Assembly: GCA_014728035.1 (NCBI GenBank)
Contig: WJMJ01000059.1
Location: 192,001 to 256,000 of the forward strand
DNA from: Promethearchaeota archaeon
GTDB lineage: Archaea > Asgardarchaeota > Thorarchaeia > Thorarchaeales > Thorarchaeaceae
Length of the DNA: 64,000 nt
Reading direction: 5' to 3'
Part shown: positions 1 through 64,000 of the stretch, one piece after another
Layout of the letters: each line of letters begins with the position of its first letter
How positions within the stretch are numbered: the first letter of the stretch is position 1
Notes under the pieces: model-generated
Told to the model about the DNA's origin: nothing
Databases searched by the model: none
Seen by the model: only the letters and a program-made list of their open reading frames with translations
Program-made: the position numbers and the translations under genes

Positions 1-584
1 ACGATTTCTTTTGATGGAGTATATCCTTTTGGAGACCCGATTACAACATCCATCCCCATGATGGTACATCCTTGCATAATTGAGTTGCTAACATTGTTAG
101 AATCTCCAACATATGTTATCTTCAGTCCCTGCAATCTTCCTTTGTGTTCTTCAATAGTAAGCATATCTGCCATTATTTGACATGGGTGTAATAGGTCTGA
201 TAATCCATTAATTACAGGGACCGTGGCATGTTTAGCTAGGTTGACTACTTCATCATGTCCATAAACCCGTGCCATAATACCATCACAATATCTGCTCAAT
301 ACTTGTGCAGTATCTCCAATTGTTTCGCCTCTTCCAAGCTGAGTGCCACTCGGGCTGAGGTATAGGGCATGTCCTCCTAATTGGGTCAGTCCCACCTCAA
401 AAGATACTCTCGTTCTCGTCGAGGACTTCATGAAAATCATAGCTAATGATTTCCCCTTGAGTAGCTCGTGGGGCTCTCCGCGTTTTTGTTTTCGCTTTAG
501 ATCATGGGCTGTATCTAAAATTCGCCGCAGTTCATATCTTTCGAAATCTGCGAGATCAATAAAGTGTCTACCTTTTAGGCTCAA
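1..584 (-). CDS. argF: ornithine carbamoyltransferase (3' part runs off the window)
   Basis: Manual translation from TTG at 584: MSLKGRHFIDLADF...FMKSSTRTRVSFEVG...INGLSDLLHPCQIMAD. Carries the STRT and HPCQ carbamoyltransferase motifs. Confidence 0.93.
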   Translation of the reverse strand, partial: MSLKGRHFIDLADFERYELRRILDTAHDLKRKQKRGEPHELLKGKSLAMIFMKSSTRTRVSFEVGLTQLGGHALYLSPSGTQLGRGETIGDTAQVLSRYCDGIMARVYGHDEVVNLAKHATVPVINGLSDLLHPCQIMADMLTIEEHKGRLQGLKITYVGDSNNVSNSIMQGCTIMGMDVVIGSPKGYTPSKEI

Positions 585-650
585 GATTATTACCTCTGAC
601 CAGTTACTATGTTTCGGTCATAGCAACTCAGTAATAAAATTGTCCCATTA

Positions 651-1562
651 TCACTTTTCACCAACTAGCCTCTTTGCAAACCACTCGGGATCAAAATCTC
701 GCAAGTCATCATAAGTCTGCCCCACACCTACATAAACTACGGGTTTGCCAGTCACATATGCAATCGACAATGCAGCTCCCCCTGATGGATCTGCATCCAC
801 TTTTGTTAAAATAGCTCCGTCGATACCGATTGCCTGATTGAACTCATTTGCTTGAGACAGTGCATCATTTCCTGCAAGAGCATCACCTACAAACATTTTG
901 ATATCGGGATTTGCTACTCTTGCGATTTTCTGCATCTCAGCTATGAGATTCTTATTTCCCTGCATTCTCCCTGCTGTATCAATCAAAACGATATCTATTT
1001 TTTTAGCTGTGGCATGTGCAACAGCATCATATGCAATAGATGCCGAGTCCGAACCATAACCTTGTTTGATAACTCTGATTCCCAAATTTTGAGCATGTTT
1101 CTCTAATTGTTCGATACTTCCTGCACGAAATGTATCTCCTGCAGCAATAACTATAGAGAAACCATGATCTTTGTACATCTTTGCCATCTTTGCAAGTGTA
1201 GTTGTTTTTCCTGTTCCATTAACCCCTACAAACAATATGACTGTAGGTTCACCTTTCATTTTTTTATCTCTGGCGAAAATTAGTGGATCAAGCGGATATT
1301 CGGGAGTGAGTACTTCTAAAATCGAATCATATATGGCTTTTTTGAAAATCTTTGTGAGATTTTCTAATCTTCCCGTCCGTTTTCCAAGCAATTTTTCTTT
1401 GGTCAATTCACAAATATGTTCAGCTACTTGAACCGCAACATCATTCTGTAATAGGACCATTTGGATTTCCCAAACAGCATCACTCAGATTCTGTTCATTA
1501 AGCTCCTTTGTAGTTGCTTTTGTGACAGCACCATCAATGGCACCACGGAGCTTGTCGAACAA
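651..1562 (-). CDS. ftsY: signal recognition particle receptor FtsY
   Basis: SRP GTPase motifs GVNGTGKTTT, DTFRAG, DTAGR and TKVD. Confidence 0.96.
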   Translation of the reverse strand: MFDKLRGAIDGAVTKATTKELNEQNLSDAVWEIQMVLLQNDVAVQVAEHICELTKEKLLGKRTGRLENLTKIFKKAIYDSILEVLTPEYPLDPLIFARDKKMKGEPTVILFVGVNGTGKTTTLAKMAKMYKDHGFSIVIAAGDTFRAGSIEQLEKHAQNLGIRVIKQGYGSDSASIAYDAVAHATAKKIDIVLIDTAGRMQGNKNLIAEMQKIARVANPDIKMFVGDALAGNDALSQANEFNQAIGIDGAILTKVDADPSGGAALSIAYVTGKPVVYVGVGQTYDDLRDFDPEWFAKRLVGEK

Positions 1563-1569
1563 TCAATCA

Positions 1570-2001
1570 TTACTCTCCTTGTTGTAACATTGCAGCAATC
1601 TGCTGTAGTTGATTCTCTAGCTGTGCCTGATATCCCAAATACTTTTGATACTCTTCTCTGATTTTTCTCTCTTGGTTTCTTAGGTTTTTGATGGAAGATT
1701 CTATAGAGTCATGAGCAGCTTGAGTCTTCTGTTCAATACTAATTTCGCTTCCAATAGCCCGTGTTACTTTTTGGGGATTGACTATTTTGACCTCAATGAA
1801 TATATTTCCTCCAACATTCATCAAGACCTGTTCATCTTTCTCCTTTTTCATAACTTCTTTGAGAAAACTTAATCCAGAATCGTAATCATTCAAAAGCACT
1901 TGTATCCTCTCAATCTGCTGCTGAAGCACTTGTAGATTGTTTTCGACCAAGTCTTTTTGCATAGCAAGCTGCTGAAAGACAGCTCTGGGATCTTGACCCA
2001 T
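1570..2001 (-). CDS. pfdA: prefoldin subunit alpha
   Basis: Coiled coils flanking a beta-hairpin core (LMNVGGNIFIE...IGSEISIE); conserved position between rpl18a and ftsY. Confidence 0.88.
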   Translation of the reverse strand: MGQDPRAVFQQLAMQKDLVENNLQVLQQQIERIQVLLNDYDSGLSFLKEVMKKEKDEQVLMNVGGNIFIEVKIVNPQKVTRAIGSEISIEQKTQAAHDSIESSIKNLRNQERKIREEYQKYLGYQAQLENQLQQIAAMLQQGE

Positions 2002-2252
2002 TATACTTCGCTCTCCACACCAAGTAGTTTGCGAAGTTCAAGATTGGTAAGCTCTTCAGGTTCAATCTCCTTAATTGTTTTAATATCAATCTCTCTTCGC
2101 TTTACTCTGTGTCGACTACCGAGTTCCGACAGAACTCTTTCTTGAACATGTGATTCTTTATCAGCTAACATTTCGATATTGAATCTGTATGTTCGTCGTT
2201 TCTTCTTGTATTCTCCTATGGCTCGCCAGACCTTTCTACTCATTATAATCAC
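2001..2252 (-). CDS. rpl18a: 50S ribosomal protein L18Ae (LX, eL20)
   Basis: ERVLSELGSRHRVKRREIDI motif; operon context. Confidence 0.92.
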   Translation of the reverse strand: MIIMSRKVWRAIGEYKKKRRTYRFNIEMLADKESHVQERVLSELGSRHRVKRREIDIKTIKEIEPEELTNLELRKLLGVESEV

Positions 2253-2918
2253 CTATACAAATCCGAGTATTTGGCTAATATGTGCAAGTTCAACACCGGT
2301 CGTGTCTGTTCCTGCAATCATTCCATCAATATTTGCGAGGACTCCAAGTTTTGTGTATGGGGATCCTCTATTGACTGTGCCCACCTCGACATGGACTTTT
2401 AATAACTCCGATATCCTATTCATCTCTTCATCGGTTGCCATTGGATGCACTACTGCTCCACGATTTGTTATAATGGTATTCGCGCCTACAATAGGCAATT
2501 TTGCAACGGTCCCTGGATGAACTTCTACATCAAGGATATCTGAAATCTTTTTTCTTGATTTGGAATCAAATTCCGGATGGCATATTGCTCCATGATCATT
2601 TGCCAGAATTATATTTCCCATAGCTGTCATCTTACTATCAATCCAATCGACATTGATATCTGTATTTTCTTTAAGATAAGCAAATTCTTCATCAGTTGTG
2701 GTGTACGGTAGTAGCATTCCATGTGAATTGGCTACTGCTACCAAACCTATAGCATCAAGACTTGCTATTGTTGATTGAATTATTGGAAGATTGAATGCTC
2801 GTTCAAATACTTCAAGAGCCTTTTCAGACATATTTGGACTGATACATATCATTTGGTCTGTAACGACTCCAAAGGCTCCTACGTTAACATCGCCCTCGAA
2901 GTCTGTACGGGCGATCAT
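2253..2918 (-). CDS. eif6: translation initiation factor 6 (aIF6)
   Basis: GNIILANDHGA, GTVNRGSP and GTDTTGVE motifs. Confidence 0.95.
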   Translation of the reverse strand: MIARTDFEGDVNVGAFGVVTDQMICISPNMSEKALEVFERAFNLPIIQSTIASLDAIGLVAVANSHGMLLPYTTTDEEFAYLKENTDINVDWIDSKMTAMGNIILANDHGAICHPEFDSKSRKKISDILDVEVHPGTVAKLPIVGANTIITNRGAVVHPMATDEEMNRISELLKVHVEVGTVNRGSPYTKLGVLANIDGMIAGTDTTGVELAHISQILGFV

Positions 2919-2925
2919 ATATCAG

Positions 2926-3309
2926 TTACCCCTCCGCTAAATAAACTCTGACAAGATTATCAGAATTCTTTGTGACTCTGATTCTGATTCTTCGGGGTGG
3001 TTTTTCTATTCCTCTGCTCCAAAGCCTTCTATTCACTTCGGGTTGAATCTCGAGTTCTTCTGGTTTCATATGTCTTTCAACGAATTTACGTAGAATCTTT
3101 ACTGCACGGTTTGTCCTGCGAAGTCTTGTTCCTGTCCAGTATGCCTTTCTTAATGGCACGGTGTAAATCCTCTCATCTATGATTTCTTCTTCAGGCAGAA
3201 ACTCATCTGCAACAACCTCTTCTTCTTCTACCTCGTCTGGAGTAGTAATCTCCATGTCTGGTAAATCTTCTTCAATATCAATTTCCATTTCTTCTGCCAT
3301 TGCAAACAC
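2926..3309 (-). CDS. rpl31e: 50S ribosomal protein L31e with acidic N-terminal extension
   Basis: ERIYTVPLR...RAVKILRKFVERHMK...LWSRGIEKPPRRIRIRV. Confidence 0.95.
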   Translation of the reverse strand: MFAMAEEMEIDIEEDLPDMEITTPDEVEEEEVVADEFLPEEEIIDERIYTVPLRKAYWTGTRLRRTNRAVKILRKFVERHMKPEELEIQPEVNRRLWSRGIEKPPRRIRIRVTKNSDNLVRVYLAEG

Positions 3310-3312
3310 CTT

Positions 3313-3468
3313 TTACGGCTTCAATTTCGTGCTACGCCAGTGGCGTTGTTTTGGGTTTCTTCTTATTTTCCCACTAGTTTTCATGATGACCCAGGTTGGT
3401 ACACTACTGTTGGACTTGAGAGCTTTAGCCATCCTGAGTTTCTTTGGGAGTGATTTGTTTCGTGCCAT
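3313..3468 (-). CDS. rpl39e: 50S ribosomal protein L39e (below the ORF-track size cutoff)
   Basis: Manual translation [51 protein letters not shown]. Confidence 0.95.
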
Positions 3469-3484
3469 TCTATTCACCTTTGTT

Positions 3485-3814
3485 CTACCGGAATTTTATC
3501 TTTCGTTCGCGTTCTCGTCCTTGCAATTGTTTAAGGAGTTTCTTAAGCTGATCATCAGTTACTTTTCCTCTGAGACGTCCAGAAGAAGCCAGCTGAATAA
3601 GCTGGTATTCAATCTGCTCTGCGAATTGAGGTTTGACCATTCTGATGTTGGTAAGCCTTGAACGGGCATCAGGAGTGAGAATCTGCCTAAGAATTGCTTC
3701 TTTTTGAGCTTCTGCTTCTGCCTGCTTTTGTTCCTGCAATTGCTCTTGGGTAGCCTGCTCTTTAAGTGCAGCAAGCTTCCGTTCACGAATTGCATCAAGC
3801 TCATCATCACTCAT
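3485..3814 (-). CDS. PDCD5-family dsDNA-binding protein
   Basis: [13 protein letters not shown]...[22 protein letters not shown]...[10 protein letters not shown]; usual position after rps19e. Confidence 0.92.
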
Positions 3815-3828
3815 CTATGTCACTATTC

Positions 3829-4287
3829 CTAATACTTCTCTAATGCTGGAATCGCCTTTGAAAGTTCAGCTTTCAACCCAGATGAAAGCTTGTCCATATA
3901 TGACCTTCCAATGTCAGTAAGTACTCTGCCTTTGTTACCTTGTTTCTTTATGAAACCGGCTCTTTCAAGCTGTTGAAGTGCTGTACGTACTATTGCTCCA
4001 CTGCCGCGATGAAATCTACTTGGTTTTGATCCCCTTCGTTTTCTACCTCCATAGCTGATACGAAGTCTTTCTGTACCAATTGGACCTCTTAGGTAGACCT
4101 TTCTCAAAATACTGGCACATCTTACATGCCACCAGTCATCTGATTCTGGGGCTCTTTCCTTATGGACTCCTGTTTTAACAAAATCCGCCCATTCGGGAGG
4201 TTTGATTTCTTTTCGGGATTTCAGCTCTTGTGCAAGACGCCGAATGTATATATTTGCTGGGATATCGTAGACAGTGGGCATTGTCAA
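3829..4287 (-). CDS. rps19e: 30S ribosomal protein S19e
   Basis: PPEWADFVKTGVHKERAP...WWHVRCASILRKVY...YGGRKRRG. Confidence 0.96.
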   Translation of the reverse strand: MTMPTVYDIPANIYIRRLAQELKSRKEIKPPEWADFVKTGVHKERAPESDDWWHVRCASILRKVYLRGPIGTERLRISYGGRKRRGSKPSRFHRGSGAIVRTALQQLERAGFIKKQGNKGRVLTDIGRSYMDKLSSGLKAELSKAIPALEKY

Positions 4288-4408
4288 TCACCATTTCTGC
4301 TATGAGCAGGTCACAGCACTCTATCTAGGCTGATGGCCTAACTCAGAAGGCTGGAAACGCAACTTATGAGTTAACATAAAAGACTATCGTTGTAATCGGA
4401 ATTTGAGT

Positions 4409-4678
4409 TTATCTTTTCCTTGGTCTGAATATTACAGCCGTATTTCCTCGAATTCCAATCAACTGTGCTTTGGTTTTGGAGCAGAGATTCACGAATATCT
4501 CCTTTTTTGGACCCATGTCTAGTGCACTTCTGAGCAAGCGCACTTTGATGTATTCGTGTCTTTTTAAGAGGCGTTTCGCCTCAGCTATCACTCTCTCGTT
4601 TAACCCTGCCTTTCCAATCTGCAGCATGGTCGGGTCTTGCCATGCCATGCCAACTCTTGTTGCATCGGGTTTAGTCAT
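4409..4678 (-). CDS. YhbY/CRM-domain RNA-binding protein
   Basis: LQIGKAGLNERVIAE...HEYIKVRLLRS...IRGNTAVIFR. Confidence 0.88.
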   Translation of the reverse strand: MTKPDATRVGMAWQDPTMLQIGKAGLNERVIAEAKRLLKRHEYIKVRLLRSALDMGPKKEIFVNLCSKTKAQLIGIRGNTAVIFRPRKR

Positions 4679-4711
4679 TCCAGTTCAATTCAATTTTCTA
4701 AACATGCTTCT

Positions 4712-5035
4712 TTAAGCTTGTCTTGTGACTAATATTCTCTTAATTGCTCCACAATTCTTGCATGTAATAGTCATATGCTTTGTTCGATTGTGACGAATAC
4801 GCACTTGACAATTTCGACCATAAACATATACTGATCCACAATTCTTGCATATTCTTTGTCCTATTTCCTGAGGAAGTTTTATCCTGGCCTTTGCAGCAAT
4901 TTTCCTTGCAGTGTTAACCCATTCTCTTGCAAGTTCTGGCCTAGATATTGCATATTTCTTTGCCTCTTTCCAAAGAACGTGAATCCGCTCTGTTGCAATT
5001 TCTATCCTTTTCTTTTTGGCTCTTCTTTTTACCAT
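4712..5035 (-). CDS. rnp4: ribonuclease P protein component 4 (Rpp21)
   Basis: IATERIHVL; zinc ribbon CKNC...CKNCG. Confidence 0.92.
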   Translation of the reverse strand: MVKRRAKKKRIEIATERIHVLWKEAKKYAISRPELAREWVNTARKIAAKARIKLPQEIGQRICKNCGSVYVYGRNCQVRIRHNRTKHMTITCKNCGAIKRILVTRQA

Positions 5036-5092
5036 GTTATCTGTAATTGATTCATACTCCTTAAAACATTCTCAACTTATTGTGATGTAGGT

Positions 5093-5815
5093 GTGCTGAT
5101 GCTACATATTATCCTCTTGGAATGTGGAATCGAACTGGTTCCCTCTGAACTTACCGCTCTAAAACCAGTTCAGAAACACGCGGGAAGGCGAAAGAAAAGA
5201 CCTAACGACCTTCTTCTTGATCAATCATATCATGGAATGGTAATGCCCCGTCTTGAAGACCATGAAAGAAGAGGCCGACCAGACATCGTATATCTTTCAC
5301 TTCACTCCTTACTTGAGACCCCGCTTTGTAAGCATGATGGTTTACGAGTCTATCTCCATCTACGCGATGGTCGTATTATACGGGTAAATCCCAAGGTGCG
5401 GATTCCACGAAATCAGGAACGTTTTAACGGATTAATAGAACAATTGCTTTCTATCGGAAAAGTTCCTCCTACTGGGGACATATTGTTAGAAGTCACAGAC
5501 CATACACTTTCATCTCTACTTTCAGAAATCAAGAAATCTAGCACTTCTGTTGAGTGTTTTTTGGCTGATGAATCTGGCAGTGATACAACATTTAGTCAAC
5601 TTGTCGAAATCTTTCCTGTTGAATTAGACCAATCTGTAGTTTTTGGTATTGGTGCTTTTCCTCACGGAGAATTCTCTTCTTCTGTCCGTAGCCTCTTTGA
5701 AACTCCCCTCTGTTTTGACAATGGTGTGATGATGGCTTGGCATGTCTGTGCAGAAATTTTGTGGGCATATTCAAAGAAATTTGAGATTATTCGTAAGCGA
5801 TATGATACAGACTAA
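5093..5815 (+). CDS. nep1: 16S rRNA pseudouridine N1-methyltransferase Nep1 (SPOUT family)
   Basis: LLDQSYH...RGRPDIVY...RIPRNQERFNGLIEQLL...IGAFPHGEF. Confidence 0.92.
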   Translation: MLMLHIILLECGIELVPSELTALKPVQKHAGRRKKRPNDLLLDQSYHGMVMPRLEDHERRGRPDIVYLSLHSLLETPLCKHDGLRVYLHLRDGRIIRVNPKVRIPRNQERFNGLIEQLLSIGKVPPTGDILLEVTDHTLSSLLSEIKKSSTSVECFLADESGSDTTFSQLVEIFPVELDQSVVFGIGAFPHGEFSSSVRSLFETPLCFDNGVMMAWHVCAEILWAYSKKFEIIRKRYDTD

Positions 5816-5985
5816 TCTTTTCTTTCCCTGACACCACCCGCAACACATTGCATCACTTCATTGACCGTCAAGAACAATATCCTTAAATCTCTACAAAGTG
5901 GTCCGATTATCAGTCGTGTACAATCCTTACATGGCTTATCCGAACACCTCTCTCTGAGGTTTGTTCAAATATCTGTCTAAACATC

Positions 5986-6090
5986 GCGGTTGTTGTCTAG
6001 CCGTGTCAAACTTCTTGGCGCGGGGCGATGGGGCTAGGATTCCAGCCTTCCAAGCTGGTGGCCCGGGTTCAATTCCCGGCGACCGCACCA
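5986..6090 (+). tRNA. tRNA-Gly(TCC) with a 30-nt BHB intron at 14/15 (6000-6029)
   Basis: Acceptor stem GCGGTTG/CGACCGC, anticodon arm CCAGC-CTTCCAA-GCTGG, T-arm CCGGG-TTCAATT-CCCGG, encoded CCA. Splicing gives D-loop AGGGGCTA. Confidence 0.9.
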
Positions 6091-6102
6091 TCTTCATCTC
6101 TT

Positions 6103-6825
6103 TTAATTTCCGTCAGCTTTGTCAATGAGTGATTTTGCAGTGCGCATGTGATTCTCTAGTGCTGCTTTATCATATGATTGACTCATGAGAGCAAGTACTT
6201 GGATTACTCCTGTAAGATTGAAGCTTCTTTTCTTGAGCATCTCAATTAGTCTTCTATCTGCGGAAGGACAAAGGACAGTATAATGGATTATTTTATCGAA
6301 ACAGAGAACGAAACGTTTCCATAGGGGACTTCCTCTCTCTATGATATCTATTGCTTGGTTTCGATACTTCTGCCAATTTTTCTCAATTGCATTTAGCAAC
6401 TGGTCGAAAAACGGCTCAAATTCGTTATCATTCAGTGTTGTTCTCAGAGATGTGAACAGACACATTGGATAGTATGGCACCTCTCCACTGGGATTATAGA
6501 ACTCGTCTAAGCTAGCCACTCCCCAAGAAAAAGGAAAGAGCAAATAATAGCCTTGTGCCAAACCAACAATCTTCTTCTCTGACTGATTTTCTGCCCAGAT
6601 TGAGAATATGCGAGTGCTCCGTTTATCGATATCTGGTATTTCTTTTCCCCATGGATGAATATTAGAGAAATCTATGACATATGGCCCTGTTTCTTCAGTG
6701 ACATGAACCGTCCCTCTCTCAGTGGATTCATAAAGTAATTCAATTACACTTTCCGAGTCAAATTTTGCCATCTGATCAGATGTGGCTTGCTTCACTCTCC
6801 CATCATGAAAAATAATCTGCATCAT
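6103..6825 (-). CDS. hypothetical protein (possibly a degenerate GNAT-like fold)
   Basis: 240-aa ORF with upstream GAGGT RBS; no firm motif. Confidence 0.65.
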   Translation of the reverse strand: MMQIIFHDGRVKQATSDQMAKFDSESVIELLYESTERGTVHVTEETGPYVIDFSNIHPWGKEIPDIDKRSTRIFSIWAENQSEKKIVGLAQGYYLLFPFSWGVASLDEFYNPSGEVPYYPMCLFTSLRTTLNDNEFEPFFDQLLNAIEKNWQKYRNQAIDIIERGSPLWKRFVLCFDKIIHYTVLCPSADRRLIEMLKKRSFNLTGVIQVLALMSQSYDKAALENHMRTAKSLIDKADGN

Positions 6826-6977
6826 TTAACCTCTAGCTATGTTGTTTCATTCTTTTTGAATGTATAAATTCACTGTGATTCATATCAGTATCACAACCTT
6901 TTTTTCCAATCTACTTAGAACTTTTCTCTGATTCACTCAGTACCAATAATCTTAGACTCACTCTCAGAGGCTTATTC

Positions 6978-8987
6978 ATGGACTCCTTGAAACACAATGG
7001 CATTCTTGTACTTCGACCACCAGAACCACATGGTTTTGTAATAACAGTAAAAGGCAAAGAGATCACACTAGATAATCTACAGGAAGAGATGGCTATTGCT
7101 TGGGTTAAGAAGTTAGGAACTCCTTATGTTGAGGATCCCGTTTTCATTGAGAATTTCATGAGCGATTTTTCAAAGATGCTTGAACTTGATGATCCTCCCT
7201 CTACTGATGAAGTTGATTTCTCACAAGTAATCAAATATGTAGAATCCGAACGGGCTCGAAAAGAAGGGATGACCAAGGAAGAAAAGAAACAGGCAAGAGA
7301 AGAACGAAAAGTCATTCGTGAAGAGCTCAAAGAAAAATATGGCTATGTCTATGTTGATGGAGAACGAATGGAGCTTGCGAACTATCAGACTGAACCCTCT
7401 GGCATCTTCATGGGTAGAGGCGAACATCCTCTTCGTGGAAGATGGAAAGTTGGGGCTACTGAACAAGATATTACCCTCAATCTTAGTCCTGATGCAGAGA
7501 TTCCTCCTGGTGATTGGGGAGAAATCGTCTGGAAACCCGATTGTCTCTGGATTGCGAAATGGAAAGATGAACTGACTGGAAAAAACAAGTACATCTGGTT
7601 TCATGATAGCACCCCTATAAAGCAAGAGCGTGAAGAAGCAAAGTTTGACAAAGCTGTTAAATTTGAAAAAAGGCTGGATGAGGTCCGTGCACATATCTCA
7701 AAAGGACTTCTTTCCGATGATTCAAAAGTCCGTATGATTGCTGCGGCATGTTATCTTATTGACCGGCTCAGTCTTCGAGTTGGTGACGAAAAAGATCCAG
7801 ATGAAGCTGATACCGTTGGTGCAACTACTTTGCGAGTTGAACACTTAACATTCTTGGATGGTGTTGTAAAGTTCGATTTTTTGGGAAAAGATAGCGTTCC
7901 TTGGCATAAAGAGTTGGACATGCCTCCTGATGTTTATAGAGTATTCAGGGAGCTTTACGATCGTGCTCAAGAAAGGTTGCAGGATTTCAAAGCGAAGAAA
8001 CGCAAAAAGACCAAAGCTGATCCAAAAAAGATTGCACAAATATTTCCTCGTGTACGAAGCAGCCACGTAAACCAGTTTTTGAGTGAAGTAGACCCTGAAT
8101 TTTCTGCTAAAGTCTTTCGCACGAGTCGTGCTACTGCTATAATGCGTGAAGAACTAGCTTCTAGTGGTGTCAAGAAGACAGACCCTGACTTTGTAAAGAA
8201 ATCTGCAGCAAAACGAGCTAATCTTGAAGTAGCTCGGGTCATGAACCACACTAAGCAGGCTCCTAAAGGTTGGAAAAAAAGGGCAAAACGGTATGAAGAA
8301 CGATTGAAAAAAGCAGATACACGGATTGAAAAGGCCAAACTAAAGGTGAAAGAAGCCAAGAAGAAGTATAGAGCACGTAAGCGTAAGGAAGCCTCTACAC
8401 TAAAGAAACGAAAGGCTACCATAAAGAAAAAGGAAGAACTAGTTGAAAAATACAAAGGATACTATGATTCTTGGGTTGAAAAACGAAAGGGTGCTAAGGA
8501 AACTTGGGATCGAGCTCGCGAGCGAAAGCGAACTATTCGTAGTAGCACACGAAAATCAAATCGTACTAAACAAGAACGTCTCGAAGAGGCTCAAGAACGA
8601 ATCGATAGAACCCGTGGTACTCTAGACGAATATAGAACTAAGACCGACAAGGCGAGAAAACGTTACCAGAAGAGCAAGGAGTCTCTTGAGAAGAAAAAGG
8701 CGGCATTGGAGAAATGGAAAGAAAAATCAGCTGCTAGAATCGAGCGTGCAAAACAACGTGTCCAAAAAGAGAAAGAACGGGTCAAGAAAGCTGATTTGGC
8801 AAAGAAAAAAATAGAAATGGATTACGCACTTGCAAAAGAAGGTAAAACTCTCAACCTTGGAACATCTTTGAAATCCTATATTCATCCGCGTGTTGTGTAC
8901 AAATGGTGCCAGAAAGTAGATTATGATTGGAGAAAAATCTACTCTAAGGCGTTGGAACGGAAGTTCGATTGGGTCGAAAATTGCTGA
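6978..8987 (+). CDS. DNA topoisomerase IB, eukaryote-like long form
   Basis: N-terminal LKHNG and EPSGIFMGRGEHPLRG; catalytic pentad LRVG, FLGKD, VFRT, MNHT, LGTSLKSYIHPR. Confidence 0.95.
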   Translation: MDSLKHNGILVLRPPEPHGFVITVKGKEITLDNLQEEMAIAWVKKLGTPYVEDPVFIENFMSDFSKMLELDDPPSTDEVDFSQVIKYVESERARKEGMTKEEKKQAREERKVIREELKEKYGYVYVDGERMELANYQTEPSGIFMGRGEHPLRGRWKVGATEQDITLNLSPDAEIPPGDWGEIVWKPDCLWIAKWKDELTGKNKYIWFHDSTPIKQEREEAKFDKAVKFEKRLDEVRAHISKGLLSDDSKVRMIAAACYLIDRLSLRVGDEKDPDEADTVGATTLRVEHLTFLDGVVKFDFLGKDSVPWHKELDMPPDVYRVFRELYDRAQERLQDFKAKKRKKTKADPKKIAQIFPRVRSSHVNQFLSEVDPEFSAKVFRTSRATAIMREELASSGVKKTDPDFVKKSAAKRANLEVARVMNHTKQAPKGWKKRAKRYEERLKKADTRIEKAKLKVKEAKKKYRARKRKEASTLKKRKATIKKKEELVEKYKGYYDSWVEKRKGAKETWDRARERKRTIRSSTRKSNRTKQERLEEAQERIDRTRGTLDEYRTKTDKARKRYQKSKESLEKKKAALEKWKEKSAARIERAKQRVQKEKERVKKADLAKKKIEMDYALAKEGKTLNLGTSLKSYIHPRVVYKWCQKVDYDWRKIYSKALERKFDWVENC

Positions 8988-9000
8988 TTGGTTGTATCTA

Positions 9001-9450
9001 CTATAGTTTTAGTGAGCTCATAGGATCGTTCATGGTCTTTCCCTGAAGAAGAAACTCCTTGATTCGTCGTTCGATCTCATCTCGAGTTTCTCTGAATACG
9101 GTAAGAATCTCCATATGGGAGCCTTGGAATGCAGCAGGGTCTTCTAATGACCAATGGTCTATTTTCTTTGCTCCTGGAAATGTCGGACATTCTTGTTTTG
9201 CATGGTCACAGACAGTTATCACTATATCAAATGTCTGACCTTCAAACTCACTCAATAATTTCGGTCGTAGTCCTGTAGTATCAATTTCTTTTTCTTTCAG
9301 CACTTCGATTGCGAATGGATTAACTTCTGATGCGGGATTGGTTCCTGCACTAAAGACCTCGTATTTTCCTTCTCCAAGCTTTCGGAGAAGAGCCTCAGAC
9401 ATCTGACTTCTTGCAGAATTTCCGGTACAAAGAAAGAGTACTCGTTTCAG
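9001..9450 (-). CDS. arsC: arsenate reductase ArsC (LMW-PTP family), probable CTG start
   Basis: The frame extends upstream of the listed ATG to LKRVLFLCTGNSARSQM (CX5R loop). Also SAGT, ITVCD...CP and HWSLEDP. Confidence 0.88.
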   Translation of the reverse strand: MKRVLFLCTGNSARSQMSEALLRKLGEGKYEVFSAGTNPASEVNPFAIEVLKEKEIDTTGLRPKLLSEFEGQTFDIVITVCDHAKQECPTFPGAKKIDHWSLEDPAAFQGSHMEILTVFRETRDEIERRIKEFLLQGKTMNDPMSSLKL

Positions 9451-9529
9451 TCATATCATCTCCTTTACTTAAATTCATCGAAAAACATCGATATTTAACT
9501 TGCCTGCATACGATTCATACGAAAAACTT

Positions 9530-9763
9530 TCATTCCTCCGGAATGAATTCTGCTAACACTTCTCTAAGACGATCTCTGAAGCCATCCCCGTCCTCTTTCA
9601 GGCGTTTCCTCACCATTTTCCATGTTGCCGCACAATTTGGATAATCTACACTTAGCCAGTAGTGGAGTTTTTTATCGATGGCACTTTTATTGTCTTTTGT
9701 TACTTCTATACCAAGGTCACCAAGCAGTTTCTTCATCCGTGAATTACTGAAATAACAGGTCAT
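9530..9763 (-). CDS. small hypothetical protein
   Basis: 77-aa ORF with protein-like composition (CYF...NCAATWK). Confidence 0.6.
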   Translation of the reverse strand: MTCYFSNSRMKKLLGDLGIEVTKDNKSAIDKKLHYWLSVDYPNCAATWKMVRKRLKEDGDGFRDRLREVLAEFIPEE

Positions 9764-10156
9764 CGAACATCAAGTTGTGGCAACCACACTGATTGATAAG
9801 TTTCTCTGCTATTTATGGTACTTTTAAATAATCAAAGCTAATCCCCGTCTATTATGCAGTATTTTTTTGCATATTATTGCTGTTGAGATACAATCTTGTC
9901 AGCTTTATCTTTTCTTATGTGTATCGGGCCCAATCGAGCTTTCGGTGAGTTGCGAATGGTTGAGGACGGTGAGAAGAATCATATCCTCTTGCTGGAGTAA
10001 TACTACCACTGTCTGTAGGACCTGGTTGGCTAGTTTTTAGCTATAATAGGCTCGTATTGCTGTTTGATTTGGCATCAATCCAATATGTATTGATTAATTC
10101 ATGGAGATTATTACGAATTTACCAAGCTAGTCTGGTTCATCACACAGGATTGTCTG

Positions 10157-10660
10157 CTAATCTCTCTTTTCAGAAAGAGCACGTAAAGATTCTAACACAT
10201 CCTCATCAACACAATGCAGTTTGATCATTTTCTCTGTATCAATATCATAGATTAGAATGTTATACCATGTTCCTGCATCTTCATGGTCTTCAGAGATTTT
10301 CAGAAATTCGTTAGTTTTCTTGTCAATAAAGACAGAGCGTGGAATTGCTTCAATAATCCCGGCCCCTCTAACCTCAATAATCCTCTGATTAGTGAGGTAA
10401 TATGAGGTTCTCCTGATATTGATGAATCTTGCAAGATAGTATATAATACCAGCTAGTAACAGGATTGAAATTCCAATCCCCCATCTCTCGCCCAATACAA
10501 TTGCAGAAATTGGAATCACAAACACGGATGCCAATGGTAAGCATCCTCCACAAAACATTGTTAGGAAAGGAGTTCCTGCCTTTTCGTGCCAAATTACTTG
10601 TTCATCCGTTTTTAATCCGTATTCTGGTGGATTAAAGCGTTCTCGCTCAACATATGTCAT
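10157..10660 (-). CDS. membrane protein, two TM helices followed by a bacterial PH-like domain
   Basis: DEQVIWHEK, two hydrophobic helices, then YYLTNQRII, typical of bPH domains. Confidence 0.65.
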   Translation of the reverse strand: MTYVERERFNPPEYGLKTDEQVIWHEKAGTPFLTMFCGGCLPLASVFVIPISAIVLGERWGIGISILLLAGIIYYLARFINIRRTSYYLTNQRIIEVRGAGIIEAIPRSVFIDKKTNEFLKISEDHEDAGTWYNILIYDIDTEKMIKLHCVDEDVLESLRALSEKRD

Positions 10661-10768
10661 GAGAAATCAAAAATTGATTGTTTCTCTTGGATTTGAATCT
10701 TCTTAGCTACCAGAAAATACACCAACTATATGGTTTCAAATCTCGTTGCCCTCTGGAATTAGAAGAAA

Positions 10769-10843
10769 TGGTGCGCTCGCCGGGACTTGAACCCGGGCCG
10801 GATCCGTGGCAGGGATCCATCATAGCCACTAGACAACGAGCGC
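10769..10843 (-). tRNA. tRNA-Gly(GCC), intronless
   Basis: GCGCTCG...GATCC-CTGCCAC-GGATC...CCGGG-TTCAAGT-CCCGG-CGAGCGC-A-CCA. Confidence 0.95.
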
Positions 10844-10963
10844 GATAAAACCCACGTTTTATTGTGCGGGTTTCAGAGAGAGTCCACGCTGATAAACTTC
10901 AACTGTGAATCCTTTCTGACCTATTCCGCATAGCATGCGTTAAAAAGCTTATCGAAGTAGTAA

Positions 10964-12148
10964 ATGTCAAGAAGGAATAATTCAATCCAGAACATGGGAG
11001 CAAACAGAATGCAGCGTTCGGGACCACGAAGAATGCAATGGCTGGATATAGCAAAAGGGTTTGGAATAATAATTGTAATGATTATCCATTCCATCATGCC
11101 CGTGGTAAATGCCATCTCGACGCATCTGAGTAGTTTTGTGATTCCACTATTTTTCTTTATGGCTGGAATAACCTATAATAATGAAAAGCATCGGGGCCGA
11201 TTGACAAGATTTGCAAAGACTCGGGGAAAACGTTTCTTGATTCCTTACTTTATTATCTACATTTTTGTTCTTCTGGTTCTTGTTCCTGCTAGTATCTTTG
11301 TCGAGCTTCCTATTACAGCAAATGAGCTATTTTTCTGGTTCATTTATGGTGCTGGTCCTCCATACATGGCCCTTCACATCTGGTTTTTACCAGTACTGTT
11401 CTTTGGGCTTCTTCTCTTTGCTGTTGGAGATCGTATTGCAAATGGGAATGAGTTTGCGCTTTTTGGAATTTTCGTTCTCTTAATGCCCCTTGCAGCATAT
11501 TTTCTTTGGATTATGTTTCAGCCCGTGCTTATACCCTGGCACCTCAGTAGTATTATGTTGGCATCGATCTTCGTATATGTTGGAAATACATTCCGATATA
11601 AGCGGGGTTTGACCCCCCTCACCAAGGACAATACTATCCTTGATATTCTTGCAGTTGTTATCTTATCTGCTATTACCCTTTTAGTATCCCAATTGAACGG
11701 ATATGTGGATATGGCAATGGATAACTATGGGGTATCACCTTTCTTGTATCTCATAACCGGAATCACGGGCTCGATTCTGATTCTTGTCCTATCTCATCTT
11801 ATGACAAAAAGCTCTCACGCTAGCCGATTCATGCTTGCATATGGTAGTCAGTCTCAAGAGATTTATGAGAGTCATCCTGCAGGGTTTCCTCTTACTGCCG
11901 GGCTGTTTATACTTCTTGGATTTTCCATTGCTGATTTAGCTAATTTGCATCTAGTACTATGGCCAGCAAGGTTTATTGCTGCTATGCTTGTTGGTTACTA
12001 CTTTGTAAAATATGGTGTCAACAGAAGCAGAGTACTATCCTTCATCTTCAGAGGTGTTGCAAAGACTGAGGCCGGAAGAAAGACTAGTAAACTACCTGGT
12101 TCTGAGAAGCCCACTGAGCTGCCGTATTCGAAGCATTCGGAAAGTTGA
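10964..12148 (+). CDS. acyltransferase family 3 (OafA/fucose 4-O-acetylase-like) membrane protein
   Basis: RMQWLDIAKGFGIIIVMIIH, SFVIPLFFFMAG, IWFLPVLF; about 10 TM segments. Confidence 0.88.
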   Translation: MSRRNNSIQNMGANRMQRSGPRRMQWLDIAKGFGIIIVMIIHSIMPVVNAISTHLSSFVIPLFFFMAGITYNNEKHRGRLTRFAKTRGKRFLIPYFIIYIFVLLVLVPASIFVELPITANELFFWFIYGAGPPYMALHIWFLPVLFFGLLLFAVGDRIANGNEFALFGIFVLLMPLAAYFLWIMFQPVLIPWHLSSIMLASIFVYVGNTFRYKRGLTPLTKDNTILDILAVVILSAITLLVSQLNGYVDMAMDNYGVSPFLYLITGITGSILILVLSHLMTKSSHASRFMLAYGSQSQEIYESHPAGFPLTAGLFILLGFSIADLANLHLVLWPARFIAAMLVGYYFVKYGVNRSRVLSFIFRGVAKTEAGRKTSKLPGSEKPTELPYSKHSES

Positions 12149-13090
12149 TTCGCATTCGATTTCTGCCTTAGTACGTTCATGAAGATCCATTGCCATAAAA
12201 TCTCCATTAATCCAAAATCCTTCCTCTTTGTGACTTAACATACATTCGGGAAACAGATATGTTCCCTTTGGGGTTCTATATGATTCTAAATCTCCGAGTG
12301 CTTTTCTAAACCATTTACTCTCTTGAATAATCCATAGTGGTGCTAGCAATTCCAAAATGAGTAGTAAGTTGTTTTGTCGTTTTTCCACTTTTGAAATGAT
12401 GCTTGACAAGAGATAGTCACATCTTTCAGCTTGACTCATCTCATTCTTTTTCACTTCTTTACACACTTGAAAAACAATTTCCTCTATTTGATTTCGAGTG
12501 AATTCGTTTTTCATGAGGGTCTGCATATGGCTAAGACCAATGACATCATAAATTGAAATGTTCTGAGGATTTTTGTTCAAGTCCCCAAGTCTGTCGTGAT
12601 ACATGTTTTGGACTGGACGTATGGAACCATATCCTGTTAGAGAAAGAAATGCGCTTACGATTTGACAATCCTGGGATTTCGGATCATTGTTTCGCTTCAA
12701 CCAAACTCGATACGGCAAGGTCTTTAGATCAAAGAGCTGCATTCCAGCCCGTATTCCCATTTGGAATAGTATGCCCATTATATTTTCGAATGCGTAGAGA
12801 GATGCTGAGTGGATTGATTCTGAATTGATTTCATTTGGTATTGCTTCGACCAGCTCCACTATGGCTGGGTCCATTTCCAACACGGAGAATGTTCTTCCAA
12901 CTTCTCCAATATCTGGTCTGTCTAGAATGTCAATCAAAGTACGAAATTTCACAGTGGTACCTGCGTTATTGACCAGCCAGTTAGTCAGCTCGAAATCCTG
13001 TATTGTAGAAACCTCCTGTTTTCGTGGATAACATAGAGCAAAGCGCAGAGTTAATAGAAGTTGTTTTCTGTCGTGTTTATGAAAATGCAA
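12092..13090 (-). CDS. hypothetical protein (true start probably near 13003)
   Basis: Long ORF; GGAGGT lies just upstream of ATA-CAG-GAT. Overlaps the convergent acyltransferase 3' end. Confidence 0.65.
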   Translation of the reverse strand: MHFHKHDRKQLLLTLRFALCYPRKQEVSTIQDFELTNWLVNNAGTTVKFRTLIDILDRPDIGEVGRTFSVLEMDPAIVELVEAIPNEINSESIHSASLYAFENIMGILFQMGIRAGMQLFDLKTLPYRVWLKRNNDPKSQDCQIVSAFLSLTGYGSIRPVQNMYHDRLGDLNKNPQNISIYDVIGLSHMQTLMKNEFTRNQIEEIVFQVCKEVKKNEMSQAERCDYLLSSIISKVEKRQNNLLLILELLAPLWIIQESKWFRKALGDLESYRTPKGTYLFPECMLSHKEEGFWINGDFMAMDLHERTKAEIECESTFRMLRIRQLSGLLRTR

Positions 13091-13806
13091 TGAATACTTC
13101 AGTTGATTTAGCTCACTTAAAAAAAGAGATTATGCAGGATATATACAACAATCGTATGCTCCTTACTTCAAAACGTGACCGTCCTGAGGGCTGGACTTTG
13201 CATTCCGGTCTCTGGAGTCCATTCTATATACAACTGCGAATTCTTAGCTCATTTCCTTCCACTCTGAAGAAAGTCGGTGTAGCAATGACTCGATTGATTC
13301 ATGAAAAAGTTCCTCATGTTGATAGGATTGTTGGCATTGCTTTTGCTGGGGTTCCCATTGCTACAGCTATTTCGTTGGAATCGCGGATTCCTTCATGCCA
13401 TACCAGAAAACTATCCGGTGTTCGCAGCTCCGATGAACTATCAGAAGCTCTCTCATCTTATGGTCAACACTCACTACTGGAAGGAGAAATAAATGATGGT
13501 GATGTTTTGTGTTTAGTTGACGACCTTGTTACTGGGATGACGAGCAAGTTGGTCGCACGCGACCAGATTCAAGCAGAAATTAAAAGACGCAACTTGACCG
13601 ATGTCATATGTGAGGATATTGTAGTAATCGTAGATCGTCAACAGGGCGCTGTAGAAAAAGCAAAAGCAGCTGGATTAAACCTCTATTCCTTAATTGATTT
13701 TGTTGATGAAGGTTTACCCTTTTTGAAAGATCTCATGGTAAAAGAGGAATACGAACTTGTGTCGGGCTACTTGACAAATCCTCAAGATTTTCAACCAGGT
13801 GATTGA
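13090..13806 (+). CDS. pyrE: orotate phosphoribosyltransferase-like PRTase
   Basis: WTLHSGLWSPFYIQLR, PRPP loop LVDDLVTGMTSK, VIVDRQQG. Confidence 0.82.
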   Translation: MNTSVDLAHLKKEIMQDIYNNRMLLTSKRDRPEGWTLHSGLWSPFYIQLRILSSFPSTLKKVGVAMTRLIHEKVPHVDRIVGIAFAGVPIATAISLESRIPSCHTRKLSGVRSSDELSEALSSYGQHSLLEGEINDGDVLCLVDDLVTGMTSKLVARDQIQAEIKRRNLTDVICEDIVVIVDRQQGAVEKAKAAGLNLYSLIDFVDEGLPFLKDLMVKEEYELVSGYLTNPQDFQPGD

Positions 13807-13849
13807 TATCCATTATCCTTATCTCACATGTAGTATATGTAGTTGAAAT

Positions 13850-14299
13850 ATGAGTCGTCGTGAGAATCCAGTATACAATATGTTGAATTTGGCTCTTGCC
13901 AATTCATTGAATCATATTCAGTTCTATATGGACGCTGCTAATGTGGTTGAAACTCCTAAGATTAAAGCTCTATTATTGGTTCTTGCAGAAGCTGAGGAGG
14001 AGCTGGCTGAGAAAATTGAGGATATGATGCTAACCGGAATTGTAGACGAAGTGGTTGAAGCTGCTGATATGGACTTGCAGGATCCCGATGAAACCCCTTT
14101 CGATTTAACACGTGAAGATTCAGACCCGCGGATATTCATATGCAACAAAGCTCTACGACAAGAAGTAAACGGATTTTCATTCTATCGTTCAATTGCATTT
14201 CGCGCCAAATCTCCAGTTGTGAAACGACTTTTCACATTCTTTGCAAATTTCAAAATGGAACAGATTAAGAAAATTCGGAAAATTTGCAAAACCTTCTGA
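13850..14299 (+). CDS. ferritin/rubrerythrin-like four-helix protein
   Basis: Two similar helical halves (FYMDAA...KALLLVLAEAEEE / EVNGFSFYRSIA...KRLFTFFA). Confidence 0.6.
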   Translation: MSRRENPVYNMLNLALANSLNHIQFYMDAANVVETPKIKALLLVLAEAEEELAEKIEDMMLTGIVDEVVEAADMDLQDPDETPFDLTREDSDPRIFICNKALRQEVNGFSFYRSIAFRAKSPVVKRLFTFFANFKMEQIKKIRKICKTF

Positions 14300-14367
14300 T
14301 TTTCTCTTTTCATCTAATGTATGCATTCAATGGACGTTTCAGACGTTTCTAGGATTCTAACCTGTTT

Positions 14368-14387
14368 ATTAGAACACGTGTTCTAAT
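14368..14387. promoter_or_regulatory. perfect 20-bp palindrome ATTAGAACACGTGTTCTAAT among several TTCTA/TAGAA half-sites
   Basis: Read directly; followed by a very AT-rich tract at 14390-14465. Confidence 0.6.
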
Positions 14388-14506
14388 TATTCTACATTAT
14401 TTAGAAGAACATCTATTCGAATAAAAACATAGATATATTTATATATAATTGATTATATACTATTCTTGTGACGGCCGGGAGGTCGAACAAAGACAACTCT
14501 CTCTAC

Positions 14507-14537
14507 CACTTCCACTGGAAGTGAAGGGGTAGGGGGG
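14507..14537 (+). other. ORB-like (Orc1/Cdc6 origin-recognition box-like) motif or RNA hairpin
   Basis: CACTTCCACTGGAAGTGAAGGGGTAGGGGGG, i.e. a TTCCAnnGGAA core plus a G-string. Confidence 0.45.
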
Positions 14538-14554
14538 ATTGGAGCAGTAAACTG

Positions 14555-14944
14555 GTGAACGACGTGATCGATGATAAATCCGTATTTATTCCGCCCATTG
14601 TTCTGGCGGAGTTTGAAGAGTTCAGACATTTCGCACGGCAGGCAGCAATAGTAGCCTATAAGCCCGAGTATTTCCACAGCCCATTTCTCGATGACACAAA
14701 GAGACTAAGACGAATTACACTCAATGCGATTGGTGTTAGAGTGAAGGGTGTAGCATTGACGTTCAAGTATGTCTTGGATTACAACACTCTTTGTGACCCA
14801 TCAAAGACATGGGACGAACAAGTTGCAGAAGTGGATGATCTCATGAGCAGTGTGGTCAACTGTCTCAGAGAAGAAAGCACACTTGTACGTGGTAGTTTGG
14901 ATACTGAAACCGCTTTAGGCGAAACTTTGGTAATGCGCCCGTGA
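14555..14944 (+). CDS. hypothetical protein
   Basis: 129-aa ORF, GTG start with GGAG upstream. Confidence 0.65.
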   Translation: MNDVIDDKSVFIPPIVLAEFEEFRHFARQAAIVAYKPEYFHSPFLDDTKRLRRITLNAIGVRVKGVALTFKYVLDYNTLCDPSKTWDEQVAEVDDLMSSVVNCLREESTLVRGSLDTETALGETLVMRP

Positions 14945-15078
14945 ACTGTGCATGCTTCACAAACCGCATTTGTCTGGAAGAATAGCTGCTTCCCCCTACC
15001 CATATTTAGAAAGGGCCTGCTCCAGTCCCTACACCAAAAATCATATGCGATGCTGTAATCGATAGAGTGTGAACCAAA

Positions 15079-15600
15079 GTGAATGAAGTCGAACCAGTCG
15101 AGGACCTATTTCCTCGAATATTAGAAAAGTTCAATGAACATCCTAGAGGGTGGAGGGTGCTAAGCACACCGCATGGAGAGATGCTATTTGTTGGAACTGA
15201 CACTTCTTTTCAGGTAAAAGCAATTCCTTTGGGCCCCAAAAAATTCACAGGCGCCGGAATGGAGATTTCTAGTCCGAGAAAAGTTATTGATACTTTGAGA
15301 AGAACACCTGAATATGGACTACGTCCCTTGAAACGAGTTGACCTTCAAAAACTTATGGCGTCTATGGAAAATCCTAGTCTTACTTCTGAACACCTCCAAG
15401 AGATTATTCAGCGGGCTCCTATAGCTCCCCATGAAATCAATCCCGAACTTGAGAATCCTTTTCTAACTGGTCCTGTGCTTACTAGGCCTGACTTGAGTTC
15501 TATAAGTACAGAAATTGGAACATCACAGAAACGTCTTGATGAATATGCTCGAGAGAATTTTCGGAAACGCTATCCTATGCGTGCGGGTATGTATTTTTGA
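15079..15600 (+). CDS. conserved archaeal hypothetical protein ending in an HbYX-like motif (-MYF)
   Basis: 173-aa ORF; PRGWRV...FQVK...FTGAG pattern. Confidence 0.65.
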   Translation: MNEVEPVEDLFPRILEKFNEHPRGWRVLSTPHGEMLFVGTDTSFQVKAIPLGPKKFTGAGMEISSPRKVIDTLRRTPEYGLRPLKRVDLQKLMASMENPSLTSEHLQEIIQRAPIAPHEINPELENPFLTGPVLTRPDLSSISTEIGTSQKRLDEYARENFRKRYPMRAGMYF

Positions 15601-15667
15601 TTCATACCCGAAAGACTATACCGATAATTGAATCATCCCGTCATGTTATATTGGAGCTTTAAATTTA

Positions 15668-16156
15668 ATGATTCGAAATATAATCATACTTGATGATGTT
15701 GGCAGACATCTTTTTGCTACAAACTTTGGAGCGTGTCACTCTTTAGGTGAGGACTCTGAAGCATTAACTGGTTTCATTAGTGCTCTCCATTCATTTGGTC
15801 ATGACCTCTCTGGCTCTGGAGTTGATGAGATTCAATTTGGTGACCTCTATATTCTTCTTTTACACAGACAGAATCTGATATTCGCATTAACTGCTGATGA
15901 TGATGCTGCTGAAAAAAACAAAGTGAAGCTTGGGATAATATCGGATATGTTTCTTAAACACTATCAAGCAGTTCTATCAAACCTAAGTGATTCGGATGTT
16001 CTTGATTCTTTTGCTGAATTTGAAGACTTATTGTTACAGAATGATTTAGTGATGAAAAATTGTGGAAAGCTTGATGACTGTAGTCAATGTCCTAATCGTA
16101 CGAAATCCCTTCCGCTTGATATGATTTCAGGACCTACTAATGATACTGAAACATGA
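15668..16156 (+). CDS. longin-like domain protein with C-terminal Cys cluster
   Basis: MIRNIIILDDVGRHLF...LTGFISALHSF...IQFGD...LIFALTAD longin pattern; ends with CGKLDDCSQCP. Confidence 0.72.
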   Translation: MIRNIIILDDVGRHLFATNFGACHSLGEDSEALTGFISALHSFGHDLSGSGVDEIQFGDLYILLLHRQNLIFALTADDDAAEKNKVKLGIISDMFLKHYQAVLSNLSDSDVLDSFAEFEDLLLQNDLVMKNCGKLDDCSQCPNRTKSLPLDMISGPTNDTET

Positions 16157-16228
16157 CCAATCTTGTGTATAGTCTGCGTTGAAACTCTATCTAATATATT
16201 GAAAATACACAAGCTAATTCGATTTGTA

Positions 16229-17305
16229 ATGAACATCCGATTGCTAATCTTGGCTATTCTCTTAGTTTCACTCACATATACTCCTACCACTCGTGGTATA
16301 GCAGCAGAAGACCAGGTATCTGATATTAACGCACTTGTTCTTATTGGTGACTATTTTGGTTGGAATTATTTTGATGTCCGGGATATTCTATTATCTTGGG
16401 GCGTATCCGTAACAACGGTGGCATATTCACTTGATCATGAGATTCCCTCATGTTCCAATAGAGAACCACGACCAATAACTGCAGATCTATTGTTTTCTGA
16501 ATGCAGTAATGATATGTTACTTGATTATGACTGCCTAATCATCCCTTCTGGAGGTCAGTGGCATACACTATCATCAAGTGCTCGTGTTGTTGAATTCATC
16601 ACTGCTGCATATGAACGCGGACTTGTGGTTTCTTCAATATGTATTGGAAACCAAGTACTTGGCCAGGCTGATGATGTTGTTAATGGGTCTCGTGTAGCTT
16701 CATATACTGGTTCGAATGAACGAATGCATAGTGCAGGTGCAATACCAGTTTCTGGAACCGAAGTGGTAGCTGATGGTAGAATAATCACAGGCGGTGGTGG
16801 AGGTAGCATATCTGGAGGTGGCTATACGGTCGCACCGACCTATCAAACTTGTGCTTCAATAGTGTCTGAGATTCTAAAGGTATCTTATCTAGACTCTCTT
16901 CTCATTGAATCTGTCCCATCAGAATCTGCTGGTTTTTCCTATTTAGCACAGGTTGAAATCAACAATCCGTCTCTTGAATATTCGTTTCTCAATTCAACTG
17001 AAATCGAGTCGGTCAGTCTGGAGATTGTGTCTGTTACTGGAGAGATTATTGATGAGATAGACCTTACCGGCGATTCAGGAGTGTACTTTGGTTCTTTCAG
17101 TGTTGAGTCTGGCACATATCAGACTAACATCAAGGTCACTACTGTGGACAAAGTGTTGGACATATCGCACGATGTTGAACCAATCAATACAGGTATAGCA
17201 ATTAATCCATTGATAATTGGAGCTCTATCTGTATCTATAACAATTGCAGTTGTAATGATAGTAATTATCGCTCGCAGGCGTCAGAATATGCAATCAATCA
17301 ATTAA
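16229..17305 (+). CDS. secreted, membrane-anchored DJ-1/PfpI-family protein
   Basis: N-terminal signal peptide, YDCLIIPSGG, SSICIG nucleophile elbow, VVADGRIITG, C-terminal TM followed by RRR. Confidence 0.8.
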   Translation: MNIRLLILAILLVSLTYTPTTRGIAAEDQVSDINALVLIGDYFGWNYFDVRDILLSWGVSVTTVAYSLDHEIPSCSNREPRPITADLLFSECSNDMLLDYDCLIIPSGGQWHTLSSSARVVEFITAAYERGLVVSSICIGNQVLGQADDVVNGSRVASYTGSNERMHSAGAIPVSGTEVVADGRIITGGGGGSISGGGYTVAPTYQTCASIVSEILKVSYLDSLLIESVPSESAGFSYLAQVEINNPSLEYSFLNSTEIESVSLEIVSVTGEIIDEIDLTGDSGVYFGSFSVESGTYQTNIKVTTVDKVLDISHDVEPINTGIAINPLIIGALSVSITIAVVMIVIIARRRQNMQSIN

Positions 17306-17366
17306 TACCGTTGAAGAAAGTGAAAATTTGGTCTATGAACTGATTGAAGTATGATTGTATAGAAAA

Positions 17367-17444
17367 TGGTGGGCCGAGCCGGATTCGAACCAGCGATCAC
17401 CGCACTGTCAATGCGGTATCATAGCCGAGCTAGACCATCGGCCC
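17367..17444 (-). tRNA. tRNA-Val(GAC), intronless
   Basis: GGGCCGA...CCGCA-TTGACAG-TGCGG...GCTGG-TTCGAAT-CCGGC-TCGGCCC-A-CCA. Confidence 0.95.
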
Positions 17445-17535
17445 ATTAATTCTTTGCACCACGTTAGGAGATTAAAAAGATTGTGTCTTTGCCAAAAGTG
17501 TAGGCGATTATTAGGGCCAGTCATAACTAGTCTTC

Positions 17536-17772
17536 ATGACAATACGAAAATGGCGGGTCATTGATGGTCATGTGTATCGCCTATCTGGCAAATATGATGA
17601 TATGCGACAGGCATTAGCTAAGGTGCAAAGTCTGCGTGAAGAATCATCAACCGCTGTAATCGAAACAGCTGAAGGTTTATGGTTGGTATATTGGAAACCA
17701 AGATTGGATATTGAACGGTGTTCTAGTCTTTATGCAATACACAACCAGTCGAAGTGCAATTCATTGGATTAA
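17536..17772 (+). CDS. small hypothetical protein
   Basis: 78-aa ORF (RVIDGHVYRL...WLVYWKP). Confidence 0.55.
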   Translation: MTIRKWRVIDGHVYRLSGKYDDMRQALAKVQSLREESSTAVIETAEGLWLVYWKPRLDIERCSSLYAIHNQSKCNSLD

Positions 17773-17802
17773 ATTAAATATCATTATTGTTGAGATGAAA
17801 GT

Positions 17803-18045
17803 ATGACATTGGATAGGATTCGTAATGATGACTCTACGGATGAACACATCAAAACGATTGAAGAAATGGGGTGTGTCGTTTCCTTAGAGAACCTTGGCGT
17901 ATTTGAAAAGATGATTCGAAACCATCTCCCCACTACTACTATCAATATTTCCCAGTGGACATTCTATGCTATCAGATCTCTCCTTTTGATTTGCAGAGAG
18001 CATAATCTTCGCATCCAAATGATATATGATGGCACTCATATCACC
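17803..18045 (+). pseudogene. 5' part (81 codons) of a hypothetical gene interrupted by the IS607-family element
   Basis: Joins in frame to 20641-20715 when 18046-20640 is removed. Confidence 0.7.
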
Positions 18046-18250
18046 GTTGATTGTTACTTGGACAAACTTGGACATCAAGCAGTCCGTCCAGCAACGGTAC
18101 TGGACTGATACACATCAATAATATTTCTTGCGGCATTGACATCCGCGTGTAACTCTGACCCACAGTGAGGACAATAGAAGTATTCCCCGCCGGGACGTTT
18201 GGTTCGAGCTCCCTGTTTCTCCACCCGCATCCCACGCTCTCCACAGGCAT
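18046..18250 (-). ncRNA. predicted omegaRNA scaffold overlapping the tnpB 3' end (5' boundary approximate)
   Basis: Hairpin GTCCAGTA-CCGT-TGCTGGAC (18086-18105); its CCGTTG can pair with the element's terminal CAACGG, forming a pseudoknot. Confidence 0.55.
18058..18075 (+). repeat. right-end subterminal motif TTGGACAAACTTGGACAT (putative TnpA binding sites)
   Basis: 17/18 inverted match to 20606-20623; TTGGACA repeated with 10-bp period. Confidence 0.8.
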
Positions 18251-20216
18251 GACAATCCTGAGAGGTGTAGGCAGGATTTACAGTCCAGACCCCACCGTAC
18301 TTGTGACCGAGGGCTTGCCGCATGTAGGTAGTGGTGTCAAGGACCTTGGCCCAGAGATTGGTACTCAACTTCCAAGACAGCGTACCTGCACCCCATCCCT
18401 TGGGAGGCTTGTAGGACTTGAGGTTCTCAAAGTACAGGGTCTTGACCCCGTGCTCCTCACAGAACCACGTTGTACGATAGGCCACCAATCGAGCAATCTC
18501 GCGGTCTATCATCCGAACCTTCCGCCAGTGAGCATCCAACAGGCTTTCCTTCTTTTTCAGATGGCCGGGATGTTCCATATCAGGATGTTTTTGTTCCCAG
18601 TTGTTCCGCATCTTCCGGACCAGCGAGCTCAGCTTTCGAGTCTGGTCTCTGAGAAGTTCCCGTTTGTCTATCAGGTGGTCGAATCCCACCAGCTCGTCAA
18701 CATAACCACTTCCATTCTTTGTTGAAAGGACTATGGCGACACGGATTCCTCGGTCAGCACCAGCTCTCCTGCTGTAGGTGCGGTCACCGAGAATCGAGTC
18801 GATGAGCTCGGGATGGGGGGGTTGGAAAGGGATCTGCAAAGTCAACCTCTTCCTTCGTTTGACCAGTCTGGGAGGACCACATCGACGGGAATCGCGCAAT
18901 CGCTGTATCTTCTCTTGCAATTCAGCTATTGTTTCCTCGTCACGGTCACTCCGGTTCTTGAGTCTTGCTAGTTGGTAGGTTGCATGTTGTAGGTCGATGG
19001 TGTTTCTGAGTTGATGGTGCTGGTCTGCGTACTTTGCAGCTCGAAACCTGAGTTGCATGGCTCGGAGATGTTTTCCCTGTTTTTCAGCCCTCTCTGCTTT
19101 CTCCAAATCACGCTTGACAGCTCGGGGGAACCAGTCAAAGAAGCGAAGGGTCAGGTTTTTGGTCCTATAGGGATTATCTGGATGGGGCTTTCCCTCTACC
19201 GGAGCTGGGAGTTTGATGGAGAAGAATATCTCGTTCTCACGCTCTGTGTCCCACGAGTACCAATATCCCTGGCCTGGCATATTCTCTGTGGAACCAGAAA
19301 AGTCCGTTGCAAAGCTCTTCATCAGTGGAGTCTCGAAGGGATAGCCGTTGGTCAACCAGCCTTCGACCAGACTCTTGGCTCTCAGCATAACCCGACCATT
19401 CTCTTTGAGATACTTCTTTACTCTGTATCTCTGGGAACCTCGTGTCCGTAATGGTTCTCCTCGGTCAGTGAGGATGGTCTCGTCAAGAGTTCTACGAAGC
19501 TGTCGCAGAACAGAAAGGGCATAGTAGTAAACAGACCCCTTCTTCTCCACCGCTTCACACGCTTCCCGAATCTCTTTTATCAATCCAGGGGGCACTCGTT
19601 TTCTAGCTAGTAGCAGCTCTAACTTGTTTGAGTCTTCATGGACAATTTCCAAGGCTGTGGTGAGCAGTTGCCGTCTCATCCAATCTGAGAGGAGGATTCG
19701 TGCTGCTTGTTCTAAGGCATTGCGATACAATCGTTCGAAGGTATCTGCCTTTATCTCAGGATTATGCTGGTAAGAAAGGGTTGGTTCCTTTCGTAACAAG
19801 ACATATCCCTGCCCTCTATATCCTGCCAAGTCTGAACAAATCCGGTTAAACTCATACGAGTCTGCATAGACTCGATTCAGGACTTCATTCACCATCTCAA
19901 TAAATTTCTCAAAATACTTAGACACAATAGAGAGGTCAAGTTTGTTGATCTTCTGCCCAGTAGTTTCATGCAATCGTTGTTGGAACTGTTTTACTGCATC
20001 TCTCCTAAAGGAGGGGTCAGGCCTATACCCTTTCCCCTTCTTCTGGATGACTCGTTCAACAGAATTCAGTCGGAATTCAGATACAAGATATTTCAGTCCC
20101 GTATATTTCGCAGTGGTCGATGACTCCAATATAAGTTTGTCATCCATTGTCTGTTGCCTTGAAGAGTCCTTCTTTGGCTCCCGGAGATGACACCGGGCTT
20201 GTTTTTCAATCATCAA
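18075..20216 (-). CDS. tnpB: large TnpB/Cas12-like RNA-guided nuclease (713 aa)
   Basis: RuvC-I AGADRG, RuvC-II YFENL, VNPAYTSQDCHACG...CPHCG zinc finger, RuvC-III HADVNAARNI. Confidence 0.9.
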   Translation of the reverse strand: MMIEKQARCHLREPKKDSSRQQTMDDKLILESSTTAKYTGLKYLVSEFRLNSVERVIQKKGKGYRPDPSFRRDAVKQFQQRLHETTGQKINKLDLSIVSKYFEKFIEMVNEVLNRVYADSYEFNRICSDLAGYRGQGYVLLRKEPTLSYQHNPEIKADTFERLYRNALEQAARILLSDWMRRQLLTTALEIVHEDSNKLELLLARKRVPPGLIKEIREACEAVEKKGSVYYYALSVLRQLRRTLDETILTDRGEPLRTRGSQRYRVKKYLKENGRVMLRAKSLVEGWLTNGYPFETPLMKSFATDFSGSTENMPGQGYWYSWDTERENEIFFSIKLPAPVEGKPHPDNPYRTKNLTLRFFDWFPRAVKRDLEKAERAEKQGKHLRAMQLRFRAAKYADQHHQLRNTIDLQHATYQLARLKNRSDRDEETIAELQEKIQRLRDSRRCGPPRLVKRRKRLTLQIPFQPPHPELIDSILGDRTYSRRAGADRGIRVAIVLSTKNGSGYVDELVGFDHLIDKRELLRDQTRKLSSLVRKMRNNWEQKHPDMEHPGHLKKKESLLDAHWRKVRMIDREIARLVAYRTTWFCEEHGVKTLYFENLKSYKPPKGWGAGTLSWKLSTNLWAKVLDTTTYMRQALGHKYGGVWTVNPAYTSQDCHACGERGMRVEKQGARTKRPGGEYFYCPHCGSELHADVNAARNIIDVYQSSTVAGRTA

Positions 20217-20577
20217 CCTTGCACCTCTCTATCATTATATCCAATCCATATATTCTCCTAGAAGTGCAATAGAACCCAGACCAACTTCCTTGATTCTTTG
20301 GAAACTTTCGACTGTGCTGGCAGAGTTCCTCCACCTTCCGAGCCAGGTCTCCCGCCGCCTTCTGTCGGTGACTAGACACTCTTGCGTAGACTGCGGGATG
20401 AGCTGGAAGTAACTTCTCTTGGGCGGTTCCATGTTTGATCCGAGCTATCTCTCTGAGGGGGATACGACGATGATTACCAAGAGTTCGATAACATTCTATC
20501 AAGCCCTGTTTATCCCACCTTCTGATGGTCTTGGTGCACACTCCCAATCGAGCTGCTGCAATCGATACCGAAAACAT
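20206..20577 (-). pseudogene. tnpA: IS607 TnpA (MerR-type HTH plus serine recombinase), frameshifted and truncated
   Basis: AAARLGVCTKTIRRWD...GNHRRI, YARVSS...QKAAGDLAR. The IKEVG-like continuation lies in another frame, and the C-terminal half is missing. Confidence 0.82.
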
Positions 20578-20605
20578 GGGGACGTATTGACCTATTACTT
20601 AATCA

Positions 20606-20623
20606 ATGTCCAACTTTGTCCAA
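20606..20623 (-). repeat. left-end subterminal motif TTGGACAAAGTTGGACAT
   Basis: Inverted counterpart of 18058-18075. Confidence 0.8.
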
Positions 20624-20640
20624 AGTTCTGGTATCAGCCC

Positions 20641-20715
20641 GCAACCCCTGTTGCTCTTCCAAGAGGGCCTATGCTTGATATGTTTGTTCAGGCTATACTT
20701 GATGGTTCATTCTAA
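20641..20715 (+). pseudogene. 3' remnant (ATPVALPRGPMLDMFVQAILDGSF*) of the gene interrupted by the IS
   Basis: In frame with 17803-18045 across the shared CCG junction. Confidence 0.68.
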
Positions 20716-21153
20716 GCCTGTGCTTCCAAACCCACCTTCTCCACGCTCAGATTTTCCAAGATCTTCCACTTGCTCGAAAATCACATCTGGTACTCTTCTG
20801 ATAGCAAGTTGTGCTATCCGCATTCCTTCCTCTATCATGAAGCTTTCCGTTCCATGATTTATCATGATGGATTTTATTTCTCCTCTATATCCACTATCTA
20901 TTGTTCCTGGACTATTGAGCACAGTTACACCATGTTTGATTGCAAGTCCACTTCTTGGTCTAACAACCCCTTCGTACCCAAATGGAATCTCTAGTGCAAT
21001 ACCCGTTGCTATTGCGTATCGTTCACCTGGTTTCAATTCATATTTCTCTGTTGAGAAAAGGTCGAATGCAACATCTCCTTTTCTGGCAGCCTTTGGTATT
21101 TTCCCTTGTGGCGATAGAAGCTTGACTCTAATCCTAATCTTTCCATCCAGCAC
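20707..21153 (-). CDS. dut: dUTP diphosphatase
   Basis: AFDL, RPRSGLA, GTIDSGYRGEI, RIAQL, RGEGGFGSTG. Confidence 0.96.
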   Translation of the reverse strand: MLDGKIRIRVKLLSPQGKIPKAARKGDVAFDLFSTEKYELKPGERYAIATGIALEIPFGYEGVVRPRSGLAIKHGVTVLNSPGTIDSGYRGEIKSIMINHGTESFMIEEGMRIAQLAIRRVPDVIFEQVEDLGKSERGEGGFGSTGLE

Positions 21154-21241
21154 CTGTTTCTCTCCCAGTATTGATTTCTAGTTGTCTTCCAGAACCCCAT
21201 TTATCATTTTGCACACCTAACAACACTTATATGTAAATAAA

Positions 21242-21297
21242 ATATAGTACTATATAACACACAGTGTATAATTACACACAGCGTTGTGTTATACACT
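21242..21297. promoter_or_regulatory. putative PadR operator region
   Basis: Palindrome ATATAGTACTATAT and inverted repeat AGTGTATAA...TTATACACT just upstream of the padR-like gene. Confidence 0.5.
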
Positions 21298-21314
21298 ATT
21301 TGGGTGTGGTACTA

Positions 21315-21674
21315 ATGACAAGTAAAGCAGACAAGGAATACGACCGATGGTCCAAAGAGGTAAAACGTGGTGCAGTTACACTCGCCATTCTCGCATTATT
21401 AGAGCGTGAAACCGCTTATGGCTATGAAGTAGTTAAACGGCTGGAGGATATGACAACTTTTCTAGCTCTCGAACAGGGAACTGTGTATCCTCTTCTTCGT
21501 CGACTTGAGAAACGTGACCTATTGGTTTCCGAATGGAATTATGAAGACAAGACGAAACCAAAGAAGTATTACCGAATTACTGCCGAGGGTAAGACATCTC
21601 TTAACATGATGAAAAAGACATGGGCTGACCTCTCGCAGGAAATGAATACAATTTTGTTTGGAGTTGAAAAATAA
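21315..21674 (+). CDS. PadR-family transcriptional regulator
   Basis: ILALL...YGYEV...GTVYPLLRRLEKRDLL...KKYYRITAEG. Confidence 0.93.
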   Translation: MTSKADKEYDRWSKEVKRGAVTLAILALLERETAYGYEVVKRLEDMTTFLALEQGTVYPLLRRLEKRDLLVSEWNYEDKTKPKKYYRITAEGKTSLNMMKKTWADLSQEMNTILFGVEK

Positions 21675-22771
21675 TGACTAAAGACCCAATGAAGATGATT
21701 GATGAATATCTGGAACGTGTGAAAATCTACCTCCCGCTCAATAGTGAAGAGTCACTCATTGAGATACGAACCCATTTGATAGAGGAGGCAGAACGGATTG
21801 GAGATGGGAAGATATCCCCTGGCTCAGTTATGATGGCTATTGAACGGTTTGGTGATCCGAAAACAGCTGCGACTGAATATGCTGGCACCAAGAAGAAGGT
21901 CCGATTTATTCCTGCTGAATATGTTCATCCCTTATTTCGAATTTTTGTTACTTTTATTGCAGTAGGAATTGCGTTTGTGGCGGGAGCTTTCATTACAGGA
22001 CTATATATCCCTGGCTTGGTTTTTTCCGAAATTATGATTTTCTTGATTCCGTTGATGATAATTGTCAATCTTATTTTTGCAATTGTAATAATTGCTGGAA
22101 TATCTAAGATTGATCAAGATAGACTGGCAACTGAAAAAACCATTGTCGAATCTGTTCTTGGAATTGGTTCTGAGGCGTTCAAACCAAAGAGCAAGCTAGA
22201 TTCAATAGGAGAGGTTATCATGAGCGTGATATTTTCGATTATTCTGTTACATCCTGCAATGATTGCTATTTACTCTCCTGTACTTATACCATTCATTATT
22301 CCCCTTGCTACCATGGCATTAGCTGGTGCTTTCAAAGGATTCCTTTTTGTTGTGGGTGGTGAAAATAATCTAACTCTTATCTTTGAGCTAATTTTGAGTG
22401 GAATATGGATCATATTTGCAATGATTATTGTAAATATTGGCTGGCCTTTCACAGGGGTCTATGTATTTTCAGACGGAGTTTGGCACCTCGTAGATTTGGC
22501 AACAATATTTTCAGAGAATGCAATTCCCTTCTGGCCATTTGATGGCATCTGGGCTTTCATTATCTTTGTGTCCGTAGTTGTTGCCACATGGCATGTTATT
22601 GTTTCAGCAACGAAGATATCCATGTATCTACAGGAAGGAAAAGGTATATGGTGGAAAGGCAAGTGGGGTGAACGAGACCCGATTTCCGCTACTAGTAAAC
22701 ACATCACTGAGGGAACACCTCTCGATTCTCTTAGATCCGATAGTGCTGATTGTGAAGACGAATCGAATTAG
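21674..22771 (+). CDS. multi-pass membrane protein with N-terminal HAAS-like domain
   Basis: IDEYLERV...EIRTHLIE...AIERFGDPKTAATEY, then about 6 TM; translationally coupled to padR. Confidence 0.78.
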   Translation: MTKDPMKMIDEYLERVKIYLPLNSEESLIEIRTHLIEEAERIGDGKISPGSVMMAIERFGDPKTAATEYAGTKKKVRFIPAEYVHPLFRIFVTFIAVGIAFVAGAFITGLYIPGLVFSEIMIFLIPLMIIVNLIFAIVIIAGISKIDQDRLATEKTIVESVLGIGSEAFKPKSKLDSIGEVIMSVIFSIILLHPAMIAIYSPVLIPFIIPLATMALAGAFKGFLFVVGGENNLTLIFELILSGIWIIFAMIIVNIGWPFTGVYVFSDGVWHLVDLATIFSENAIPFWPFDGIWAFIIFVSVVVATWHVIVSATKISMYLQEGKGIWWKGKWGERDPISATSKHITEGTPLDSLRSDSADCEDESN

Positions 22772-22847
22772 ACTGGTTGACATAACAGTTGGGAGGTTTT
22801 TTCCTCCCCTCCACTTTTTAGAATATTGAATAGTAATGAGATAACGA

Positions 22848-22954
22848 TGGTGCCGAGGGCCGGAGATTCAGACCCAGTGGAAGTCACCAAGTCATTTGAA
22901 CCAGCGACAACACGGTCTTCAGCCGTGCGATCTCCCTGGCTGATCTACCTCGGC
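22848..22954 (-). tRNA. tRNA-Phe(GAA) with a 30-nt BHB intron at 59/60 (22865-22894)
   Basis: GCCGAGG/CCTCGGC acceptor, CACGG-CTGAAGA-CCGTG; BHB GG-TTCA-AAT...TGAA-TCT-CC. Confidence 0.93.
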
Positions 22955-23040
22955 AAGAAATAATCCCCATGACCAGGGCTCACGGGGAATTTCTGTAATT
23001 TGATGTGGTCAAGTTTTCTGATATAAATATAGCGGACTAT

Positions 23041-23535
23041 CTATTTGGAAAGTTCCTCTACTGCTTTTTTGACCTTATCAAATGGTGGTAGTTTTCCTGG
23101 ATTATCACTAACCCATGCATATTTTATTACTTCGTCCTGTCCAATAACAAAGACCGAGCGTTTTGCTACTTCCTTCATTCCAGCTAAGTCTGGAAGTACG
23201 ATGTCATAATCGTGAATTGTTTTCTTTTCCCAATCTGATAGAAGTGGAAATTGTAGATTATTCTTCTTCTTGAACTCGGCATGACTGAAGATTCCATCAA
23301 CAGAGATTCCAAATACATTTGCTCCAAGTTTGTTATATGTTGCAATGGCATCTCTAAAAGTGCACAATTCTTCTTGGCATGTTGAAGAGAAATCCGCAGG
23401 ATAGAATACTAATACGACTGGTCCTTTTTCCAGCTCTTTACTAAGAGTAATTGATTTTCCAGGTGCTTCAAGCAACGTGAAGTCGGGTGCTTTACTTCCT
23501 GTTTGTAGTCCTCCAGACATAGTGATATACCTCAC
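23041..23535 (-). CDS. peroxiredoxin (AhpC/TSA, AhpE/BCP-like)
   Basis: GSKAPDFTL, FYPADFSSTCQEELC, GISVD, FPLLSD, KRSVFVI. Confidence 0.92.
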   Translation of the reverse strand: MRYITMSGGLQTGSKAPDFTLLEAPGKSITLSKELEKGPVVLVFYPADFSSTCQEELCTFRDAIATYNKLGANVFGISVDGIFSHAEFKKKNNLQFPLLSDWEKKTIHDYDIVLPDLAGMKEVAKRSVFVIGQDEVIKYAWVSDNPGKLPPFDKVKKAVEELSK

Positions 23536-23598
23536 TATAGTTAAGAGATTAACCCTCTTAAGATTTCAGGTGAGTAACACGAATTGATCTTACCATGT

Positions 23599-24129
23599 TC
23601 ATTTGATCTTAACGTTCATATAGCTTGCAATAACTGCACAAGCGATTGCAGATATGTTGACAGCCAGTGGGTACTGGAATATGGGGTCAAGAAATGAGAG
23701 GGTTGCTAGCCATGAAGGCAAATTGGATGCAGCTGAGATACCAAATGGTACGAAATAGAACATAAGAAACACACTGGTAAGAAGAGCCACTCCAACAAAT
23801 GCTGGCATGTCCGAAAATGATCTGGCAAATTCAGAAAGCTTGGTAAGCCAATCGGCTTGGGATCTTTGACGCCTTCTAACTTTTCGTTTTGACACAATAT
23901 GAGCCCATCGGTACATAGCCTCTGCCATGAGCACATAGGAACCAGCTAAGACTACCATTGCTCCCAAAGCCACAATAAGTTGTAGCTCTGCACTGAGCAC
24001 TTGGATATATGCCTGTGCGTGCCAAAGAATGGGTATCTGCACGAATCCTGCAATACCAAGAAACATTATCATTAGACCGGGCTTGCTGCCACGTTTCCAC
24101 CAAACTGCTAGGCTCATTTTTGTTAACAA
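23599..24129 (-). CDS. hypothetical membrane protein (4 TM)
   Basis: Four hydrophobic segments around a basic cytoplasmic loop. Confidence 0.68.
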   Translation of the reverse strand: MLTKMSLAVWWKRGSKPGLMIMFLGIAGFVQIPILWHAQAYIQVLSAELQLIVALGAMVVLAGSYVLMAEAMYRWAHIVSKRKVRRRQRSQADWLTKLSEFARSFSDMPAFVGVALLTSVFLMFYFVPFGISAASNLPSWLATLSFLDPIFQYPLAVNISAIACAVIASYMNVKIK

Positions 24130-24244
24130 CCTGTTCGTGTGTTATCGAGGTCAGAAAAAGGTTCCCACTTTAAGCTTTTGGAACGATTGAATCAGTACTA
24201 TCTTTGACAAAATTATGTTCTAATGAATAACATACATGTCAGTT

Positions 24245-24805
24245 CTATTTTGTGGCAATAATTGAAAAATAGTGATACCTATCGTCTAATTTGATGATAT
24301 CAAACCCCGTTCTTGTGATCATTGAACTGATACTATCTATGGTCTGATTCTGTCTACCTCTTACTAGATATCTCATTATTGAGATGGTGTGGTCAGGAAA
24401 CTTGTATTTCACCCGGAAATGAAATTTTGGTTCTTGACAGTCTATTTTTGCAGAGAGTACAGAGACTCTTCCGCTATCTTTGAGCACTCTATGAATCTCC
24501 TCAAATACACGCACCTTAGCGTCTGTATTTGCAATATATCCTAACGAAAACCAAAGACAAGCTTTTGTAAACTGTGCATTTTGTATGCCTAGTTGTATTG
24601 CATTTCCGAGTATCCAATCTGCTCCTGATTGGTATATCTGAGCCTCTCTAATCTTACTTATACTGATATCTACTGCACAGACTTTAGCTTGAGTTATTCT
24701 GGAAACTAAAGCTTCACTACCTGCACCAATATCAATAACAATCTCGTCATTGTGTATTTCAGGTAATGTGATTTCTTGTGTTGGGACCTCATGGGTGGAT
24801 TTCAT
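24245..24805 (-). CDS. class I SAM-dependent methyltransferase
   Basis: VIDIGAG, AVDIS, EIHRVLKDSG. Confidence 0.82.
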   Translation of the reverse strand: MKSTHEVPTQEITLPEIHNDEIVIDIGAGSEALVSRITQAKVCAVDISISKIREAQIYQSGADWILGNAIQLGIQNAQFTKACLWFSLGYIANTDAKVRVFEEIHRVLKDSGRVSVLSAKIDCQEPKFHFRVKYKFPDHTISIMRYLVRGRQNQTIDSISSMITRTGFDIIKLDDRYHYFSIIATK

Positions 24806-24934
24806 AGTTTCAAAATCACTTTGCTTGATAGAAGAAATCTGTTGAAAAATTTAACGTGATAGCTGTCATGGAAAAGGATAATTTTGAGTGTTTATCGTCG
24901 TTTGTGATGTAGGTCCTGTTGTGAAGGTGAATTC

Positions 24935-25495
24935 ATGGAAAAAGCTTGGATTTTCAGAAAGGCATCATTGGACGATGCATCTTTCATCGCAAAGATTAAT
25001 GCAATGCACGTAGGAAATAAAGGTCCTGGTGGGTTTCTCATTATTGCTTTGGATGAATCGGAGATTCGTCATCTTATTGAAAGCGCCGATATTGATTTTT
25101 ATGCTGCAAAAAGATCAAACGGTGAATTGCTTGGATATGCAGAAATCACTTCACAATTCGACAGGACACTTCTGAATAACATGACTTGGGTAAATGGTAT
25201 ATTTGAACAATCGATAAAGCAAATACTTTCTGGTGACTTTATCTATATCAAACAACTGGCAATTCATCCTTCTTATCAACGTCAAGGTGTAGCTACATTT
25301 CTATACAAGAATCTGGAAGCCGCGATCAAGAAGGACATTATTGTCTTTGCAGCACATCGTCCATTTCATAATGAACCCTCTATTGCCTTTCACAAGAAGA
25401 TGGGCTTCACTATGGTTGCAAAATTACATAGGTCCGATTTTGGTGGACACTCGGAATATGAGAGTTTCTTTTTCATGAAGAAGCTGTCTAATTAG
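24935..25495 (+). CDS. GNAT-family acetyltransferase
   Basis: IKQLAIHPSYQRQGVATFLY, NEPSIAFHKKMGF. Confidence 0.88.
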   Translation: MEKAWIFRKASLDDASFIAKINAMHVGNKGPGGFLIIALDESEIRHLIESADIDFYAAKRSNGELLGYAEITSQFDRTLLNNMTWVNGIFEQSIKQILSGDFIYIKQLAIHPSYQRQGVATFLYKNLEAAIKKDIIVFAAHRPFHNEPSIAFHKKMGFTMVAKLHRSDFGGHSEYESFFFMKKLSN

Positions 25496-26921
25496 ACCTG
25501 AGTTTACTAGAGATAGCTGTAGATGCTCGAATGACACCGAATACTATAATTGCTATCATTAGTGATGCAATAAACAAAATGGATCCCCAATCTAGATGCG
25601 TGGAGGTTGGATCGTAGAAAAACAACGCAATAACTTCAGCTGCGAGACTTATGATGAATACGATTTGGAGGTTCTTCAACAATGTATTTTCTTTCTCATG
25701 TTGCAGTGTTTCAAGCATCTCACGCTCCCGCGCGACCGTTTCTTTCATTTGTACAAGGAATGAATTCATAGCTTCTCGATACTCGTTTCCGTGCAATCTC
25801 TCAATCATAATCCTGAATAAAGTTAATTTGAGAATTGATGTAAACATAAGGCGTGGCACTCTTGTTATCATAAGGTCATCACCAATCTCAAGAGATATTC
25901 TATTCAATTCGATTTCTAATGCTCTAACTTTATCTGCAATCTCATTGAGGTCTGGCTCTTCTTGAGCTCTCATCTCCTCGACTTTCTTTTGTAGTTCCTT
26001 CATTTTATCAACGATTGATGTTACATGAACTAATGCTAAAAATCGTTGAACATTTCCCATTTCGGTTGCAAATATAACATCAACAAGTTTGTTTTTCATA
26101 GAATCGGTATCGGTTAACTCCTTATTTGGCACAATCACATTTCCAGCATTTGTTATATACACTGCTGAATTTTCATATGGACTGAGATTTTGAATTTCTC
26201 TCTCAAAGAACTCTGTTCGCATTGCATACCAATCATCTGCACGCTGCGTAAGGCCCAGGGCGTGTTTGAAGTATTTCCCACCAACTTCGAAATCTTTCTG
26301 CCATTGATCATCTTGATAGCTTTTTTCGTCTGTAACCTCAGTTCCCTTGATTATCCATGTATGATGCCAAGGACACACATCTGTTTCAATTTTTATTGCA
26401 TCTTTTTTGCTTGTATCCAGGTTTGTCTTGCAGTATATCTCAACAATCTGTTTAATTTCATTCAACTTAGTTTCAAAATAATCCCAAAGTGTCATATTTT
26501 GGTTAAGTAGTAAAATTTCAGTTGGAACAGAGTTTACAACATATTCCTGAATAGTATACATTGATGCAAAATCAAATTTACAATCAAATAAAACACAACC
26601 ACCGTAATGAAGATGTGTTTCAACAATTATAGAACCTCTTATTCCCTTGTGCGTTTCAAATTGGTCTTCGACTAGTCTAAATGTGAGTGGCAGATATCTG
26701 TCTGAAGACTTTGCAAGCCATCCCAGTTCATGCGACTGTCCTTCTTCATCAAAATATCTGTATTTTTTTGTATTTTTAGAAGGCACTTCTAGAAGTCCAT
26801 TTTTTTGAAATAGATCAAGTAGTTCTGGACTGTGAAAGTCATCAACATCATAACCAATGTGAAATAATTGCCAAAAAACCAATCTTGTTTTAATCTTTAG
26901 AGATTTTTCAGGTACTGACAT
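25488..26921 (-). CDS. hypothetical protein with long helices and two C-terminal TM segments (CorA-like topology)
   Basis: Alpha/beta N-terminus, coiled coil, long stalk helix ending ENTLLKNLQ, then 2 TM; no GMN motif. Confidence 0.7.
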   Translation of the reverse strand: MSVPEKSLKIKTRLVFWQLFHIGYDVDDFHSPELLDLFQKNGLLEVPSKNTKKYRYFDEEGQSHELGWLAKSSDRYLPLTFRLVEDQFETHKGIRGSIIVETHLHYGGCVLFDCKFDFASMYTIQEYVVNSVPTEILLLNQNMTLWDYFETKLNEIKQIVEIYCKTNLDTSKKDAIKIETDVCPWHHTWIIKGTEVTDEKSYQDDQWQKDFEVGGKYFKHALGLTQRADDWYAMRTEFFEREIQNLSPYENSAVYITNAGNVIVPNKELTDTDSMKNKLVDVIFATEMGNVQRFLALVHVTSIVDKMKELQKKVEEMRAQEEPDLNEIADKVRALEIELNRISLEIGDDLMITRVPRLMFTSILKLTLFRIMIERLHGNEYREAMNSFLVQMKETVAREREMLETLQHEKENTLLKNLQIVFIISLAAEVIALFFYDPTSTHLDWGSILFIASLMIAIIVFGVIRASTAISSKLRSN

Positions 26922-27048
26922 TTCCCAAGCTCCAGATAGTCAATCTTTTGAAAAATTGAGATATAACTATTCCACTTCTAATTTCCTATAATCTAAAAAA
27001 CTGAAGTGATATTGCAGGCAAAGATAGTAAATGCAAGCAGTTGATATT

Positions 27049-27942
27049 TCATGTTCGTATTAGCTTGAATTTGCAGCTCTTATCTCCAGTTGCTCTACAT
27101 GATATTTCTTTGACAGAAATACTGGGGTTGTCTAAGGCTCCTTCGATAAAACCACTGAAGAAGTGGCACATTGGGTTTTCTGCACTTCGATTTCGACATA
27201 TTGGGCAAAGAGTCACATCAAATACTTCTTCTTTTTTGTCATACTTGACTATGGAAATCTCACTAAGAAGATCATATACATCTCGCTGGTCAATTACTAT
27301 TTCGCCTTTGAATGTCTGTTTTGCTATTATGTGTCCTGAATACCTTCCTAGTGTTTTGATTATTGCAATTTGTTGGTTATCGTTTTCTTTGAAATGTTTG
27401 TCTATTTGCCTGACTAATTTTATGGTTTCATCCGGATATCCCTTGATTAGGTCTAGACCAAGATTGAGAATCTCATATAACTGTGACAGATGGACGAATG
27501 ATGGTATGAATTCTAATAGTTCTGGATACTGTTTGTTGAGCGTATTGAGCTGTGTGTAGATGTCCCTGATGTTTTTTTCAAAAGGCACAAATCGGTCTCT
27601 GTGAACAAAAAATTCTTCCTCGCTGAAAAACTGTTCATAGGATTCTATAAATTCATGCTCTATTTGTTTTATTAGTAATTTCGCAAAGGTCTCATCATCA
27701 TCCTTTGTGGTATGTATTATGAACAAAATCGGACCATTCGAGCTGTATACCAAAGAACCCTCCTCGACTGATACGGCACGAAGCTCTTTGTGTCCTAACT
27801 CTTTGATTAAAGTATTTATTGCACTTGAAACTCCCCCAAAGAGTTCAAGAAATTCTTCCAGCTCATCTTCTCTTTTTGCATCTATACTTACTCGTAATAA
27901 TGGTACTCCATCTCGATGAACAACAAAAATCGTCTTAATCAT
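27049..27942 (-). CDS. longin-like domain fused to a V4R domain
   Basis: N-terminal MIKTIFVVHRDGVPLL...LFGGVSSAINTL...ILFII...IEHEFIESY; C-terminal CPIC...MCHFFSGFIEG...VKEISCRATGDKSCKF. Confidence 0.78.
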   Translation of the reverse strand: MIKTIFVVHRDGVPLLRVSIDAKREDELEEFLELFGGVSSAINTLIKELGHKELRAVSVEEGSLVYSSNGPILFIIHTTKDDDETFAKLLIKQIEHEFIESYEQFFSEEEFFVHRDRFVPFEKNIRDIYTQLNTLNKQYPELLEFIPSFVHLSQLYEILNLGLDLIKGYPDETIKLVRQIDKHFKENDNQQIAIIKTLGRYSGHIIAKQTFKGEIVIDQRDVYDLLSEISIVKYDKKEEVFDVTLCPICRNRSAENPMCHFFSGFIEGALDNPSISVKEISCRATGDKSCKFKLIRT

Positions 27943-28340
27943 GTTTCCTCAGCTGTTTCTTGTTCTGTTCCCATTAGTCTTTTTGAAAACGCATAAAATT
28001 GTCTAAATGCGAATATCAACATGAAGATTCCAATCAATAATAGGGATAGGCGTGTTGGCTTCCATATGAAATCATAGAACGCTTTTGGTGTAAACCAAAA
28101 CCACTCGTCAAAGGCATCCATTGAAGTGCTAACTATCCCAAAAATACTGAATCCAATTAGTGGCAAGAATGTGATATTACGGTCTATCATTGGATATCTC
28201 CGTCTAGCTTGAAGGATAACTAACAATACAACTACAAATGCAATGACTGCACCTAAGTCCAGAAATGCTTTGGTGATACTCAATATGTCATCCGGTGGAT
28301 GAAATTCAATCAATATATCCTGCATTCTTATAGCCCCCAT
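27939..28340 (-). CDS. small membrane protein (about 3 TM), paralog of the upstream gene
   Basis: TM-RRYP-TM-SMDAFD-TM pattern; overlaps both neighbours. Confidence 0.72.
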   Translation of the reverse strand: MGAIRMQDILIEFHPPDDILSITKAFLDLGAVIAFVVVLLVILQARRRYPMIDRNITFLPLIGFSIFGIVSTSMDAFDEWFWFTPKAFYDFIWKPTRLSLLLIGIFMLIFAFRQFYAFSKRLMGTEQETAEET

Positions 28341-28669
28341 TGTTCTGCACCGTATTCTGTAATCATATAGATTCCAATAGCAAATAGAATCAATCCGATT
28401 ACGAACGTACTGCCATCTAAGATGTTCAAAATATCCACAATAATATCATCAAATTGAAGGGTGTCAAAGACATCAAAGACCGAATGCAGCAGTATGAATA
28501 TCAGTCCTATAATGATGATAGCCCATCCTCTTGATGTGAGAGTTGGATAGCGCAAATAGACCAAGATAGCTATTACTATGGCTATTGCAACTCCAATTGC
28601 AATCAATGACTCAACACCAAATAAGAACAGATCGTCTGGTGACAATAATTCAGCTTGGATGGTAACCAC
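28328..28669 (-). CDS. small membrane protein (about 3 TM)
   Basis: TM-LRYP-TM-VFDVFD-TM pattern. Confidence 0.72.
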   Translation of the reverse strand: MVTIQAELLSPDDLFLFGVESLIAIGVAIAIVIAILVYLRYPTLTSRGWAIIIIGLIFILLHSVFDVFDTLQFDDIIVDILNILDGSTFVIGLILFAIGIYMITEYGAEQWGL

Positions 28670-28806
28670 CTGATTTCCTGAATGAAATCTAGGAGTTAAA
28701 TCTTCCTAAGTATTCAGTGCTAGTCGATTCACCATTTTCTAAGATATTACAAATACTCATCTGGTCTGAATTTTTAAAACAAGACCTGATGAATACTTGT
28801 CCTATA

Positions 28807-29742
28807 CTATACTATGATTGATTCTTCTGGGACTCTTGGAAACAATGTGGTTTCTCGGATGTGTTTTCTTTTTGTCAAGAATCGAATTAGACGTTCAATT
28901 CCAAGACCTCCTCCTGAGCTAGGACAAAGCTGTTTTGCTCTTGCCAATTCTAAATATGGTGTGAAGTCTTTAGGGTCTTGTCCTCTCTCAAGTATTTTTC
29001 TCACCAGTACCGAGTATTCATAATCTCTCTCGCCACCGGAGAGAGCTTCACCATATCCATTGGGATAACACAAATCGTAGTTTATGTATGTCCCTTTATC
29101 CTCTGGGTCTTCTCGGTCATAGAATTCTCTATCAAAATCTGTTATCCAGAATAGATCTTTCTCTAGCTGTGATATCTTTGATTCAAAGTCAGCTCCATAC
29201 TTTTCAAGCAGTTTCTTACTTGAATACACTCTGAAAGGTGCCTGAGGCACAATGATATCGATTCCAAGTTTCAAACACTCCTCTTCGCAATATTCCTTGA
29301 CTCTTGAGAAAATATGAACCATTAATCCTTCAACTAATCTTCTGAAGTCTTCTTCAGGCATATCTCGTATCTCTATATCTAACTGGGAGAATTCGAGCAG
29401 GTGTCTATCGCTCTTCACTCCTTTTTCCAATCTGACGTTTGGTGAAATAATGTAGATGCCACGTACATCCAATCTGGCAATAGCAATCTGTTTATGGAGG
29501 ATCATACTCTTTGTAAGCTGCAACTTTTGTCCCAAGTAGTCTATAGACGCATCGTAGACCTCGTGGTTCAAAGGATCAGTGACTGGAGAAAGCATTACTG
29601 GCATCATTTGCACAATGCCTTCTCTATGTAAAAATTCATGAGCTGCAAGTAGTACTTGACTCTGGATTTTGTAGATTTCCCCTAAGGCTCTATCTGTTTG
29701 CATATCGGTCTGTCTTGTTGTGGAAGCTGTCTGAAAGGTCAT
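28807..29742 (-). CDS. asnA: archaeal asparagine synthetase A (AsnRS catalytic-core-like)
   Basis: SPVTDPL, LTKSMILHKQ, SPNVRLE, RHLLEFSQLD, GEALSGGER, GLGIERL; no anticodon-binding domain. Confidence 0.9.
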   Translation of the reverse strand: MTFQTASTTRQTDMQTDRALGEIYKIQSQVLLAAHEFLHREGIVQMMPVMLSPVTDPLNHEVYDASIDYLGQKLQLTKSMILHKQIAIARLDVRGIYIISPNVRLEKGVKSDRHLLEFSQLDIEIRDMPEEDFRRLVEGLMVHIFSRVKEYCEEECLKLGIDIIVPQAPFRVYSSKKLLEKYGADFESKISQLEKDLFWITDFDREFYDREDPEDKGTYINYDLCYPNGYGEALSGGERDYEYSVLVRKILERGQDPKDFTPYLELARAKQLCPSSGGGLGIERLIRFLTKRKHIRETTLFPRVPEESIIV

Positions 29743-29806
29743 TATACACCACTCTGGTTTTGGGATATATCCGACTAGAACCATTTGAAAACAAAAGATT
29801 TTGCTG

Positions 29807-29865
29807 TAAAATTTGGATTATTTTGCTAAAATGGTATTATTTTTAATGAATAGTGGAATATTTTT
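29807..29865. promoter_or_regulatory. three phased AAAAT/GAAT...ATTTT boxes (putative Lrp/AsnC operators)
   Basis: TAAAATTTGGATTATTTTG, TAAAATGGTATTATTTTTA and TGAATAGTGGAATATTTTT at 20-bp spacing between divergent asnA and lrp. Confidence 0.5.
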
Positions 29866-29870
29866 CCATT

Positions 29871-30320
29871 ATGACGTTTCTCGATGAAAAAGACTTACAG
29901 ATTATAGCTCTTTTACAGGAAAATGCGCGGTATTCCACCAAAGAGATGTATCAGAAGTCTGGCATTCCTCAGACTACCATCTATAATCGGATTAAACGAT
30001 TACGCGAAAGGGGAGTTATCACACGGTTTACCATTGAACTTGATAGAAAGAAGATGGGAAGAGGACTTCTTGCCTATATTATGTGTACCGTATCTTATCG
30101 TACTTCTAAAGGCAAAAAGATTGACCAGTATCAGGTTGCTGAACTAATTCGCCAGTTTTCAGAGGTGGAAGAGGTTTCGATCGTCACTGGTGAGACCGAC
30201 CTCATCGTACGTGTTGCTCTGAAGGATGTTGAGGCACTCAATGAGTTTGTGATATCCAAATTGCGGGATATCGATGGAATTGAGAAGACCAAGACTAGTG
30301 TGGTATTGTCACTGCTATGA
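29871..30320 (+). CDS. Lrp/AsnC-family transcriptional regulator
   Basis: LDEKDLQIIALLQENAR...TIYNRIKRLRERGVI; VTGETDLIVRV. Confidence 0.93.
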   Translation: MTFLDEKDLQIIALLQENARYSTKEMYQKSGIPQTTIYNRIKRLRERGVITRFTIELDRKKMGRGLLAYIMCTVSYRTSKGKKIDQYQVAELIRQFSEVEEVSIVTGETDLIVRVALKDVEALNEFVISKLRDIDGIEKTKTSVVLSLL

Positions 30321-30424
30321 GTCTTTTCGATTCGAATTCTATCTATCTTGTTTGGAGTAAAGAACCACTTTTGTATGTCTTTATTAGCATCACTTGCTAC
30401 AATGAGGTGTTAGCTAAATGTTGA

Positions 30425-31714
30425 GTGTACATATTATTGAATGATGACTCTTTACAACAATCTTCTGCTTCTATAGATACAATTGTGCGTAGTGCCCCTG
30501 ATAGTCTTCTCTCTGTGTGGTTTGACCAATATTTCTATTTCAAACGGAATGATCTGAGAAAAATTTTGTATAATGTATGTGATACACTCAATATTGAAGG
30601 CACATCATCTGAAAGAATAGAACAACTGAATACCTGCATGAGTAAACAAATTCCTAACAAGCACTTTCACAAATTGTCACTGAATAATGGAACCGTTCGC
30701 CTTTCGGGAATGATGTTATCCTTTTTACTTTCGGTTCTTGGGATTTCTGTGCGTGAGGTTCAAAAATTCGTTGTACGCGTATGTGGACGGAACGGTCATG
30801 GTGGTATCAAAAAGCCAAACATGATGGAGGGTGAAGAACTCGAAGTGTTCAGAGCTCGTTTTGCTGCAATCGTGAACAGTGATTGCTGGCTTGGTGAAGA
30901 TGGTAGATTACAGTATACTGAAGCTGATAGAGGTCGAATCAAAGTGGTTTTCGATATACTACAGATGATTGGGGATATCCCAATTGAACTGGTTCCGAAT
31001 CCTGTTAATCGCAGCGTGAAGATATGGTTACCAAAACCTCTTGGCCCCGCCTTTATTCGATGGGGCTTTACAACAGGTGACAAGTCTATTCAAAATGAAC
31101 GTTTAGTAGAAATAGTTAGAAATGGGTCATTGATCTCGCATAGAGGATATCTTGAAGAATTGATTTCTGAAGATGGCTGCTTTGAACAATTTGCTGGTTT
31201 CAAATGGAGTAGAACTATTGTTCTCAATTTGGGGATTTATGATACCAAATATAATCTCGAACCAAAGCTTTCCAATCAAGACTGTGAGCTTCTTCTATCA
31301 TTTGATAAAGCTCGAAAAGACATGAAGAAAAAGTGTACTATTGTATCAATACACCAGCTTGAGAAGGCAATTGAACATGATTTTGCCCAGGATGTATTGG
31401 AAATAGTTTCAACATCTCGTAGTAGTCTTCTGGATGATGAGGTATCTCTTGCTGAGCAATTTGGTATTAGAATTCTATCATACCCCGAATACATTACACT
31501 GTATGAGAGTGGACGAGTATCCGTCAAGTGGGTTGCAAAGACAGCAACCAAATTAGATGCCATCCGATGGGCTCTATTATTCCCTCCAAATGATCCGAGA
31601 AAAAGAAACAAAGTTAACCAATGGTTAAAAACTCAAAGAGATGAAACTTCAATTATTCGAGATCATCTTGAACGAGAAGGAATCCTAACGTATGGTGGAC
31701 CGGGCGTGATTTGA
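30425..31714 (+). CDS. free-standing LAGLIDADG (DOD-type) homing-endonuclease-like protein
   Basis: Motif 1 FAAIVNSDCWL followed by RLQYTEAD; block RWGFTTGDK...EIVRNGS; motif 2 YLEELISEDGCF. Confidence 0.72.
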   Translation: MYILLNDDSLQQSSASIDTIVRSAPDSLLSVWFDQYFYFKRNDLRKILYNVCDTLNIEGTSSERIEQLNTCMSKQIPNKHFHKLSLNNGTVRLSGMMLSFLLSVLGISVREVQKFVVRVCGRNGHGGIKKPNMMEGEELEVFRARFAAIVNSDCWLGEDGRLQYTEADRGRIKVVFDILQMIGDIPIELVPNPVNRSVKIWLPKPLGPAFIRWGFTTGDKSIQNERLVEIVRNGSLISHRGYLEELISEDGCFEQFAGFKWSRTIVLNLGIYDTKYNLEPKLSNQDCELLLSFDKARKDMKKKCTIVSIHQLEKAIEHDFAQDVLEIVSTSRSSLLDDEVSLAEQFGIRILSYPEYITLYESGRVSVKWVAKTATKLDAIRWALLFPPNDPRKRNKVNQWLKTQRDETSIIRDHLEREGILTYGGPGVI

Positions 31715-31799
31715 ACACGCGACCTCCTCCATGCCAAGGAGGCGATCTTTCCCGACAGCCACATAATGCTGGACTGTTACCGAGCTGATCTACCGGCCC
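31693..31799 (-). tRNA. tRNA-Ala(GGC) with a 30-nt BHB-like intron at 20/21 (31749-31778)
   Basis: GGGCCGG/CCGGTCC acceptor with G3:U70, CCTCC-TTGGCAT-GGAGG, encoded CCA; CTCG-GTA...CGGG-AAA motif. Confidence 0.92.
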
Positions 31800-32201
31800 G
31801 TGATATTGCACAGGGCATCCGAAGATAACCAGTGGTGTGCAATTTGTTCTGCACACATATCAGGTTAAAAGAGTTATGGCATGAAGATTCCAGATATATT
31901 TACTAGATGATTTTAATTGGGACAAGAAGAAACTGATTTTGAAAGTTGCTAATGTGCTTGTTCTATCCTATCTGATACTATCCAGTCACTAATAAAGTCC
32001 GATAAATACTGAAATCCAAATTGAGAGTAATGACTAGTTTTTTCTTGAATTTTAAGGAAAAGTAGCTAGAATTTTCGCTGTATTTTGTTCGCTCTCCATG
32101 GATATTACTACTTAGAATAAAGACAATTCAAAGGAGACAAACAAAAGATGAACTTTCCAGAGCCACATCCCGACGGACCTTGGTAACCAACTATTTCAAT
32201 G

Positions 32202-32223
32202 GATGTCTTGATATCAAGACATC
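32202..32223. other. perfect 22-bp palindrome GATGTCTTGATATCAAGACATC
   Basis: Read directly; about 40 nt beyond the peptidase stop codon. Confidence 0.55.
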
Positions 32224-32260
32224 TCTATTTTTTCTTGAATCTAAACGTAGATGGATTTAA

Positions 32261-34318
32261 CTATATTTCAAGGTTAATCCTGTGCCAATATAATTCCACT
32301 AACCAGAAATCAATCCATTCGTTCATTGTCATTCCTCCTACATGACCCGTTTGTTTCCGAACCCATAAAATAATTGGAGAATCTGAAGATAGTCTACTTG
32401 CTTTCTCTTGAAGATGTGCCAATAATTTTGTTGTGTGCATCAAGTTTGCTCTTGCATCATTCTCTGCTACATAGAAGAGTGTTGGAGGATATTCTACAGA
32501 TTCTGATACGTTATGATATGGTGAATATGAATGGAGGTAATGAAACTCTTCAGCTTTCGATGGGTCTCCGTACTCATTAATCCAATATGAAGCGATTGGA
32601 TCTCTGGTGTATCTTATCATGTCTGCAAGTGGGGCTGAGGCATATACTGAACCAAAACACTGTGGTTCTTTCATCATTGCTGATAAGACCATCAGTCCAC
32701 CATTGCTTGACCCACGAATTCCAATCATCTCATGTGTCGAATATCCCTCATCTACAAACCATTTCGCTGCATGAATCACATCTTCTATGACATTCATTTT
32801 GTTCTCGAGCTTTCCATCTCTGTGCCATTTTTCGCCGAATTCACCTCCACCTCTAATATTAGCGATTGCATAGTAACCTCCTAATTCATTCCATAGCACA
32901 TGAAACGGTGAATAAGTTGGATGCTGTGAAATGCCGAAGCCTCCATAGACATGTATGATAGTAGGATGTGGGACACTGGTATCTAGGTCTCGGCGATACA
33001 TCAGAAACATCGGGATTTCTGTTCCGTCAAAGGATTGGAACCAGACCTGTTTGCACACATATTCTGTTTCAATCAAGCTTATTTTTGGCTTGAAGAATGA
33101 GCTTACTTTAGTTAAAGGCGAGTAAGCTTTGTATTGAATTGGTGAATAGAATGAATTCACCCCGAACATGATAATCTCTTCACCATCAGTGGAAAGATTG
33201 ACAATTTGTGTGATTTCTTCGTTACCAAATATAATCTCAGATTGATGTGTATTCAGGTCGAACTTTGTAAGGAGCGAGTGCACATTTTCTGTTTCAGCTA
33301 TAATCAGTGATTCGTTAAATGGAATAAGCAAATCAATTGGGTTCTTTGTTTTGTATGGTATTGTCTGCCGTTGTATTACGATATCTTCTGAAGGAGAAGG
33401 TAATGCATAATGACTGATTTGTTGTCCCGATTCTGGGGATTCATGGGCGATGTAGAGTGAATTTTGATACATATATGGGATAATTTTCGATTGATTCTCT
33501 AATAGTACAATTATTTCAGAGGCGCATTCAGGATGAAAGACAACCAGATCAATAGATACTCCTTGGTTTCTTGTGTATACCAGCCAGCTAGAATTTTCGC
33601 ATCCATATAATTCAACACGTTCGGGTTTTCTTCCCTCTCCTGATATCATACAGATATCGTCCTCATAATTCGTACCAATTCTATGGTAAAAGATACTGCC
33701 AGCAAAACGGCCATTTTCTTCAGGAGTGAATGAAGTGAAGGGATAGTAAAATCCAGAGTTGTCTTTATTCCAAATAATCGTTGCATATAGAAGATTCGGG
33801 ATGATGTCATCCAGATGTTCGGAATTGGCAACCTTGACTATACGAAGTGTCGATTTTTCACGTCCGCCTTTCGAGTAACCATAAGCGACATATGATCCAT
33901 CCCATGATGGAGAAAACCATTCTATCTTTATTGTTCCATCTGCAGCAATGCTAACTGGATTAACCAAAGTAATTCTATCTCCAGTAATTCCATCTTGATA
34001 ACAAAGACGCATCTGTGGATCATTCTGATATCTGAATAAATAGAAGAAACGATGGTCTTTTCTTCTTTTCCTAATAACAATCCCTTGTGTTGACATCGAG
34101 TTAAATAGCGATAATTCACTCAGTCGTTTTTGGATATCTTTTTGTTGTGAATACCCAGAGAGAACACGTTTGCCTAATTCATCCTGTTCTTCTAACCATT
34201 TTTGCACCTCTGGATCCTCATTGTTCTCTAACCACCTATAGGGGTCTCGAACCTTGACTCCATGAATTGTTTCGACTATATTATCACGACGCGTGCTCGG
34301 ATATCTTATCTTGCCCAT
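32261..34318 (-). CDS. prolyl oligopeptidase (S9A)
   Basis: DPYRWLE, YGGFG, NIRGGGEFGEKWH, catalytic GSSNGG, ENDAR, TGH. Confidence 0.93.
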   Translation of the reverse strand: MGKIRYPSTRRDNIVETIHGVKVRDPYRWLENNEDPEVQKWLEEQDELGKRVLSGYSQQKDIQKRLSELSLFNSMSTQGIVIRKRRKDHRFFYLFRYQNDPQMRLCYQDGITGDRITLVNPVSIAADGTIKIEWFSPSWDGSYVAYGYSKGGREKSTLRIVKVANSEHLDDIIPNLLYATIIWNKDNSGFYYPFTSFTPEENGRFAGSIFYHRIGTNYEDDICMISGEGRKPERVELYGCENSSWLVYTRNQGVSIDLVVFHPECASEIIVLLENQSKIIPYMYQNSLYIAHESPESGQQISHYALPSPSEDIVIQRQTIPYKTKNPIDLLIPFNESLIIAETENVHSLLTKFDLNTHQSEIIFGNEEITQIVNLSTDGEEIIMFGVNSFYSPIQYKAYSPLTKVSSFFKPKISLIETEYVCKQVWFQSFDGTEIPMFLMYRRDLDTSVPHPTIIHVYGGFGISQHPTYSPFHVLWNELGGYYAIANIRGGGEFGEKWHRDGKLENKMNVIEDVIHAAKWFVDEGYSTHEMIGIRGSSNGGLMVLSAMMKEPQCFGSVYASAPLADMIRYTRDPIASYWINEYGDPSKAEEFHYLHSYSPYHNVSESVEYPPTLFYVAENDARANLMHTTKLLAHLQEKASRLSSDSPIILWVRKQTGHVGGMTMNEWIDFWLVELYWHRINLEI

Positions 34319-34482
34319 TGCAAAATTCCTACCATGATTTTGAATATGACTTATAGAAACTCTATCTTAATAGTGATTTTGGTGCTAGAAATAATTTGAT
34401 ATTCTGAACACGAAATATTCTGAATCTTGTTGGATATACCATAAAAGAAGAATTAGAGAGGCTGCCTATGCAGCCTATTAGT

Positions 34483-34671
34483 TTAACCACGTACACGAGT
34501 GCCGTGTACTTTCTTGTGCGCCCAGCTGTACTTACGCATTCTCTTGGATGCTCCATAGCCACATGCGGCGCATCGCTTTTTCCGTACATGGTATGATCTT
34601 CTTCCGCATCTTCGGCATCTGATATGATGAGGGTTATTCTTCTTACCCTTTGCTGGGGTTCCCTTTCCCAT
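34483..34671 (-). CDS. rpl37e: 50S ribosomal protein L37e
   Basis: MGKGTP...[13 protein letters not shown]...CAACGYG. Confidence 0.96.
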
Positions 34672-34685
34672 TGATTATCTACTCC

Positions 34686-34946
34686 TTATTTTGGGGGTTT
34701 TGGTGGTGGTGATACTAATACCACATTGTCGCCTCGGACAATCACAGTCTGTATTTGTTCAACGACCTCTTCTTCACTTTCTAAATCGAATGTGAACTCA
34801 TCAGCGTTCTCTAGGATTAAATTCAGGTGTTGGTCGTAACCACGGAGTTTGCCTTTGATTTTTCTGCGTCCTTTTAGTTCAACAAGAACCTGTTGACCAA
34901 TCGCTTTTGATAAGAGTTCCATGGGTTTACCTGCGTTCAATGACAT
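34686..34946 (-). CDS. Sm-like archaeal protein (LSm/SmAP1)
   Basis: GKLRGYDQHLNLIL, IVRGDNVVLVSP; upstream of rpl37e. Confidence 0.95.
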   Translation of the reverse strand: MSLNAGKPMELLSKAIGQQVLVELKGRRKIKGKLRGYDQHLNLILENADEFTFDLESEEEVVEQIQTVIVRGDNVVLVSPPPKPPK

Positions 34947-35103
34947 TCACCATCAGAAGAGGCGTCGAGCATGATGTGCCCGTACCGCTCGGCCTAGTCT
35001 TTTTACTGGACTTTTAAAGCTGACGATGGTACTATTGCATTTTATTCATCAGGTACATGTGATTTCGTAGCTTTCAAAAGGGAGTCGTCTTTCTGTTAGC
35101 AAA

Positions 35104-35607
35104 ATGCCAAAGATTGAACGAATTAAAAAACGGCACTTTCTGAAAAAAGGAGATCAACGTGACCTCTTGGATTATATTGAGAACACTCTTGCTACAGAGG
35201 TAAATCTTGACTCCAAAGCTAGATTTGAAGAGGGAATACTTGATGATGGGTCAAAAGTTATTCTTCTTGATGATGAGATAGTATTCATCGAGATGGAGGG
35301 AAGAATCTTTCCCACCCTTAAAGCACTTCTTCAAAAAATCATCTCTATCCCCTGCATCACGGTAGATATGGGGGCTGTTCGATTTGTTGCCAACGGTGCA
35401 GATATTATGCGTCCTGGGATAACTAAAATTGATGAGGGTATTGAGAAAGATACCATTGTTGCAGTAGTTGACGAACGCCATGGGAAACCTCTTGCAATAG
35501 GAATATCTACAATGGATACAGAAGCACTTCGTGCTGCTGATTCGGGTAAGGTCATCCTATCAAAACATTACGTTGGGGACGACCTTTGGGAATATGGAAA
35601 GGTCTAA
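35104..35607 (+). CDS. PUA-domain RNA-binding protein (MCT-1/Tma20-like)
   Basis: FPTLK, VDMGAVRFVANGADIMRPGI, HYVGDDLW. Confidence 0.92.
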   Translation: MPKIERIKKRHFLKKGDQRDLLDYIENTLATEVNLDSKARFEEGILDDGSKVILLDDEIVFIEMEGRIFPTLKALLQKIISIPCITVDMGAVRFVANGADIMRPGITKIDEGIEKDTIVAVVDERHGKPLAIGISTMDTEALRAADSGKVILSKHYVGDDLWEYGKV

Positions 35608-38282
35608 TCATCTCTGTCCATTTGTGCTCTTACATGTGACAGAGCTGCCTTGTATATCTCCTTGGCGAAATCTGTTTCAAAACCAGAATTCTTTGCGAAT
35701 CGATCTCTAGCGAGACCACGTTTTGAAGGGTCGATATCCTTCCTGACAATTTCAGAAATAGAATGATATCCGTTTTCATAGAGAGTTCTTACTTCTTCAC
35801 GACTGAGTCGTCGTGAAATAGAGGTCTCATTTTCTGGAATTATAAGTTCCAGCATATCGGTACGTGCGATATCCTCTTTTACTCCAAAACGAAACTGTCT
35901 GCTCAATATGTGTAATCTCTCAGCTAGATTGTCTTTACCCATTTCTTTGAAGAAAGATGAGAGGTCATTAGCTGTTTCGCTGCAAAATGCCACCAAGGTT
36001 CCAAGGTCACCATCATCAATATTCATCCCTCTAACTTGGAGATTCTTTGCCGTATCTTTTGCGAGTGTTAGCACGTCAGCTACTGGATTCTCACGAATCC
36101 AATGTTCAAGCACCTTCTGCTTAACAATAGCTCTTCCCTTTGCTAGATTGATATACCATTCTTCGGGGGGATCCAAATCCATTGCTTCTAATTCTATATC
36201 TGTTGGTATCAATGATCGGGGTCTCATTGCTTGAGGTAATCTAAATCTCAGAATAAGCTGCACCAATTCGTCTTCTTTGGGGTTGTCCATTGCTTGGAGC
36301 ACATCCCGAATCTTCACGTACTGAATAAGGTCGAATCCCGATTGTACCGCGTGTTTGGCACTTTCCGAAATCTTGTATCCCTCCGTTATTTCAACAAAGG
36401 CTCCGTTTTTCACGAACCAATCAAACAGAATTGAAAACATCCTTTTAATTCTATCAACACATCCTTCTACAGTCTTACAACGTAGAGTTCGAGATGCGAT
36501 TTCAACTAATTCTTCTTCTAATTTTCTTTTTTGAAACTCTGTCTTATTGATTGGTGATCTGGTCATGAGATTAGCCATAAGTGACGGATAGAGTTCTCCT
36601 GGTCTTAGTGGTTCTAGTGGCCGATGAAGTAGCTGTTCTTCCATCTGTTCTGCATTTTCAAAACTTCTTGTGGGTGATTCGAATATTATGTATACTCTCC
36701 CTCCATGTTCTGCAAGATGATATTCTCCAATCCTACCAGCTACTTGCATATATCGAGACCTTGCTTCTAAATAGTACATGCTTGAGCCAAACAAAATAAT
36801 CACACAATCAAAGGGAAAACTCATACCAGATGTAATTCCCGTGGTTGAAACAACCGTTCTCACTGTCTTTTTCTTGATATTTTCTTCAAGCTTGTCTCTT
36901 ATTGATTCATGCAAGCCCGAATGATGAAATGCAATGCCTTTTTCTAAGACTTTCTTAAGTCTCTGTGCGACTGGCATATCTGCAACTTCTCCAATGATTT
37001 GAGAAACTAATTTTTCCGAAATTTCCCGTGGATGGCTCTCCGCAAGCCTTCTTGTGTAGTATTCTGCATCATTTCGCGAACCAGCAACTATCAAAACAGA
37101 CTTTTTATCGTAGTCGCCTAAATGGTCTATAACAGCTCTAAGCATATTATCAGATTCAAGTGTGGAACTTTGAGTTCCATCACTGCTGTGAATATACACC
37201 ACATCATCATCATGAGTGACAATGAACTCATCTGGGCGCAATCGCACACTCGGCCTAAAAACGTCTGCGTCAAGCCATTCAGCAATCTCATCTGTTTCTC
37301 CGAATCTTGATGAAAGAGTTATAATCTGTGCAGTTGGCTTCAGTAATGCTATGAGGTAATCCAGATTAACACTTCTGTCTGTACCCAGAAATGCTGCTTG
37401 GGCATGCTCTCTTGGAGAATCCAGTTCTGTAAGCTCATCAATTACAAGAAGGCCTATTTCATTTGTCCATGACTTTCTCTCATGAAATGCGGATGCGAAT
37501 GACTCGTAAGTAGCTACTATGATGTCAGCTGAATCAAGCTGTTCCTCTGTAGCTCGACTCTGTCCATCCTGTCTTACCATTGAAAATTCCAGATCCTCAA
37601 AAATGTCTTTGTATTCATCGATTACCTGCCCATTAAGTGATGTATATGGACTTAGATAGAAGCTCCTCTTCCCCTTCTGTAATGAAATTAGAATCAGAAT
37701 CATAGCTAGGAATGTCTTTCCTGATCCCGGAGGCATTTGAATGACAAGATTTCTGGAAAAGTCTTCAATCTCTCTCAGAAAGAGGTCTTGTGCTGGCAAT
37801 AATCTAATGAAATTTTTATGGCGAAGCAACAGTTTTGCAGTTTGTTGTATCTCAGTATCCTCTCTTGTTGGACCTATCATTCCAGTTAGAGCCGCTAATG
37901 CGAGTCTTCCATCATGTGTGATTACAAACTGCCGGTTCTTTTTTCCTCGTTTTCCAATTGCGGTGACAAATCCAGCTTTCACCATTTTAGTCATGGATTC
38001 ATATATGGTTCCACCTGAAACCAATGATTTGCGTTCCGATTCATACTTTACTTCTTTCTGAGTTTTTTCTTTGCTTCTTCTTTCGGGCGGCTTGTCAATA
38101 CCTTTCAGGTGGAGCATACCCTCTACTATTTCATCCCACCCCATACTCTGAATAACTTCACCTGCATCTGGATTAAGCACTTGTAATATTTCTACAGCAT
38201 ATCTGTTGCTTAGTGCTTTCAGTTGCTTTCGAATCAAGTCAAGTCTTGATTCGTCAAGGCCACCTTTTGTCATCGTACTCAC
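35604..38282 (-). CDS. Ski2/Hel308-like SF2 helicase with N-terminal winged-helix domain
   Basis: LLPAQ, MPPGSGKT, IDELT, AFHHSGL, QVAGRIG; N-terminal ALSNRYAVEIL...TIYESMTKMVKAGFV...ITHDG. Confidence 0.85.
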   Translation of the reverse strand: MSTMTKGGLDESRLDLIRKQLKALSNRYAVEILQVLNPDAGEVIQSMGWDEIVEGMLHLKGIDKPPERRSKEKTQKEVKYESERKSLVSGGTIYESMTKMVKAGFVTAIGKRGKKNRQFVITHDGRLALAALTGMIGPTREDTEIQQTAKLLLRHKNFIRLLPAQDLFLREIEDFSRNLVIQMPPGSGKTFLAMILILISLQKGKRSFYLSPYTSLNGQVIDEYKDIFEDLEFSMVRQDGQSRATEEQLDSADIIVATYESFASAFHERKSWTNEIGLLVIDELTELDSPREHAQAAFLGTDRSVNLDYLIALLKPTAQIITLSSRFGETDEIAEWLDADVFRPSVRLRPDEFIVTHDDDVVYIHSSDGTQSSTLESDNMLRAVIDHLGDYDKKSVLIVAGSRNDAEYYTRRLAESHPREISEKLVSQIIGEVADMPVAQRLKKVLEKGIAFHHSGLHESIRDKLEENIKKKTVRTVVSTTGITSGMSFPFDCVIILFGSSMYYLEARSRYMQVAGRIGEYHLAEHGGRVYIIFESPTRSFENAEQMEEQLLHRPLEPLRPGELYPSLMANLMTRSPINKTEFQKRKLEEELVEIASRTLRCKTVEGCVDRIKRMFSILFDWFVKNGAFVEITEGYKISESAKHAVQSGFDLIQYVKIRDVLQAMDNPKEDELVQLILRFRLPQAMRPRSLIPTDIELEAMDLDPPEEWYINLAKGRAIVKQKVLEHWIRENPVADVLTLAKDTAKNLQVRGMNIDDGDLGTLVAFCSETANDLSSFFKEMGKDNLAERLHILSRQFRFGVKEDIARTDMLELIIPENETSISRRLSREEVRTLYENGYHSISEIVRKDIDPSKRGLARDRFAKNSGFETDFAKEIYKAALSHVRAQMDRDD

Positions 38283-38425
38283 TCACTATTTCCGAGCGTC
38301 TTTGATATACCTTTTTCCTTGTGCTTGATAATCAATCTCTTTGCGATAATGTGATTTACTAGATAATACTCGCCCTTTTCTTTAACGTTGACATCACAAT
38401 ACTTGAAAACAGAAGGTGTTTCCAA

Positions 38426-38824
38426 TTGCGATTCTTCTCACGGAAAAAAGAAACAGATGATGAAGACCATAGTGATGAGTCTAGTAGTTCTTTGACAAGT
38501 CTTGGGATATTTGCTCCTGGTATTGAGGTCACACAATCAGACCCTGTTAGAGAACATAGAAGAATGAGAGAACTAGATCAAATTTTCATTCGCTCGAAAA
38601 AACTCGAGTCTCTTGAAGATGTACCTTATGTTGTTAATCAAATATGCAATGGAAATATTGTGCTTCTTGATATCACTCGTTTGAATGATGGAAAAGAACA
38701 AAACCATCTTGCTCTCAAACGAATTATTGAACGTATTCGCGGAGAAACTCGTGGTTACAATGCAGAGATTGCATTAGTCAATGATGGTTGTATGATCGTA
38801 ACACCAGATTTTGTCAAGTTCTAG
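38426..38824 (+). CDS. sepF: SepF-like cell division protein
   Basis: LESLEDVPYVVNQICNGNIVLLDI...LKRIIERI...MIVTP. Confidence 0.75.
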   Translation: MRFFSRKKETDDEDHSDESSSSLTSLGIFAPGIEVTQSDPVREHRRMRELDQIFIRSKKLESLEDVPYVVNQICNGNIVLLDITRLNDGKEQNHLALKRIIERIRGETRGYNAEIALVNDGCMIVTPDFVKF

Positions 38825-38827
38825 TTT

Positions 38828-40741
38828 TTATCGGAGCTTCATACTCTCGGTAACCATTAGTGCTTTGGTTTCCACTTTTAGAACCTTATGGATTGTCGAT
38901 GCTAAGTTCAAGCATTTTGACGCCTCTCCATGGCATGTGAGAACGACTTCAGGTGTTGGATTTACTCTCTTGACAAAGTTAAGGATTTGTTTTCTATCGG
39001 AGTGGCCTGAAAATCCTTCTACTGTTGTCACATCAAAGTTCACAGGAACGACTGTTGTTTTTCCATCTCGAGTACGCATCTGGACTTCTTTCCATCCTTT
39101 CTGAACTCTTCTTCCCAAAGTACCTTCTCCTTGGTAGCTTACAAACATCAGCGTATTCTTTTCATCGGGGGCTAACATTCTGAAGTAATCTACACTCGGC
39201 CCTCCGGCTAGCATACCAGAAGTTGCCATGATTATACACGGCTCTCCTTCAACTATCTCTTGTCTTTGATCCGGATTATCAACTTGTACGAATATATCGC
39301 TGAGAAACGGATTCACTCCCTGGTGAAAAATCATTTCCCTGATTTTTTTACTCAAGGCTTCAGGATGTGTTGTGTGTATTGCTGTAGCTTGGGCAATCAT
39401 TCCTTCAATGTAGACTGGAACCTTTGGAATCCTCTTTTTACTTACCAAATCTTCCAACACAATCATCATCTCTTGTGCTCGTCCAACTGCTAATACTGGA
39501 ATGAGGACTTTGCCATCACGTTTTATCGTTCGCTTAATGATTGATGCAAACTTCTTTTCGACCTCTTGACGTGGTGGCATCTTATCATTTGGATGTCCGT
39601 ACGTGCTCTCTACCATTAGTGTTTCTAGCCGTGGGAACGTAAATGTCGCAGGTTCTAGTAATCTGGTTCTTCCAAATTTGAAATCTCCCGTATATGCTAG
39701 ATTGTAAAGTCCGTCTCCGATATGTAAATGAATTATTGCTGAGCCAAGAATATGCCCTGCATTATGTAATGTAAGACGAACATCTGGTGCGATATCTGTC
39801 ACTTCTCCGTAATTGAGGGTGATTGTGTGAAGGATTGCTTCTTTTACATCTCTATCTCTATATGGTCTGAGTTTTCCTTCCCGTTCTGCAACATCCAGAT
39901 AATCCAGCTGGAGCAATGTTGAAAGATTGAGTGTTGGTGCAGTCATGTAGACTGGACCTCGATATCCATATTTGAAAAGAAATGGGACCATTCCACAGTG
40001 ATCCAGATGTGCATGACTGATAATCACAGCATCAAGTTGATCAATTTTAAATTCAGGCATATCTAATCGTGGAAATGCTTTAGTTGGAGTTCCAACATTC
40101 ACTCCACAATCCAATAGAATATTACTTTCTGAGGTCTGGATGAATATACATTGTCTTCCTACCTCTCTAAATCCGCCAAGCGCAGTAATTCTAATCCATC
40201 CATTATCGATAAGGGGTGGTCTATGAATTCTTCTTCCAATTTCTCGGAAAACTTTGTTTCGGGTGGCTGCTTCTGATTGAATGATATATCTGATTTGCTT
40301 AATCAATTTACTTTCAATTGGCGGCGTACGAATAACATTAGGTCTCCAGAAGGTTTGACGGGTTATTTCGCGGAGCGTTGAACCACTTCTGCCTATCACT
40401 AGACCTGGTTTCTGTGCTTCGATAATGACTTCCCCTCTGGATTCATCAAAATCAATAGATGTGATTTCTGCATCTTCAGGCACAAGCTTGCGTACGGTCT
40501 GTTCAGCATCCTCATGAGAGAGCCTAACTTCAGGTGCTGACCGTACAACAATTCTCTTTCGCATTTTTCTGGCAAGCGCTTTAATTTTATCTCCGTCATC
40601 AAGCAGGATTTTGGGTGCTTTGGAATATATCGCTATTTCTGGGCCTTCGTATTCTACCGAGCTAATTGCAGCAGAACGTGGTAACGCTTTCATTACCATT
40701 TCGCGAGGGTCAGTCTCATCATTATTCAGTTTTTTACCCAT
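38828..40741 (-). CDS. beta-CASP ribonuclease aCPSF1 (FttA) with N-terminal KH domains
   Basis: [36 protein letters not shown]; next to psmB. Confidence 0.95.
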
Positions 40742-40874
40742 CTAAAATCACATCACAATCCTACGATTACATGTTAACCTTCTAACTACTTAGATACAAC
40801 TTACCCAGAGGGTGTGAATCTATTGAGTCTAGAACTCGGTCAGGCTCTCTGACCATTACTTCGACAAGATTTGT

Positions 40875-41519
40875 CTATTGCTTCCAAATCTTCATGATAG
40901 TGTCTTTGTCGACTTCCTGATATCCGTCTTTGTCAATGACACTCACAAGAATTGAATTACCTGAACCAGCATCACGTTCAATTGCTGCTGCAACAGCTGA
41001 TATAGCAAGCTCAATGGCCTTCTTCTTGGTGAGTCCGTCTTTGTACCCAGCTTCAAGCACACCCAAAGCTACAGGAGATCCTGAGCCTGTTGCTGCATAT
41101 GTATCTGGTAAAACGGAACCAATATAGTCGCTATAGAAGACCTGTGGGCCTTTGTCATCAAATCCTCCAACAAGACATTGAAGTAGGTATCCACCTCTCG
41201 CTTGAAACATGATGTTACTGAGTTGAGTTGTTAGTGCCTTAACTCGTATTGGACGGCCCCTTTCAATCTCATACAGTTTAGCTATTACTTTCAGCCAATC
41301 CATAATTGCTTGGGCATCAGCAACAGACCCTGCAATGGTCGCACCAATTCTATCTGTAATCTTGAAGATTTTCTTGGCGCTTTTATTTGCAATCAAATAT
41401 CCCATTGTTGCGCGTTGGTCACTTGCTAAGACTACACAGTCTTTTGCAATCAAACCTACAGTCGTTGTTCCTGTCTTTAGTGCCTCTATGGGGGCTTTTT
41501 GTTCATGTTCCATAGCCAT
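40875..41519 (-). CDS. psmB: proteasome subunit beta
   Basis: Propeptide KTG/TTTVG, GSVADAQ, TGSGSP. Confidence 0.96.
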   Translation of the reverse strand: MAMEHEQKAPIEALKTGTTTVGLIAKDCVVLASDQRATMGYLIANKSAKKIFKITDRIGATIAGSVADAQAIMDWLKVIAKLYEIERGRPIRVKALTTQLSNIMFQARGGYLLQCLVGGFDDKGPQVFYSDYIGSVLPDTYAATGSGSPVALGVLEAGYKDGLTKKKAIELAISAVAAAIERDAGSGNSILVSVIDKDGYQEVDKDTIMKIWKQ

Positions 41520-41682
41520 TGTTGAATAACTCCATACGAATAAGAGTTGCCTTGGAGAACTAGTGACGAAATGAAATCATGAGTAATCTATTAAAAGGTT
41601 TTCTCAGTGACACTTTTCATCCGAAACTATATTCATTTTCCCGTGTTTTCTATTGATTATTAATTCTTTGAAATACGACATT

Positions 41683-42450
41683 TCAAGTCTGATTTTCTTC
41701 AGGTCTGTCAAAGACGGTGCAAATTTTCACTTTCTTTGCTTCTTCATACATTTTCAAAGCATCCGATGCAATTCCAACTTCTCCGAAAGCGATATTTTCA
41801 ATGTATCTAGTTTCTTTGGGAAGCTCTATGTTGATCACTTCACCATCGATAGTTACATTTACTCTTCCATCTTCAAGAACTGGAATCCTTCTTTTAACTA
41901 CAGCTTGCAGTCGTTCTAACGGGTCGACAATTATCTCTTTTACTTCCACATTGAAAATCAGGGTCTTTCCTGCCAATGGGCTATTGAAATCGACCCTTAC
42001 AGTCCTACCCATTACCGCCGTAATGACTCCACGCTCTCTTCCAAATGTGATTGATTCTCCTTTTATTGGACGGTCACCATGTTTTGCAAGCTTGGTCTTT
42101 GATATTGTCTTAATCTTTTTAGGGTCTGGAAATCCAGCTCCTTTCTCTGGAGGAATTTCTACTTTCTTTTCTTCGCCTAATTTCATTCCCACAATTTCTT
42201 CTTCAAGAGCCTCTAGAAGCCAATTCCATCCTAGAGCAACAAGCATTGGTTGATACCTTTCTTTCTCCTTGTATATTCCATGCTCTTTAGCTACCTCTTC
42301 CTGTGTTGTATCAAATACGGTGCTATCTTCTTTTGTCATTGCTGTGTAATCAATATAGATAACACTCTTTTCTTCAACAGTATCGGTTTTTTTGGACTTC
42401 TTTGCTGCTGACTTCTTCTTAGTCTTCTTGGCTGGCTCTTTGTCAGACAT
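41683..42450 (-). CDS. FKBP-type peptidyl-prolyl isomerase (long archaeal SlyD-like)
   Basis: IDYT...VFDTT...EIPPEKG...VDFNSPLAGKTLIF. Confidence 0.9.
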   Translation of the reverse strand: MSDKEPAKKTKKKSAAKKSKKTDTVEEKSVIYIDYTAMTKEDSTVFDTTQEEVAKEHGIYKEKERYQPMLVALGWNWLLEALEEEIVGMKLGEEKKVEIPPEKGAGFPDPKKIKTISKTKLAKHGDRPIKGESITFGRERGVITAVMGRTVRVDFNSPLAGKTLIFNVEVKEIIVDPLERLQAVVKRRIPVLEDGRVNVTIDGEVINIELPKETRYIENIAFGEVGIASDALKMYEEAKKVKICTVFDRPEENQT

Positions 42451-42513
42451 AATACATCCCTTTTGGACTTTGACTCAGCGGCTCAGCCCTGCAGCTGCAT
42501 AAAATTATTTCCA

Positions 42514-43119
42514 TCAGGCCGTTAGTTTACCTTGAATAAGGTCAACCCGCTCCATGAAGAATATTCTGTGCCCTATCGATTGAACTTCCAAACCCCGTTC
42601 CTCCATTATCCTGATAATGTGGTCTGGATTTGAGTGAGATGATACAATAACATAGATTGTACTGTTCTTCTCAATGTGTTTACATGCCTGAGCGATATAT
42701 CTCTCACTTACTTCCGTGCCCGTTATACCCCCTATGAAAGCATGATCCATGGAAGTTTTGTGTTCATCTGCAGGCAGATACGGTGGATTGAAAACAATAA
42801 CTGAAAATTTTGCAGATGAATGAAATGCAGTAAGCAAATCCGATTGTATTACTGAGTTGTTCACTAGACGAGTGTTCCTTCTCAAAGTATCCATTGTATT
42901 TCTAACCGCTTCTAACGAAATATCGACAGCAATTGCTTTTTTGACTATCTTGGACGCCATAGCAGTTGCCAGTCCTACTCCACAACCAATCTCAAGAAAA
43001 GTGTCTGTCGGCTTTAATTCTATAGCATCTAATACAAGATACGAGTCCATTGCAGGTGAATATACTCCTTTATGTACATCAAAATCAATCTTATCTCCCT
43101 TGAAAGAATGCTCATTCAT
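42514..43119 (-). CDS. HemK2/Mtq2-family protein glutamine methyltransferase
   Basis: GVYSPAMDSYL, LEIGCGVG, FNPPYLP. Confidence 0.88.
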   Translation of the reverse strand: MNEHSFKGDKIDFDVHKGVYSPAMDSYLVLDAIELKPTDTFLEIGCGVGLATAMASKIVKKAIAVDISLEAVRNTMDTLRRNTRLVNNSVIQSDLLTAFHSSAKFSVIVFNPPYLPADEHKTSMDHAFIGGITGTEVSERYIAQACKHIEKNSTIYVIVSSHSNPDHIIRIMEERGLEVQSIGHRIFFMERVDLIQGKLTA

Positions 43120-43976
43120 AAATTTGGCATCCTCCCCTCTTGTATGAGGTCTGCTATTGTATTTGAAATTCTTATCAATGATTCTTGGGGTATTTCTCTC
43201 AGTCTCTCATTCCCCTCAATTCCAGCTGTGTTCTTTAGAATCAATCTACTCAAATCCGAATTCAAATCAAGTCTTTCTAACCATATTTTTAGAGCATTTC
43301 CGAGTTGCTTCTTTGGATACGGGTAGATTCCATGAACGAGTTTAAAAAATACATCTTCACTTTTTACAAACATCTTTTCTTCTCTTTTAGTTATCTTGAC
43401 AACTGTTGAGGTTACAGCTGGCTCTGGATAAAATGCATTTGATGGTACGTCCATAATCTTTTCAGCGTGGGCATAGTATTGAAAATCAATTGTCAATCTG
43501 GAATATTTTCTTGATCCGGGCTTGGCTACTAAACGGTCGGCAAATTCTTTCTGGTACATAAGTATAGCTACCTCAAAATCTATTTTTTTCAATATCCGAA
43601 AAGTGATTTCGGAAGAAATAGAATATGGCAGATTTGCTACTACTTTGTTTATTCTGGGGAAATCCACCTCAAGTGCATCACCTTCAATTATTGCAACATG
43701 ATTTTGGTGTTCAAATAGATCCTTAAGTGCTTGTACAAGACCAGTTTCTATCTCAATAATGAATAATTTTTGAGCGTATTTTGCCAACCACTCGGAGAGA
43801 ATTCCTAACCCTCCTCCAATTTCAAGGACAATATCACTATCAGAAATTTTGGCAGCATCAACTATTTTTTTAGCTACATATCTATTTGTTAGAAAGCTTT
43901 GCCCTCGTTTCTTATCTGGTCTGACTGAATATTTTTGTAGCAGAGAATATATCTCTTTTTTTGACAGGAAACTCAC
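43116..43976 (-). CDS. rsmA: 16S rRNA adenine dimethyltransferase (KsgA/Dim1)
   Basis: GQSFL, LEIGGGLG, VANLPYSISS, MYQKEFADRL. Confidence 0.94.
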   Translation of the reverse strand: MSFLSKKEIYSLLQKYSVRPDKKRGQSFLTNRYVAKKIVDAAKISDSDIVLEIGGGLGILSEWLAKYAQKLFIIEIETGLVQALKDLFEHQNHVAIIEGDALEVDFPRINKVVANLPYSISSEITFRILKKIDFEVAILMYQKEFADRLVAKPGSRKYSRLTIDFQYYAHAEKIMDVPSNAFYPEPAVTSTVVKITKREEKMFVKSEDVFFKLVHGIYPYPKKQLGNALKIWLERLDLNSDLSRLILKNTAGIEGNERLREIPQESLIRISNTIADLIQEGRMPNL

Positions 43977-43984
43977 CTTGCAAT

Positions 43985-44590
43985 TTACCGTCTAGCAGCT
44001 TCTTCTATTCGCGGAGGGGGGCGAACAAACAGATATCTCTTTTCTTCTTCTCGCAGCTCTTTCATAATTCTTGAAATTATGACCTTCTTTGGGTCTTGCA
44101 GTTTCGTCCGGTCCGCAATATCATCAAAACTTTTGAAGGGCATATTCTTCCTCTCTTCGAGTATTGCCCACATCAATGTCGATCCTATTCCGGGTAGAAG
44201 TTGAAGTGAATGCATTCGTGTGGTAAGAGGTTTTGCCTCGTTAAAAAATTGAACAAATTTTTGCTCATGTTTTGTAACAATAATTTCAACAACAAGAGGA
44301 AGCTCGGCACCACTCTCGGGAGATAAATCTTCAAATGAGATTCGCCTCTTAACATGGTCTATCTTACTTTTTACATCACGCTTTAAAACAACTCTTTCAT
44401 GTGGCCGCAGTTTTTTTCCTCTTTTTGGAGCAAGTTCTAATAGTGTGAAATGGGATTCTCCTACTGCTTGAATTACAGTTTCACCTCTAGGCCTAGAATC
44501 ACGTAAGAATGTTTTAGGTGCGACAACTGCCAAAATATACGCGTGTGACTCTAACATCCTGTTTTGAGATTCGTCCATTCTTTTTAACAC
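43985..44590 (-). CDS. DUF655 putative RNA-binding protein
   Basis: QAVGESHFTLLEL, FFNEAKPLTTRMHSLQLLPGIG. Confidence 0.9.
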   Translation of the reverse strand: MLKRMDESQNRMLESHAYILAVVAPKTFLRDSRPRGETVIQAVGESHFTLLELAPKRGKKLRPHERVVLKRDVKSKIDHVKRRISFEDLSPESGAELPLVVEIIVTKHEQKFVQFFNEAKPLTTRMHSLQLLPGIGSTLMWAILEERKNMPFKSFDDIADRTKLQDPKKVIISRIMKELREEEKRYLFVRPPPRIEEAARR

Positions 44591-44686
44591 ACCTTACGTT
44601 TTCAGGCCACATTATGAACTATGTATACTGTTTCGGATAAAAAGTATCCGGCTTACGAAAGCTATTATTCCAGTACAGATTAAAAA

Positions 44687-45019
44687 TCAGGTTTTGCTTG
44701 CCATAATCTCAACAATTTCAGCGTATTGTTCATCAGTGAGTTCGACACTTCGGGGATCCAGTATTGTCTTTAGTTCTTCTTCAGTAGTAGGTGCAAGATT
44801 GATTACCTGAACAGCTTGAGAGCGGGTGATCTCGTAGTTTTTCATGAGGCGTTCTACCAATTTGACTGATTCTACCGGTGCAAATTTTGAAAAAGTTGAA
44901 GAGTGTTCAAGTGTTATCGATTGCTGAAACGATAATTCTCCATCTTTACTCCTCTTTGAGAGAATCTTCTTTACCATTGGTAATGGAATTTCTTCCTTGC
45001 TAATTATTTCCCTTGGCAT
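44687..45019 (-). CDS. rpo4: RNA polymerase subunit Rpo4 (F)
   Basis: ELSFQQSITLEH...AVQVINLAPTTEEELKTIL; follows rpl21e. Confidence 0.9.
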   Translation of the reverse strand: MPREIISKEEIPLPMVKKILSKRSKDGELSFQQSITLEHSSTFSKFAPVESVKLVERLMKNYEITRSQAVQVINLAPTTEEELKTILDPRSVELTDEQYAEIVEIMASKT

Positions 45020-45029
45020 GTTGTATGAT

Positions 45030-45335
45030 TCAGCCCCTATTAGGTCTTAGATGTTCTGGTCTTATAATTAGTTTCTTCATAGCTTTGCCAAGACTGACAT
45101 CAATCTCATATGCTCTTCCTCTTTTACCAGTGATGACTCCTGTTCTTCCGTGATATCGTCGATGGGGCATTCCCTTGTGGAAGCCTGGATCTATCACTAT
45201 ATCTACTCTCTGACCAATCTCATAATCGATTAGCACGTTGCTTAGAGGTTGAAGACCTCTGCTACGTACTTTTTTGCTCATCAGACTTCTTGTTCTTGCA
45301 CGGAAACCATGACTTTTCTTGACCATGGAACTCAC
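45030..45335 (-). CDS. rpl21e: 50S ribosomal protein L21e
   Basis: SHGFRARTR, HKGMPHRRYHGRTG, RPEHL. Confidence 0.96.
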   Translation of the reverse strand: MSSMVKKSHGFRARTRSLMSKKVRSRGLQPLSNVLIDYEIGQRVDIVIDPGFHKGMPHRRYHGRTGVITGKRGRAYEIDVSLGKAMKKLIIRPEHLRPNRG

Positions 45336-45413
45336 CTGTCTTGGCTATTGAGTTGGCCTTTTCAAAATAGTAGTTTGAGAGACCAAGTCCTGAAAAACCT
45401 CCGGGGTCAACAC

Positions 45414-46784
45414 TTAAGCATTATGGTCTGGTTTGCCAGTGTAAATTGCAGTCACATTTAGTTCTGTACACAGACAGGGTGTTTCTAATACCTCTGTTAG
45501 TGATGGCTTTGTTCTTCCCTCGTCTCCTGAGATTAGCTCTTTGATGTACGTACCACCTTGCACTTTGAAAGAACCTTCAAGAAGTAGTTTTTCTTTTCTT
45601 TTCAGTTTTATTTCATATACATGTTTGACCCGAACAAGGTCACTTCTCCGGTGTGCCACTCTATTTGGTGTACGCTGTTCTATTTCTATATCTTTGAATC
45701 GTTTTTCTGCAATTCTCAGTAGCTCTTCTGATATCTCTTTTTCAGTTGAGATTGATGCAACATACTCTTTGATATTTTCAGAAGCATCTTTCTTCAAGTC
45801 TTGGGCTCGTGACCTTTCAGAAAACTCAAGGTCATGCACCTCTATCTTACCATATGCTTCTTTGTTGATTTCATGTGCAAGAACTTCAAGATTCAATTTT
45901 CGTTTCTTTGGCTCTGAAAGCTCTAATACAAAAGGTCTACCATCACCTAGCATTAGCGCATCGATGTCTTCTCGTCCTGCAGCATGAACTTTGAATCGAG
46001 CTGCGTGGGCAATTTTTACAGCAGGTTTTCCGATGTATTCAGATACAGAGTCCAGATACCTACGTCCCGTTCCATCACATTCCTCACATCCTTTTCCTTT
46101 GCATTCACCGCAATCCCACCTACTTTGTGGTATTCCTCTTTCCAATTTACGGTATTTTCCAAAAATGAATAAGGGATTCACCTGTAGACTGATTTGATCT
46201 TTCAACATGTCGTAGATAACAACTATTTCCGGCTTTGAGAAGTCGACTTCTCTTTTCAGCTTTTCAAATAGTTTCTTTCCAAATTCTCGATTGAATGATG
46301 ATTTCAATGGTTCGCTATTCAGAAGGTTGTATCTTGCGCATATTTCATCCTGCCTTTCTACGAGTTGGGGAAATGGGACACTCCCAACCAAAAATGTGTC
46401 AAACTCGTAATCTTGCAGAATCTCATCAACTTCATTTGTTATTCTTGGAATTCTCTCAAATACCGAGTCATCTTTAGTACAAAGATGACAGGTTTCTTTC
46501 AGCTCAAATGGAATGCCTGCATCCTTAGCTAATCTTCGGGCCGATTTCATCATACCATTTCCTGCAAGAATCTGGAGATATTCTGATGCCTTTTTTCTAT
46601 CTCCTCCTCTCAGAAATTCGTCTCCTATCATTAACAGAACCAATTTGATAGATCTTCCTCTTTGGATATTGGTTGTTCCAGTTGCTAACCATGCGAATAA
46701 TCTCCCCAAGCATTCATTGCAGAGTGGATATTCATTCAGAATGGTCTTCGAAACATCTATCATCGTATCGGTCATTTCATCCAT
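45414..46784 (-). CDS. pus10: tRNA pseudouridine(54/55) synthase Pus10
   Basis: CNECLGR, YRKLERGIPQSRW, AAGREDIDALMLGDGRPF, GGTYIKELISGD. Confidence 0.94.
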   Translation of the reverse strand: MDEMTDTMIDVSKTILNEYPLCNECLGRLFAWLATGTTNIQRGRSIKLVLLMIGDEFLRGGDRKKASEYLQILAGNGMMKSARRLAKDAGIPFELKETCHLCTKDDSVFERIPRITNEVDEILQDYEFDTFLVGSVPFPQLVERQDEICARYNLLNSEPLKSSFNREFGKKLFEKLKREVDFSKPEIVVIYDMLKDQISLQVNPLFIFGKYRKLERGIPQSRWDCGECKGKGCEECDGTGRRYLDSVSEYIGKPAVKIAHAARFKVHAAGREDIDALMLGDGRPFVLELSEPKKRKLNLEVLAHEINKEAYGKIEVHDLEFSERSRAQDLKKDASENIKEYVASISTEKEISEELLRIAEKRFKDIEIEQRTPNRVAHRRSDLVRVKHVYEIKLKRKEKLLLEGSFKVQGGTYIKELISGDEGRTKPSLTEVLETPCLCTELNVTAIYTGKPDHNA

Positions 46785-46840
46785 TGGATACAGGCCCCAG
46801 AAAAAACAGCGGTGTTTCCTTCATAAAGGCAGTTGTTTGA

Positions 46841-48043
46841 CTAGAGGGGAATTCTTAGATAACGAATTGCCTTCAGTCCCGCAAGGAACGTTTTAGGGTT
46901 TCCTAGTAATTTTGCTATCACTCTTCCTTGCCTATCCATATCGCCCTCTTTTTTCACGGTGCTTACAAGTCCTAAATCAGCGGCATCACCAATTAGAGAA
47001 TCCAGTCCCTTATTGGAAAGTGAACCTATCAATTTCTGAACCAAATACATTAATCGTAAATCATTCATCAGAGATTTTCTCCATATTTTTTCAAACTTCT
47101 CTAGATGTGTCTGCCCTCCTGAGTCAGCTTCTAGGGATTGAGCAATGTGTTTCCCAGCCAATCTAGCTACTTTACCGCCCAAAATCACACCCCCTCCTGT
47201 AGTTGCTTTAACAATTCCTGCAGCATCTCCAACCACAACAAAATTACTTCCTATTGTTTTCTTGATTGGTTTTCCTACTAATACTATACCTCCAAAACCT
47301 CTTTCAACTGTGGCATTTCGAAGACGCTTCTTTAAAATCGGGTGATGCGAAATTGCAGATTTTAGTCTTATTTTGCTATAATCTCTAGCTGCCAGTCCAA
47401 CTCTAGCTCTTCTTTCTCCAAGTGGAATTAACCAACAGAAGAATCCTGGTGCTACACGATTGTCATAATACATTTCGACCAAGTCTTCATGAGCATCGAC
47501 ATTTTTCAACTCAAATTGATATGCTGGCATTTTGCTTTTTCTTGGGACTGAATAAAAACCGATAGATCTTGATATGTAACATCTTACACCCTCCGCATTA
47601 ACGACTCTTCTTGAAGATATCTTTTCTTTTGATTCCTTTTGCTTAATATGTGCAATCCACTCAGTTTCATTGTTAACAATCTTTGTGACTTGAGAACTGG
47701 TTTTAATTTGTACACCTGTATGATGTGCTTTATCAGCTAGCCATCTATCAAATGCAATACGATCCACAACAAAGGCTTCTCGCTTTCCTCTTTCGATTAA
47801 TATTGATTTTCCAGATGGTGAAAATATGCGTGCTCCTGATACATGATTCTGAATTACATCTTTAGGCAGCTTGAGACCGAGTTCTTGTATACCGGATGTA
47901 CTAAGGAGACCTGCACAATGGTCCGGTTTACCTATTGCTGGATGCTCTTCGAAAATCAATACTTTGTGTCCTCTACTTGCAGCATCGATTGAGGCAAGGA
48001 TACCAGCAGGTCCAGCACCAATGACTGTTACATCAGCTTTCAG
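46841..48043 (-). CDS. geranylgeranyl reductase-family FAD oxidoreductase, probable CTG start
   Basis: The frame extends upstream to LKADVTVIGAGPAG (Rossmann GxGxxG). Also CAGLL, APGFFCWLIP and VGDAAG...TGGGV. Confidence 0.88.
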   Translation of the reverse strand: MKADVTVIGAGPAGILASIDAASRGHKVLIFEEHPAIGKPDHCAGLLSTSGIQELGLKLPKDVIQNHVSGARIFSPSGKSILIERGKREAFVVDRIAFDRWLADKAHHTGVQIKTSSQVTKIVNNETEWIAHIKQKESKEKISSRRVVNAEGVRCYISRSIGFYSVPRKSKMPAYQFELKNVDAHEDLVEMYYDNRVAPGFFCWLIPLGERRARVGLAARDYSKIRLKSAISHHPILKKRLRNATVERGFGGIVLVGKPIKKTIGSNFVVVGDAAGIVKATTGGGVILGGKVARLAGKHIAQSLEADSGGQTHLEKFEKIWRKSLMNDLRLMYLVQKLIGSLSNKGLDSLIGDAADLGLVSTVKKEGDMDRQGRVIAKLLGNPKTFLAGLKAIRYLRIPL

Positions 48044-48124
48044 TTTTTACTCCTCAAATCCTCCTCGATAAGACCCTTTTTATCTGTCACCACTGGTGAA
48101 ATACTGTTTCTGGAGAATCACGTT

Positions 48125-48493
48125 ATGCCAAGACATCAATTTACGTACAAACAAGTCATTGTCGTACGAACTGATTTGGATATGAGTAAAGGTAAGACTG
48201 CTGTACAGGTTGCTCATGGGTCTTTGAGTGCGTCTGAGCGTGCACGTGGAAAAACAAATGATATTTGGAAAGCATGGTTTCGGGAGGGCCAGAAAAAGGT
48301 CGCACTAAAAGTTCGTTCTGAAGACGATTTAAAGACATTAATATCCCAAGCGATACAGGCTGACTTACCATATGCAATGATTAGAGATGCTGGAATGACC
48401 GAACTACCTCCTGGTACGGTTACGGTTATTGGTATAGGCCCGGCACTAGCAGAGAAAATAGACAAAATCACAGGCGATCTCAAGTTATTGTGA
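48125..48493 (+). CDS. pth2: peptidyl-tRNA hydrolase Pth2
   Basis: KQVIVVRTDLDMSKGKTAVQVAH, GQKKV, DAGMTEL, GIGP. Confidence 0.95.
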   Translation: MPRHQFTYKQVIVVRTDLDMSKGKTAVQVAHGSLSASERARGKTNDIWKAWFREGQKKVALKVRSEDDLKTLISQAIQADLPYAMIRDAGMTELPPGTVTVIGIGPALAEKIDKITGDLKLL

Positions 48494-49857
48494 GTGGAAA
48501 TACGTTGAAAGAAGCAAACCCCTTTGAAAAAACTCTAGGTATAGAACTATATTCTACTGATTTTCCAGGCATGAATGGTAGAATAAAAAGTTGTTATGAA
48601 GATTTCATAGTGACAGAAATTTCTCCCGAGGAACGTACACTTCGAATCAAGAATATGGAAACTCTCAATGATTGGCACGGTGCAATTGATACACTAATTG
48701 AAGGAGAACGAGACCGTTTTGTTCGATTTATTATGCAAAAAAGTGGATTGTCCACAATGGATGTCGCCCATATATTGGCATCCGAACTGAATATCCCTCG
48801 ACACTTGATTAATTATGCTGGATTGAAAGATAAACGAGCTGTCACAGCACAATTCATGTCGATTCCTGCAAGCAGTGCTGAAATGCTGCCCAAATGCAGA
48901 TTATCCAGAATTCTCATTAGAGAAATGGAGTATACTCATCATCCAGTAAATATTGGCGACCTATGGGGAAACCGTTTTAAAATCCATTTTAGAGAAATTG
49001 ATTCTCCAATCGAAGAAGCTATGGAGCATGCTAGTTCTCTTTCTACTACGCCTCTCTTAAACTACTTTGGTGTTCAACGATTTGGCGTCACTCGTCCTTT
49101 CACACATCGTGTTGGAAAGGCTTTGATAAATAGAGATTACGAAAAAGCTGTAATGATAATGTTGACTGAAACCAGCAAGTACGAGCCTGTTGAACTAACT
49201 GAAACTCGAACAAAACTTGCAGAAGACTTCACCCCCTCAGAGGAATTGCTAGATGTGTTTCCCAAGAGCCAAAGATATGAGCGTAGGATTATCAAGCATT
49301 TAATCAAACATCCTAATGATTTCAAACGTGCAATATTGAAAATTCCACCACGGATTTTGACAATCTTCATCCATGCATATCAGTCATACTTGTTCAATCG
49401 GTTAATTAGTCAACGTGCAAGAAATGAAATGCCTTTGGAATTTCCTATTGTTGGCGATTTCTTGATACGGCTCGATACTACTCACTCAGGACGTGACTCG
49501 TGGATTTTTGTAACAGAAAGAAAACTTGAATCATGTATGGATCTTATCGCATCTGGTGAATATGGATTAGCAATGCCTATTCCTGGATATGCAACTAAAA
49601 CACCCCCGTCTGAACAAACTGATATGCTTAAGACTCTCCTGAAATCTGAACAGATTAGCCTGATTGCTTTTCGCAATCCCGAACATCGCTCATTAAATTC
49701 TCCGGGTGGTTTGCATCTATTATCTGTTCACCCACTTCAATTGAATGTCGAAGGAGTAGATAATCAACTTATTCTTGAGTTTTCACTTCGAAAAGGCTCT
49801 TATGCAACAATTGTTATGCGTGAACTGATGAAAAATCATCCAATTAATCGAGTATAG
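48490..49857 (+). CDS. truD: tRNA pseudouridine(13) synthase TruD/Pus7
   Basis: EDFIVTE, AGLKDKRAVTAQ, GNRF, NYFGVQRFG, GSYATIVMRE. Confidence 0.95.
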   Translation: MSGNTLKEANPFEKTLGIELYSTDFPGMNGRIKSCYEDFIVTEISPEERTLRIKNMETLNDWHGAIDTLIEGERDRFVRFIMQKSGLSTMDVAHILASELNIPRHLINYAGLKDKRAVTAQFMSIPASSAEMLPKCRLSRILIREMEYTHHPVNIGDLWGNRFKIHFREIDSPIEEAMEHASSLSTTPLLNYFGVQRFGVTRPFTHRVGKALINRDYEKAVMIMLTETSKYEPVELTETRTKLAEDFTPSEELLDVFPKSQRYERRIIKHLIKHPNDFKRAILKIPPRILTIFIHAYQSYLFNRLISQRARNEMPLEFPIVGDFLIRLDTTHSGRDSWIFVTERKLESCMDLIASGEYGLAMPIPGYATKTPPSEQTDMLKTLLKSEQISLIAFRNPEHRSLNSPGGLHLLSVHPLQLNVEGVDNQLILEFSLRKGSYATIVMRELMKNHPINRV

Positions 49858-49861
49858 ATTC

Positions 49862-50443
49862 TCAAAACCGTCTTCGGCTGGCAAACTCTTTCATTTTTTC
49901 ATCAAAAGCATCTTCAGGCTTCTCATCCGTTTGCACTCTTTCGTCTTGATACTGAAATATCACAGATTGTCCCATTATAGCGGATACAATCTTTCGCAAG
50001 TCGGATTTGGTGTAATCAATTCTATCTCTATCTTCAGTCCTGAGCATAACGATACTCTCTTTCTCACCGTTTGGAAGATAGAGGCTATTAACACCCACTT
50101 CAACTGCGGGATAGATTAATTCGCGAACAAGAGATCTCAGCTTGACCGGGCCTTCAAAAATCATAACCGATCCATATAGATTTTCCATTTCGCCAATTAG
50201 GTCAATCTGGTCTTTAAGTTGCTCAGCCTGTTTTTTCTTCACAATAATGATTATTTTACCTGCTGTCTTGATAGCTCTTCTGAAGGATAAATCTTCAATC
50301 TCTGGATAATCTTCAACTCTCTCTAATATCCATTTTGAGAAATCTATATCGAATTGAGTAATCTCTCCTCTATCTAATTTCCCTTGGCAGTTTGGACACA
50401 ACATATCCGTTTCGAGATCAAACTTACAGACTGGTAAACGCAT
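49862..50443 (-). CDS. archaeal NusA-like KH-domain protein with N-terminal Cys motif
   Basis: LPVCKFD...LCPNCQGKLDRGEIT...LIYPA...GVNSLYLPNG. Confidence 0.75.
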   Translation of the reverse strand: MRLPVCKFDLETDMLCPNCQGKLDRGEITQFDIDFSKWILERVEDYPEIEDLSFRRAIKTAGKIIIIVKKKQAEQLKDQIDLIGEMENLYGSVMIFEGPVKLRSLVRELIYPAVEVGVNSLYLPNGEKESIVMLRTEDRDRIDYTKSDLRKIVSAIMGQSVIFQYQDERVQTDEKPEDAFDEKMKEFASRRRF

Positions 50444-50512
50444 TTCAAAGGCCTCGTTGAACGATTGTTCCTATTTCTGTTGGTTCGTTCAATTAACCAT
50501 ATGAAATTTGTG

Positions 50513-50887
50513 TTAGTCAACTTTTGCCAATGTAATATCTATGGTACTTACGTTCAAATCGCTACCCTTGTCTGTTTTGACAGTAGTAGTGTCGATTATT
50601 ATCTCCTTTACTTCGAGGTCTGTAATGAATCTATGTCGTGTTATTTCTGCCACATCAACAGCACGACTTATCAGTCGTCCTCTTGCCTTGATGACTACTT
50701 CTTCCGCTCCTTTGTTGAATAGTGTCACACACGCTAGAACATAACTCATTACGTTCTTGTTACCTACAAGTATTACGTTGCCATTTCTGTCGTCTTTGTC
50801 TGATTTTGATGTATCTTTGTTTTCTGTTTCTGGTGTCACCAATAGACTCTCCGCACACTCGCTCGCAATCTCTCTCCGGTCTAACAC
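50513..50887 (-). CDS. albA: chromatin protein Alba (true start probably near 50840)
   Basis: [14 protein letters not shown]...[16 protein letters not shown]...VSTIDITL. Confidence 0.94.
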
Positions 50888-51028
50888 AAAGATAGAATTA
50901 TCAGATATAGATTTCGCTTAATATATTGTATTATCTTTTTATTAATTGGAGAAATACGTTTTAGCTTTCTGTCATTCAGTAATGTTTTTGTGGTTTATGA
51001 TTGGGTTTCTTGGTGGATGTATTATTAG

Positions 51029-52297
51029 ATGGCACAAATCACCTTTTTGGGATCAACCAGGAATATAGGACGTGCTGGATTTTTCATAGAAGAAAATGAT
51101 GAAAGCATGCTAGTAGATTATGGTGTACAGTTTGGAAATCCTCCTACTTTTCCTGACATGATACCTATCGATGGTCTACAGGGTGTAGCTCTTACACATG
51201 CTCATCTCGACCACTCGGGTGGTCTTCCTATTGTTCTATCTAAGGACCGAGGAATTTCATTATTTTGTACGCCTGCAAGTCGAGACCTCACGATTCTATT
51301 ACTTCGTGATATGATCAAAATATCACGAGGTCGATTACCATATGATAGAAAAGATGTTACAAAGGTTCGTCGCCAATGCCAAGCGACTCCATATGAAAAT
51401 ACTGTGCCTCTAGGGCGACATTTTGAAATGACCCTTTTCAATGCAGGACATATCCCTGGCAGTGCAATGGTTTCTGTACGTGTTGATGGGAAACGCATCT
51501 TATTCACTGGCGATTTTAATGCTACAGAATCACAGCTTACACCCGGAGCAAGAGTCAATCTTCCAAAACATGATGTTGTGGTAACCGAAAGCACCTATGC
51601 TCAACGAATCAATCCCGATCGTGAAGAGATTGAAAAATCATTGATTGATGCCACTATTGAAACACTCGAACGTGGTGGAACTGTATTGATTCCTGCATTT
51701 GCAGTTGGGCGCAGCCAAGAAATAATGTGTATATTGGAGAAACACAAATTACCGAATAAATATCCGATTTATGTTGACGGAATGGCTAGGAAAGTGAATG
51801 ATATTCTTGTTCGTCATCCTGAATATCTTCAGAGTCCTCAGGCATTTTCACGAGCTGTATCTCGAACTCATGAGATTCGTGATAATAGGGATCGAAATCG
51901 CGCAATGAATGCTGGTGGTGTAATTATCTCTCCAGCTGGAATGCTTAAGGGTGGTGCATCTCATGTGTATTTCAAACGTCTGCATGATGACCCTCGAAAT
52001 TCAATTATTTTAGTAAGTTTTCAAATTCCTGGAACTCCTGGTGCTGAATTACTCGCTACTAAAACAGTAGAAGTCGGAAGAAAACGATTCGATGTCAAAG
52101 CTGATGTGCAACAGTTCCATTTATCCTCTCACTCGGATTCTAAGGGTCTAGTCAAAATGCTCACAAATATTCCTGGAAATCCAGAGTTCTATTTAGTTCA
52201 CGGAGAATCTGAATCCTGCGACATCCTTGCTGAAAATCTGCAGAAAATGGGACGAAAAGCAACAGTGCCCGAGAAAAACGAGGCTTTTGAGGTTTAG
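51029..52297 (+). CDS. MBL-fold beta-CASP ribonuclease (aCPSF2-like, no KH domains)
   Basis: THAHLDHSG, AGHIPGSA, TESTY, PAFAVGRSQE, SSHSD, VHGE. Confidence 0.9.
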   Translation: MAQITFLGSTRNIGRAGFFIEENDESMLVDYGVQFGNPPTFPDMIPIDGLQGVALTHAHLDHSGGLPIVLSKDRGISLFCTPASRDLTILLLRDMIKISRGRLPYDRKDVTKVRRQCQATPYENTVPLGRHFEMTLFNAGHIPGSAMVSVRVDGKRILFTGDFNATESQLTPGARVNLPKHDVVVTESTYAQRINPDREEIEKSLIDATIETLERGGTVLIPAFAVGRSQEIMCILEKHKLPNKYPIYVDGMARKVNDILVRHPEYLQSPQAFSRAVSRTHEIRDNRDRNRAMNAGGVIISPAGMLKGGASHVYFKRLHDDPRNSIILVSFQIPGTPGAELLATKTVEVGRKRFDVKADVQQFHLSSHSDSKGLVKMLTNIPGNPEFYLVHGESESCDILAENLQKMGRKATVPEKNEAFEV

Positions 52298-52509
52298 ACC
52301 TCTTCAGCCTTGGTTCGAGCTTCAATAATTTGGCACTTGACTTGTTGAAGCACTTCTTCGGCTTTCTGTGGTTCAAGGACCAGAGTATAAAGATATCTTG
52401 CTGTGCGAAGTTTGAGCTTTACTTGATCGCTTGTCCTTCTCACACGACATTCGACGGCATCCTCCGTCATTTCAAGGAACTTGTCAACATCATAGATTTG
52501 TTTTGGCAT
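52294..52509 (-). CDS. rpl38e: ribosomal protein L38e
   Basis: MPKQIYDVDKFLE...VKLKLRTARYLYTLV. Confidence 0.92.
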   Translation of the reverse strand: MPKQIYDVDKFLEMTEDAVECRVRRTSDQVKLKLRTARYLYTLVLEPQKAEEVLQQVKCQIIEARTKAEEV

Positions 52510-52553
52510 GATTCGGGCCTCTTGTATTGATTAGCGTCTATGACCAGGATTAG

Positions 52554-52658
52554 TGGGCCGGGCCGGAGCTTCAGTCACGGTGTGATTCACCCAGACTTTT
52601 GAACCAGCGATCCCCGCCGTGTGAAGGCGGTATCATAGCCGAGCTAGACCACCGGCCC
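52554..52658 (-). tRNA. tRNA-Val(CAC) with a 30-nt BHB intron at 59/60 (52568-52597); CCA not encoded
   Basis: GGGCCGG/CCGGCCC acceptor, CCGCC-TTCACAC-GGCGG; BHB GG-TTCA-AAA...TGAA-GCT-CC. Confidence 0.93.
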
Positions 52659-52680
52659 TGATTGCTGGTGCTATTACTGA

Positions 52681-52839
52681 CTATTGCTTCTTTCGACGCT
52701 TTGGTCTGAGGTCTTTGTTTTTGCATTTTCTGCACTTCTTAGCATTCATTGGATTTGTAGCTCCACAGGTGCGACAAACTTTCTTGTATAGTAAGTAATG
52801 CTGTGCAAGTCTGCGTTTTTCTATGTCAACAACTGGCAT
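52681..52839 (-). CDS. rpl40e: 50S ribosomal protein L40e (below the ORF-track size cutoff)
   Basis: Manual translation [52 protein letters not shown]. Confidence 0.94.
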
Positions 52840-52963
52840 CTTAAGACCTCGTATCTTAGTAAGCTGACTCTATTGAAAAAGTCTGCTCAGGGCAACCATT
52901 CAGGTGAGATTTTAAACCTTGTGTTTGCACATCTAAAATCTCACCTGTGCATTCTTTGAAAAG

Positions 52964-53833
52964 TTACATCACATCTTTCAGTAGGGTTGCAACGTCACTA
53001 GGTTTCTCAGCAACTGGAATTCCAGCTTTGTTGAAGGCCTCAATTTTTGCTTTCGCAGTTCCAGTACTTCCACTGATAATTGCTCCAGCATGCCCCATTC
53101 TTTTTCCGGGTGGTGCAGTTCTACCTGCGATGAATGCCACAACAGGACGGTCGTAATTCTCTTTAATATAGGCAGCAGCACGTTCTTCAGCGTCCCCTCC
53201 TATTTCTCCAACTAACACAAGAGCTTTGGTCTTTTTGTCCTCCTTGAAGAGCTTGACACCCTCAGCAGGGGTTAGTCCAACACAAGGGTCTCCTCCAAGT
53301 CCTATGGCTGTAGAAATTCCAATACCCGCATGGGTCATTCCAGCTGCGATTTCATATGTGAGAGTTCCACTTCTCGACATGAGACCAACATCTCCTCCAG
53401 AAAACACATGACCCGGCATTATTCCTAGTTTCTGTTTATCTCCAGGAGTGATGATTCCAGGAGTATTTGGCCCAATAACTGTAATCCCTTTCTTCTTAGC
53501 AGCATGGATGACTCTGATTTCATCTTTGACCGGTACATGTTCTGTAATCAATACGACTGGATTCAGATTGGCAGCAATCGCTTCCATGGCGGCATCGCCT
53601 GCGAATGGTGCTGGCACGAAAATTACGGATGCAGTTACATCGTGTTCTTCTTTTGCTTGTTTCACACTATCGTAAACCGGAACTCCATGGATCTCTTCTC
53701 CACCTTTTCCAGGTGTCATTCCTGCAATAATTTTTGTACCGTATTCTAACATTGCTTCAGTATGGAATGTTCCCTGAGAGCCTGTTATTCCTTGGATTAT
53801 CACTTTAGTATCTTTATCAACTAGTACTGGCAT
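52964..53833 (-). CDS. sucD: succinyl-CoA synthetase alpha subunit
   Basis: QGITG, IGPNTPG, SRSGTLTYE, GEIGG, RMGHAGA. Confidence 0.96.
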   Translation of the reverse strand: MPVLVDKDTKVIIQGITGSQGTFHTEAMLEYGTKIIAGMTPGKGGEEIHGVPVYDSVKQAKEEHDVTASVIFVPAPFAGDAAMEAIAANLNPVVLITEHVPVKDEIRVIHAAKKKGITVIGPNTPGIITPGDKQKLGIMPGHVFSGGDVGLMSRSGTLTYEIAAGMTHAGIGISTAIGLGGDPCVGLTPAEGVKLFKEDKKTKALVLVGEIGGDAEERAAAYIKENYDRPVVAFIAGRTAPPGKRMGHAGAIISGSTGTAKAKIEAFNKAGIPVAEKPSDVATLLKDVM

Positions 53834-54979
53834 CTATTTTCCCTCCTCGACAAGACCCACAACTTTTTCGGCTGCTTCTTCCATTGTCTTGAGGAATGGT
53901 ATTCCTGCGTCATTCAAAATCTTCTGTCCCTCTTCTTCGTTTGTTCCTACCATTCTTATGACCATAGGCACCTCAATACCATATTTCTCTCTGGCTGCTA
54001 AGATGCCATTGGCTACGTCATCACATCGTGTGATTCCTCCCATGATATTGACGAGTATTGCCTTCACATTTTCGTACATCTGTGCTATTTTTATTCCCAT
54101 TTCTACTCTCTCTGCATCTGAGCCACCACCAAGATCCAGAAACGTGCTTGCACTCCCTCCGTAGAGTGACACTGCGTCAAGAGTTGCCATAGTTAATCCT
54201 GCACCATTACAGATACATGCAATATCTCCATCAAGTTCTACATATGCCATACCATGATCTGTAGCAAGTTGCTCCCGTTCGTTTTGTTCAACTGGCTCAC
54301 GTTCTAGTTTTTCAATTAGTTTTTTGTGTCGATAGAGAGCATTATCATCTATATTCAATCTTGCATCAGCAGCAAAAAAGATTCCATCTTCAGTCAAAAT
54401 TAATGGATTGATTTCAGTAAGCTCCACATCGTAGCTGTCAACGATTTGCCATAGTTTTAGAAAGAATCCAGCTAGCTTATTGATTGCTTTCCCAGTGAAT
54501 CCCATAGCTATTGCCATCTGTCTTGCCTCGAAGGGTTGGAAGCCTGTATCGGGATTCACATGCATCTTGATGATTTTCTCAGGGCTTTCTTCTGCAAGCT
54601 CCTCGATTGACATTCCACCTGCTGAACTTCCAATCACCACATACTTTCTTGTATTTCTGTCAATTGTAATTCCTGCATAGATTTCTTGTTTAATGTCCAA
54701 TTTTTCTTCAACGAGCACTGCCTCAACTGGAAGGTCGTTTATTTTCATAGCGAGAATCTCTTTTGCAAGCTGTTCTGCTTGCTCTGGAGTATCCGCGAAT
54801 TTCACTCCTCCTGCTTTACCTCGTTTTCCTGAGAGCACTTGTGCCTTAACTACTACTGGTTTACCCACTTCAGTAGCACGCTTCTTTGCCTCTTGAGGGG
54901 TCTTTGCTACACCACCTGGTGGGAGTGGCATACCAAAGGCTCGGAAGATATCCTTTGCTTCATGTTCAAAGAGTTTCAT
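53834..54979 (-). CDS. sucC: succinyl-CoA synthetase beta subunit
   Basis: MKLFEHEAK, RGKAGGV, EINPL, NGAGLTMATLD, GGITRCD. Confidence 0.96.
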   Translation of the reverse strand: MKLFEHEAKDIFRAFGMPLPPGGVAKTPQEAKKRATEVGKPVVVKAQVLSGKRGKAGGVKFADTPEQAEQLAKEILAMKINDLPVEAVLVEEKLDIKQEIYAGITIDRNTRKYVVIGSSAGGMSIEELAEESPEKIIKMHVNPDTGFQPFEARQMAIAMGFTGKAINKLAGFFLKLWQIVDSYDVELTEINPLILTEDGIFFAADARLNIDDNALYRHKKLIEKLEREPVEQNEREQLATDHGMAYVELDGDIACICNGAGLTMATLDAVSLYGGSASTFLDLGGGSDAERVEMGIKIAQMYENVKAILVNIMGGITRCDDVANGILAAREKYGIEVPMVIRMVGTNEEEGQKILNDAGIPFLKTMEEAAEKVVGLVEEGK

Positions 54980-55058
54980 CGATTTTTACCACCGCAGTAC
55001 GGGGCATCATATTTAGCCCCTAAACTCGTTGCGACAGCCTAAATAATCCATAAAAAGA

Positions 55059-57278
55059 TTAACTTATTGCGGCTAAAATTATACCTAGTCTTTCATCTAA
55101 TTTCTTACAATCTTCCAGAAGATGGGTGTGGATATCAGATTCTATAAGGTTCAGCAAAATCAGATTCACATATTGTATTTCTTCAATACAATTTTCAATC
55201 ACACCCGGAAGATCATTTTCACAGGCAATATTTTCAATACTTTCAGACCCAATCGACTTCAAAATACGTGAAATCATCTCATTAGGTAATCCCGTTCTTG
55301 ATTTTACAAGTTTCTCCAGTATTAAATTCAGATTTTTCTTTTTCTTTTTTAAAGCTCTTAGTACAACTTTTGCATCCCGAACAGGAACACCCAGTAACGA
55401 TACACTTTCTCCTAATTCTGTACACTCTATCTTCTTTCCCTCTCTGTAGACCAACCCTTCTCGTTCAAGGTCTTCTAGAATTTCCATCCCTCGGAATGCT
55501 TGTTTGATTACTCCCGGTGCATATGGTTTGGTTTCATCATTAGCTAATATGAACCTAGAAAACTTCACTAAATGTTTACAAAGTCTCTGGCGTTTCACTC
55601 CCTGATATTTCCAAGACTCGCACGAACAAGACACCCCCTCTTTACTTTTCAATGTGACAAAATGCCATAGGTCTCTACTCTGACTTCTCACAAGTCCTTC
55701 TATCTTGTATGGTGTTACTGAAACTAAACTAACCATCTTATCTTCAATTTCTGAAGCTCGTTTTTGTGTGCTTTTGGTTGATTGAAGGCCAATAAGTTTC
55801 TCGATGTCTATTCCCTCAGATGGAAAAACTCTCTTGGTGATGTCTGTTGTCCGATTTATTGATGCCCAAAAAGTACGATAAAGAACACTGAATGGGTCTT
55901 TTTCTTCTACTCCTGATTGACACATCTGATTTAGAATTAGATCTTGTATATTCTCACGGGTGTCCATGAGACTATCTACTTCACCTTTTACTGGAAAGAT
56001 ATAACCATCCTGGTTTTGAACAAAATATTTTGATAATATTCTTCTTCGTTCTGTTTCGTTATCAACTACTACTGTGCCAAATCCCTCATTATCTAAACCA
56101 ATTCTACCTGCAGAATGTAATGCTTCATCTAATTCCCATTCGGTTAGCATGGTCAAATTTTCTTCTCCAGATAGCTCCATACCAATGCCTTGCATAAATA
56201 CTCCCATCAGGAATACAACTGTAGCCTTCATTCCACTTGCAATAGAGAATCTTGTAGGCATTACTAACACTGGGATAATTCCTTCTGACCAAGCTTTTGA
56301 AATTGCTCTTCGTTGAGCTGATGCTACTCCTTCATGAATAAATGGAACACCCATTCTTATTGTTTCAGCCAATTGTTGAGTCATGGTACACTCAGCATAT
56401 TTTTTCATAACTTCATTTGATACTTCTATTAGTCTATCTTTATGTTCTGGCTTGAGTCGTAGATCCAACTTGTCATCAGGATTTGATCCTAATCCAGAAA
56501 GTTGCATTGCAATTCTTTCACATGTGGAAGTATTGGGACAAAGAATTAGAGTCAATCCTCGTGAGTAATGAATGTATTCTGTAAGGTCTTTGAATTGTTT
56601 ATCAATACCCTCAAATTGTTTCACGCTAAATATGCGTTTCAAATCTGGTTTTGGATCTTCTACGATTGTTGCTTGTAACCATTCTGCTAGTTCTGTAATA
56701 TCAGCTACAGAGGGACATATCGCGAGATACTGAATCTTTTGACCTAACCCCATCATTTTGACAATTATACTTTCAAGTCTTGGGCCAATGCTCGTCCTTC
56801 CAATTAGGTCCATTCTCTTAATAACTACACATCTCAGATTCTTGAGGATTTCGGGATGTGTTCGAATTGCAATACTGAATGCTCGATATGTAGCAACAAT
56901 GACTCTTCCTATATGCAAGTCTGATTGGATAGCTTTTCTTCGTCTATCTATAAGGGTTGCTTCTACACCTAACCGGAGACATTTCTGCCCAATACTTTTT
57001 AGTGCTTGATTTGCAGAATGGGGATTTGGACATAGAATTACTCCTTTCGCTCGAAAGTCTGTTGCTATTGTACTGAGGAGACTTATTTCTGAAATTTGGT
57101 ATGCTTCTTCATAGTCGTAGGTTACAAGAATTTGGTTTTGTTTTCTAAGGATTCCTTTTTGAAGCGCATTCATCTGAAAGTCTGTAAGCTTGTCCATCCC
57201 TTCTCTTCTAAGAATCTCAAGAAGCCGAGGGGATCTCATTTCGAGTTCCAGCTCACGTAATGCACTCATTATTATCAC
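55059..57278 (-). CDS. degenerate Hel308/Ski2-like helicase paralog with SWIM zinc finger
   Basis: Hel308-like layout (LTDFQ, IVATY, ELAEWL, GVPFIHEG, AGRIG) with Walker A and B lost; SWIM CSCESW...LCKHL. Confidence 0.78.
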   Translation of the reverse strand: MIIMSALRELELEMRSPRLLEILRREGMDKLTDFQMNALQKGILRKQNQILVTYDYEEAYQISEISLLSTIATDFRAKGVILCPNPHSANQALKSIGQKCLRLGVEATLIDRRRKAIQSDLHIGRVIVATYRAFSIAIRTHPEILKNLRCVVIKRMDLIGRTSIGPRLESIIVKMMGLGQKIQYLAICPSVADITELAEWLQATIVEDPKPDLKRIFSVKQFEGIDKQFKDLTEYIHYSRGLTLILCPNTSTCERIAMQLSGLGSNPDDKLDLRLKPEHKDRLIEVSNEVMKKYAECTMTQQLAETIRMGVPFIHEGVASAQRRAISKAWSEGIIPVLVMPTRFSIASGMKATVVFLMGVFMQGIGMELSGEENLTMLTEWELDEALHSAGRIGLDNEGFGTVVVDNETERRRILSKYFVQNQDGYIFPVKGEVDSLMDTRENIQDLILNQMCQSGVEEKDPFSVLYRTFWASINRTTDITKRVFPSEGIDIEKLIGLQSTKSTQKRASEIEDKMVSLVSVTPYKIEGLVRSQSRDLWHFVTLKSKEGVSCSCESWKYQGVKRQRLCKHLVKFSRFILANDETKPYAPGVIKQAFRGMEILEDLEREGLVYREGKKIECTELGESVSLLGVPVRDAKVVLRALKKKKKNLNLILEKLVKSRTGLPNEMISRILKSIGSESIENIACENDLPGVIENCIEEIQYVNLILLNLIESDIHTHLLEDCKKLDERLGIILAAIS

Positions 57279-57434
57279 TCATTTCCAAATGCGCAATTAC
57301 TTCTTACATCTATTATTCACTAAATAAACTAATGGTTTTCAATATATCGAGCTATTGTACCAAAAATGGAGCATTTTTTGGTTGTTGCGAATAGTTTAAT
57401 GGGGATTGAGCTAGACTGCAGCTGGTGATGTGCT

Positions 57435-58100
57435 ATGGAATTAGCAAGGTCTATCAAGTGCAAGGAATTGATGAAGCTCGACGTTGTTGATGCTGATGGG
57501 AAAGAAGTAGGCCACGTCGGTGATTTCACATTTGCCTTTAAAGATAAATTAGAGCTCCGCCAATTTGTCTTGGAAGGTTCGGCTTGGGAGGAATTTCTTG
57601 AGTCAATTAAAGTAAAACCGGACAGAGATCCTGTATTTGATGCATCAACAATAAAGAAGATCGATAAGAAACTATACTTATCTACTAATACTGATGAATT
57701 AAAGACTACTTGTGAAAACGATTGGATACCTGAAGATGAATACAGACTATCCGAACTTGAAAAGATGGATATTATTGACCGAGCAGGTATCAAAGTTGGT
57801 CGAATCATTGATGTTCATTTTGATGTTGATGGGTCTGCCTCATTGATAGTTGGAGGCGGCTTTTTTGAAGAAGCTCTTGAAGCAATTGGTCTGAAAGAAG
57901 ATGTTGACTTCGTCGTTCCAGGAGATGTACTTACTTGTCTTGGTGACAAGGTTCAGCTTGCTGTTACAAAAGACGAGTTAGGAACGACCATGGAAAAAGC
58001 TTTGAAGGAAAAAGCTCCTGATATCGAACGAGTGAAATCCAATAAAGCGGTTACTCGTGATATTGGCAAAGTCCGACTTTTCACACACCGCCCTATCTAA
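57435..58100 (+). CDS. tandem PRC-barrel domain protein
   Basis: Two repeats: ELMKLDVVDADGKEVGHVGD...EEFLESI and ELEKMDIIDRAGIKVGRIID...EEALEAI. Confidence 0.82.
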   Translation: MELARSIKCKELMKLDVVDADGKEVGHVGDFTFAFKDKLELRQFVLEGSAWEEFLESIKVKPDRDPVFDASTIKKIDKKLYLSTNTDELKTTCENDWIPEDEYRLSELEKMDIIDRAGIKVGRIIDVHFDVDGSASLIVGGGFFEEALEAIGLKEDVDFVVPGDVLTCLGDKVQLAVTKDELGTTMEKALKEKAPDIERVKSNKAVTRDIGKVRLFTHRPI

Positions 58101-58108
58101 TCTCAATT

Positions 58109-58140
58109 ACATAGCCATTTTTTGGCTATGTCATTTTTTT
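58109..58140 (+). terminator. hairpin plus T-tract after the PRC-barrel gene
   Basis: ACATAGCCA...TGGCTATGT followed by CATTTTTTT. Confidence 0.55.
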
Positions 58141-58269
58141 ACCTAGCATTACCTACCGCTTATGCTGATACATATAAACAAAGAAAAGGCAGCCCTGTCT
58201 TGATGATACTGTTCAAGTAATGACGTGTGTATACTAAAAACACATACGTTTGCTTCGAGGTATGATGAA

Positions 58270-59013
58270 ATGGCATTTGTGTCTACACGAGACTCCTCAT
58301 TCAAGATTATATTAAAAGATGATTTCAAAGTAAAGCCCGGTTCCACTTTTGTCTGTGGATTTCATGGTTTGGGTGAAGTTGGTTTTCTAAGTACTGCTCA
58401 TCTTACCCGTGCACTCGATACAGAGAGAGTTGGATATATCAAAAGCGATATGCTTCCTCTATTTGTGTCTATGGAGAATGAGAATCTTGTATTACCTTTC
58501 GAGATTTATTCCTATGATGAAAAGAATATGATTTTCTTAGTTCCACGATTTCAACCACACCAAAGTGAGCAATGGAGTTTCATAGACCATCTTGTAGATT
58601 GGATTTGTGAGAATGAATTCAGTGAAGTCTTACTACTTGGAGGGCTCGATGCTAGTTTCAAAGAAGATGACGATGATATGCGTTGTGTGCCCACCTCCGC
58701 CTATAAGGACAAACTTGAGAAATGGAATGTGCCTCTTCTTGAGGAGGGTCTTTTTGTTGCAGGGCCATTGGCCTTATTCCTTGCCGAATTGGAGATGCGT
58801 GAAGCTCCCGGAGTAGGTCTACTCACATATGCTACTCGTGGTAGGCCCGATCCCCGTTCAGCTGCATCCATGCTACAACGAATCAACCAGGTATATGGTG
58901 TTGAAGCTAATGTTGATCAGCTGATTGAAGAGTCAAAGGAGATTGAACGGCTCGAAAAGATGCGAAAGAGTATAGAATCTGATAGTGACCGAGCCCACGA
59001 TATGTATATGTAG
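58270..59013 (+). CDS. PAC2-family proteasome assembly chaperone/activator (PbaA/B-like)
   Basis: GFHGLGEVGFL, PFEIY, LLGG, PDPRSAA; C-terminal HbYX motif DMYM. Confidence 0.88.
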   Translation: MAFVSTRDSSFKIILKDDFKVKPGSTFVCGFHGLGEVGFLSTAHLTRALDTERVGYIKSDMLPLFVSMENENLVLPFEIYSYDEKNMIFLVPRFQPHQSEQWSFIDHLVDWICENEFSEVLLLGGLDASFKEDDDDMRCVPTSAYKDKLEKWNVPLLEEGLFVAGPLALFLAELEMREAPGVGLLTYATRGRPDPRSAASMLQRINQVYGVEANVDQLIEESKEIERLEKMRKSIESDSDRAHDMYM

Positions 59014-59020
59014 ATGATTT

Positions 59021-59560
59021 CTAACCCAGTCTTCGAATATACCATCCTATGTCCACAAGGTTCTTTGCAACAAGCTTGTCTGAACCTAGTCGGTCAAGCT
59101 TGTTGGCATCAACAGATAATATAGCAATTCCAAGGCATTCTTTTTCTTCATTGAGTACAAGCACACGTTGGTTTCTGGATAGATTTTCAGGGAGTTCAAC
59201 AACAGACTCTCTTAGAATACTATTTCCATAGGTAAATGCTTCAGCAGCATGTGAAGAAACAATCAGATACGCTGCAGTGTCCAGTGCAATTTTCTGAGCA
59301 GCTATAAGACTTATTCTAAAATCACTTCCATCATATTCTCCCAACCATAATCCCATTGATTGAATCTCAAAAGTATTTATTTTATCAAGAATCTCTATCC
59401 AATCTTCTGGAATCAGATATACTGAGAGATATTTTTTCTTCTCAATTGAAACAGGTATTCGATTAAGTGAGATCTTTCTTGTTATATCATGACCAAAATC
59501 CTGATCAATTATATTTGAGATTGTTTTCCATAGTTCGGAATCTAACAGTTCAGCACTCAT
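59021..59560 (-). CDS. Nip7-like PUA-domain ribosome biogenesis protein
   Basis: SMGLWLGE, AEAFTYGNSI, KNLVDIGWYIRR. Confidence 0.82.
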   Translation of the reverse strand: MSAELLDSELWKTISNIIDQDFGHDITRKISLNRIPVSIEKKKYLSVYLIPEDWIEILDKINTFEIQSMGLWLGEYDGSDFRISLIAAQKIALDTAAYLIVSSHAAEAFTYGNSILRESVVELPENLSRNQRVLVLNEEKECLGIAILSVDANKLDRLGSDKLVAKNLVDIGWYIRRLG

Positions 59561-60541
59561 CTATTTTACCCCCTCTTCTTTGATTATTTTTGCAACGAAG
59601 AAACCTTCAGTACCATCTCTATGAGGAAGAAATCGCTTGGTTAATTTCAGTGATTCATCAAGGTCAACTCCGTATGGATTGACTATTCCTGGGGTGCCAA
59701 AATCCAGTGATATCTTTGAAAGTTTTATTTCATGATGTTTCCTTAAAATATTATCAAGCACAAATTCATTTTCTTCTGGAGCTATGGAACATGTTGCATA
59801 GACTAACACCCCACCTGGTGCTAGAACTGAGATTGCTTCTTCTAGCATCTCTTCTTGTCTAGTTGCACAGTACCTTATGTCTGCCATGGATTTACTGGTT
59901 TTTCTTGATGAATCAATTGGAATCAATCCCTCACCCGAGCATGGCGCATCCAACATAATTTTGTCTGGTCGTAAGCCGAGCTCGCTTATTTTTCTTGCAT
60001 CTCCTCTTAATACAATCGAATTTATTACTCCACATCTTAGTATGTTACTTTCAAGACTTGTAAGTCTAAGTCTATCTTGGTCTATTGCAAATAACTTTCC
60101 AGTATTTTCCATAAGCTGTGCAATATGAGTACTCTTTCCCCCTGGTGCGGCAGCCAAATCTATTACTACTTCATTAGGTTTTGGATCAAGTACTCGCGAT
60201 ACTGTCATAGAGGGAACACCTTGAACATAGTAGTAACCCAACATATGCTCGAAGAGTGCACCAGGAGAGTAACCACCAAAATCTGCCCAGAATCCCTCCT
60301 CAATCCATGGGATTTGTTTTAGTTGCACATCTTTCTTTTCTAATCTCGAAATGAGTTCTTTAATAGGTATTCTCAATTGATTTACTCTAATCGCAGTCGG
60401 AATTGGTTTATCACAAGATTCTAAGAATTGATATGTTTCATCTTCACCCCATAGTGAAAGATATCTTTCAATCATATATGGAAGATATCCATATTTTTTA
60501 GCAATCTTCTTAGCTTTTTGTCGCAATTCCTTTCTATCCAC
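59561..60541 (-). CDS. RsmB/NOP2-family RNA m5C methyltransferase
   Basis: DLAAAPGGKSTHIA, LDAPCSGEG, YATCSIAPEENE, TEGFFVA. Confidence 0.94.
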   Translation of the reverse strand: MDRKELRQKAKKIAKKYGYLPYMIERYLSLWGEDETYQFLESCDKPIPTAIRVNQLRIPIKELISRLEKKDVQLKQIPWIEEGFWADFGGYSPGALFEHMLGYYYVQGVPSMTVSRVLDPKPNEVVIDLAAAPGGKSTHIAQLMENTGKLFAIDQDRLRLTSLESNILRCGVINSIVLRGDARKISELGLRPDKIMLDAPCSGEGLIPIDSSRKTSKSMADIRYCATRQEEMLEEAISVLAPGGVLVYATCSIAPEENEFVLDNILRKHHEIKLSKISLDFGTPGIVNPYGVDLDESLKLTKRFLPHRDGTEGFFVAKIIKEEGVK

Positions 60542-60559
60542 TCGTTTTCCTTCCTCTTC

Positions 60560-61816
60560 TCAATCGTATTCTCTCACTGCTTCAAGTAATTTTTCTAGAC
60601 TTTGTGATATTACAGGAGTCTTTGGGATTAATGCTTTGATTAAGTGCAAATCTTTGAAACCTGAACCAGTTATCGGAACAATAATCTGGTCTTGTTTATC
60701 AATGGTACCATCTTCAATCATTTGCTTTAATCCTGCTAATCCGGCTACTCCACTAGGTTCACCAAATATCCCTTCATATTTTCCTAGTTCTACTAGACAT
60801 TTCTTTATGCTGTAATCTGAAACTGATATTGCCATACCTTTTGCATCTTCGAGATAAGTCAACGCTGCATCACCATCCCATGGAAATGGATCTGCCAGTC
60901 CTCCCGCACAGGTGTCGACATTTTCAGCTGGTTCTATCTCTGTTGGTTTCTTGCTTTTTTGAAAAGCCTCGACTAATGGTGAACATCCTGTTGGCTGAAC
61001 TACTACCGGTTTTGGTATTTCTTCAATCAGTCCCAACTCCTTGAACTCATAGATGCCTTTCATGGTACCTGACATCAATCCACCACTACCTGTTGGGAAA
61101 AACACCCAGTCTGGAGTTTTCCACTCAAATTGTTCAGCAAGCTCATAACCAATTGTTTTGTTTCCTTCATATTGGAAACAGTTAAACGGGCCAAATGACG
61201 GTATTGGTGTCCAATCAAGTTCGGTATATGCTTCTTGCAAAAGTGCTGTCGTTGGGTCTACATTTGGCACAGTGGGTTTGACTTGAATTACTTTCGTTCC
61301 TAAAACCAATAGATGAATCAATTTGCCTGATGGAACTTTTTCTGGCACAAGTACAATTGTTTTAGTACCTGATCTAGCAGAGTATGTGGCTAGTGATGCA
61401 GCTGCATTTCCAGAAGATGCAGATATAACGACACTTGCTCCATCTTCTATAGCTCTGCTTAATCCCACACTTATCGGTCTATCTTTGAAAGACCCCGATG
61501 GATTCATTGTTTCAATCTTCAAAAATAGATTATCGAGACCGTATTTTTTCCCTAGTCGGTCTGCTTTAATCAGTGGGGTTCCGCCCTCACCCAATGTGAT
61601 GATACTTTCTTTCTTCCTGATTGGGAGCAGTTCAAAGTATTTCCAATGTGCTGGATTGCGGCTAGATAATTCTTCTTGAGTGATGGTTTCTTTCAATAGT
61701 TCCAGGTCTGGGGTGATGTCTATTCTGCCTCCACAGCCATCATTTGGAGGTACATCATCATCTGAATATACTTTGCTGCATTTTGCACATTTGTACATAA
61801 ATCTTCTATGACGCAT
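60560..61816 (-). CDS. thrC: threonine synthase
   Basis: LGEGGTPL, NPSGSFKDR, ASSGNAAAS, PTGSGG, ITGSGFKD. Confidence 0.9.
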   Translation of the reverse strand: MRHRRFMYKCAKCSKVYSDDDVPPNDGCGGRIDITPDLELLKETITQEELSSRNPAHWKYFELLPIRKKESIITLGEGGTPLIKADRLGKKYGLDNLFLKIETMNPSGSFKDRPISVGLSRAIEDGASVVISASSGNAAASLATYSARSGTKTIVLVPEKVPSGKLIHLLVLGTKVIQVKPTVPNVDPTTALLQEAYTELDWTPIPSFGPFNCFQYEGNKTIGYELAEQFEWKTPDWVFFPTGSGGLMSGTMKGIYEFKELGLIEEIPKPVVVQPTGCSPLVEAFQKSKKPTEIEPAENVDTCAGGLADPFPWDGDAALTYLEDAKGMAISVSDYSIKKCLVELGKYEGIFGEPSGVAGLAGLKQMIEDGTIDKQDQIIVPITGSGFKDLHLIKALIPKTPVISQSLEKLLEAVREYD

Positions 61817-61919
61817 TTTACAATCACCCCTGCCAAGTGGCAGCTTCATCATTGATTTTCTTAATCCATGTTATGAAAACATCTAAGAGGTACTTCTAAT
61901 AGTATCGATTGAGTGAAAT

Positions 61920-62486
61920 ATGACTTCCGAGATTGAGGTGGAAATGAAACTCCCAATTACAGATATTGTTTCATTACAAGATAAGTTGGAACTCCTTAAT
62001 GCCCAACGCCTTGGTATATCTATTCAATCTGATATGTATTTTAATCATCCCTGTCGTGATTTTAGTTCAACTGACGAGGCAATTCGAATTCGAGAAAGTA
62101 TTGATGATGCTGATTCTGGTAAAGACAAGACCATCGAATTAACCTATAAAGGGCCAAAGCTCAGCAGTGGCACAAAAACCCGAGTTGAAACATCAATTGA
62201 ACTGAAACGCATGCATAATGCTTCTTTGCTTTTGCTTCAACTAGGTTTCAAGCATGTTCAAACTGTCAAAAAGACACGAACTTCCTATAATCTAAATGGA
62301 ATTACTCTTACAATTGACCAAATTGATGGATTAGGTGCATTTGTTGAGGTTGAAAAGATTGTTGAAAGCCACGAAGATATTCCTAGAGTTGAAAAGCAAC
62401 TCAACAAGCTTCTTGATAAGCTTGGTCTTGATCCATCTACGACCATCCGTGTTTCATATCTTGAAATGTTATTAGAACTGAGCTAG
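61920..62486 (+). CDS. cyaB: CYTH-domain protein (class IV adenylate cyclase CyaB-like)
   Basis: EVEMK, DEAIRIR, LTYKGPK, GLGAFVEVE, SYLEML. Confidence 0.88.
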   Translation: MTSEIEVEMKLPITDIVSLQDKLELLNAQRLGISIQSDMYFNHPCRDFSSTDEAIRIRESIDDADSGKDKTIELTYKGPKLSSGTKTRVETSIELKRMHNASLLLLQLGFKHVQTVKKTRTSYNLNGITLTIDQIDGLGAFVEVEKIVESHEDIPRVEKQLNKLLDKLGLDPSTTIRVSYLEMLLELS

Positions 62487-63070
62487 ATTTCCAATTCAGA
62501 ATGAATTTCTTTAACAAACAGGTCAAGAATATTGTGTCTATTTTTAGCCATTTTCTTAGCGATATCAGTATACATCAGATTGTGTAATCTGAGCAATTTT
62601 TCTTGTGCATGCTTAAGGAATCCTTCAAGTCCAACTCCTGTTTCAACAGCATGAGCAATTGTTCGATATATTCCAATTGCGCCTATAGCATCTAGTTTAT
62701 CTGCGTCGCTAAGAATTTGACCTTCTAATGATGTTGGTGATAGTCCTTCACTAAATCTATGTGTTCGTATAGTTTCTTTCACTTTTTTGGTTTCTTCTTC
62801 TGTGAAATCAATTGACCTGAGGAATTCACTACTCATCTCACCAGATAATATGGAATGTGAAACACCTGTACTTTTCTCTCTGACTCTTCCGATATCATGT
62901 AGTAATGCTGCAGACAATAGAATTTTCATATCAGCTCCAAGCTCAGCTCCTATTTTTTCTGCAATAGAATACACTCTTCGAGAATGATCTAGAGCATGAG
63001 CTCCTTTTGGAAATGGACTAAATATCTCTTCAATGAATTCTTCTATTTTTGAGAGGTACACTATTATCAC
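62483..63070 (-). CDS. HD-domain phosphohydrolase
   Basis: HALDHSRRV, ALLHDIGR, HRFS, DADKLDAIGAIG. Confidence 0.92.
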   Translation of the reverse strand: MIIVYLSKIEEFIEEIFSPFPKGAHALDHSRRVYSIAEKIGAELGADMKILLSAALLHDIGRVREKSTGVSHSILSGEMSSEFLRSIDFTEEETKKVKETIRTHRFSEGLSPTSLEGQILSDADKLDAIGAIGIYRTIAHAVETGVGLEGFLKHAQEKLLRLHNLMYTDIAKKMAKNRHNILDLFVKEIHSELEI

Positions 63071-63278
63071 ACATTCTTGAAATTCTGTTTGTATTAATAC
63101 TTGTAGATGGTATCACCGGAATTTTCATTTATCGAACGCGATTCATATAAAACGAGAATGTATCGCTGAGAAAGCCTTATGTTTTTCCAACTATTATCTT
63201 GAGTATTGGTACGTAGTATATCCCATAAATGCCAATAACTAAATTCCCAACGCCTACTAAACAAGAGGGATTACACTA

Positions 63279-64000
63279 TTGAGCGATTCCACAAGCACAT
63301 CTCGCCGCAAAATTGGATTCACCACTATCGTGAGTTCAATATTTCTGATTGCAACACTTGTGTGGGGTACAACCACACTAATTATGATCCAAACAGGTCA
63401 AGGAAGAATTCAGACCCCTCATGAACCTTATACAGAAATTGAGGACTGGGCATATAACATTCCCTGGGCTGGCGGCCGTGCATCTTGGTTCGATAACATA
63501 AACTATACCGACCTGCCACTTGACCAACCTCTTCCAGAAGATCTAATGAATCAGTTGGAAAATGTGATATTCATTGCAGAACCCTCCGATCCTCTGCAGT
63601 TGTGGCGTGCTAGTGCATTTGACTCGTATGATGGCTCGGGATGGAAAAAATCAAGCATCGCAGAATATAGTGTATCAACCACCTCTCTTGCTGATGCAAC
63701 AGCTCAAGGAAATGAAATCTATACGGTTTATCTGAATTTAACAGCTGGGTCAAGTGTAGGTGAAGTCCAGCTACCTATCATCTTTCCAGACCAGCAAATC
63801 ATCACGGACTCATTCACTACCTACCCCTCTGGTCGGCTTTTGAGCTATACGTTGACAACTGATGATTATGGCACTGTCTTGTTGGGTCCGACAGTTCAGG
63901 GCGACCCTGGTGAAAATGTTTTGTTTAGTTATCAGGTAACTTATTCTACACAGGATTTAGAAAATATTGAATCAACTGCTATTGAAGATGCAAATGCTGG
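63279..64000 (+). CDS. membrane-anchored transglutaminase-associated (TgpA/DUF3488-like) protein, 5' part only
   Basis: Manual translation from TTG 63279: N-terminal TM, then LWRASAFDSYDGSGW; open to the window end. Confidence 0.65.
   Translation, partial: MSDSTSTSRRKIGFTTIVSSIFLIATLVWGTTTLIMIQTGQGRIQTPHEPYTEIEDWAYNIPWAGGRASWFDNINYTDLPLDQPLPEDLMNQLENVIFIAEPSDPLQLWRASAFDSYDGSGWKKSSIAEYSVSTTSLADATAQGNEIYTVYLNLTAGSSVGEVQLPIIFPDQQIITDSFTTYPSGRLLSYTLTTDDYGTVLLGPTVQGDPGENVLFSYQVTYSTQDLENIESTAIEDANA

Follow-up and report, generated by a model that had tools for sequence, protein, structure and literature searches.

TnpB is the ancestor of the Cas12 and Fanzor nucleases, and its compact relatives serve as genome editors. 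Fanzor2 descends from IS607-type TnpBs. In IS200/IS605 and IS607 elements, as at the locus described here, a structured RNA-like element overlaps the 3' end of the TnpB gene and stops at the transposon right end. The Asgard Cas1 homologue aCas1 reportedly goes back to Makarova et al. 2020. Two aCas1-associated TnpB groups of Asgard archaea, Cas1H-Asgard-1 and -2, have already been reported (Altae-Tran 2023, PMC10691335). In these groups aCas1 is said to replace the serine recombinase, and tnpB is followed downstream by a variable region and then a conserved GTTCACTCA (PMC10691335).

The locus lies in the window, the whole 64,000-nucleotide stretch of archaeal DNA that was analysed. It is a 2.6-kb deletion remnant of a composite transposon of ~9 kb, inserted in a host gene of ~110 aa, and has the following features.

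18075-20216, minus strand: tnpB, encoding a 713-aa RuvC/TNB nuclease (open reading frame, Pfam and NCBIfam profiles, family alignment, predicted structure)
20206-20577, minus strand: truncated IS607 tnpA, with the MerR HTH and the start of the serine recombinase, including YARVSSHRQ
20597-20648, minus strand: left end
20648-20641, minus strand: left-end GGGGTTGC, with a GGT core at 20646-20644
20624-20597, minus strand: left-end subterminal inverted tandem TTTGGACAAAGTTGGACATTGATTAAGT
18044-18105, minus strand: conserved structured 3' element, putative omegaRNA scaffold end and transposon right end
18105-18100 and 18091-18086, minus strand: P1 hairpin, GTCCAG paired with CTGGAC
18097-18092 and 18049-18044, minus strand: pseudoknot, loop CCGTTG with terminal CAACGG
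18085-18082 and 18063-18060, minus strand: P2, GGAC paired with GTCC
18074-18067 and 18064-18057, minus strand: tandem TGTCCAAG
18023-18043, minus strand: core T (18043), then the flank that may encode the guide (GATATGAGTGCCATCATATA)
17803-18045, plus strand: interrupted host gene, 5' part
20644-20715, plus strand: interrupted host gene, 3' part (..TPVALPRGPMLDMFVQAILDGSF and stop)

The nuclease gene is intact. An initial annotation had described a TnpB of ~700 aa with an intact RuvC domain, and this agrees with a frame of 713 codons without a stop, which opens with TTG and then ATG. The RuvC and CxxC strings quoted there are all present in the translation, as GADRG (D488), FENL (E597), HADVNAARN (D692), CHAC and CPHC. 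The three acidic residues and four cysteines are invariant in a 55-sequence family alignment, and of the 93 positions at which the other 54 sequences agree without exception, the window protein retains 91. The PF07282 profile (TNB zinc ribbon) scores 57.6 bits (cut-off 26.3). The NF040570 profile (guided_TnpB) matches aa 445-699 only, with 69.5 bits and an E-value of 3e-19; this falls below the curated cut-off of 100 bits and reflects divergence, not a missing domain. NF038280 (IS607_TnpB) gives 23.7 bits (cut-off 350), and the NCBIfam Cas12f2 profile matches weakly (E 1.5e-14). The AF2 model (pLDDT 78.8) predicts the following parts.

Residues 1-44: disordered N-terminus
Residues ~72-290: helical REC
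Residues ~305-360: WED strands
Residues 362-443: coiled-coil insert
D488, E597 and D692: RuvC-I, RuvC-II and RuvC-III
C655/C658/C682/C685: zinc finger

About 487 residues precede RuvC-I, close to the ~480 annotated. The long helical or coiled-coil insert proposed there can be located: the stretch AVKRDLEKAERAE...LRDSRR and PPRLVKRRKRLTLQIPF both occur in the translation, and the model places a coiled coil within the WED region. The WED/REC/RuvC/TNB bilobed fold is recovered across model residues 43-705 (Z 13.4-16.4), with alignments over ~370-390 residues to AsCas12f, Fanzor2 and two TnpBs. The predicted fold is thus that of TnpB/Cas12f with ~300 extra residues. The split RuvC and TNB zinc ribbon are shared with the TnpBs of ISDra2 (PDB 8h1j; Z 13.4) and ISFba1 (PDB 8iaz; Z 14.7), and the WED/REC/RuvC fold is common to them over ~350-370 residues. 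Compared with these TnpBs, however, REC is roughly twofold longer, an 80-residue coiled coil interrupts WED and the N-terminus is disordered. Cas12f/Cas14 is the best structural match (AsCas12f, PDB 8dzj and 8j3r; Foldseek E 1e-9, Z 16.4, 378 residues), but the window protein is larger, shares only 12-16% sequence identity with it, lacks a CRISPR array and apparently takes its guide from the transposon flank instead. No special link to Fanzor2 emerges. Mimivirus Fanzor2 (PDB 9b0l) has the same core fold (Z 14.9, 367 residues), yet the match is no closer than that to bacterial TnpB or Cas12f, and the N-terminal expansion of the window protein has no detectable counterpart there. Fanzors are recognized by a eukaryotic or eukaryotic-virus host, whereas the host here is archaeal and all homologues that carry a name come from Thorarchaeota/Promethearchaeota metagenome-assembled genomes.

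The window protein belongs to a well-populated family. More than 200 database clusters, all of ~700 aa, align with it end to end. Because they do so, the N-terminus is not a fusion artefact of a frameshift or assembly error, the outcome that would have spoken against the initial annotation; the expansion is genuine and conserved. Among the genomes searched, the family is confined to one GTDB family of Thorarchaeota, and only two full-length relatives were found among 1.84 billion representatives. Relatives beyond the family match the RuvC half alone (aa ~445-705), at E 1e-14 or weaker, so that at the level of sequence the family is sharply set apart from other TnpBs. It had also been put forward as a new lineage. 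Since Asgard aCas1-associated TnpB groups were already described (PMC10691335), it is probably not new as a branch of the tree.

The 3' end of tnpB carries a second conserved feature. Hairpin, helix and pseudoknot stop exactly at the right end (...CAATCAACGG, then T; window 18044/18043), where family conservation ends abruptly and beyond which all loci diverge. The motif is conserved in 30 loci, while the position of the tnpB stop varies from -3 to +40 nt with respect to the motif end; conservation is therefore not accounted for by constraint on the coding sequence. In a covariation and structure test covering the last ~60 nt of the proposed RNA, 96.7% of cells were paired over 15 base pairs, with compensatory changes at nine of them. 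None of 500 shuffles reached this level, and slid controls were 23-50% paired. Among 66 distinct ends the terminus is CGG in 56, CGA in nine and CGT in one; the next base is T in 51 and C in 15, and unrelated sequence follows from locus to locus. Such divergence would be predicted if an omegaRNA scaffold were followed by a flank-derived guide. A putative omegaRNA would thus be encoded at the tnpB 3' end, up to the transposon end, with a variable guide behind it. In the window copy, that flank is host-gene sequence. An Rfam scan of 16.5-21.5 kb returned a tRNA-Val only and no omegaRNA family, and no repeated unit was seen in the sequences downstream of the right end in related loci. The start of the variable region after a conserved T resembles the arrangement downstream of aCas1-associated tnpBs. 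Their conserved GTTCACTCA was absent within 400 nt downstream in 30 loci of the ~700-aa family, and no conserved downstream motif was seen in the 70 nt that follow the right end in 71 further loci. The motif does occur, at +95, after another aCas1-linked TnpB of the same genome (556 aa, contig C123), which has only the zinc-ribbon region in common with the window protein.

The transposase, in contrast to the nuclease beside it, has decayed, as had been annotated. The tnpA remnant (123 aa) matches its profile over positions 3-81 of 187 and reaches 57 bits, where the cut-off is 110. An intact TnpA paralogue of 204 aa is present on another contig (C16) of the same genome; the remnant is 88% identical to it over aa 8-101, and homology stops near window position 20296. 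The left-end motif is also found upstream of tnpA in more than 20 related loci, with the consensus GGGT...AACAGCT...GACAAAGTTGGACATTGA, and TTGGACA motifs in inverted tandem occur at both element ends. Orthologues of the interrupted host gene are open frames of ~105-130 aa, mostly 110, and an intact one is found, for example, in a sister genome (G128 C2:105437-105673). A GGT/ACC core is present at both junctions. On our reading of the sequence, excision of the 2601 nt between the cores would restore both the host frame and the orthologue length. A 5-nt direct repeat at the junctions, TGATA, was considered as the crossover, but its collapse takes out 2593 nt and puts the host gene out of frame; TA was rejected on the same ground. 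The GGT core is preferred because it restores frame and length and matches the family consensus of left (GGGT) and right (CGGT) ends.

Comparison of loci places the remnant in a larger architecture. Of 58 assessable loci, 40 have a divergent gene for a giant Cas1-like protein ~170-190 bp from tnpB, five have a tnpA-like sequence directly upstream and 13 are solo tnpB units. The annotated IS607 association accordingly stands in part: a decayed IS607 TnpA adjoins the gene, but a compact IS607 element is the unusual arrangement when set against the giant-linked one. Open reading frame listings give the order tnpA, inverted giant, tnpB at five loci (L034, L163, L164, L165 and L166); at a sixth composite locus the giant is co-directional. 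The serine-recombinase TnpA with its MerR-type HTH, absent in intact form from the window, is present in composite loci, and full-length TnpA in two relatives (L115 and L119) scores 176 and 160 bits against the cut-off of 110. The full element is therefore composite, [tnpA][giant][tnpB], and the window copy derives from this arrangement by deletion, having lost the giant gene together with the 3' half of tnpA.

Giant proteins measure 1400-1900 aa. By predicted fold, the N-domain resembles the Cas1 catalytic domains of at least six systems, including casposase (Z 9-12.3), and residues 588-865 would adopt a RecA/RAD51 fold. A PD-(D/E)xK part is suggested by the motif D...ExK...QLxxYE, read by eye. 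Pfam, PADLOC and PDB sequence-profile searches gave nothing significant for the giants, and a protein-atlas search no usable match. The host phylum and, in most family members, a neighbouring gene with the Cas1 catalytic fold are likenesses to the aCas1-associated TnpBs. In contrast to those, the composite elements carry the aCas1-like giant and a serine recombinase together, and the window copy has lost its aCas1 neighbour by deletion. The same genome has a second TnpB family, unrelated to this one, which is likewise paired with a distant giant homologue. On the tnpB tree the contexts are interspersed: the giant label changes 14 times, and that of the four tnpA rows four times. The tree also rejects a single clade for three tnpA-linked tnpB copies. 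At a tRNA-Lys-adjacent site shared by two genomes of one genus, simple vertical orthology was rejected because the TnpBs there are only 50% identical.

The window gene is rather probably an expanded TnpB that acts as an omegaRNA-guided, RuvC-dependent DNA endonuclease and stems from an ancestral composite IS607-type transposon. The proposed mechanism is as follows. (i) The ancestral element of ~9 kb would have consisted of left end, tnpA (serine recombinase), inverted giant, tnpB and right end. (ii) Loss of the segment between tnpA codon ~101 and a point immediately upstream of tnpB would have left the 2.6-kb window copy. (iii) The RNA partner would be transcribed from the tnpB 3' end. Its last ~60 nt would fold into a hairpin and a long-range helix, together with a pseudoknot closed by the CAACGG at the very end of the element. 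(iv) The next ~20 nt of flanking DNA would serve as guide. (v) On the model of characterized TnpBs, the target of cleavage would be the empty or excised site, made up of a GGT-containing junction followed by a guide-matching flank. (vi) Repair from an element-carrying copy would then restore the insertion. The analysis itself shows intact catalytic motifs, the fold, a sharply bounded and conserved structured 3' element, the composite architecture and the interrupted host gene; that the protein binds RNA, recognizes a TAM, cleaves DNA and acts in homing is inferred.

The window copy might instead be a dead relic, its frame still open, the element immobile, the nuclease without a current role and the guide matching only its own flank. 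The truncated tnpA is in keeping with this, as is the presence in the genome of only one full-length copy and one right-end motif. The terminal branch is long (0.66) and the protein keeps 88.5% of positions conserved at 90% or more (family median 97.5%); the copy may therefore be drifting. The GC content of the element, 49% where the remainder of the window has 40%, suggests a foreign origin. Such a relic would nevertheless have to have kept all 713 codons open and nearly all family-invariant residues, every catalytic one included. The closely related intact TnpA on the other contig might also act in trans, and solo units are common in the family. We therefore regard death of the copy as unlikely, although it deserves serious weight.

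A different function altogether would be partnership mainly with the giant, beyond homing, for example in RNA-guided integration or defence, with the window copy as its orphaned half. The prevalence of closely spaced divergent pairs, their recurrence in the second TnpB family and the joining of Cas1-like, PD-(D/E)xK-like and RecA-like parts in one protein all point this way. The interspersed contexts on the tree argue against it, however, as do the right end and flank-derived variable region, which are alike in giant, tnpA and solo contexts, the lack of PADLOC matches for the giants and the serine transposase of complete elements; this reading is distinctly improbable. It is hardly credible that the protein is a nuclease-inactive, TldR-like RNA-guided DNA binder or regulator, or a CRISPR-associated Cas12. 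Cas12f does supply its closest structural matches and a weak profile match, but the RuvC triad does not vary in the family alignment, the flanks change from locus to locus, as those of a mobile element should, and, in agreement with the initial annotation, no tandem or CRISPR-like array was found at 8-32 kb of the window.

For the window alone, the yield is modest: one reduced and perhaps inert copy. The family is a natural size intermediate, with a TnpB/Cas12f core, a lengthened REC and a coiled coil in WED. Scaffold end and guide start are sharply defined in it, and a TAM screen and cleavage assay can therefore be designed directly from sequence. Complete elements combine the nuclease with both a serine transposase and a giant Cas1-like protein, and this wider context may matter more. 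It is a long shot that the ~700-aa TnpB, omegaRNA, giant and IS607 recombinase form one transposon in which nuclease and Cas1-type integrase cooperate, with the lineage-specific 300-residue expansion of TnpB as their interface. If true, the elements would represent a natural intermediate of the first union of an adaptation-type integrase with a Cas12 ancestor, or a new kind of RNA-guided integration. With nuclease, transposase and giant found together, the origin of the association between CRISPR-adaptation-type integrases and RNA-guided effectors therefore becomes testable.

The tnpB gene of the window is very likely a TnpB superfamily member with an intact active site, as judged from its translation and its modelled fold. 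The RuvC triad and the paired CxxC motifs quoted in the initial annotation are all found in the translation. In an alignment of 55 sequences of the ~700-aa family, the RuvC catalytic and zinc residues do not vary, and, of the 93 positions that never differ among the other 54, the window protein retains 91. At positions conserved to at least 90%, it keeps only 88.5%, against a family median of 97.5%. The element has 49% GC and the window 40%. No tandem or CRISPR-like array was found near the element, in keeping with the initial annotation, which reported no CRISPR array. The principal features are:

18075-20216, minus strand: tnpB, an uninterrupted reading frame of 713 codons
D488 of TnpB, within GADRG: RuvC-I
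E597 of TnpB, within FENL: RuvC-II
D692 of TnpB, within HADVNAARN: RuvC-III
residues 655-658 and 682-685 of TnpB: two CxxC pairs
20206-20577, minus strand: 123-aa reading frame directly upstream of tnpB, encoding a MerR-type HTH plus the beginning of an IS607 serine recombinase
20624-20603: tandem motif of the left end (LE), here inverted, TTTGGACAAAGTTGGACATTGA
18043-18045 and 20644-20646: GGT core of each junction (plus strand, ACC)

The expanded N-terminus is genuine. A word-indexed search with the window TnpB matched 214 clusters; among the best 120 of these, nearly all are 660-760 aa long, with 43-59% identity over 94-100% of the query, and four are shorter partial matches. Relatives of like length and such coverage argue against the alternative of an artefactual fusion. 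The source name is Candidatus Thorarchaeota for every match listed. Across 301 genomes sampled from the phylum, full-length matches are confined to the window's GTDB family (41 of 76 genomes), whose members often carry several tnpB copies and many fragments each. When phmmer was run without filters against 1.84 billion representatives, only two full-length ones were returned, at 57% and 45% identity. Matches outside the family start at E 1e-14 and span only aa ~445-705; these are TnpBs of ~475-530 aa, one of them annotated as Hermodarchaeota TnpB. The N-terminal ~440 residues thus have no sequence relatives detectable by this search beyond the family. An AlphaFold2 model built on the 55-sequence input (mean pLDDT 78.8, pTM 0.68) distributes the extra mass over three parts:

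residues 72-290: enlarged helical REC, ~220 residues
residues 362-443: 80-residue coiled coil between WED strands
N-terminus: disordered

The top Foldseek matches of this model are Cas12f complexes (E 1e-9). VIA-align gives Z 16.4 against AsCas12f (378 residues aligned, model 43-705), 14.9 against Fanzor2, 14.7 against ISFba1 TnpB and 13.4 against ISDra2 TnpB. Since the Fanzor2 value falls among those for Cas12f and the TnpBs, the model points to the common TnpB/Cas12f core without special affinity to Fanzor, and the link to Fanzor drawn initially is not upheld.

The 3' end of the gene carries a structured element. In 30 loci, and in ~70 more, the motif TGTCCAAGTTTGTCCAAnTTACAAT(C/G)AACGG overlaps or comes after the tnpB stop, and past it the sequences are unrelated. 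The stop lies anywhere from 3 nt beyond the motif end to 40 nt before it in the 30 loci; with its position so variable, coding constraint cannot account for the conservation. RNAalifold predicts a hairpin within the last tnpB codons and a GGAC/GTCC helix, and pairing of the hairpin loop CCGTTG with the terminal CAACGG was examined as a pseudoknot. Over the three helices (15 pairs), 96.7% of cells are paired and nine pairs have double changes; the innermost pseudoknot pair is CG (n=12), GC (n=10), AU (n=2), UG (n=2) or UA (n=1). In 500 shuffles these values were never attained, and in slid controls 23-50% of cells are paired. The terminus in 66 distinct right ends (RE) is CGG (56), CGA (9) or CGT (1), followed by T (51) or C (15). 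Taken alone, the 92 nt from the window fold modestly (z -1.9), and no Rfam family matches the window's 3' element. At the right end of the window element, the minus strand reads:

18044: end of the putative scaffold
18043: T after the scaffold
from 18042 downward: presumed guide, which is host sequence

The LE motif sits 20-35 nt upstream of tnpA, the IS607 serine recombinase gene, in more than 20 related loci; there a conserved GGGT...AACAGCT precedes it, and the flanks further out are unrelated. A serine recombinase would need a short core common to both junctions. The window element splits a small host gene whose orthologues are intact in relatives, including the sister genome G128, as open frames of ~105-130 aa, most often 110. 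As read from the sequence, excising the 2601 nt between the GGT cores would yield ...DGTHITPVALPRGPML..., in agreement with the orthologue ...DGIRLAPIALPKGPML... in length and frame. A tRNA-Val(GAC) gene (17367-17444, minus strand) lies ~600 nt outside the right end. The estimated contamination of the host genome is 8.5%.

The window gene, described initially as IS607-associated, is not a simple IS607 TnpB. In most relatives, tnpA does not lie immediately upstream. Among 58 assessable loci, tnpA-like sequence precedes tnpB in 5, a divergent giant open reading frame lies ~170-190 bp upstream in 40, and 13 have neither. The giant proteins (1400-1900 aa) form a Thorarchaeota-only family annotated as 'hypothetical proteins', with no matches in Pfam or PADLOC. 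The N-terminal 880 residues were modelled (pLDDT 81.6, pTM 0.80). In this model, residues 2-253 match the catalytic helical domain of Cas1 proteins from six or more systems and that of a casposase (Z 9-12.3 over 150-193 aligned residues), and residues 588-865 adopt a RecA/RAD51/KaiC fold (Z about 12; Foldseek E 1e-6). Invariant E95, H185, D192 and D195 (numbered on the giant P0125) appear to lie in Cas1-resembling motifs. Between the two parts a D...ExK...QLxxYE motif was spotted by eye; it is typical of PD-(D/E)xK (Cas4/RecB-like) nucleases and marks a candidate domain. At P0125 residues 600-609, a conserved S..S.G..AA replaces the expected Walker A GK[ST], so the ATPase may be inactive or atypical.

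Five loci (L034, L163, L164, L165 and L166) have the order tnpA, inverted giant, tnpB. Their tnpA, beyond the giant 3' end, is full-length in four and ~157 aa in L166. Full-length TnpAs of the relatives score 160-176 bits (cut-off 110). A variant composite, L167 (G108 C189:8500-18800), has a 1432-aa giant co-directional with tnpA and tnpB; two extra reading frames (337 and 245 aa) lie between its giant gene and tnpB. Giant-linked, tnpA-linked and solo tnpBs are interspersed in a maximum-likelihood tree: the giant label needs 14 changes, and the 4 tnpA rows need 4. The window tnpB has a long branch, and its sister clade holds giant-linked and solo genes. The most economical interpretation is a complete element of ~9 kb from which the shorter forms derive by deletion.

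Solo units of 2.3-2.7 kb are defined by 93%-identical copies within and between genomes (L053/L054, L066/L068/L069); on the right, homology stops at the conserved RE, and the left boundary has no LE motif. Seven loci (L033, L035, L036, L061, L062, L065, L067) have their RE at one site beside tRNA-Lys(CTT), with the common flank GTGGCTTAGCAGG. Their TnpBs come from three subclades, 47-54% identical, and two genomes of a single genus hold 50%-identical TnpBs there, which points to a shared target or to replacement of the cassette.

The transposase of the window copy has decayed, as the initial annotation held: the 123-aa remnant matches positions 3-81 of 187 of NF033518 at 57 bits (cut-off 110). 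Homology to tnpA ends near 20296, ~80 nt before tnpB; therefore one deletion accounts for the loss of the tnpA 3' half, the giant gene and the bulk of the intergenic region. Contig C16 of the same genome (L131:5419-7890) encodes an intact 204-aa IS607 TnpA, 88% identical to the remnant over aa 8-101, which abuts a 539-aa C-terminal piece of a giant gene, encoded on the other strand. Next to it, the contig ends in a fragment of tnpB (aa ~240-325). The arrangement resembles a composite element, degraded or broken by assembly. In genus g9, otherwise full-length TnpA copies (L135, L136, L138, L154, L155; 63-65% identity) include several with one or two in-frame TAG/TGA codons; such copies may be pseudogenes, with recoding as another possibility.

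TnpBs associated with aCas1, the Asgard Cas1 homologue, fall in two Asgard groups, and aCas1 has been suggested as their transposase (Altae-Tran et al. 2023, PMC10691335). The published genes are followed by a conserved T, a variable region and then GTTCACTCA (PMC10691335). A second pair in the window's genome (contig C123; L130:1520-3193, minus strand; L040) comprises a 556-aa TnpB, which shares the zinc-ribbon region alone with the window TnpB, and a divergently oriented 1656-aa homologue of the giant that has no more than 27% identity to P0125. Here an exact GTTCACTCA occurs 95 nt downstream of the tnpB stop, whereas the motif is absent from the downstream regions searched in the ~700-aa family. 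The latter therefore probably corresponds to the remaining published group. The proposal of a new lineage stands for a distinct expanded family; as a branch of the tree it is probably not entirely new, since aCas1-linked Asgard TnpBs are already published. That paper (PMC10691335) describes neither IS607 TnpA with aCas1 in one element nor the ~700-aa architecture or pseudoknotted end, and no paper among those searched mentions both 'Thorarchaeota' and 'TnpB'.

The window holds a reduced derivative, present in single copy, that may or may not be functional. It represents a distinct, expanded TnpB family, restricted to Thorarchaeota, with a well-defined omegaRNA-like end.

Follow-up and report, generated by a model that had tools for sequence, protein, structure and literature searches.

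A free-standing LAGLIDADG-type nuclease gene that meets an intron-bearing tRNA-Ala gene in an Asgard archaeon: a candidate homing cassette

The nuclease gene and the tRNA-Ala gene that meets it

The window, by which we mean the whole 64-kb stretch of DNA that was analysed, carries on its forward strand, at 30425..31714, an open reading frame (ORF) of 429 aa that starts with GTG and encodes a LAGLIDADG homing-endonuclease-like protein. The same protein is present in a public protein collection (P0003) with an alternative start, a TTG at 30437, and a length of 425 aa. In the start-codon context, an SD-like GAGGTG has optimal spacing to an out-of-frame ATG that opens a frame of 8 codons. The gene is free-standing, as the original prediction proposed: it lies between an Lrp-family gene and a tRNA gene, with no intron, intein or host gene enclosing it, and the Thorarchaeota genome to which the window belongs (G000) has one copy.

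Converging on the ORF from the reverse strand is a tRNA-Ala(GGC) gene with an encoded CCA end (31693..31799), recognized by direct reading of the sequence. Its identity was read from a G3:U70 pair in the acceptor stem and a GGC anticodon at 31733-31735. ARAGORN recovered the same coordinates in intron mode only and typed the gene wrongly as Pro, and the Rfam tRNA model gave a partial match of 23.6 bits over the 3' two-thirds of the gene. We regard the Pro typing as an artefact, together with a 'tRNA-Ser' that ARAGORN placed, also in intron mode, within the ORF (30879-31013). The tRNA-Ala gene consists of exon 1 (31779-31799), a D-loop intron (31749-31778) and exon 2 (31693-31748), all on the reverse strand. 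In an alignment that included five intron-bearing orthologs, its D-loop showed ~30 extra nt compared with the intron-less ortholog of genome G019. This segment is consistent with a relaxed bulge-helix-bulge (BHB) structure made of a 4-bp helix, two 3-nt bulges and a 6-bp inner helix, with no outer helix, and the tRNA-Ala genes of G001 and G002 have the identical geometry. Removal of the predicted 30-nt intron leaves a product of 77 nt, which is the length of the intron-less gene. From its sequence, the D-loop insert is predicted to be a BHB intron that is spliced out.

The two genes share 22 nt (31693..31714), a stretch that comprises the last base of a Tyr codon, the GGPGVI codons and the TGA. 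Reading of both strands confirmed that the final codons of the ORF are the complement of the CCA, the acceptor 3' strand and the T-stem, and that its TGA is the complement of T55-C56-A57 in the T-loop. The accompanying idea that the tRNA had been recruited as a designed stop codon did not survive the comparison with relatives, whose genes each end at a stop of their own, 0-10 nt short of the tRNA; homologs terminate ~8 residues before the window's protein. Because the relatives have these stops, the read-in is best explained, on the aligned sequences, as a stop loss in the window's lineage, that is, as a lineage-specific accident: with its own stop lost, the frame would be translated as far as the T-loop, where the complement of TCA supplies the first stop in frame.

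Motifs, predicted fold and family of the protein

The protein begins with an N-terminal domain (approximately residues 17-135; 30473..30829, forward strand) that is conserved in alignments A1 and A3. DSSP applied to the AF2 model placed the first LAGLIDADG helix at residues 136-153, followed by C154 (30830..30886), and the second at residues 236-250, ending in E249-D250-G251 (31130..31177), each of them leading into a strand (154-156 and 251-254, respectively). The corresponding motifs are AAIVNSDC (residues 147-154) and EELISEDG (residues 244-251), with acidic residues D153 (codon 30881-30883) and D250 (codon 31172-31174) spaced 97 residues apart. We examined conservation in an alignment of 33 homologous sequences (A1) and in one of 12 closer sequences (A2), the latter being the set used for the related-locus search. 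D153 is invariant in both, and position 250 is D or E in all 33 sequences of A1. In the 12 sequences of A2, neither E249 nor G251 varies, and conservation of D250 is 90% or more; the window's protein keeps all 36 of the 36 invariant columns of that alignment in addition to both acidic residues.

The AF2 model had a pLDDT of 90 and a pTM of 0.88, and it was confident over residues 17-422, with residues 423-429 below a pLDDT of 50. AF2, Foldseek and VIA concurred on two tandem alpha-beta-beta-alpha-beta-beta-alpha domains packed via both LAGLIDADG helices, each of which is closed by an acidic residue in the model (D153 and D250). The best Foldseek matches were I-Tsp061I, PI-SceI and I-DmoI (probability 1.00). 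VIA returned the TliVMA intein endonuclease domain (Z 14.8), PI-PfuI (14.5), I-Tsp061I (13.6) and I-DmoI (12-12.6), with an rmsd of 2.2-3.0 over 160-193 residues; across its matches to LAGLIDADG nucleases at Z 12-14.8, 160-199 residues were aligned, spanning residues 136-410 of the model. In the VIA alignment, residue 137 of the model is matched with residue 5 of I-DmoI; by constant offset from this pair, we infer that D153 is the equivalent of I-DmoI residue 21. Judged by its predicted fold and kept acids, the ORF product is a putative monomeric two-motif LAGLIDADG nuclease. Membership in this class rests on fold and motifs, and curated sequence models did not match: no family was found in Pfam and NCBIfam at E ≤ 1, and the single matches obtained in PHROGs (E 0.13) and among PDB sequences (E 0.31) were at chance level. 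These results bear out the original claim of two LAGLIDADG helices with retained acids.

Among known enzymes, the archaeal rRNA-intron-encoded monomers I-DmoI and I-Tsp061I share with the model the double alpha-beta core (Z 12-13.6, rmsd 2.2-3.0) and the acid at the end of each LAGLIDADG helix. Unlike them, the window's protein shows no detectable sequence similarity to these enzymes, is encoded outside any intron, and has a conserved N-terminal domain of ~120 aa plus insertions in the core; moreover, most members of its family have long HTH-rich N-terminal extensions. When the N-terminal domain was modelled alone (pLDDT 84.5), the best VIA-wide match reached a Z of only 4.5, XRE-type HTH entries matched weakly (Z 3-3.7), and Foldseek found nothing at E ≤ 0.001 (best 0.44). 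This region may be an extra DNA-binding domain.

A search of 1.84 billion representatives at E ≤ 1e-3 placed 292 clusters in the family, and its named records come from Thorarchaeota and one Hermodarchaeota. Existing annotation calls its members "hypothetical protein" only, and our literature search found no paper describing it. The nuclease module is always C-terminal and is preceded by extensions of 0-1100 aa with HTH domains; members are usually such longer proteins, and module-only forms of 377-430 aa are common too. The constant C-terminal position of the homologous part led us to reject inteins, which had been the first reading of the long frames around the homologs. Four full-length close homologs matched nothing in Pfam, longer homologs matched generic HTH domains only, and one homolog scored 17 bits on PF14528, under the 22.5 cut-off. 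The viral contigs of IMG/VR contained no relative of the family. Among 41 related genomes, all of them MAGs (with an estimated contamination of 8.5% for G000), 18 had matches, the window's genome counted, at 0-7 per genome and with several at contig ends.

The locus in related genomes

The genome G001, of the same genus as G000, offers the closest comparison. At its syntenic site, located by blastp and blastn, a spacer of 139 nt separates the Lrp-family gene from the tRNA, and the segment 30352..31692 of the window is absent. In blastn, homology between the two loci ends at the Lrp stop and resumes at the first base of CCA. The right edge of the insert coincides exactly with the CCA end of the tRNA, while its left edge lies ~30 nt past the Lrp stop, where a short motif common to both genomes is found at 19 nt. 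Relative to G001 the insert holds this one ORF and no integrase. The tRNA-Ala genes of G002 and G009 likewise lack a neighboring nuclease gene. When searched, the 139-nt spacer of G001 contained no trace of the nuclease gene, and the family matches elsewhere in G001 are open-frame fragments of 191 aa and 122 aa. Beside the ORF, nothing resembled a degraded end or a 5' piece of tRNA-Ala more than shuffled controls did, and the 64-kb window contained no second tRNA-Ala fragment, no repeat of the tRNA end and no att-like repeat. The GC content of the nuclease gene equals that of its flanks, giving no signal of recent transfer. Since G000 and G001 have a common tRNA lineage, including the 85 nt upstream of the tRNA, these sequences would fit a gene that was fixed long ago and then simply deleted in G001 just as well as they fit a gain in G000.

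The association with tRNA genes extends well beyond the window. In the tree of the family, one clade holds every copy found at tRNA-Ala (SH-aLRT 98), and six other members of this clade end 0-10 nt from the 3' (CCA) end of a tRNA-Ala(GGC), compared with -22 nt in the window. The stop-to-CCA gap is 0 nt in G019, 1 nt in G007, 6 nt in G004, 9 nt in L061 and 10 nt in L062. Other members lie 37 nt from a tRNA-Gly(GCC) (L066) or ~135 nt downstream of a tRNA-Thr(GGT) (L057 and L058), and others adjoin tRNA-Met and tRNA-Asn more loosely; about half of the family loci examined had no tRNA within ~1 kb. Around these genes the tRNA-Ala itself varies. Its orientation relative to the flanks is the same in G000, G001, G004, G009 and G019 and opposite in G002 and G007, and it carries 0, 1 or 2 introns among close relatives. 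The T-stems did not differ in any consistent way between tRNA-Ala alleles that adjoin a nuclease gene and alleles that do not.

The tRNA-Ala counterparts of the window's gene are longer, at 618-904 aa; a gene for an 852-aa TraG/VirD4-like ATPase precedes those of G004 and G019. A search of G000 for this ATPase gave one weak, unrelated match (E 2.5e-8) elsewhere in the genome. In addition, no relative exceeds 48% identity to the window's copy, whose end branch (0.73) is longer than all others in the clade (0.25-0.49). The length of the counterparts, the missing ATPase, the long branch and the odd start context, in which the SD-like GAGGTG precedes an out-of-frame ATG, would all suit a dead relic, i.e., the stranded C-terminal module of a larger element composed of the ATPase and a long HTH-LAGLIDADG protein, which neither moves nor cuts and whose open frame survives by accident or because some weak function remains. 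We consider a relic unlikely: the invariant A2 columns and both acids are intact, the model is confident over residues 17-422, the family has many module-only members of 377-430 aa, and the 618-aa form of G007 also comes without the ATPase.

Evidence of exchange came from G004 and G019, two genomes of the same genus. Between them, identity is 95-97% for the flanking proteins and for the ATPase, whereas for the nuclease protein it is ~82% over the first ~300 aa and ~40% over the last ~600 aa; the two copies fall in separate subclades of the tree. The adjoining tRNA-Ala genes differ as well, with an intron in G004 and none in G019. The sequences suggest that the nuclease module and the tRNA were swapped between these congeners. 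In L062, an old tRNA-Ala is split by a 4.6-kb insert that carries both the nuclease gene and a further tRNA-Ala, which is complete and inverted, and in G004 an inverted 5' fragment of tRNA-Ala and three displaced 3' fragments occur within 16 kb. Together with the empty site of G001, which has the same flanks, this module swap and these displaced fragments agree with the mobility and the tRNA link that were originally proposed.

In G004, 3' fragments lie in the same orientation downstream of the full tRNA. Such an arrangement would be expected if the gene were cargo of a classical island inserted at the tRNA 3' end by an integrase, and tRNA 3' ends are indeed the usual targets of tyrosine-integrase elements. 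We give this reading almost no credence, as the segment that differs from G001 is a single ORF free of integrase, the window lacks an att-like repeat, and the junction between gene and tRNA stays at 0-10 nt in six other genomes regardless of what lies beyond.

The same comparisons bear on a link with the intron. The tRNA that adjoins the ORF has an unusual D-loop intron, and it was proposed that the nuclease co-homes with it; a related version would have the protein protect through the BHB intron or act as a maturase-like factor for the tRNA. Gene and intron occur together in G000, G004 and G007. However, G019 has the gene without an intron, and G001, G002 and G009 have the intron without the gene. 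BHB introns are excised by the splicing endonuclease and do not need a maturase. Co-homing was thus not upheld, and we find any such link highly improbable.

A further suggestion was that the protein is a domesticated host regulator of the WhiA type, whose scaffold would bind without cutting, with vertical inheritance and an accidental adjacency to the tRNA. WhiA is a bacterial, LAGLIDADG-derived transcription factor that has lost the catalytic acids, has a C-terminal HTH, and is conserved as a single-copy, syntenic gene. It shares with the window's protein a free-standing gene and the same fold, with a Z of 12.8 in VIA that is on par with true endonucleases; the flank-like GC and the single copy in G000 also suit a resident gene. 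Nonetheless, the acidic residues are conserved throughout the window's family, which is patchy and multi-copy, with 0-7 copies per genome, many of them at contig ends; the gene is missing from the syntenic site of the same-genus G001, and the module was apparently swapped between the congeners G004 and G019. For these reasons the regulator was set aside as improbable.

A proposed homing mechanism and its known counterparts

Our preferred reading, which we hold to be probable, is that the gene belongs to a homing-endonuclease cassette that is free-standing and linked to tRNA-Ala, and that the window has the minimal, one-gene form of it. The sequence comparisons suggest that the convergent pair of nuclease gene and tRNA-Ala behaves as a selfish, integrase-free cassette. 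The putative enzyme would cut tRNA-Ala loci that lack the cassette, inside or beside the tRNA gene, and repair off a cassette-bearing copy would import the nuclease module, often with adjoining tRNA sequence. Homing by cut and repair would account for the constant abutment of the tRNA-Ala CCA end, for sister genomes with and without the gene, for different nuclease lineages at one site in congeners and for the displaced pieces of tRNA-Ala in some genomes.

The window's copy consists of the conserved module of ~400 aa alone, without the HTH-rich extension, the ATPase or a detectable scar. Its low identity to relatives and its long end branch would suit an old copy that has ceased to move. A more specific and tentative version of the cassette proposal, which we rate as possible but doubtful, is that the mobile unit comprises the nuclease gene and a complete tRNA gene, so that it splits the resident tRNA and supplies a working replacement. 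Repeated invasions by such a unit would explain the flips in tRNA-Ala orientation, the turnover of introns and the leftover fragments. If this were true, the unit would represent a form of DNA movement without an integrase and a driver of tRNA-gene and intron diversity in Asgard archaea.

A related case in Asgard archaea is HeimM2 of Ca. Heimdallarchaeum, an 8-kb element located between the 16S rRNA gene and a tRNA-Arg (Wu et al., 2022; PMC8813620). It carries a homing-endonuclease-like gene, for which the authors suggest co-option for site-specific integration (PMC8813620). Both cases thus present an Asgard mobile element, in ours a candidate one, with a homing-endonuclease-like gene beside a tRNA gene. 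HeimM2 differs in belonging to Heimdallarchaeia and in its other cargo, and its report describes neither abutment of a tRNA end nor a family survey (PMC8813620).

The family described here, an orphan by sequence, appears to land at tRNA genes without an integrase and to exchange both cutter and tRNA between species. Were the enzyme active, genes would have a further route of transfer in the archaeal lineage that is closest to eukaryotes, the unusual tRNA-intron variability and the tRNA-gene fragments of these genomes would have a concrete cause, and new long-site nucleases with an extra, unmatched domain of DNA-binding type would become available. The window is the cleanest test case, as it combines the one-gene form with an empty-site comparator from the same genus.

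Free-standing LAGLIDADG homing genes are known mainly from yeast nuclei (WHO/HO) and from organelles, whereas those of archaea are known from rRNA introns and inteins. Fungal mitochondria have free-standing mORFs (Allomyces atp6 among others), in which an endonuclease ORF is inserted at the 3' terminus of a conserved gene and brings a replacement end. These are organellar elements with protein-coding targets, and the window's locus has no duplicated gene end. In the WHO elements of Torulaspora and Lachancea, according to their description, each integration replaces the 3' end of the target and builds clusters (Coughlan et al., 2020; PMC7282813). Both WHO/HO and the window's family have a free-standing LAGLIDADG gene that immediately follows a single conserved target; the displaced tRNA-Ala 3' fragments and the swapped nuclease of the relatives are WHO-like, and so is the shape of the family tree, with a target-associated backbone and moves to other loci. 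There are also differences: WHO targets a protein gene, whereas the putative target of our family is a tRNA gene, in archaeal hosts; the intein and zinc-finger parts of WHO proteins are not seen in the window's family; and the window's own locus lacks a displaced target fragment such as those found in G004 and L062. The hallmarks of WHO and mORF elements that we did find in this family are abutment of the target in many genomes, and presence or absence together with lineage turnover at the same site.

Fold and relatives of the nuclease-like protein

Our analysis best supports reading the ORF at 30425-31714 (+) as a free-standing homing-endonuclease cassette of the LAGLIDADG type, linked to tRNA-Ala(GGC) and here consisting of a single gene, its minimal form. 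Its 429-aa product is read from a GTG start; the same protein is entry P0003 of a public protein collection, there starting at TTG 30437 with 425 aa. We found no match for it in Pfam, NCBIfam or the PDB sequences, and a single one, at chance level, in PHROGs. An exhaustive HMMER search retrieved relatives in 292 clusters at E <= 1e-3 (102 of them at E <= 1e-30). In all 292 clusters the matched module (query residues about 24-421) forms the C-terminal end of the protein, in agreement with the loci checked, and the N-terminal extensions that precede it measure from 0 to about 1100 aa, some of them containing HTH domains. The named records all come from Candidatus Thorarchaeota MAGs plus one Hermodarchaeota, NCBI labels one member "hypothetical protein", and no member was found in IMG/VR.

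The AlphaFold2 model of the window's protein, built on a 33-sequence alignment (pLDDT 90, pTM 0.88), contains a LAGLIDADG core at residues 136-410. The first LAGLIDADG helix (residues 136-153) ends in the invariant D153 and the second (residues 236-250) in D250, a position where each of the 33 sequences has D or E; in the predicted fold, both residues follow the pattern of the catalytic-acid positions of LAGLIDADG enzymes. The best Foldseek matches were I-Tsp061I, PI-SceI and I-DmoI, and structure comparison with VIA gave Z scores of 14.8 to the TliVMA intein endonuclease domain, 14.5 to PI-PfuI, 13.6 to I-Tsp061I and 12-12.6 to I-DmoI (rmsd 2.2-2.5). Together, these data support the fold and the retained acids of the original prediction. 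WhiA also scored (Z 12.8), as would suit the suggestion that the gene is a domesticated WhiA-like regulator; the conserved acids and the family's patchy, multi-copy and recombining distribution speak against this role. A conserved extra N-terminal domain (residues 17-135; pLDDT 84.5 when modelled alone) had no convincing counterpart among solved folds, the best Z being 4.5, with scattered XRE-type HTH proteins at Z 3-3.7. A match to the C/D-box sRNA sR14 within the coding region of another family member (locus L008 1730-1782, from the related genome G021; 25.7 bits, below the gathering score) is probably a chance hit.

The tRNA-Ala gene, its introns and the overlap

The convergent tRNA-Ala(GGC) gene at 31693-31799 (-) carries G3:U70 in the acceptor stem, the GGC anticodon at 31733-31735, the T-loop TTCAAAT and an encoded CCA. 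Default ARAGORN made no call at 31693-31799, its intron mode recovered these coordinates with the wrong tRNA type, and the Rfam tRNA model covered no more than the 3' two-thirds of the gene (23.6 bits). The intron was inferred by alignment with orthologous genes from six related genomes. This alignment outlined a D-loop insert of ~30 nt in the window's genome (G000) and in G001, G002, G004 and G009, a normal 77-nt gene with no intron in G019, and, in G007, an additional intron in the anticodon loop at the canonical site. A motif scan detected a relaxed bulge-helix-bulge (BHB), in which a 4-bp helix has a 3-nt bulge on either side, the inner helix is 6 bp long and the outer helix is missing, and predicted a 30-nt intron at 31749-31778 (-) whose removal would leave a 77-nt product. 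The same geometry was present in G001 and G002, and the intron hairpin shows compensatory substitutions between G000 and G001. Intron number therefore differs between close relatives, with none in G019, one D-loop intron in most, and a D-loop plus a 37/38 intron in G007 and at the loci L061 and L062. Orthologs lie at L047 9289-9365 (G019), L048 8943-9079, L051 8942-9049 and L052 about 8890-8996. The idea that the nuclease co-homes with the BHB intron is contradicted by G019, where the gene sits beside an intronless tRNA, and by three genomes with the intron but lacking the gene (G001, G002 and G009).

On re-reading the sequence, both the overlapping ORF and the intron-bearing tRNA were found as first described. 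The overlap spans 22 nt (31693-31714), and the TGA stop is the complement of T55-C56-A57 of the tRNA. The tRNA-embedded tail comprises the last seven residues of the protein, is disordered in the model (pLDDT <50) and reaches past the C-terminal ends of the homologs. One of the two readings first proposed was that the element uses the conserved tRNA 3' end as anchor and stop codon. Since the relatives stop by their own codons 0-10 nt ahead of the tRNA, the stop inside it is apparently a by-product, the window's lineage having lost its own. At the other end of the ORF (30404-30444), 8 nt separate an SD-like GAGGTG from an ATG (30418) that is out of frame; the in-frame starts GTG 30425 and TTG 30437 are more distant from the SD-like motif. 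The 8-codon frame opened by this ATG closes within the start of the nuclease ORF and may represent a short upstream ORF or what is left of a former frameshift.

Association with tRNA genes and empty sites

The nuclease gene converges on the CCA end of tRNA-Ala(GGC), in a neighbourhood that is syntenic across the family, in G000, G004, G019, G007, L061 and L062, with stop-to-CCA-end distances of -22, 6, 0, 1, 9 and 10 nt, respectively. Other members are found 37 nt from where a tRNA-Gly(GCC) with two introns ends (L066), in tandem with tRNA-Thr(GGT) at about 135 nt on its downstream side (L057 and L058), about 1 kb from tRNA-Met (L065) and about 0.7 kb from tRNA-Asn (G002). Overall, a tRNA lies no more than about 1 kb away at about 12 of 26 family loci, which are not independent, and the available flank of the rest contains none; with some 46 tRNA genes assumed per 3.3 Mb, a rough estimate puts the chance expectation at <1 locus. 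Of the original prediction, the LAGLIDADG fold, the free-standing gene and the tRNA association are supported, and the purposeful use of the tRNA as stop codon, intron co-homing and a WhiA-like role are not.

Family matches occur in 18 of 41 related genomes, G000 included, at 0-7 per genome and several at contig ends; G000 has a single copy. The gene is missing at tRNA-Ala in G001, G002 and G009. The same-genus G001 offers a syntenic empty site: homology ends with the stop codon of the Lrp-family gene, apart from a short motif some 20 nt beyond it, and restarts precisely where the CCA begins, with 1371 nt in the window vs 139 unrelated nt in G001 between these edges. Loss in G001 explains this pattern as well as gain in G000. 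Elsewhere, G001 has only two short family fragments (contig C2 228745-229287 and 513940-514197), whose open frames run to 191 and 122 aa and which fit decay and loss of family genes. In G007 the gene and tRNA pair has the opposite orientation with respect to the flanking genes, an orientation shared by the tRNA of G002, which stands there without the gene.

On the other side, homology to G001 ends about 85 nt upstream of tRNA-Ala, and the S9 prolyl-oligopeptidase gene (32261-34318, -; Pfam Peptidase_S9_N and Peptidase_S9; region 31885-34400) has no counterpart at the syntenic locus, so the tRNA has an indel on either side. A replacement 3' end with a leftover tRNA fragment is absent from the window itself, where we found no tRNA-Ala scars and no compositional anomaly.

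Module exchange and tRNA fragments in relatives

In a maximum-likelihood tree of family members, all tRNA-Ala copies form one clade (SH-aLRT 98). L057, L058 and L059 nest within it, as would be expected if they had moved away from tRNA-Ala. The nucleases of the same-genus G004 and G019 fall in different subclades; their flanking proteins and an upstream 852-aa TraG/VirD4-like ATPase are 95-97% identical. Over the mosaic region (L046 8189-13456 in G004 vs L047 4015-9288 in G019), the ATPase and the start of the nuclease match at 82-95%: nuclease identity is about 82% across some 300 N-terminal residues and drops to about 40% across the final 600 or so. The divergent block takes in tRNA-Ala, with its intron in G004 and none in G019. 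These alignments indicate that a recombination event has exchanged nuclease module and tRNA together. Upstream of tRNA-Ala, G019 is longer than G004 by about 1.25 kb.

By analogy with the WHO elements of yeast, the tRNA-Ala locus would be cleaved and then repaired. These elements are reported to home into FBA1, replace its 3' end and build clusters (PMC7282813). Asgard archaea offer one published precedent, the HeimM2 element, which carries a homing-endonuclease-like gene and lies beside a tRNA gene (PMC8813620); apart from it, our full-text searches returned no report of a family like this one from Asgard archaea. The main uncertainty of the homing-cassette reading is the present activity of the window's copy, which has the longest branch of its clade and is without the N-terminal extension and ATPase of its positional counterparts.

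Beyond the ATPase, G004 carries a G019-like tRNA-Ala promoter and 5' end as an inverted copy of 68 nt; 12-16 kb downstream are three tRNA-Ala 3' fragments oriented like the intact gene. This stack (L055 1336-1360, 7238-7285, 8946-8971 and 10691-10709, contig C21) suggests several successive events at the locus. In L062 (parts at 1660-1770, 2374-3507, 3518-3654 and 6393-6449), an older tRNA-Ala is split: the 5' piece keeps the promoter, exon 1 and the D-loop intron, and the decayed 3' piece, with a shortened anticodon loop, lies 4.6 kb off. Between them are the nuclease gene and then a complete inverted two-intron tRNA-Ala; the insert also holds two additional ORFs of 506 and 255 aa.
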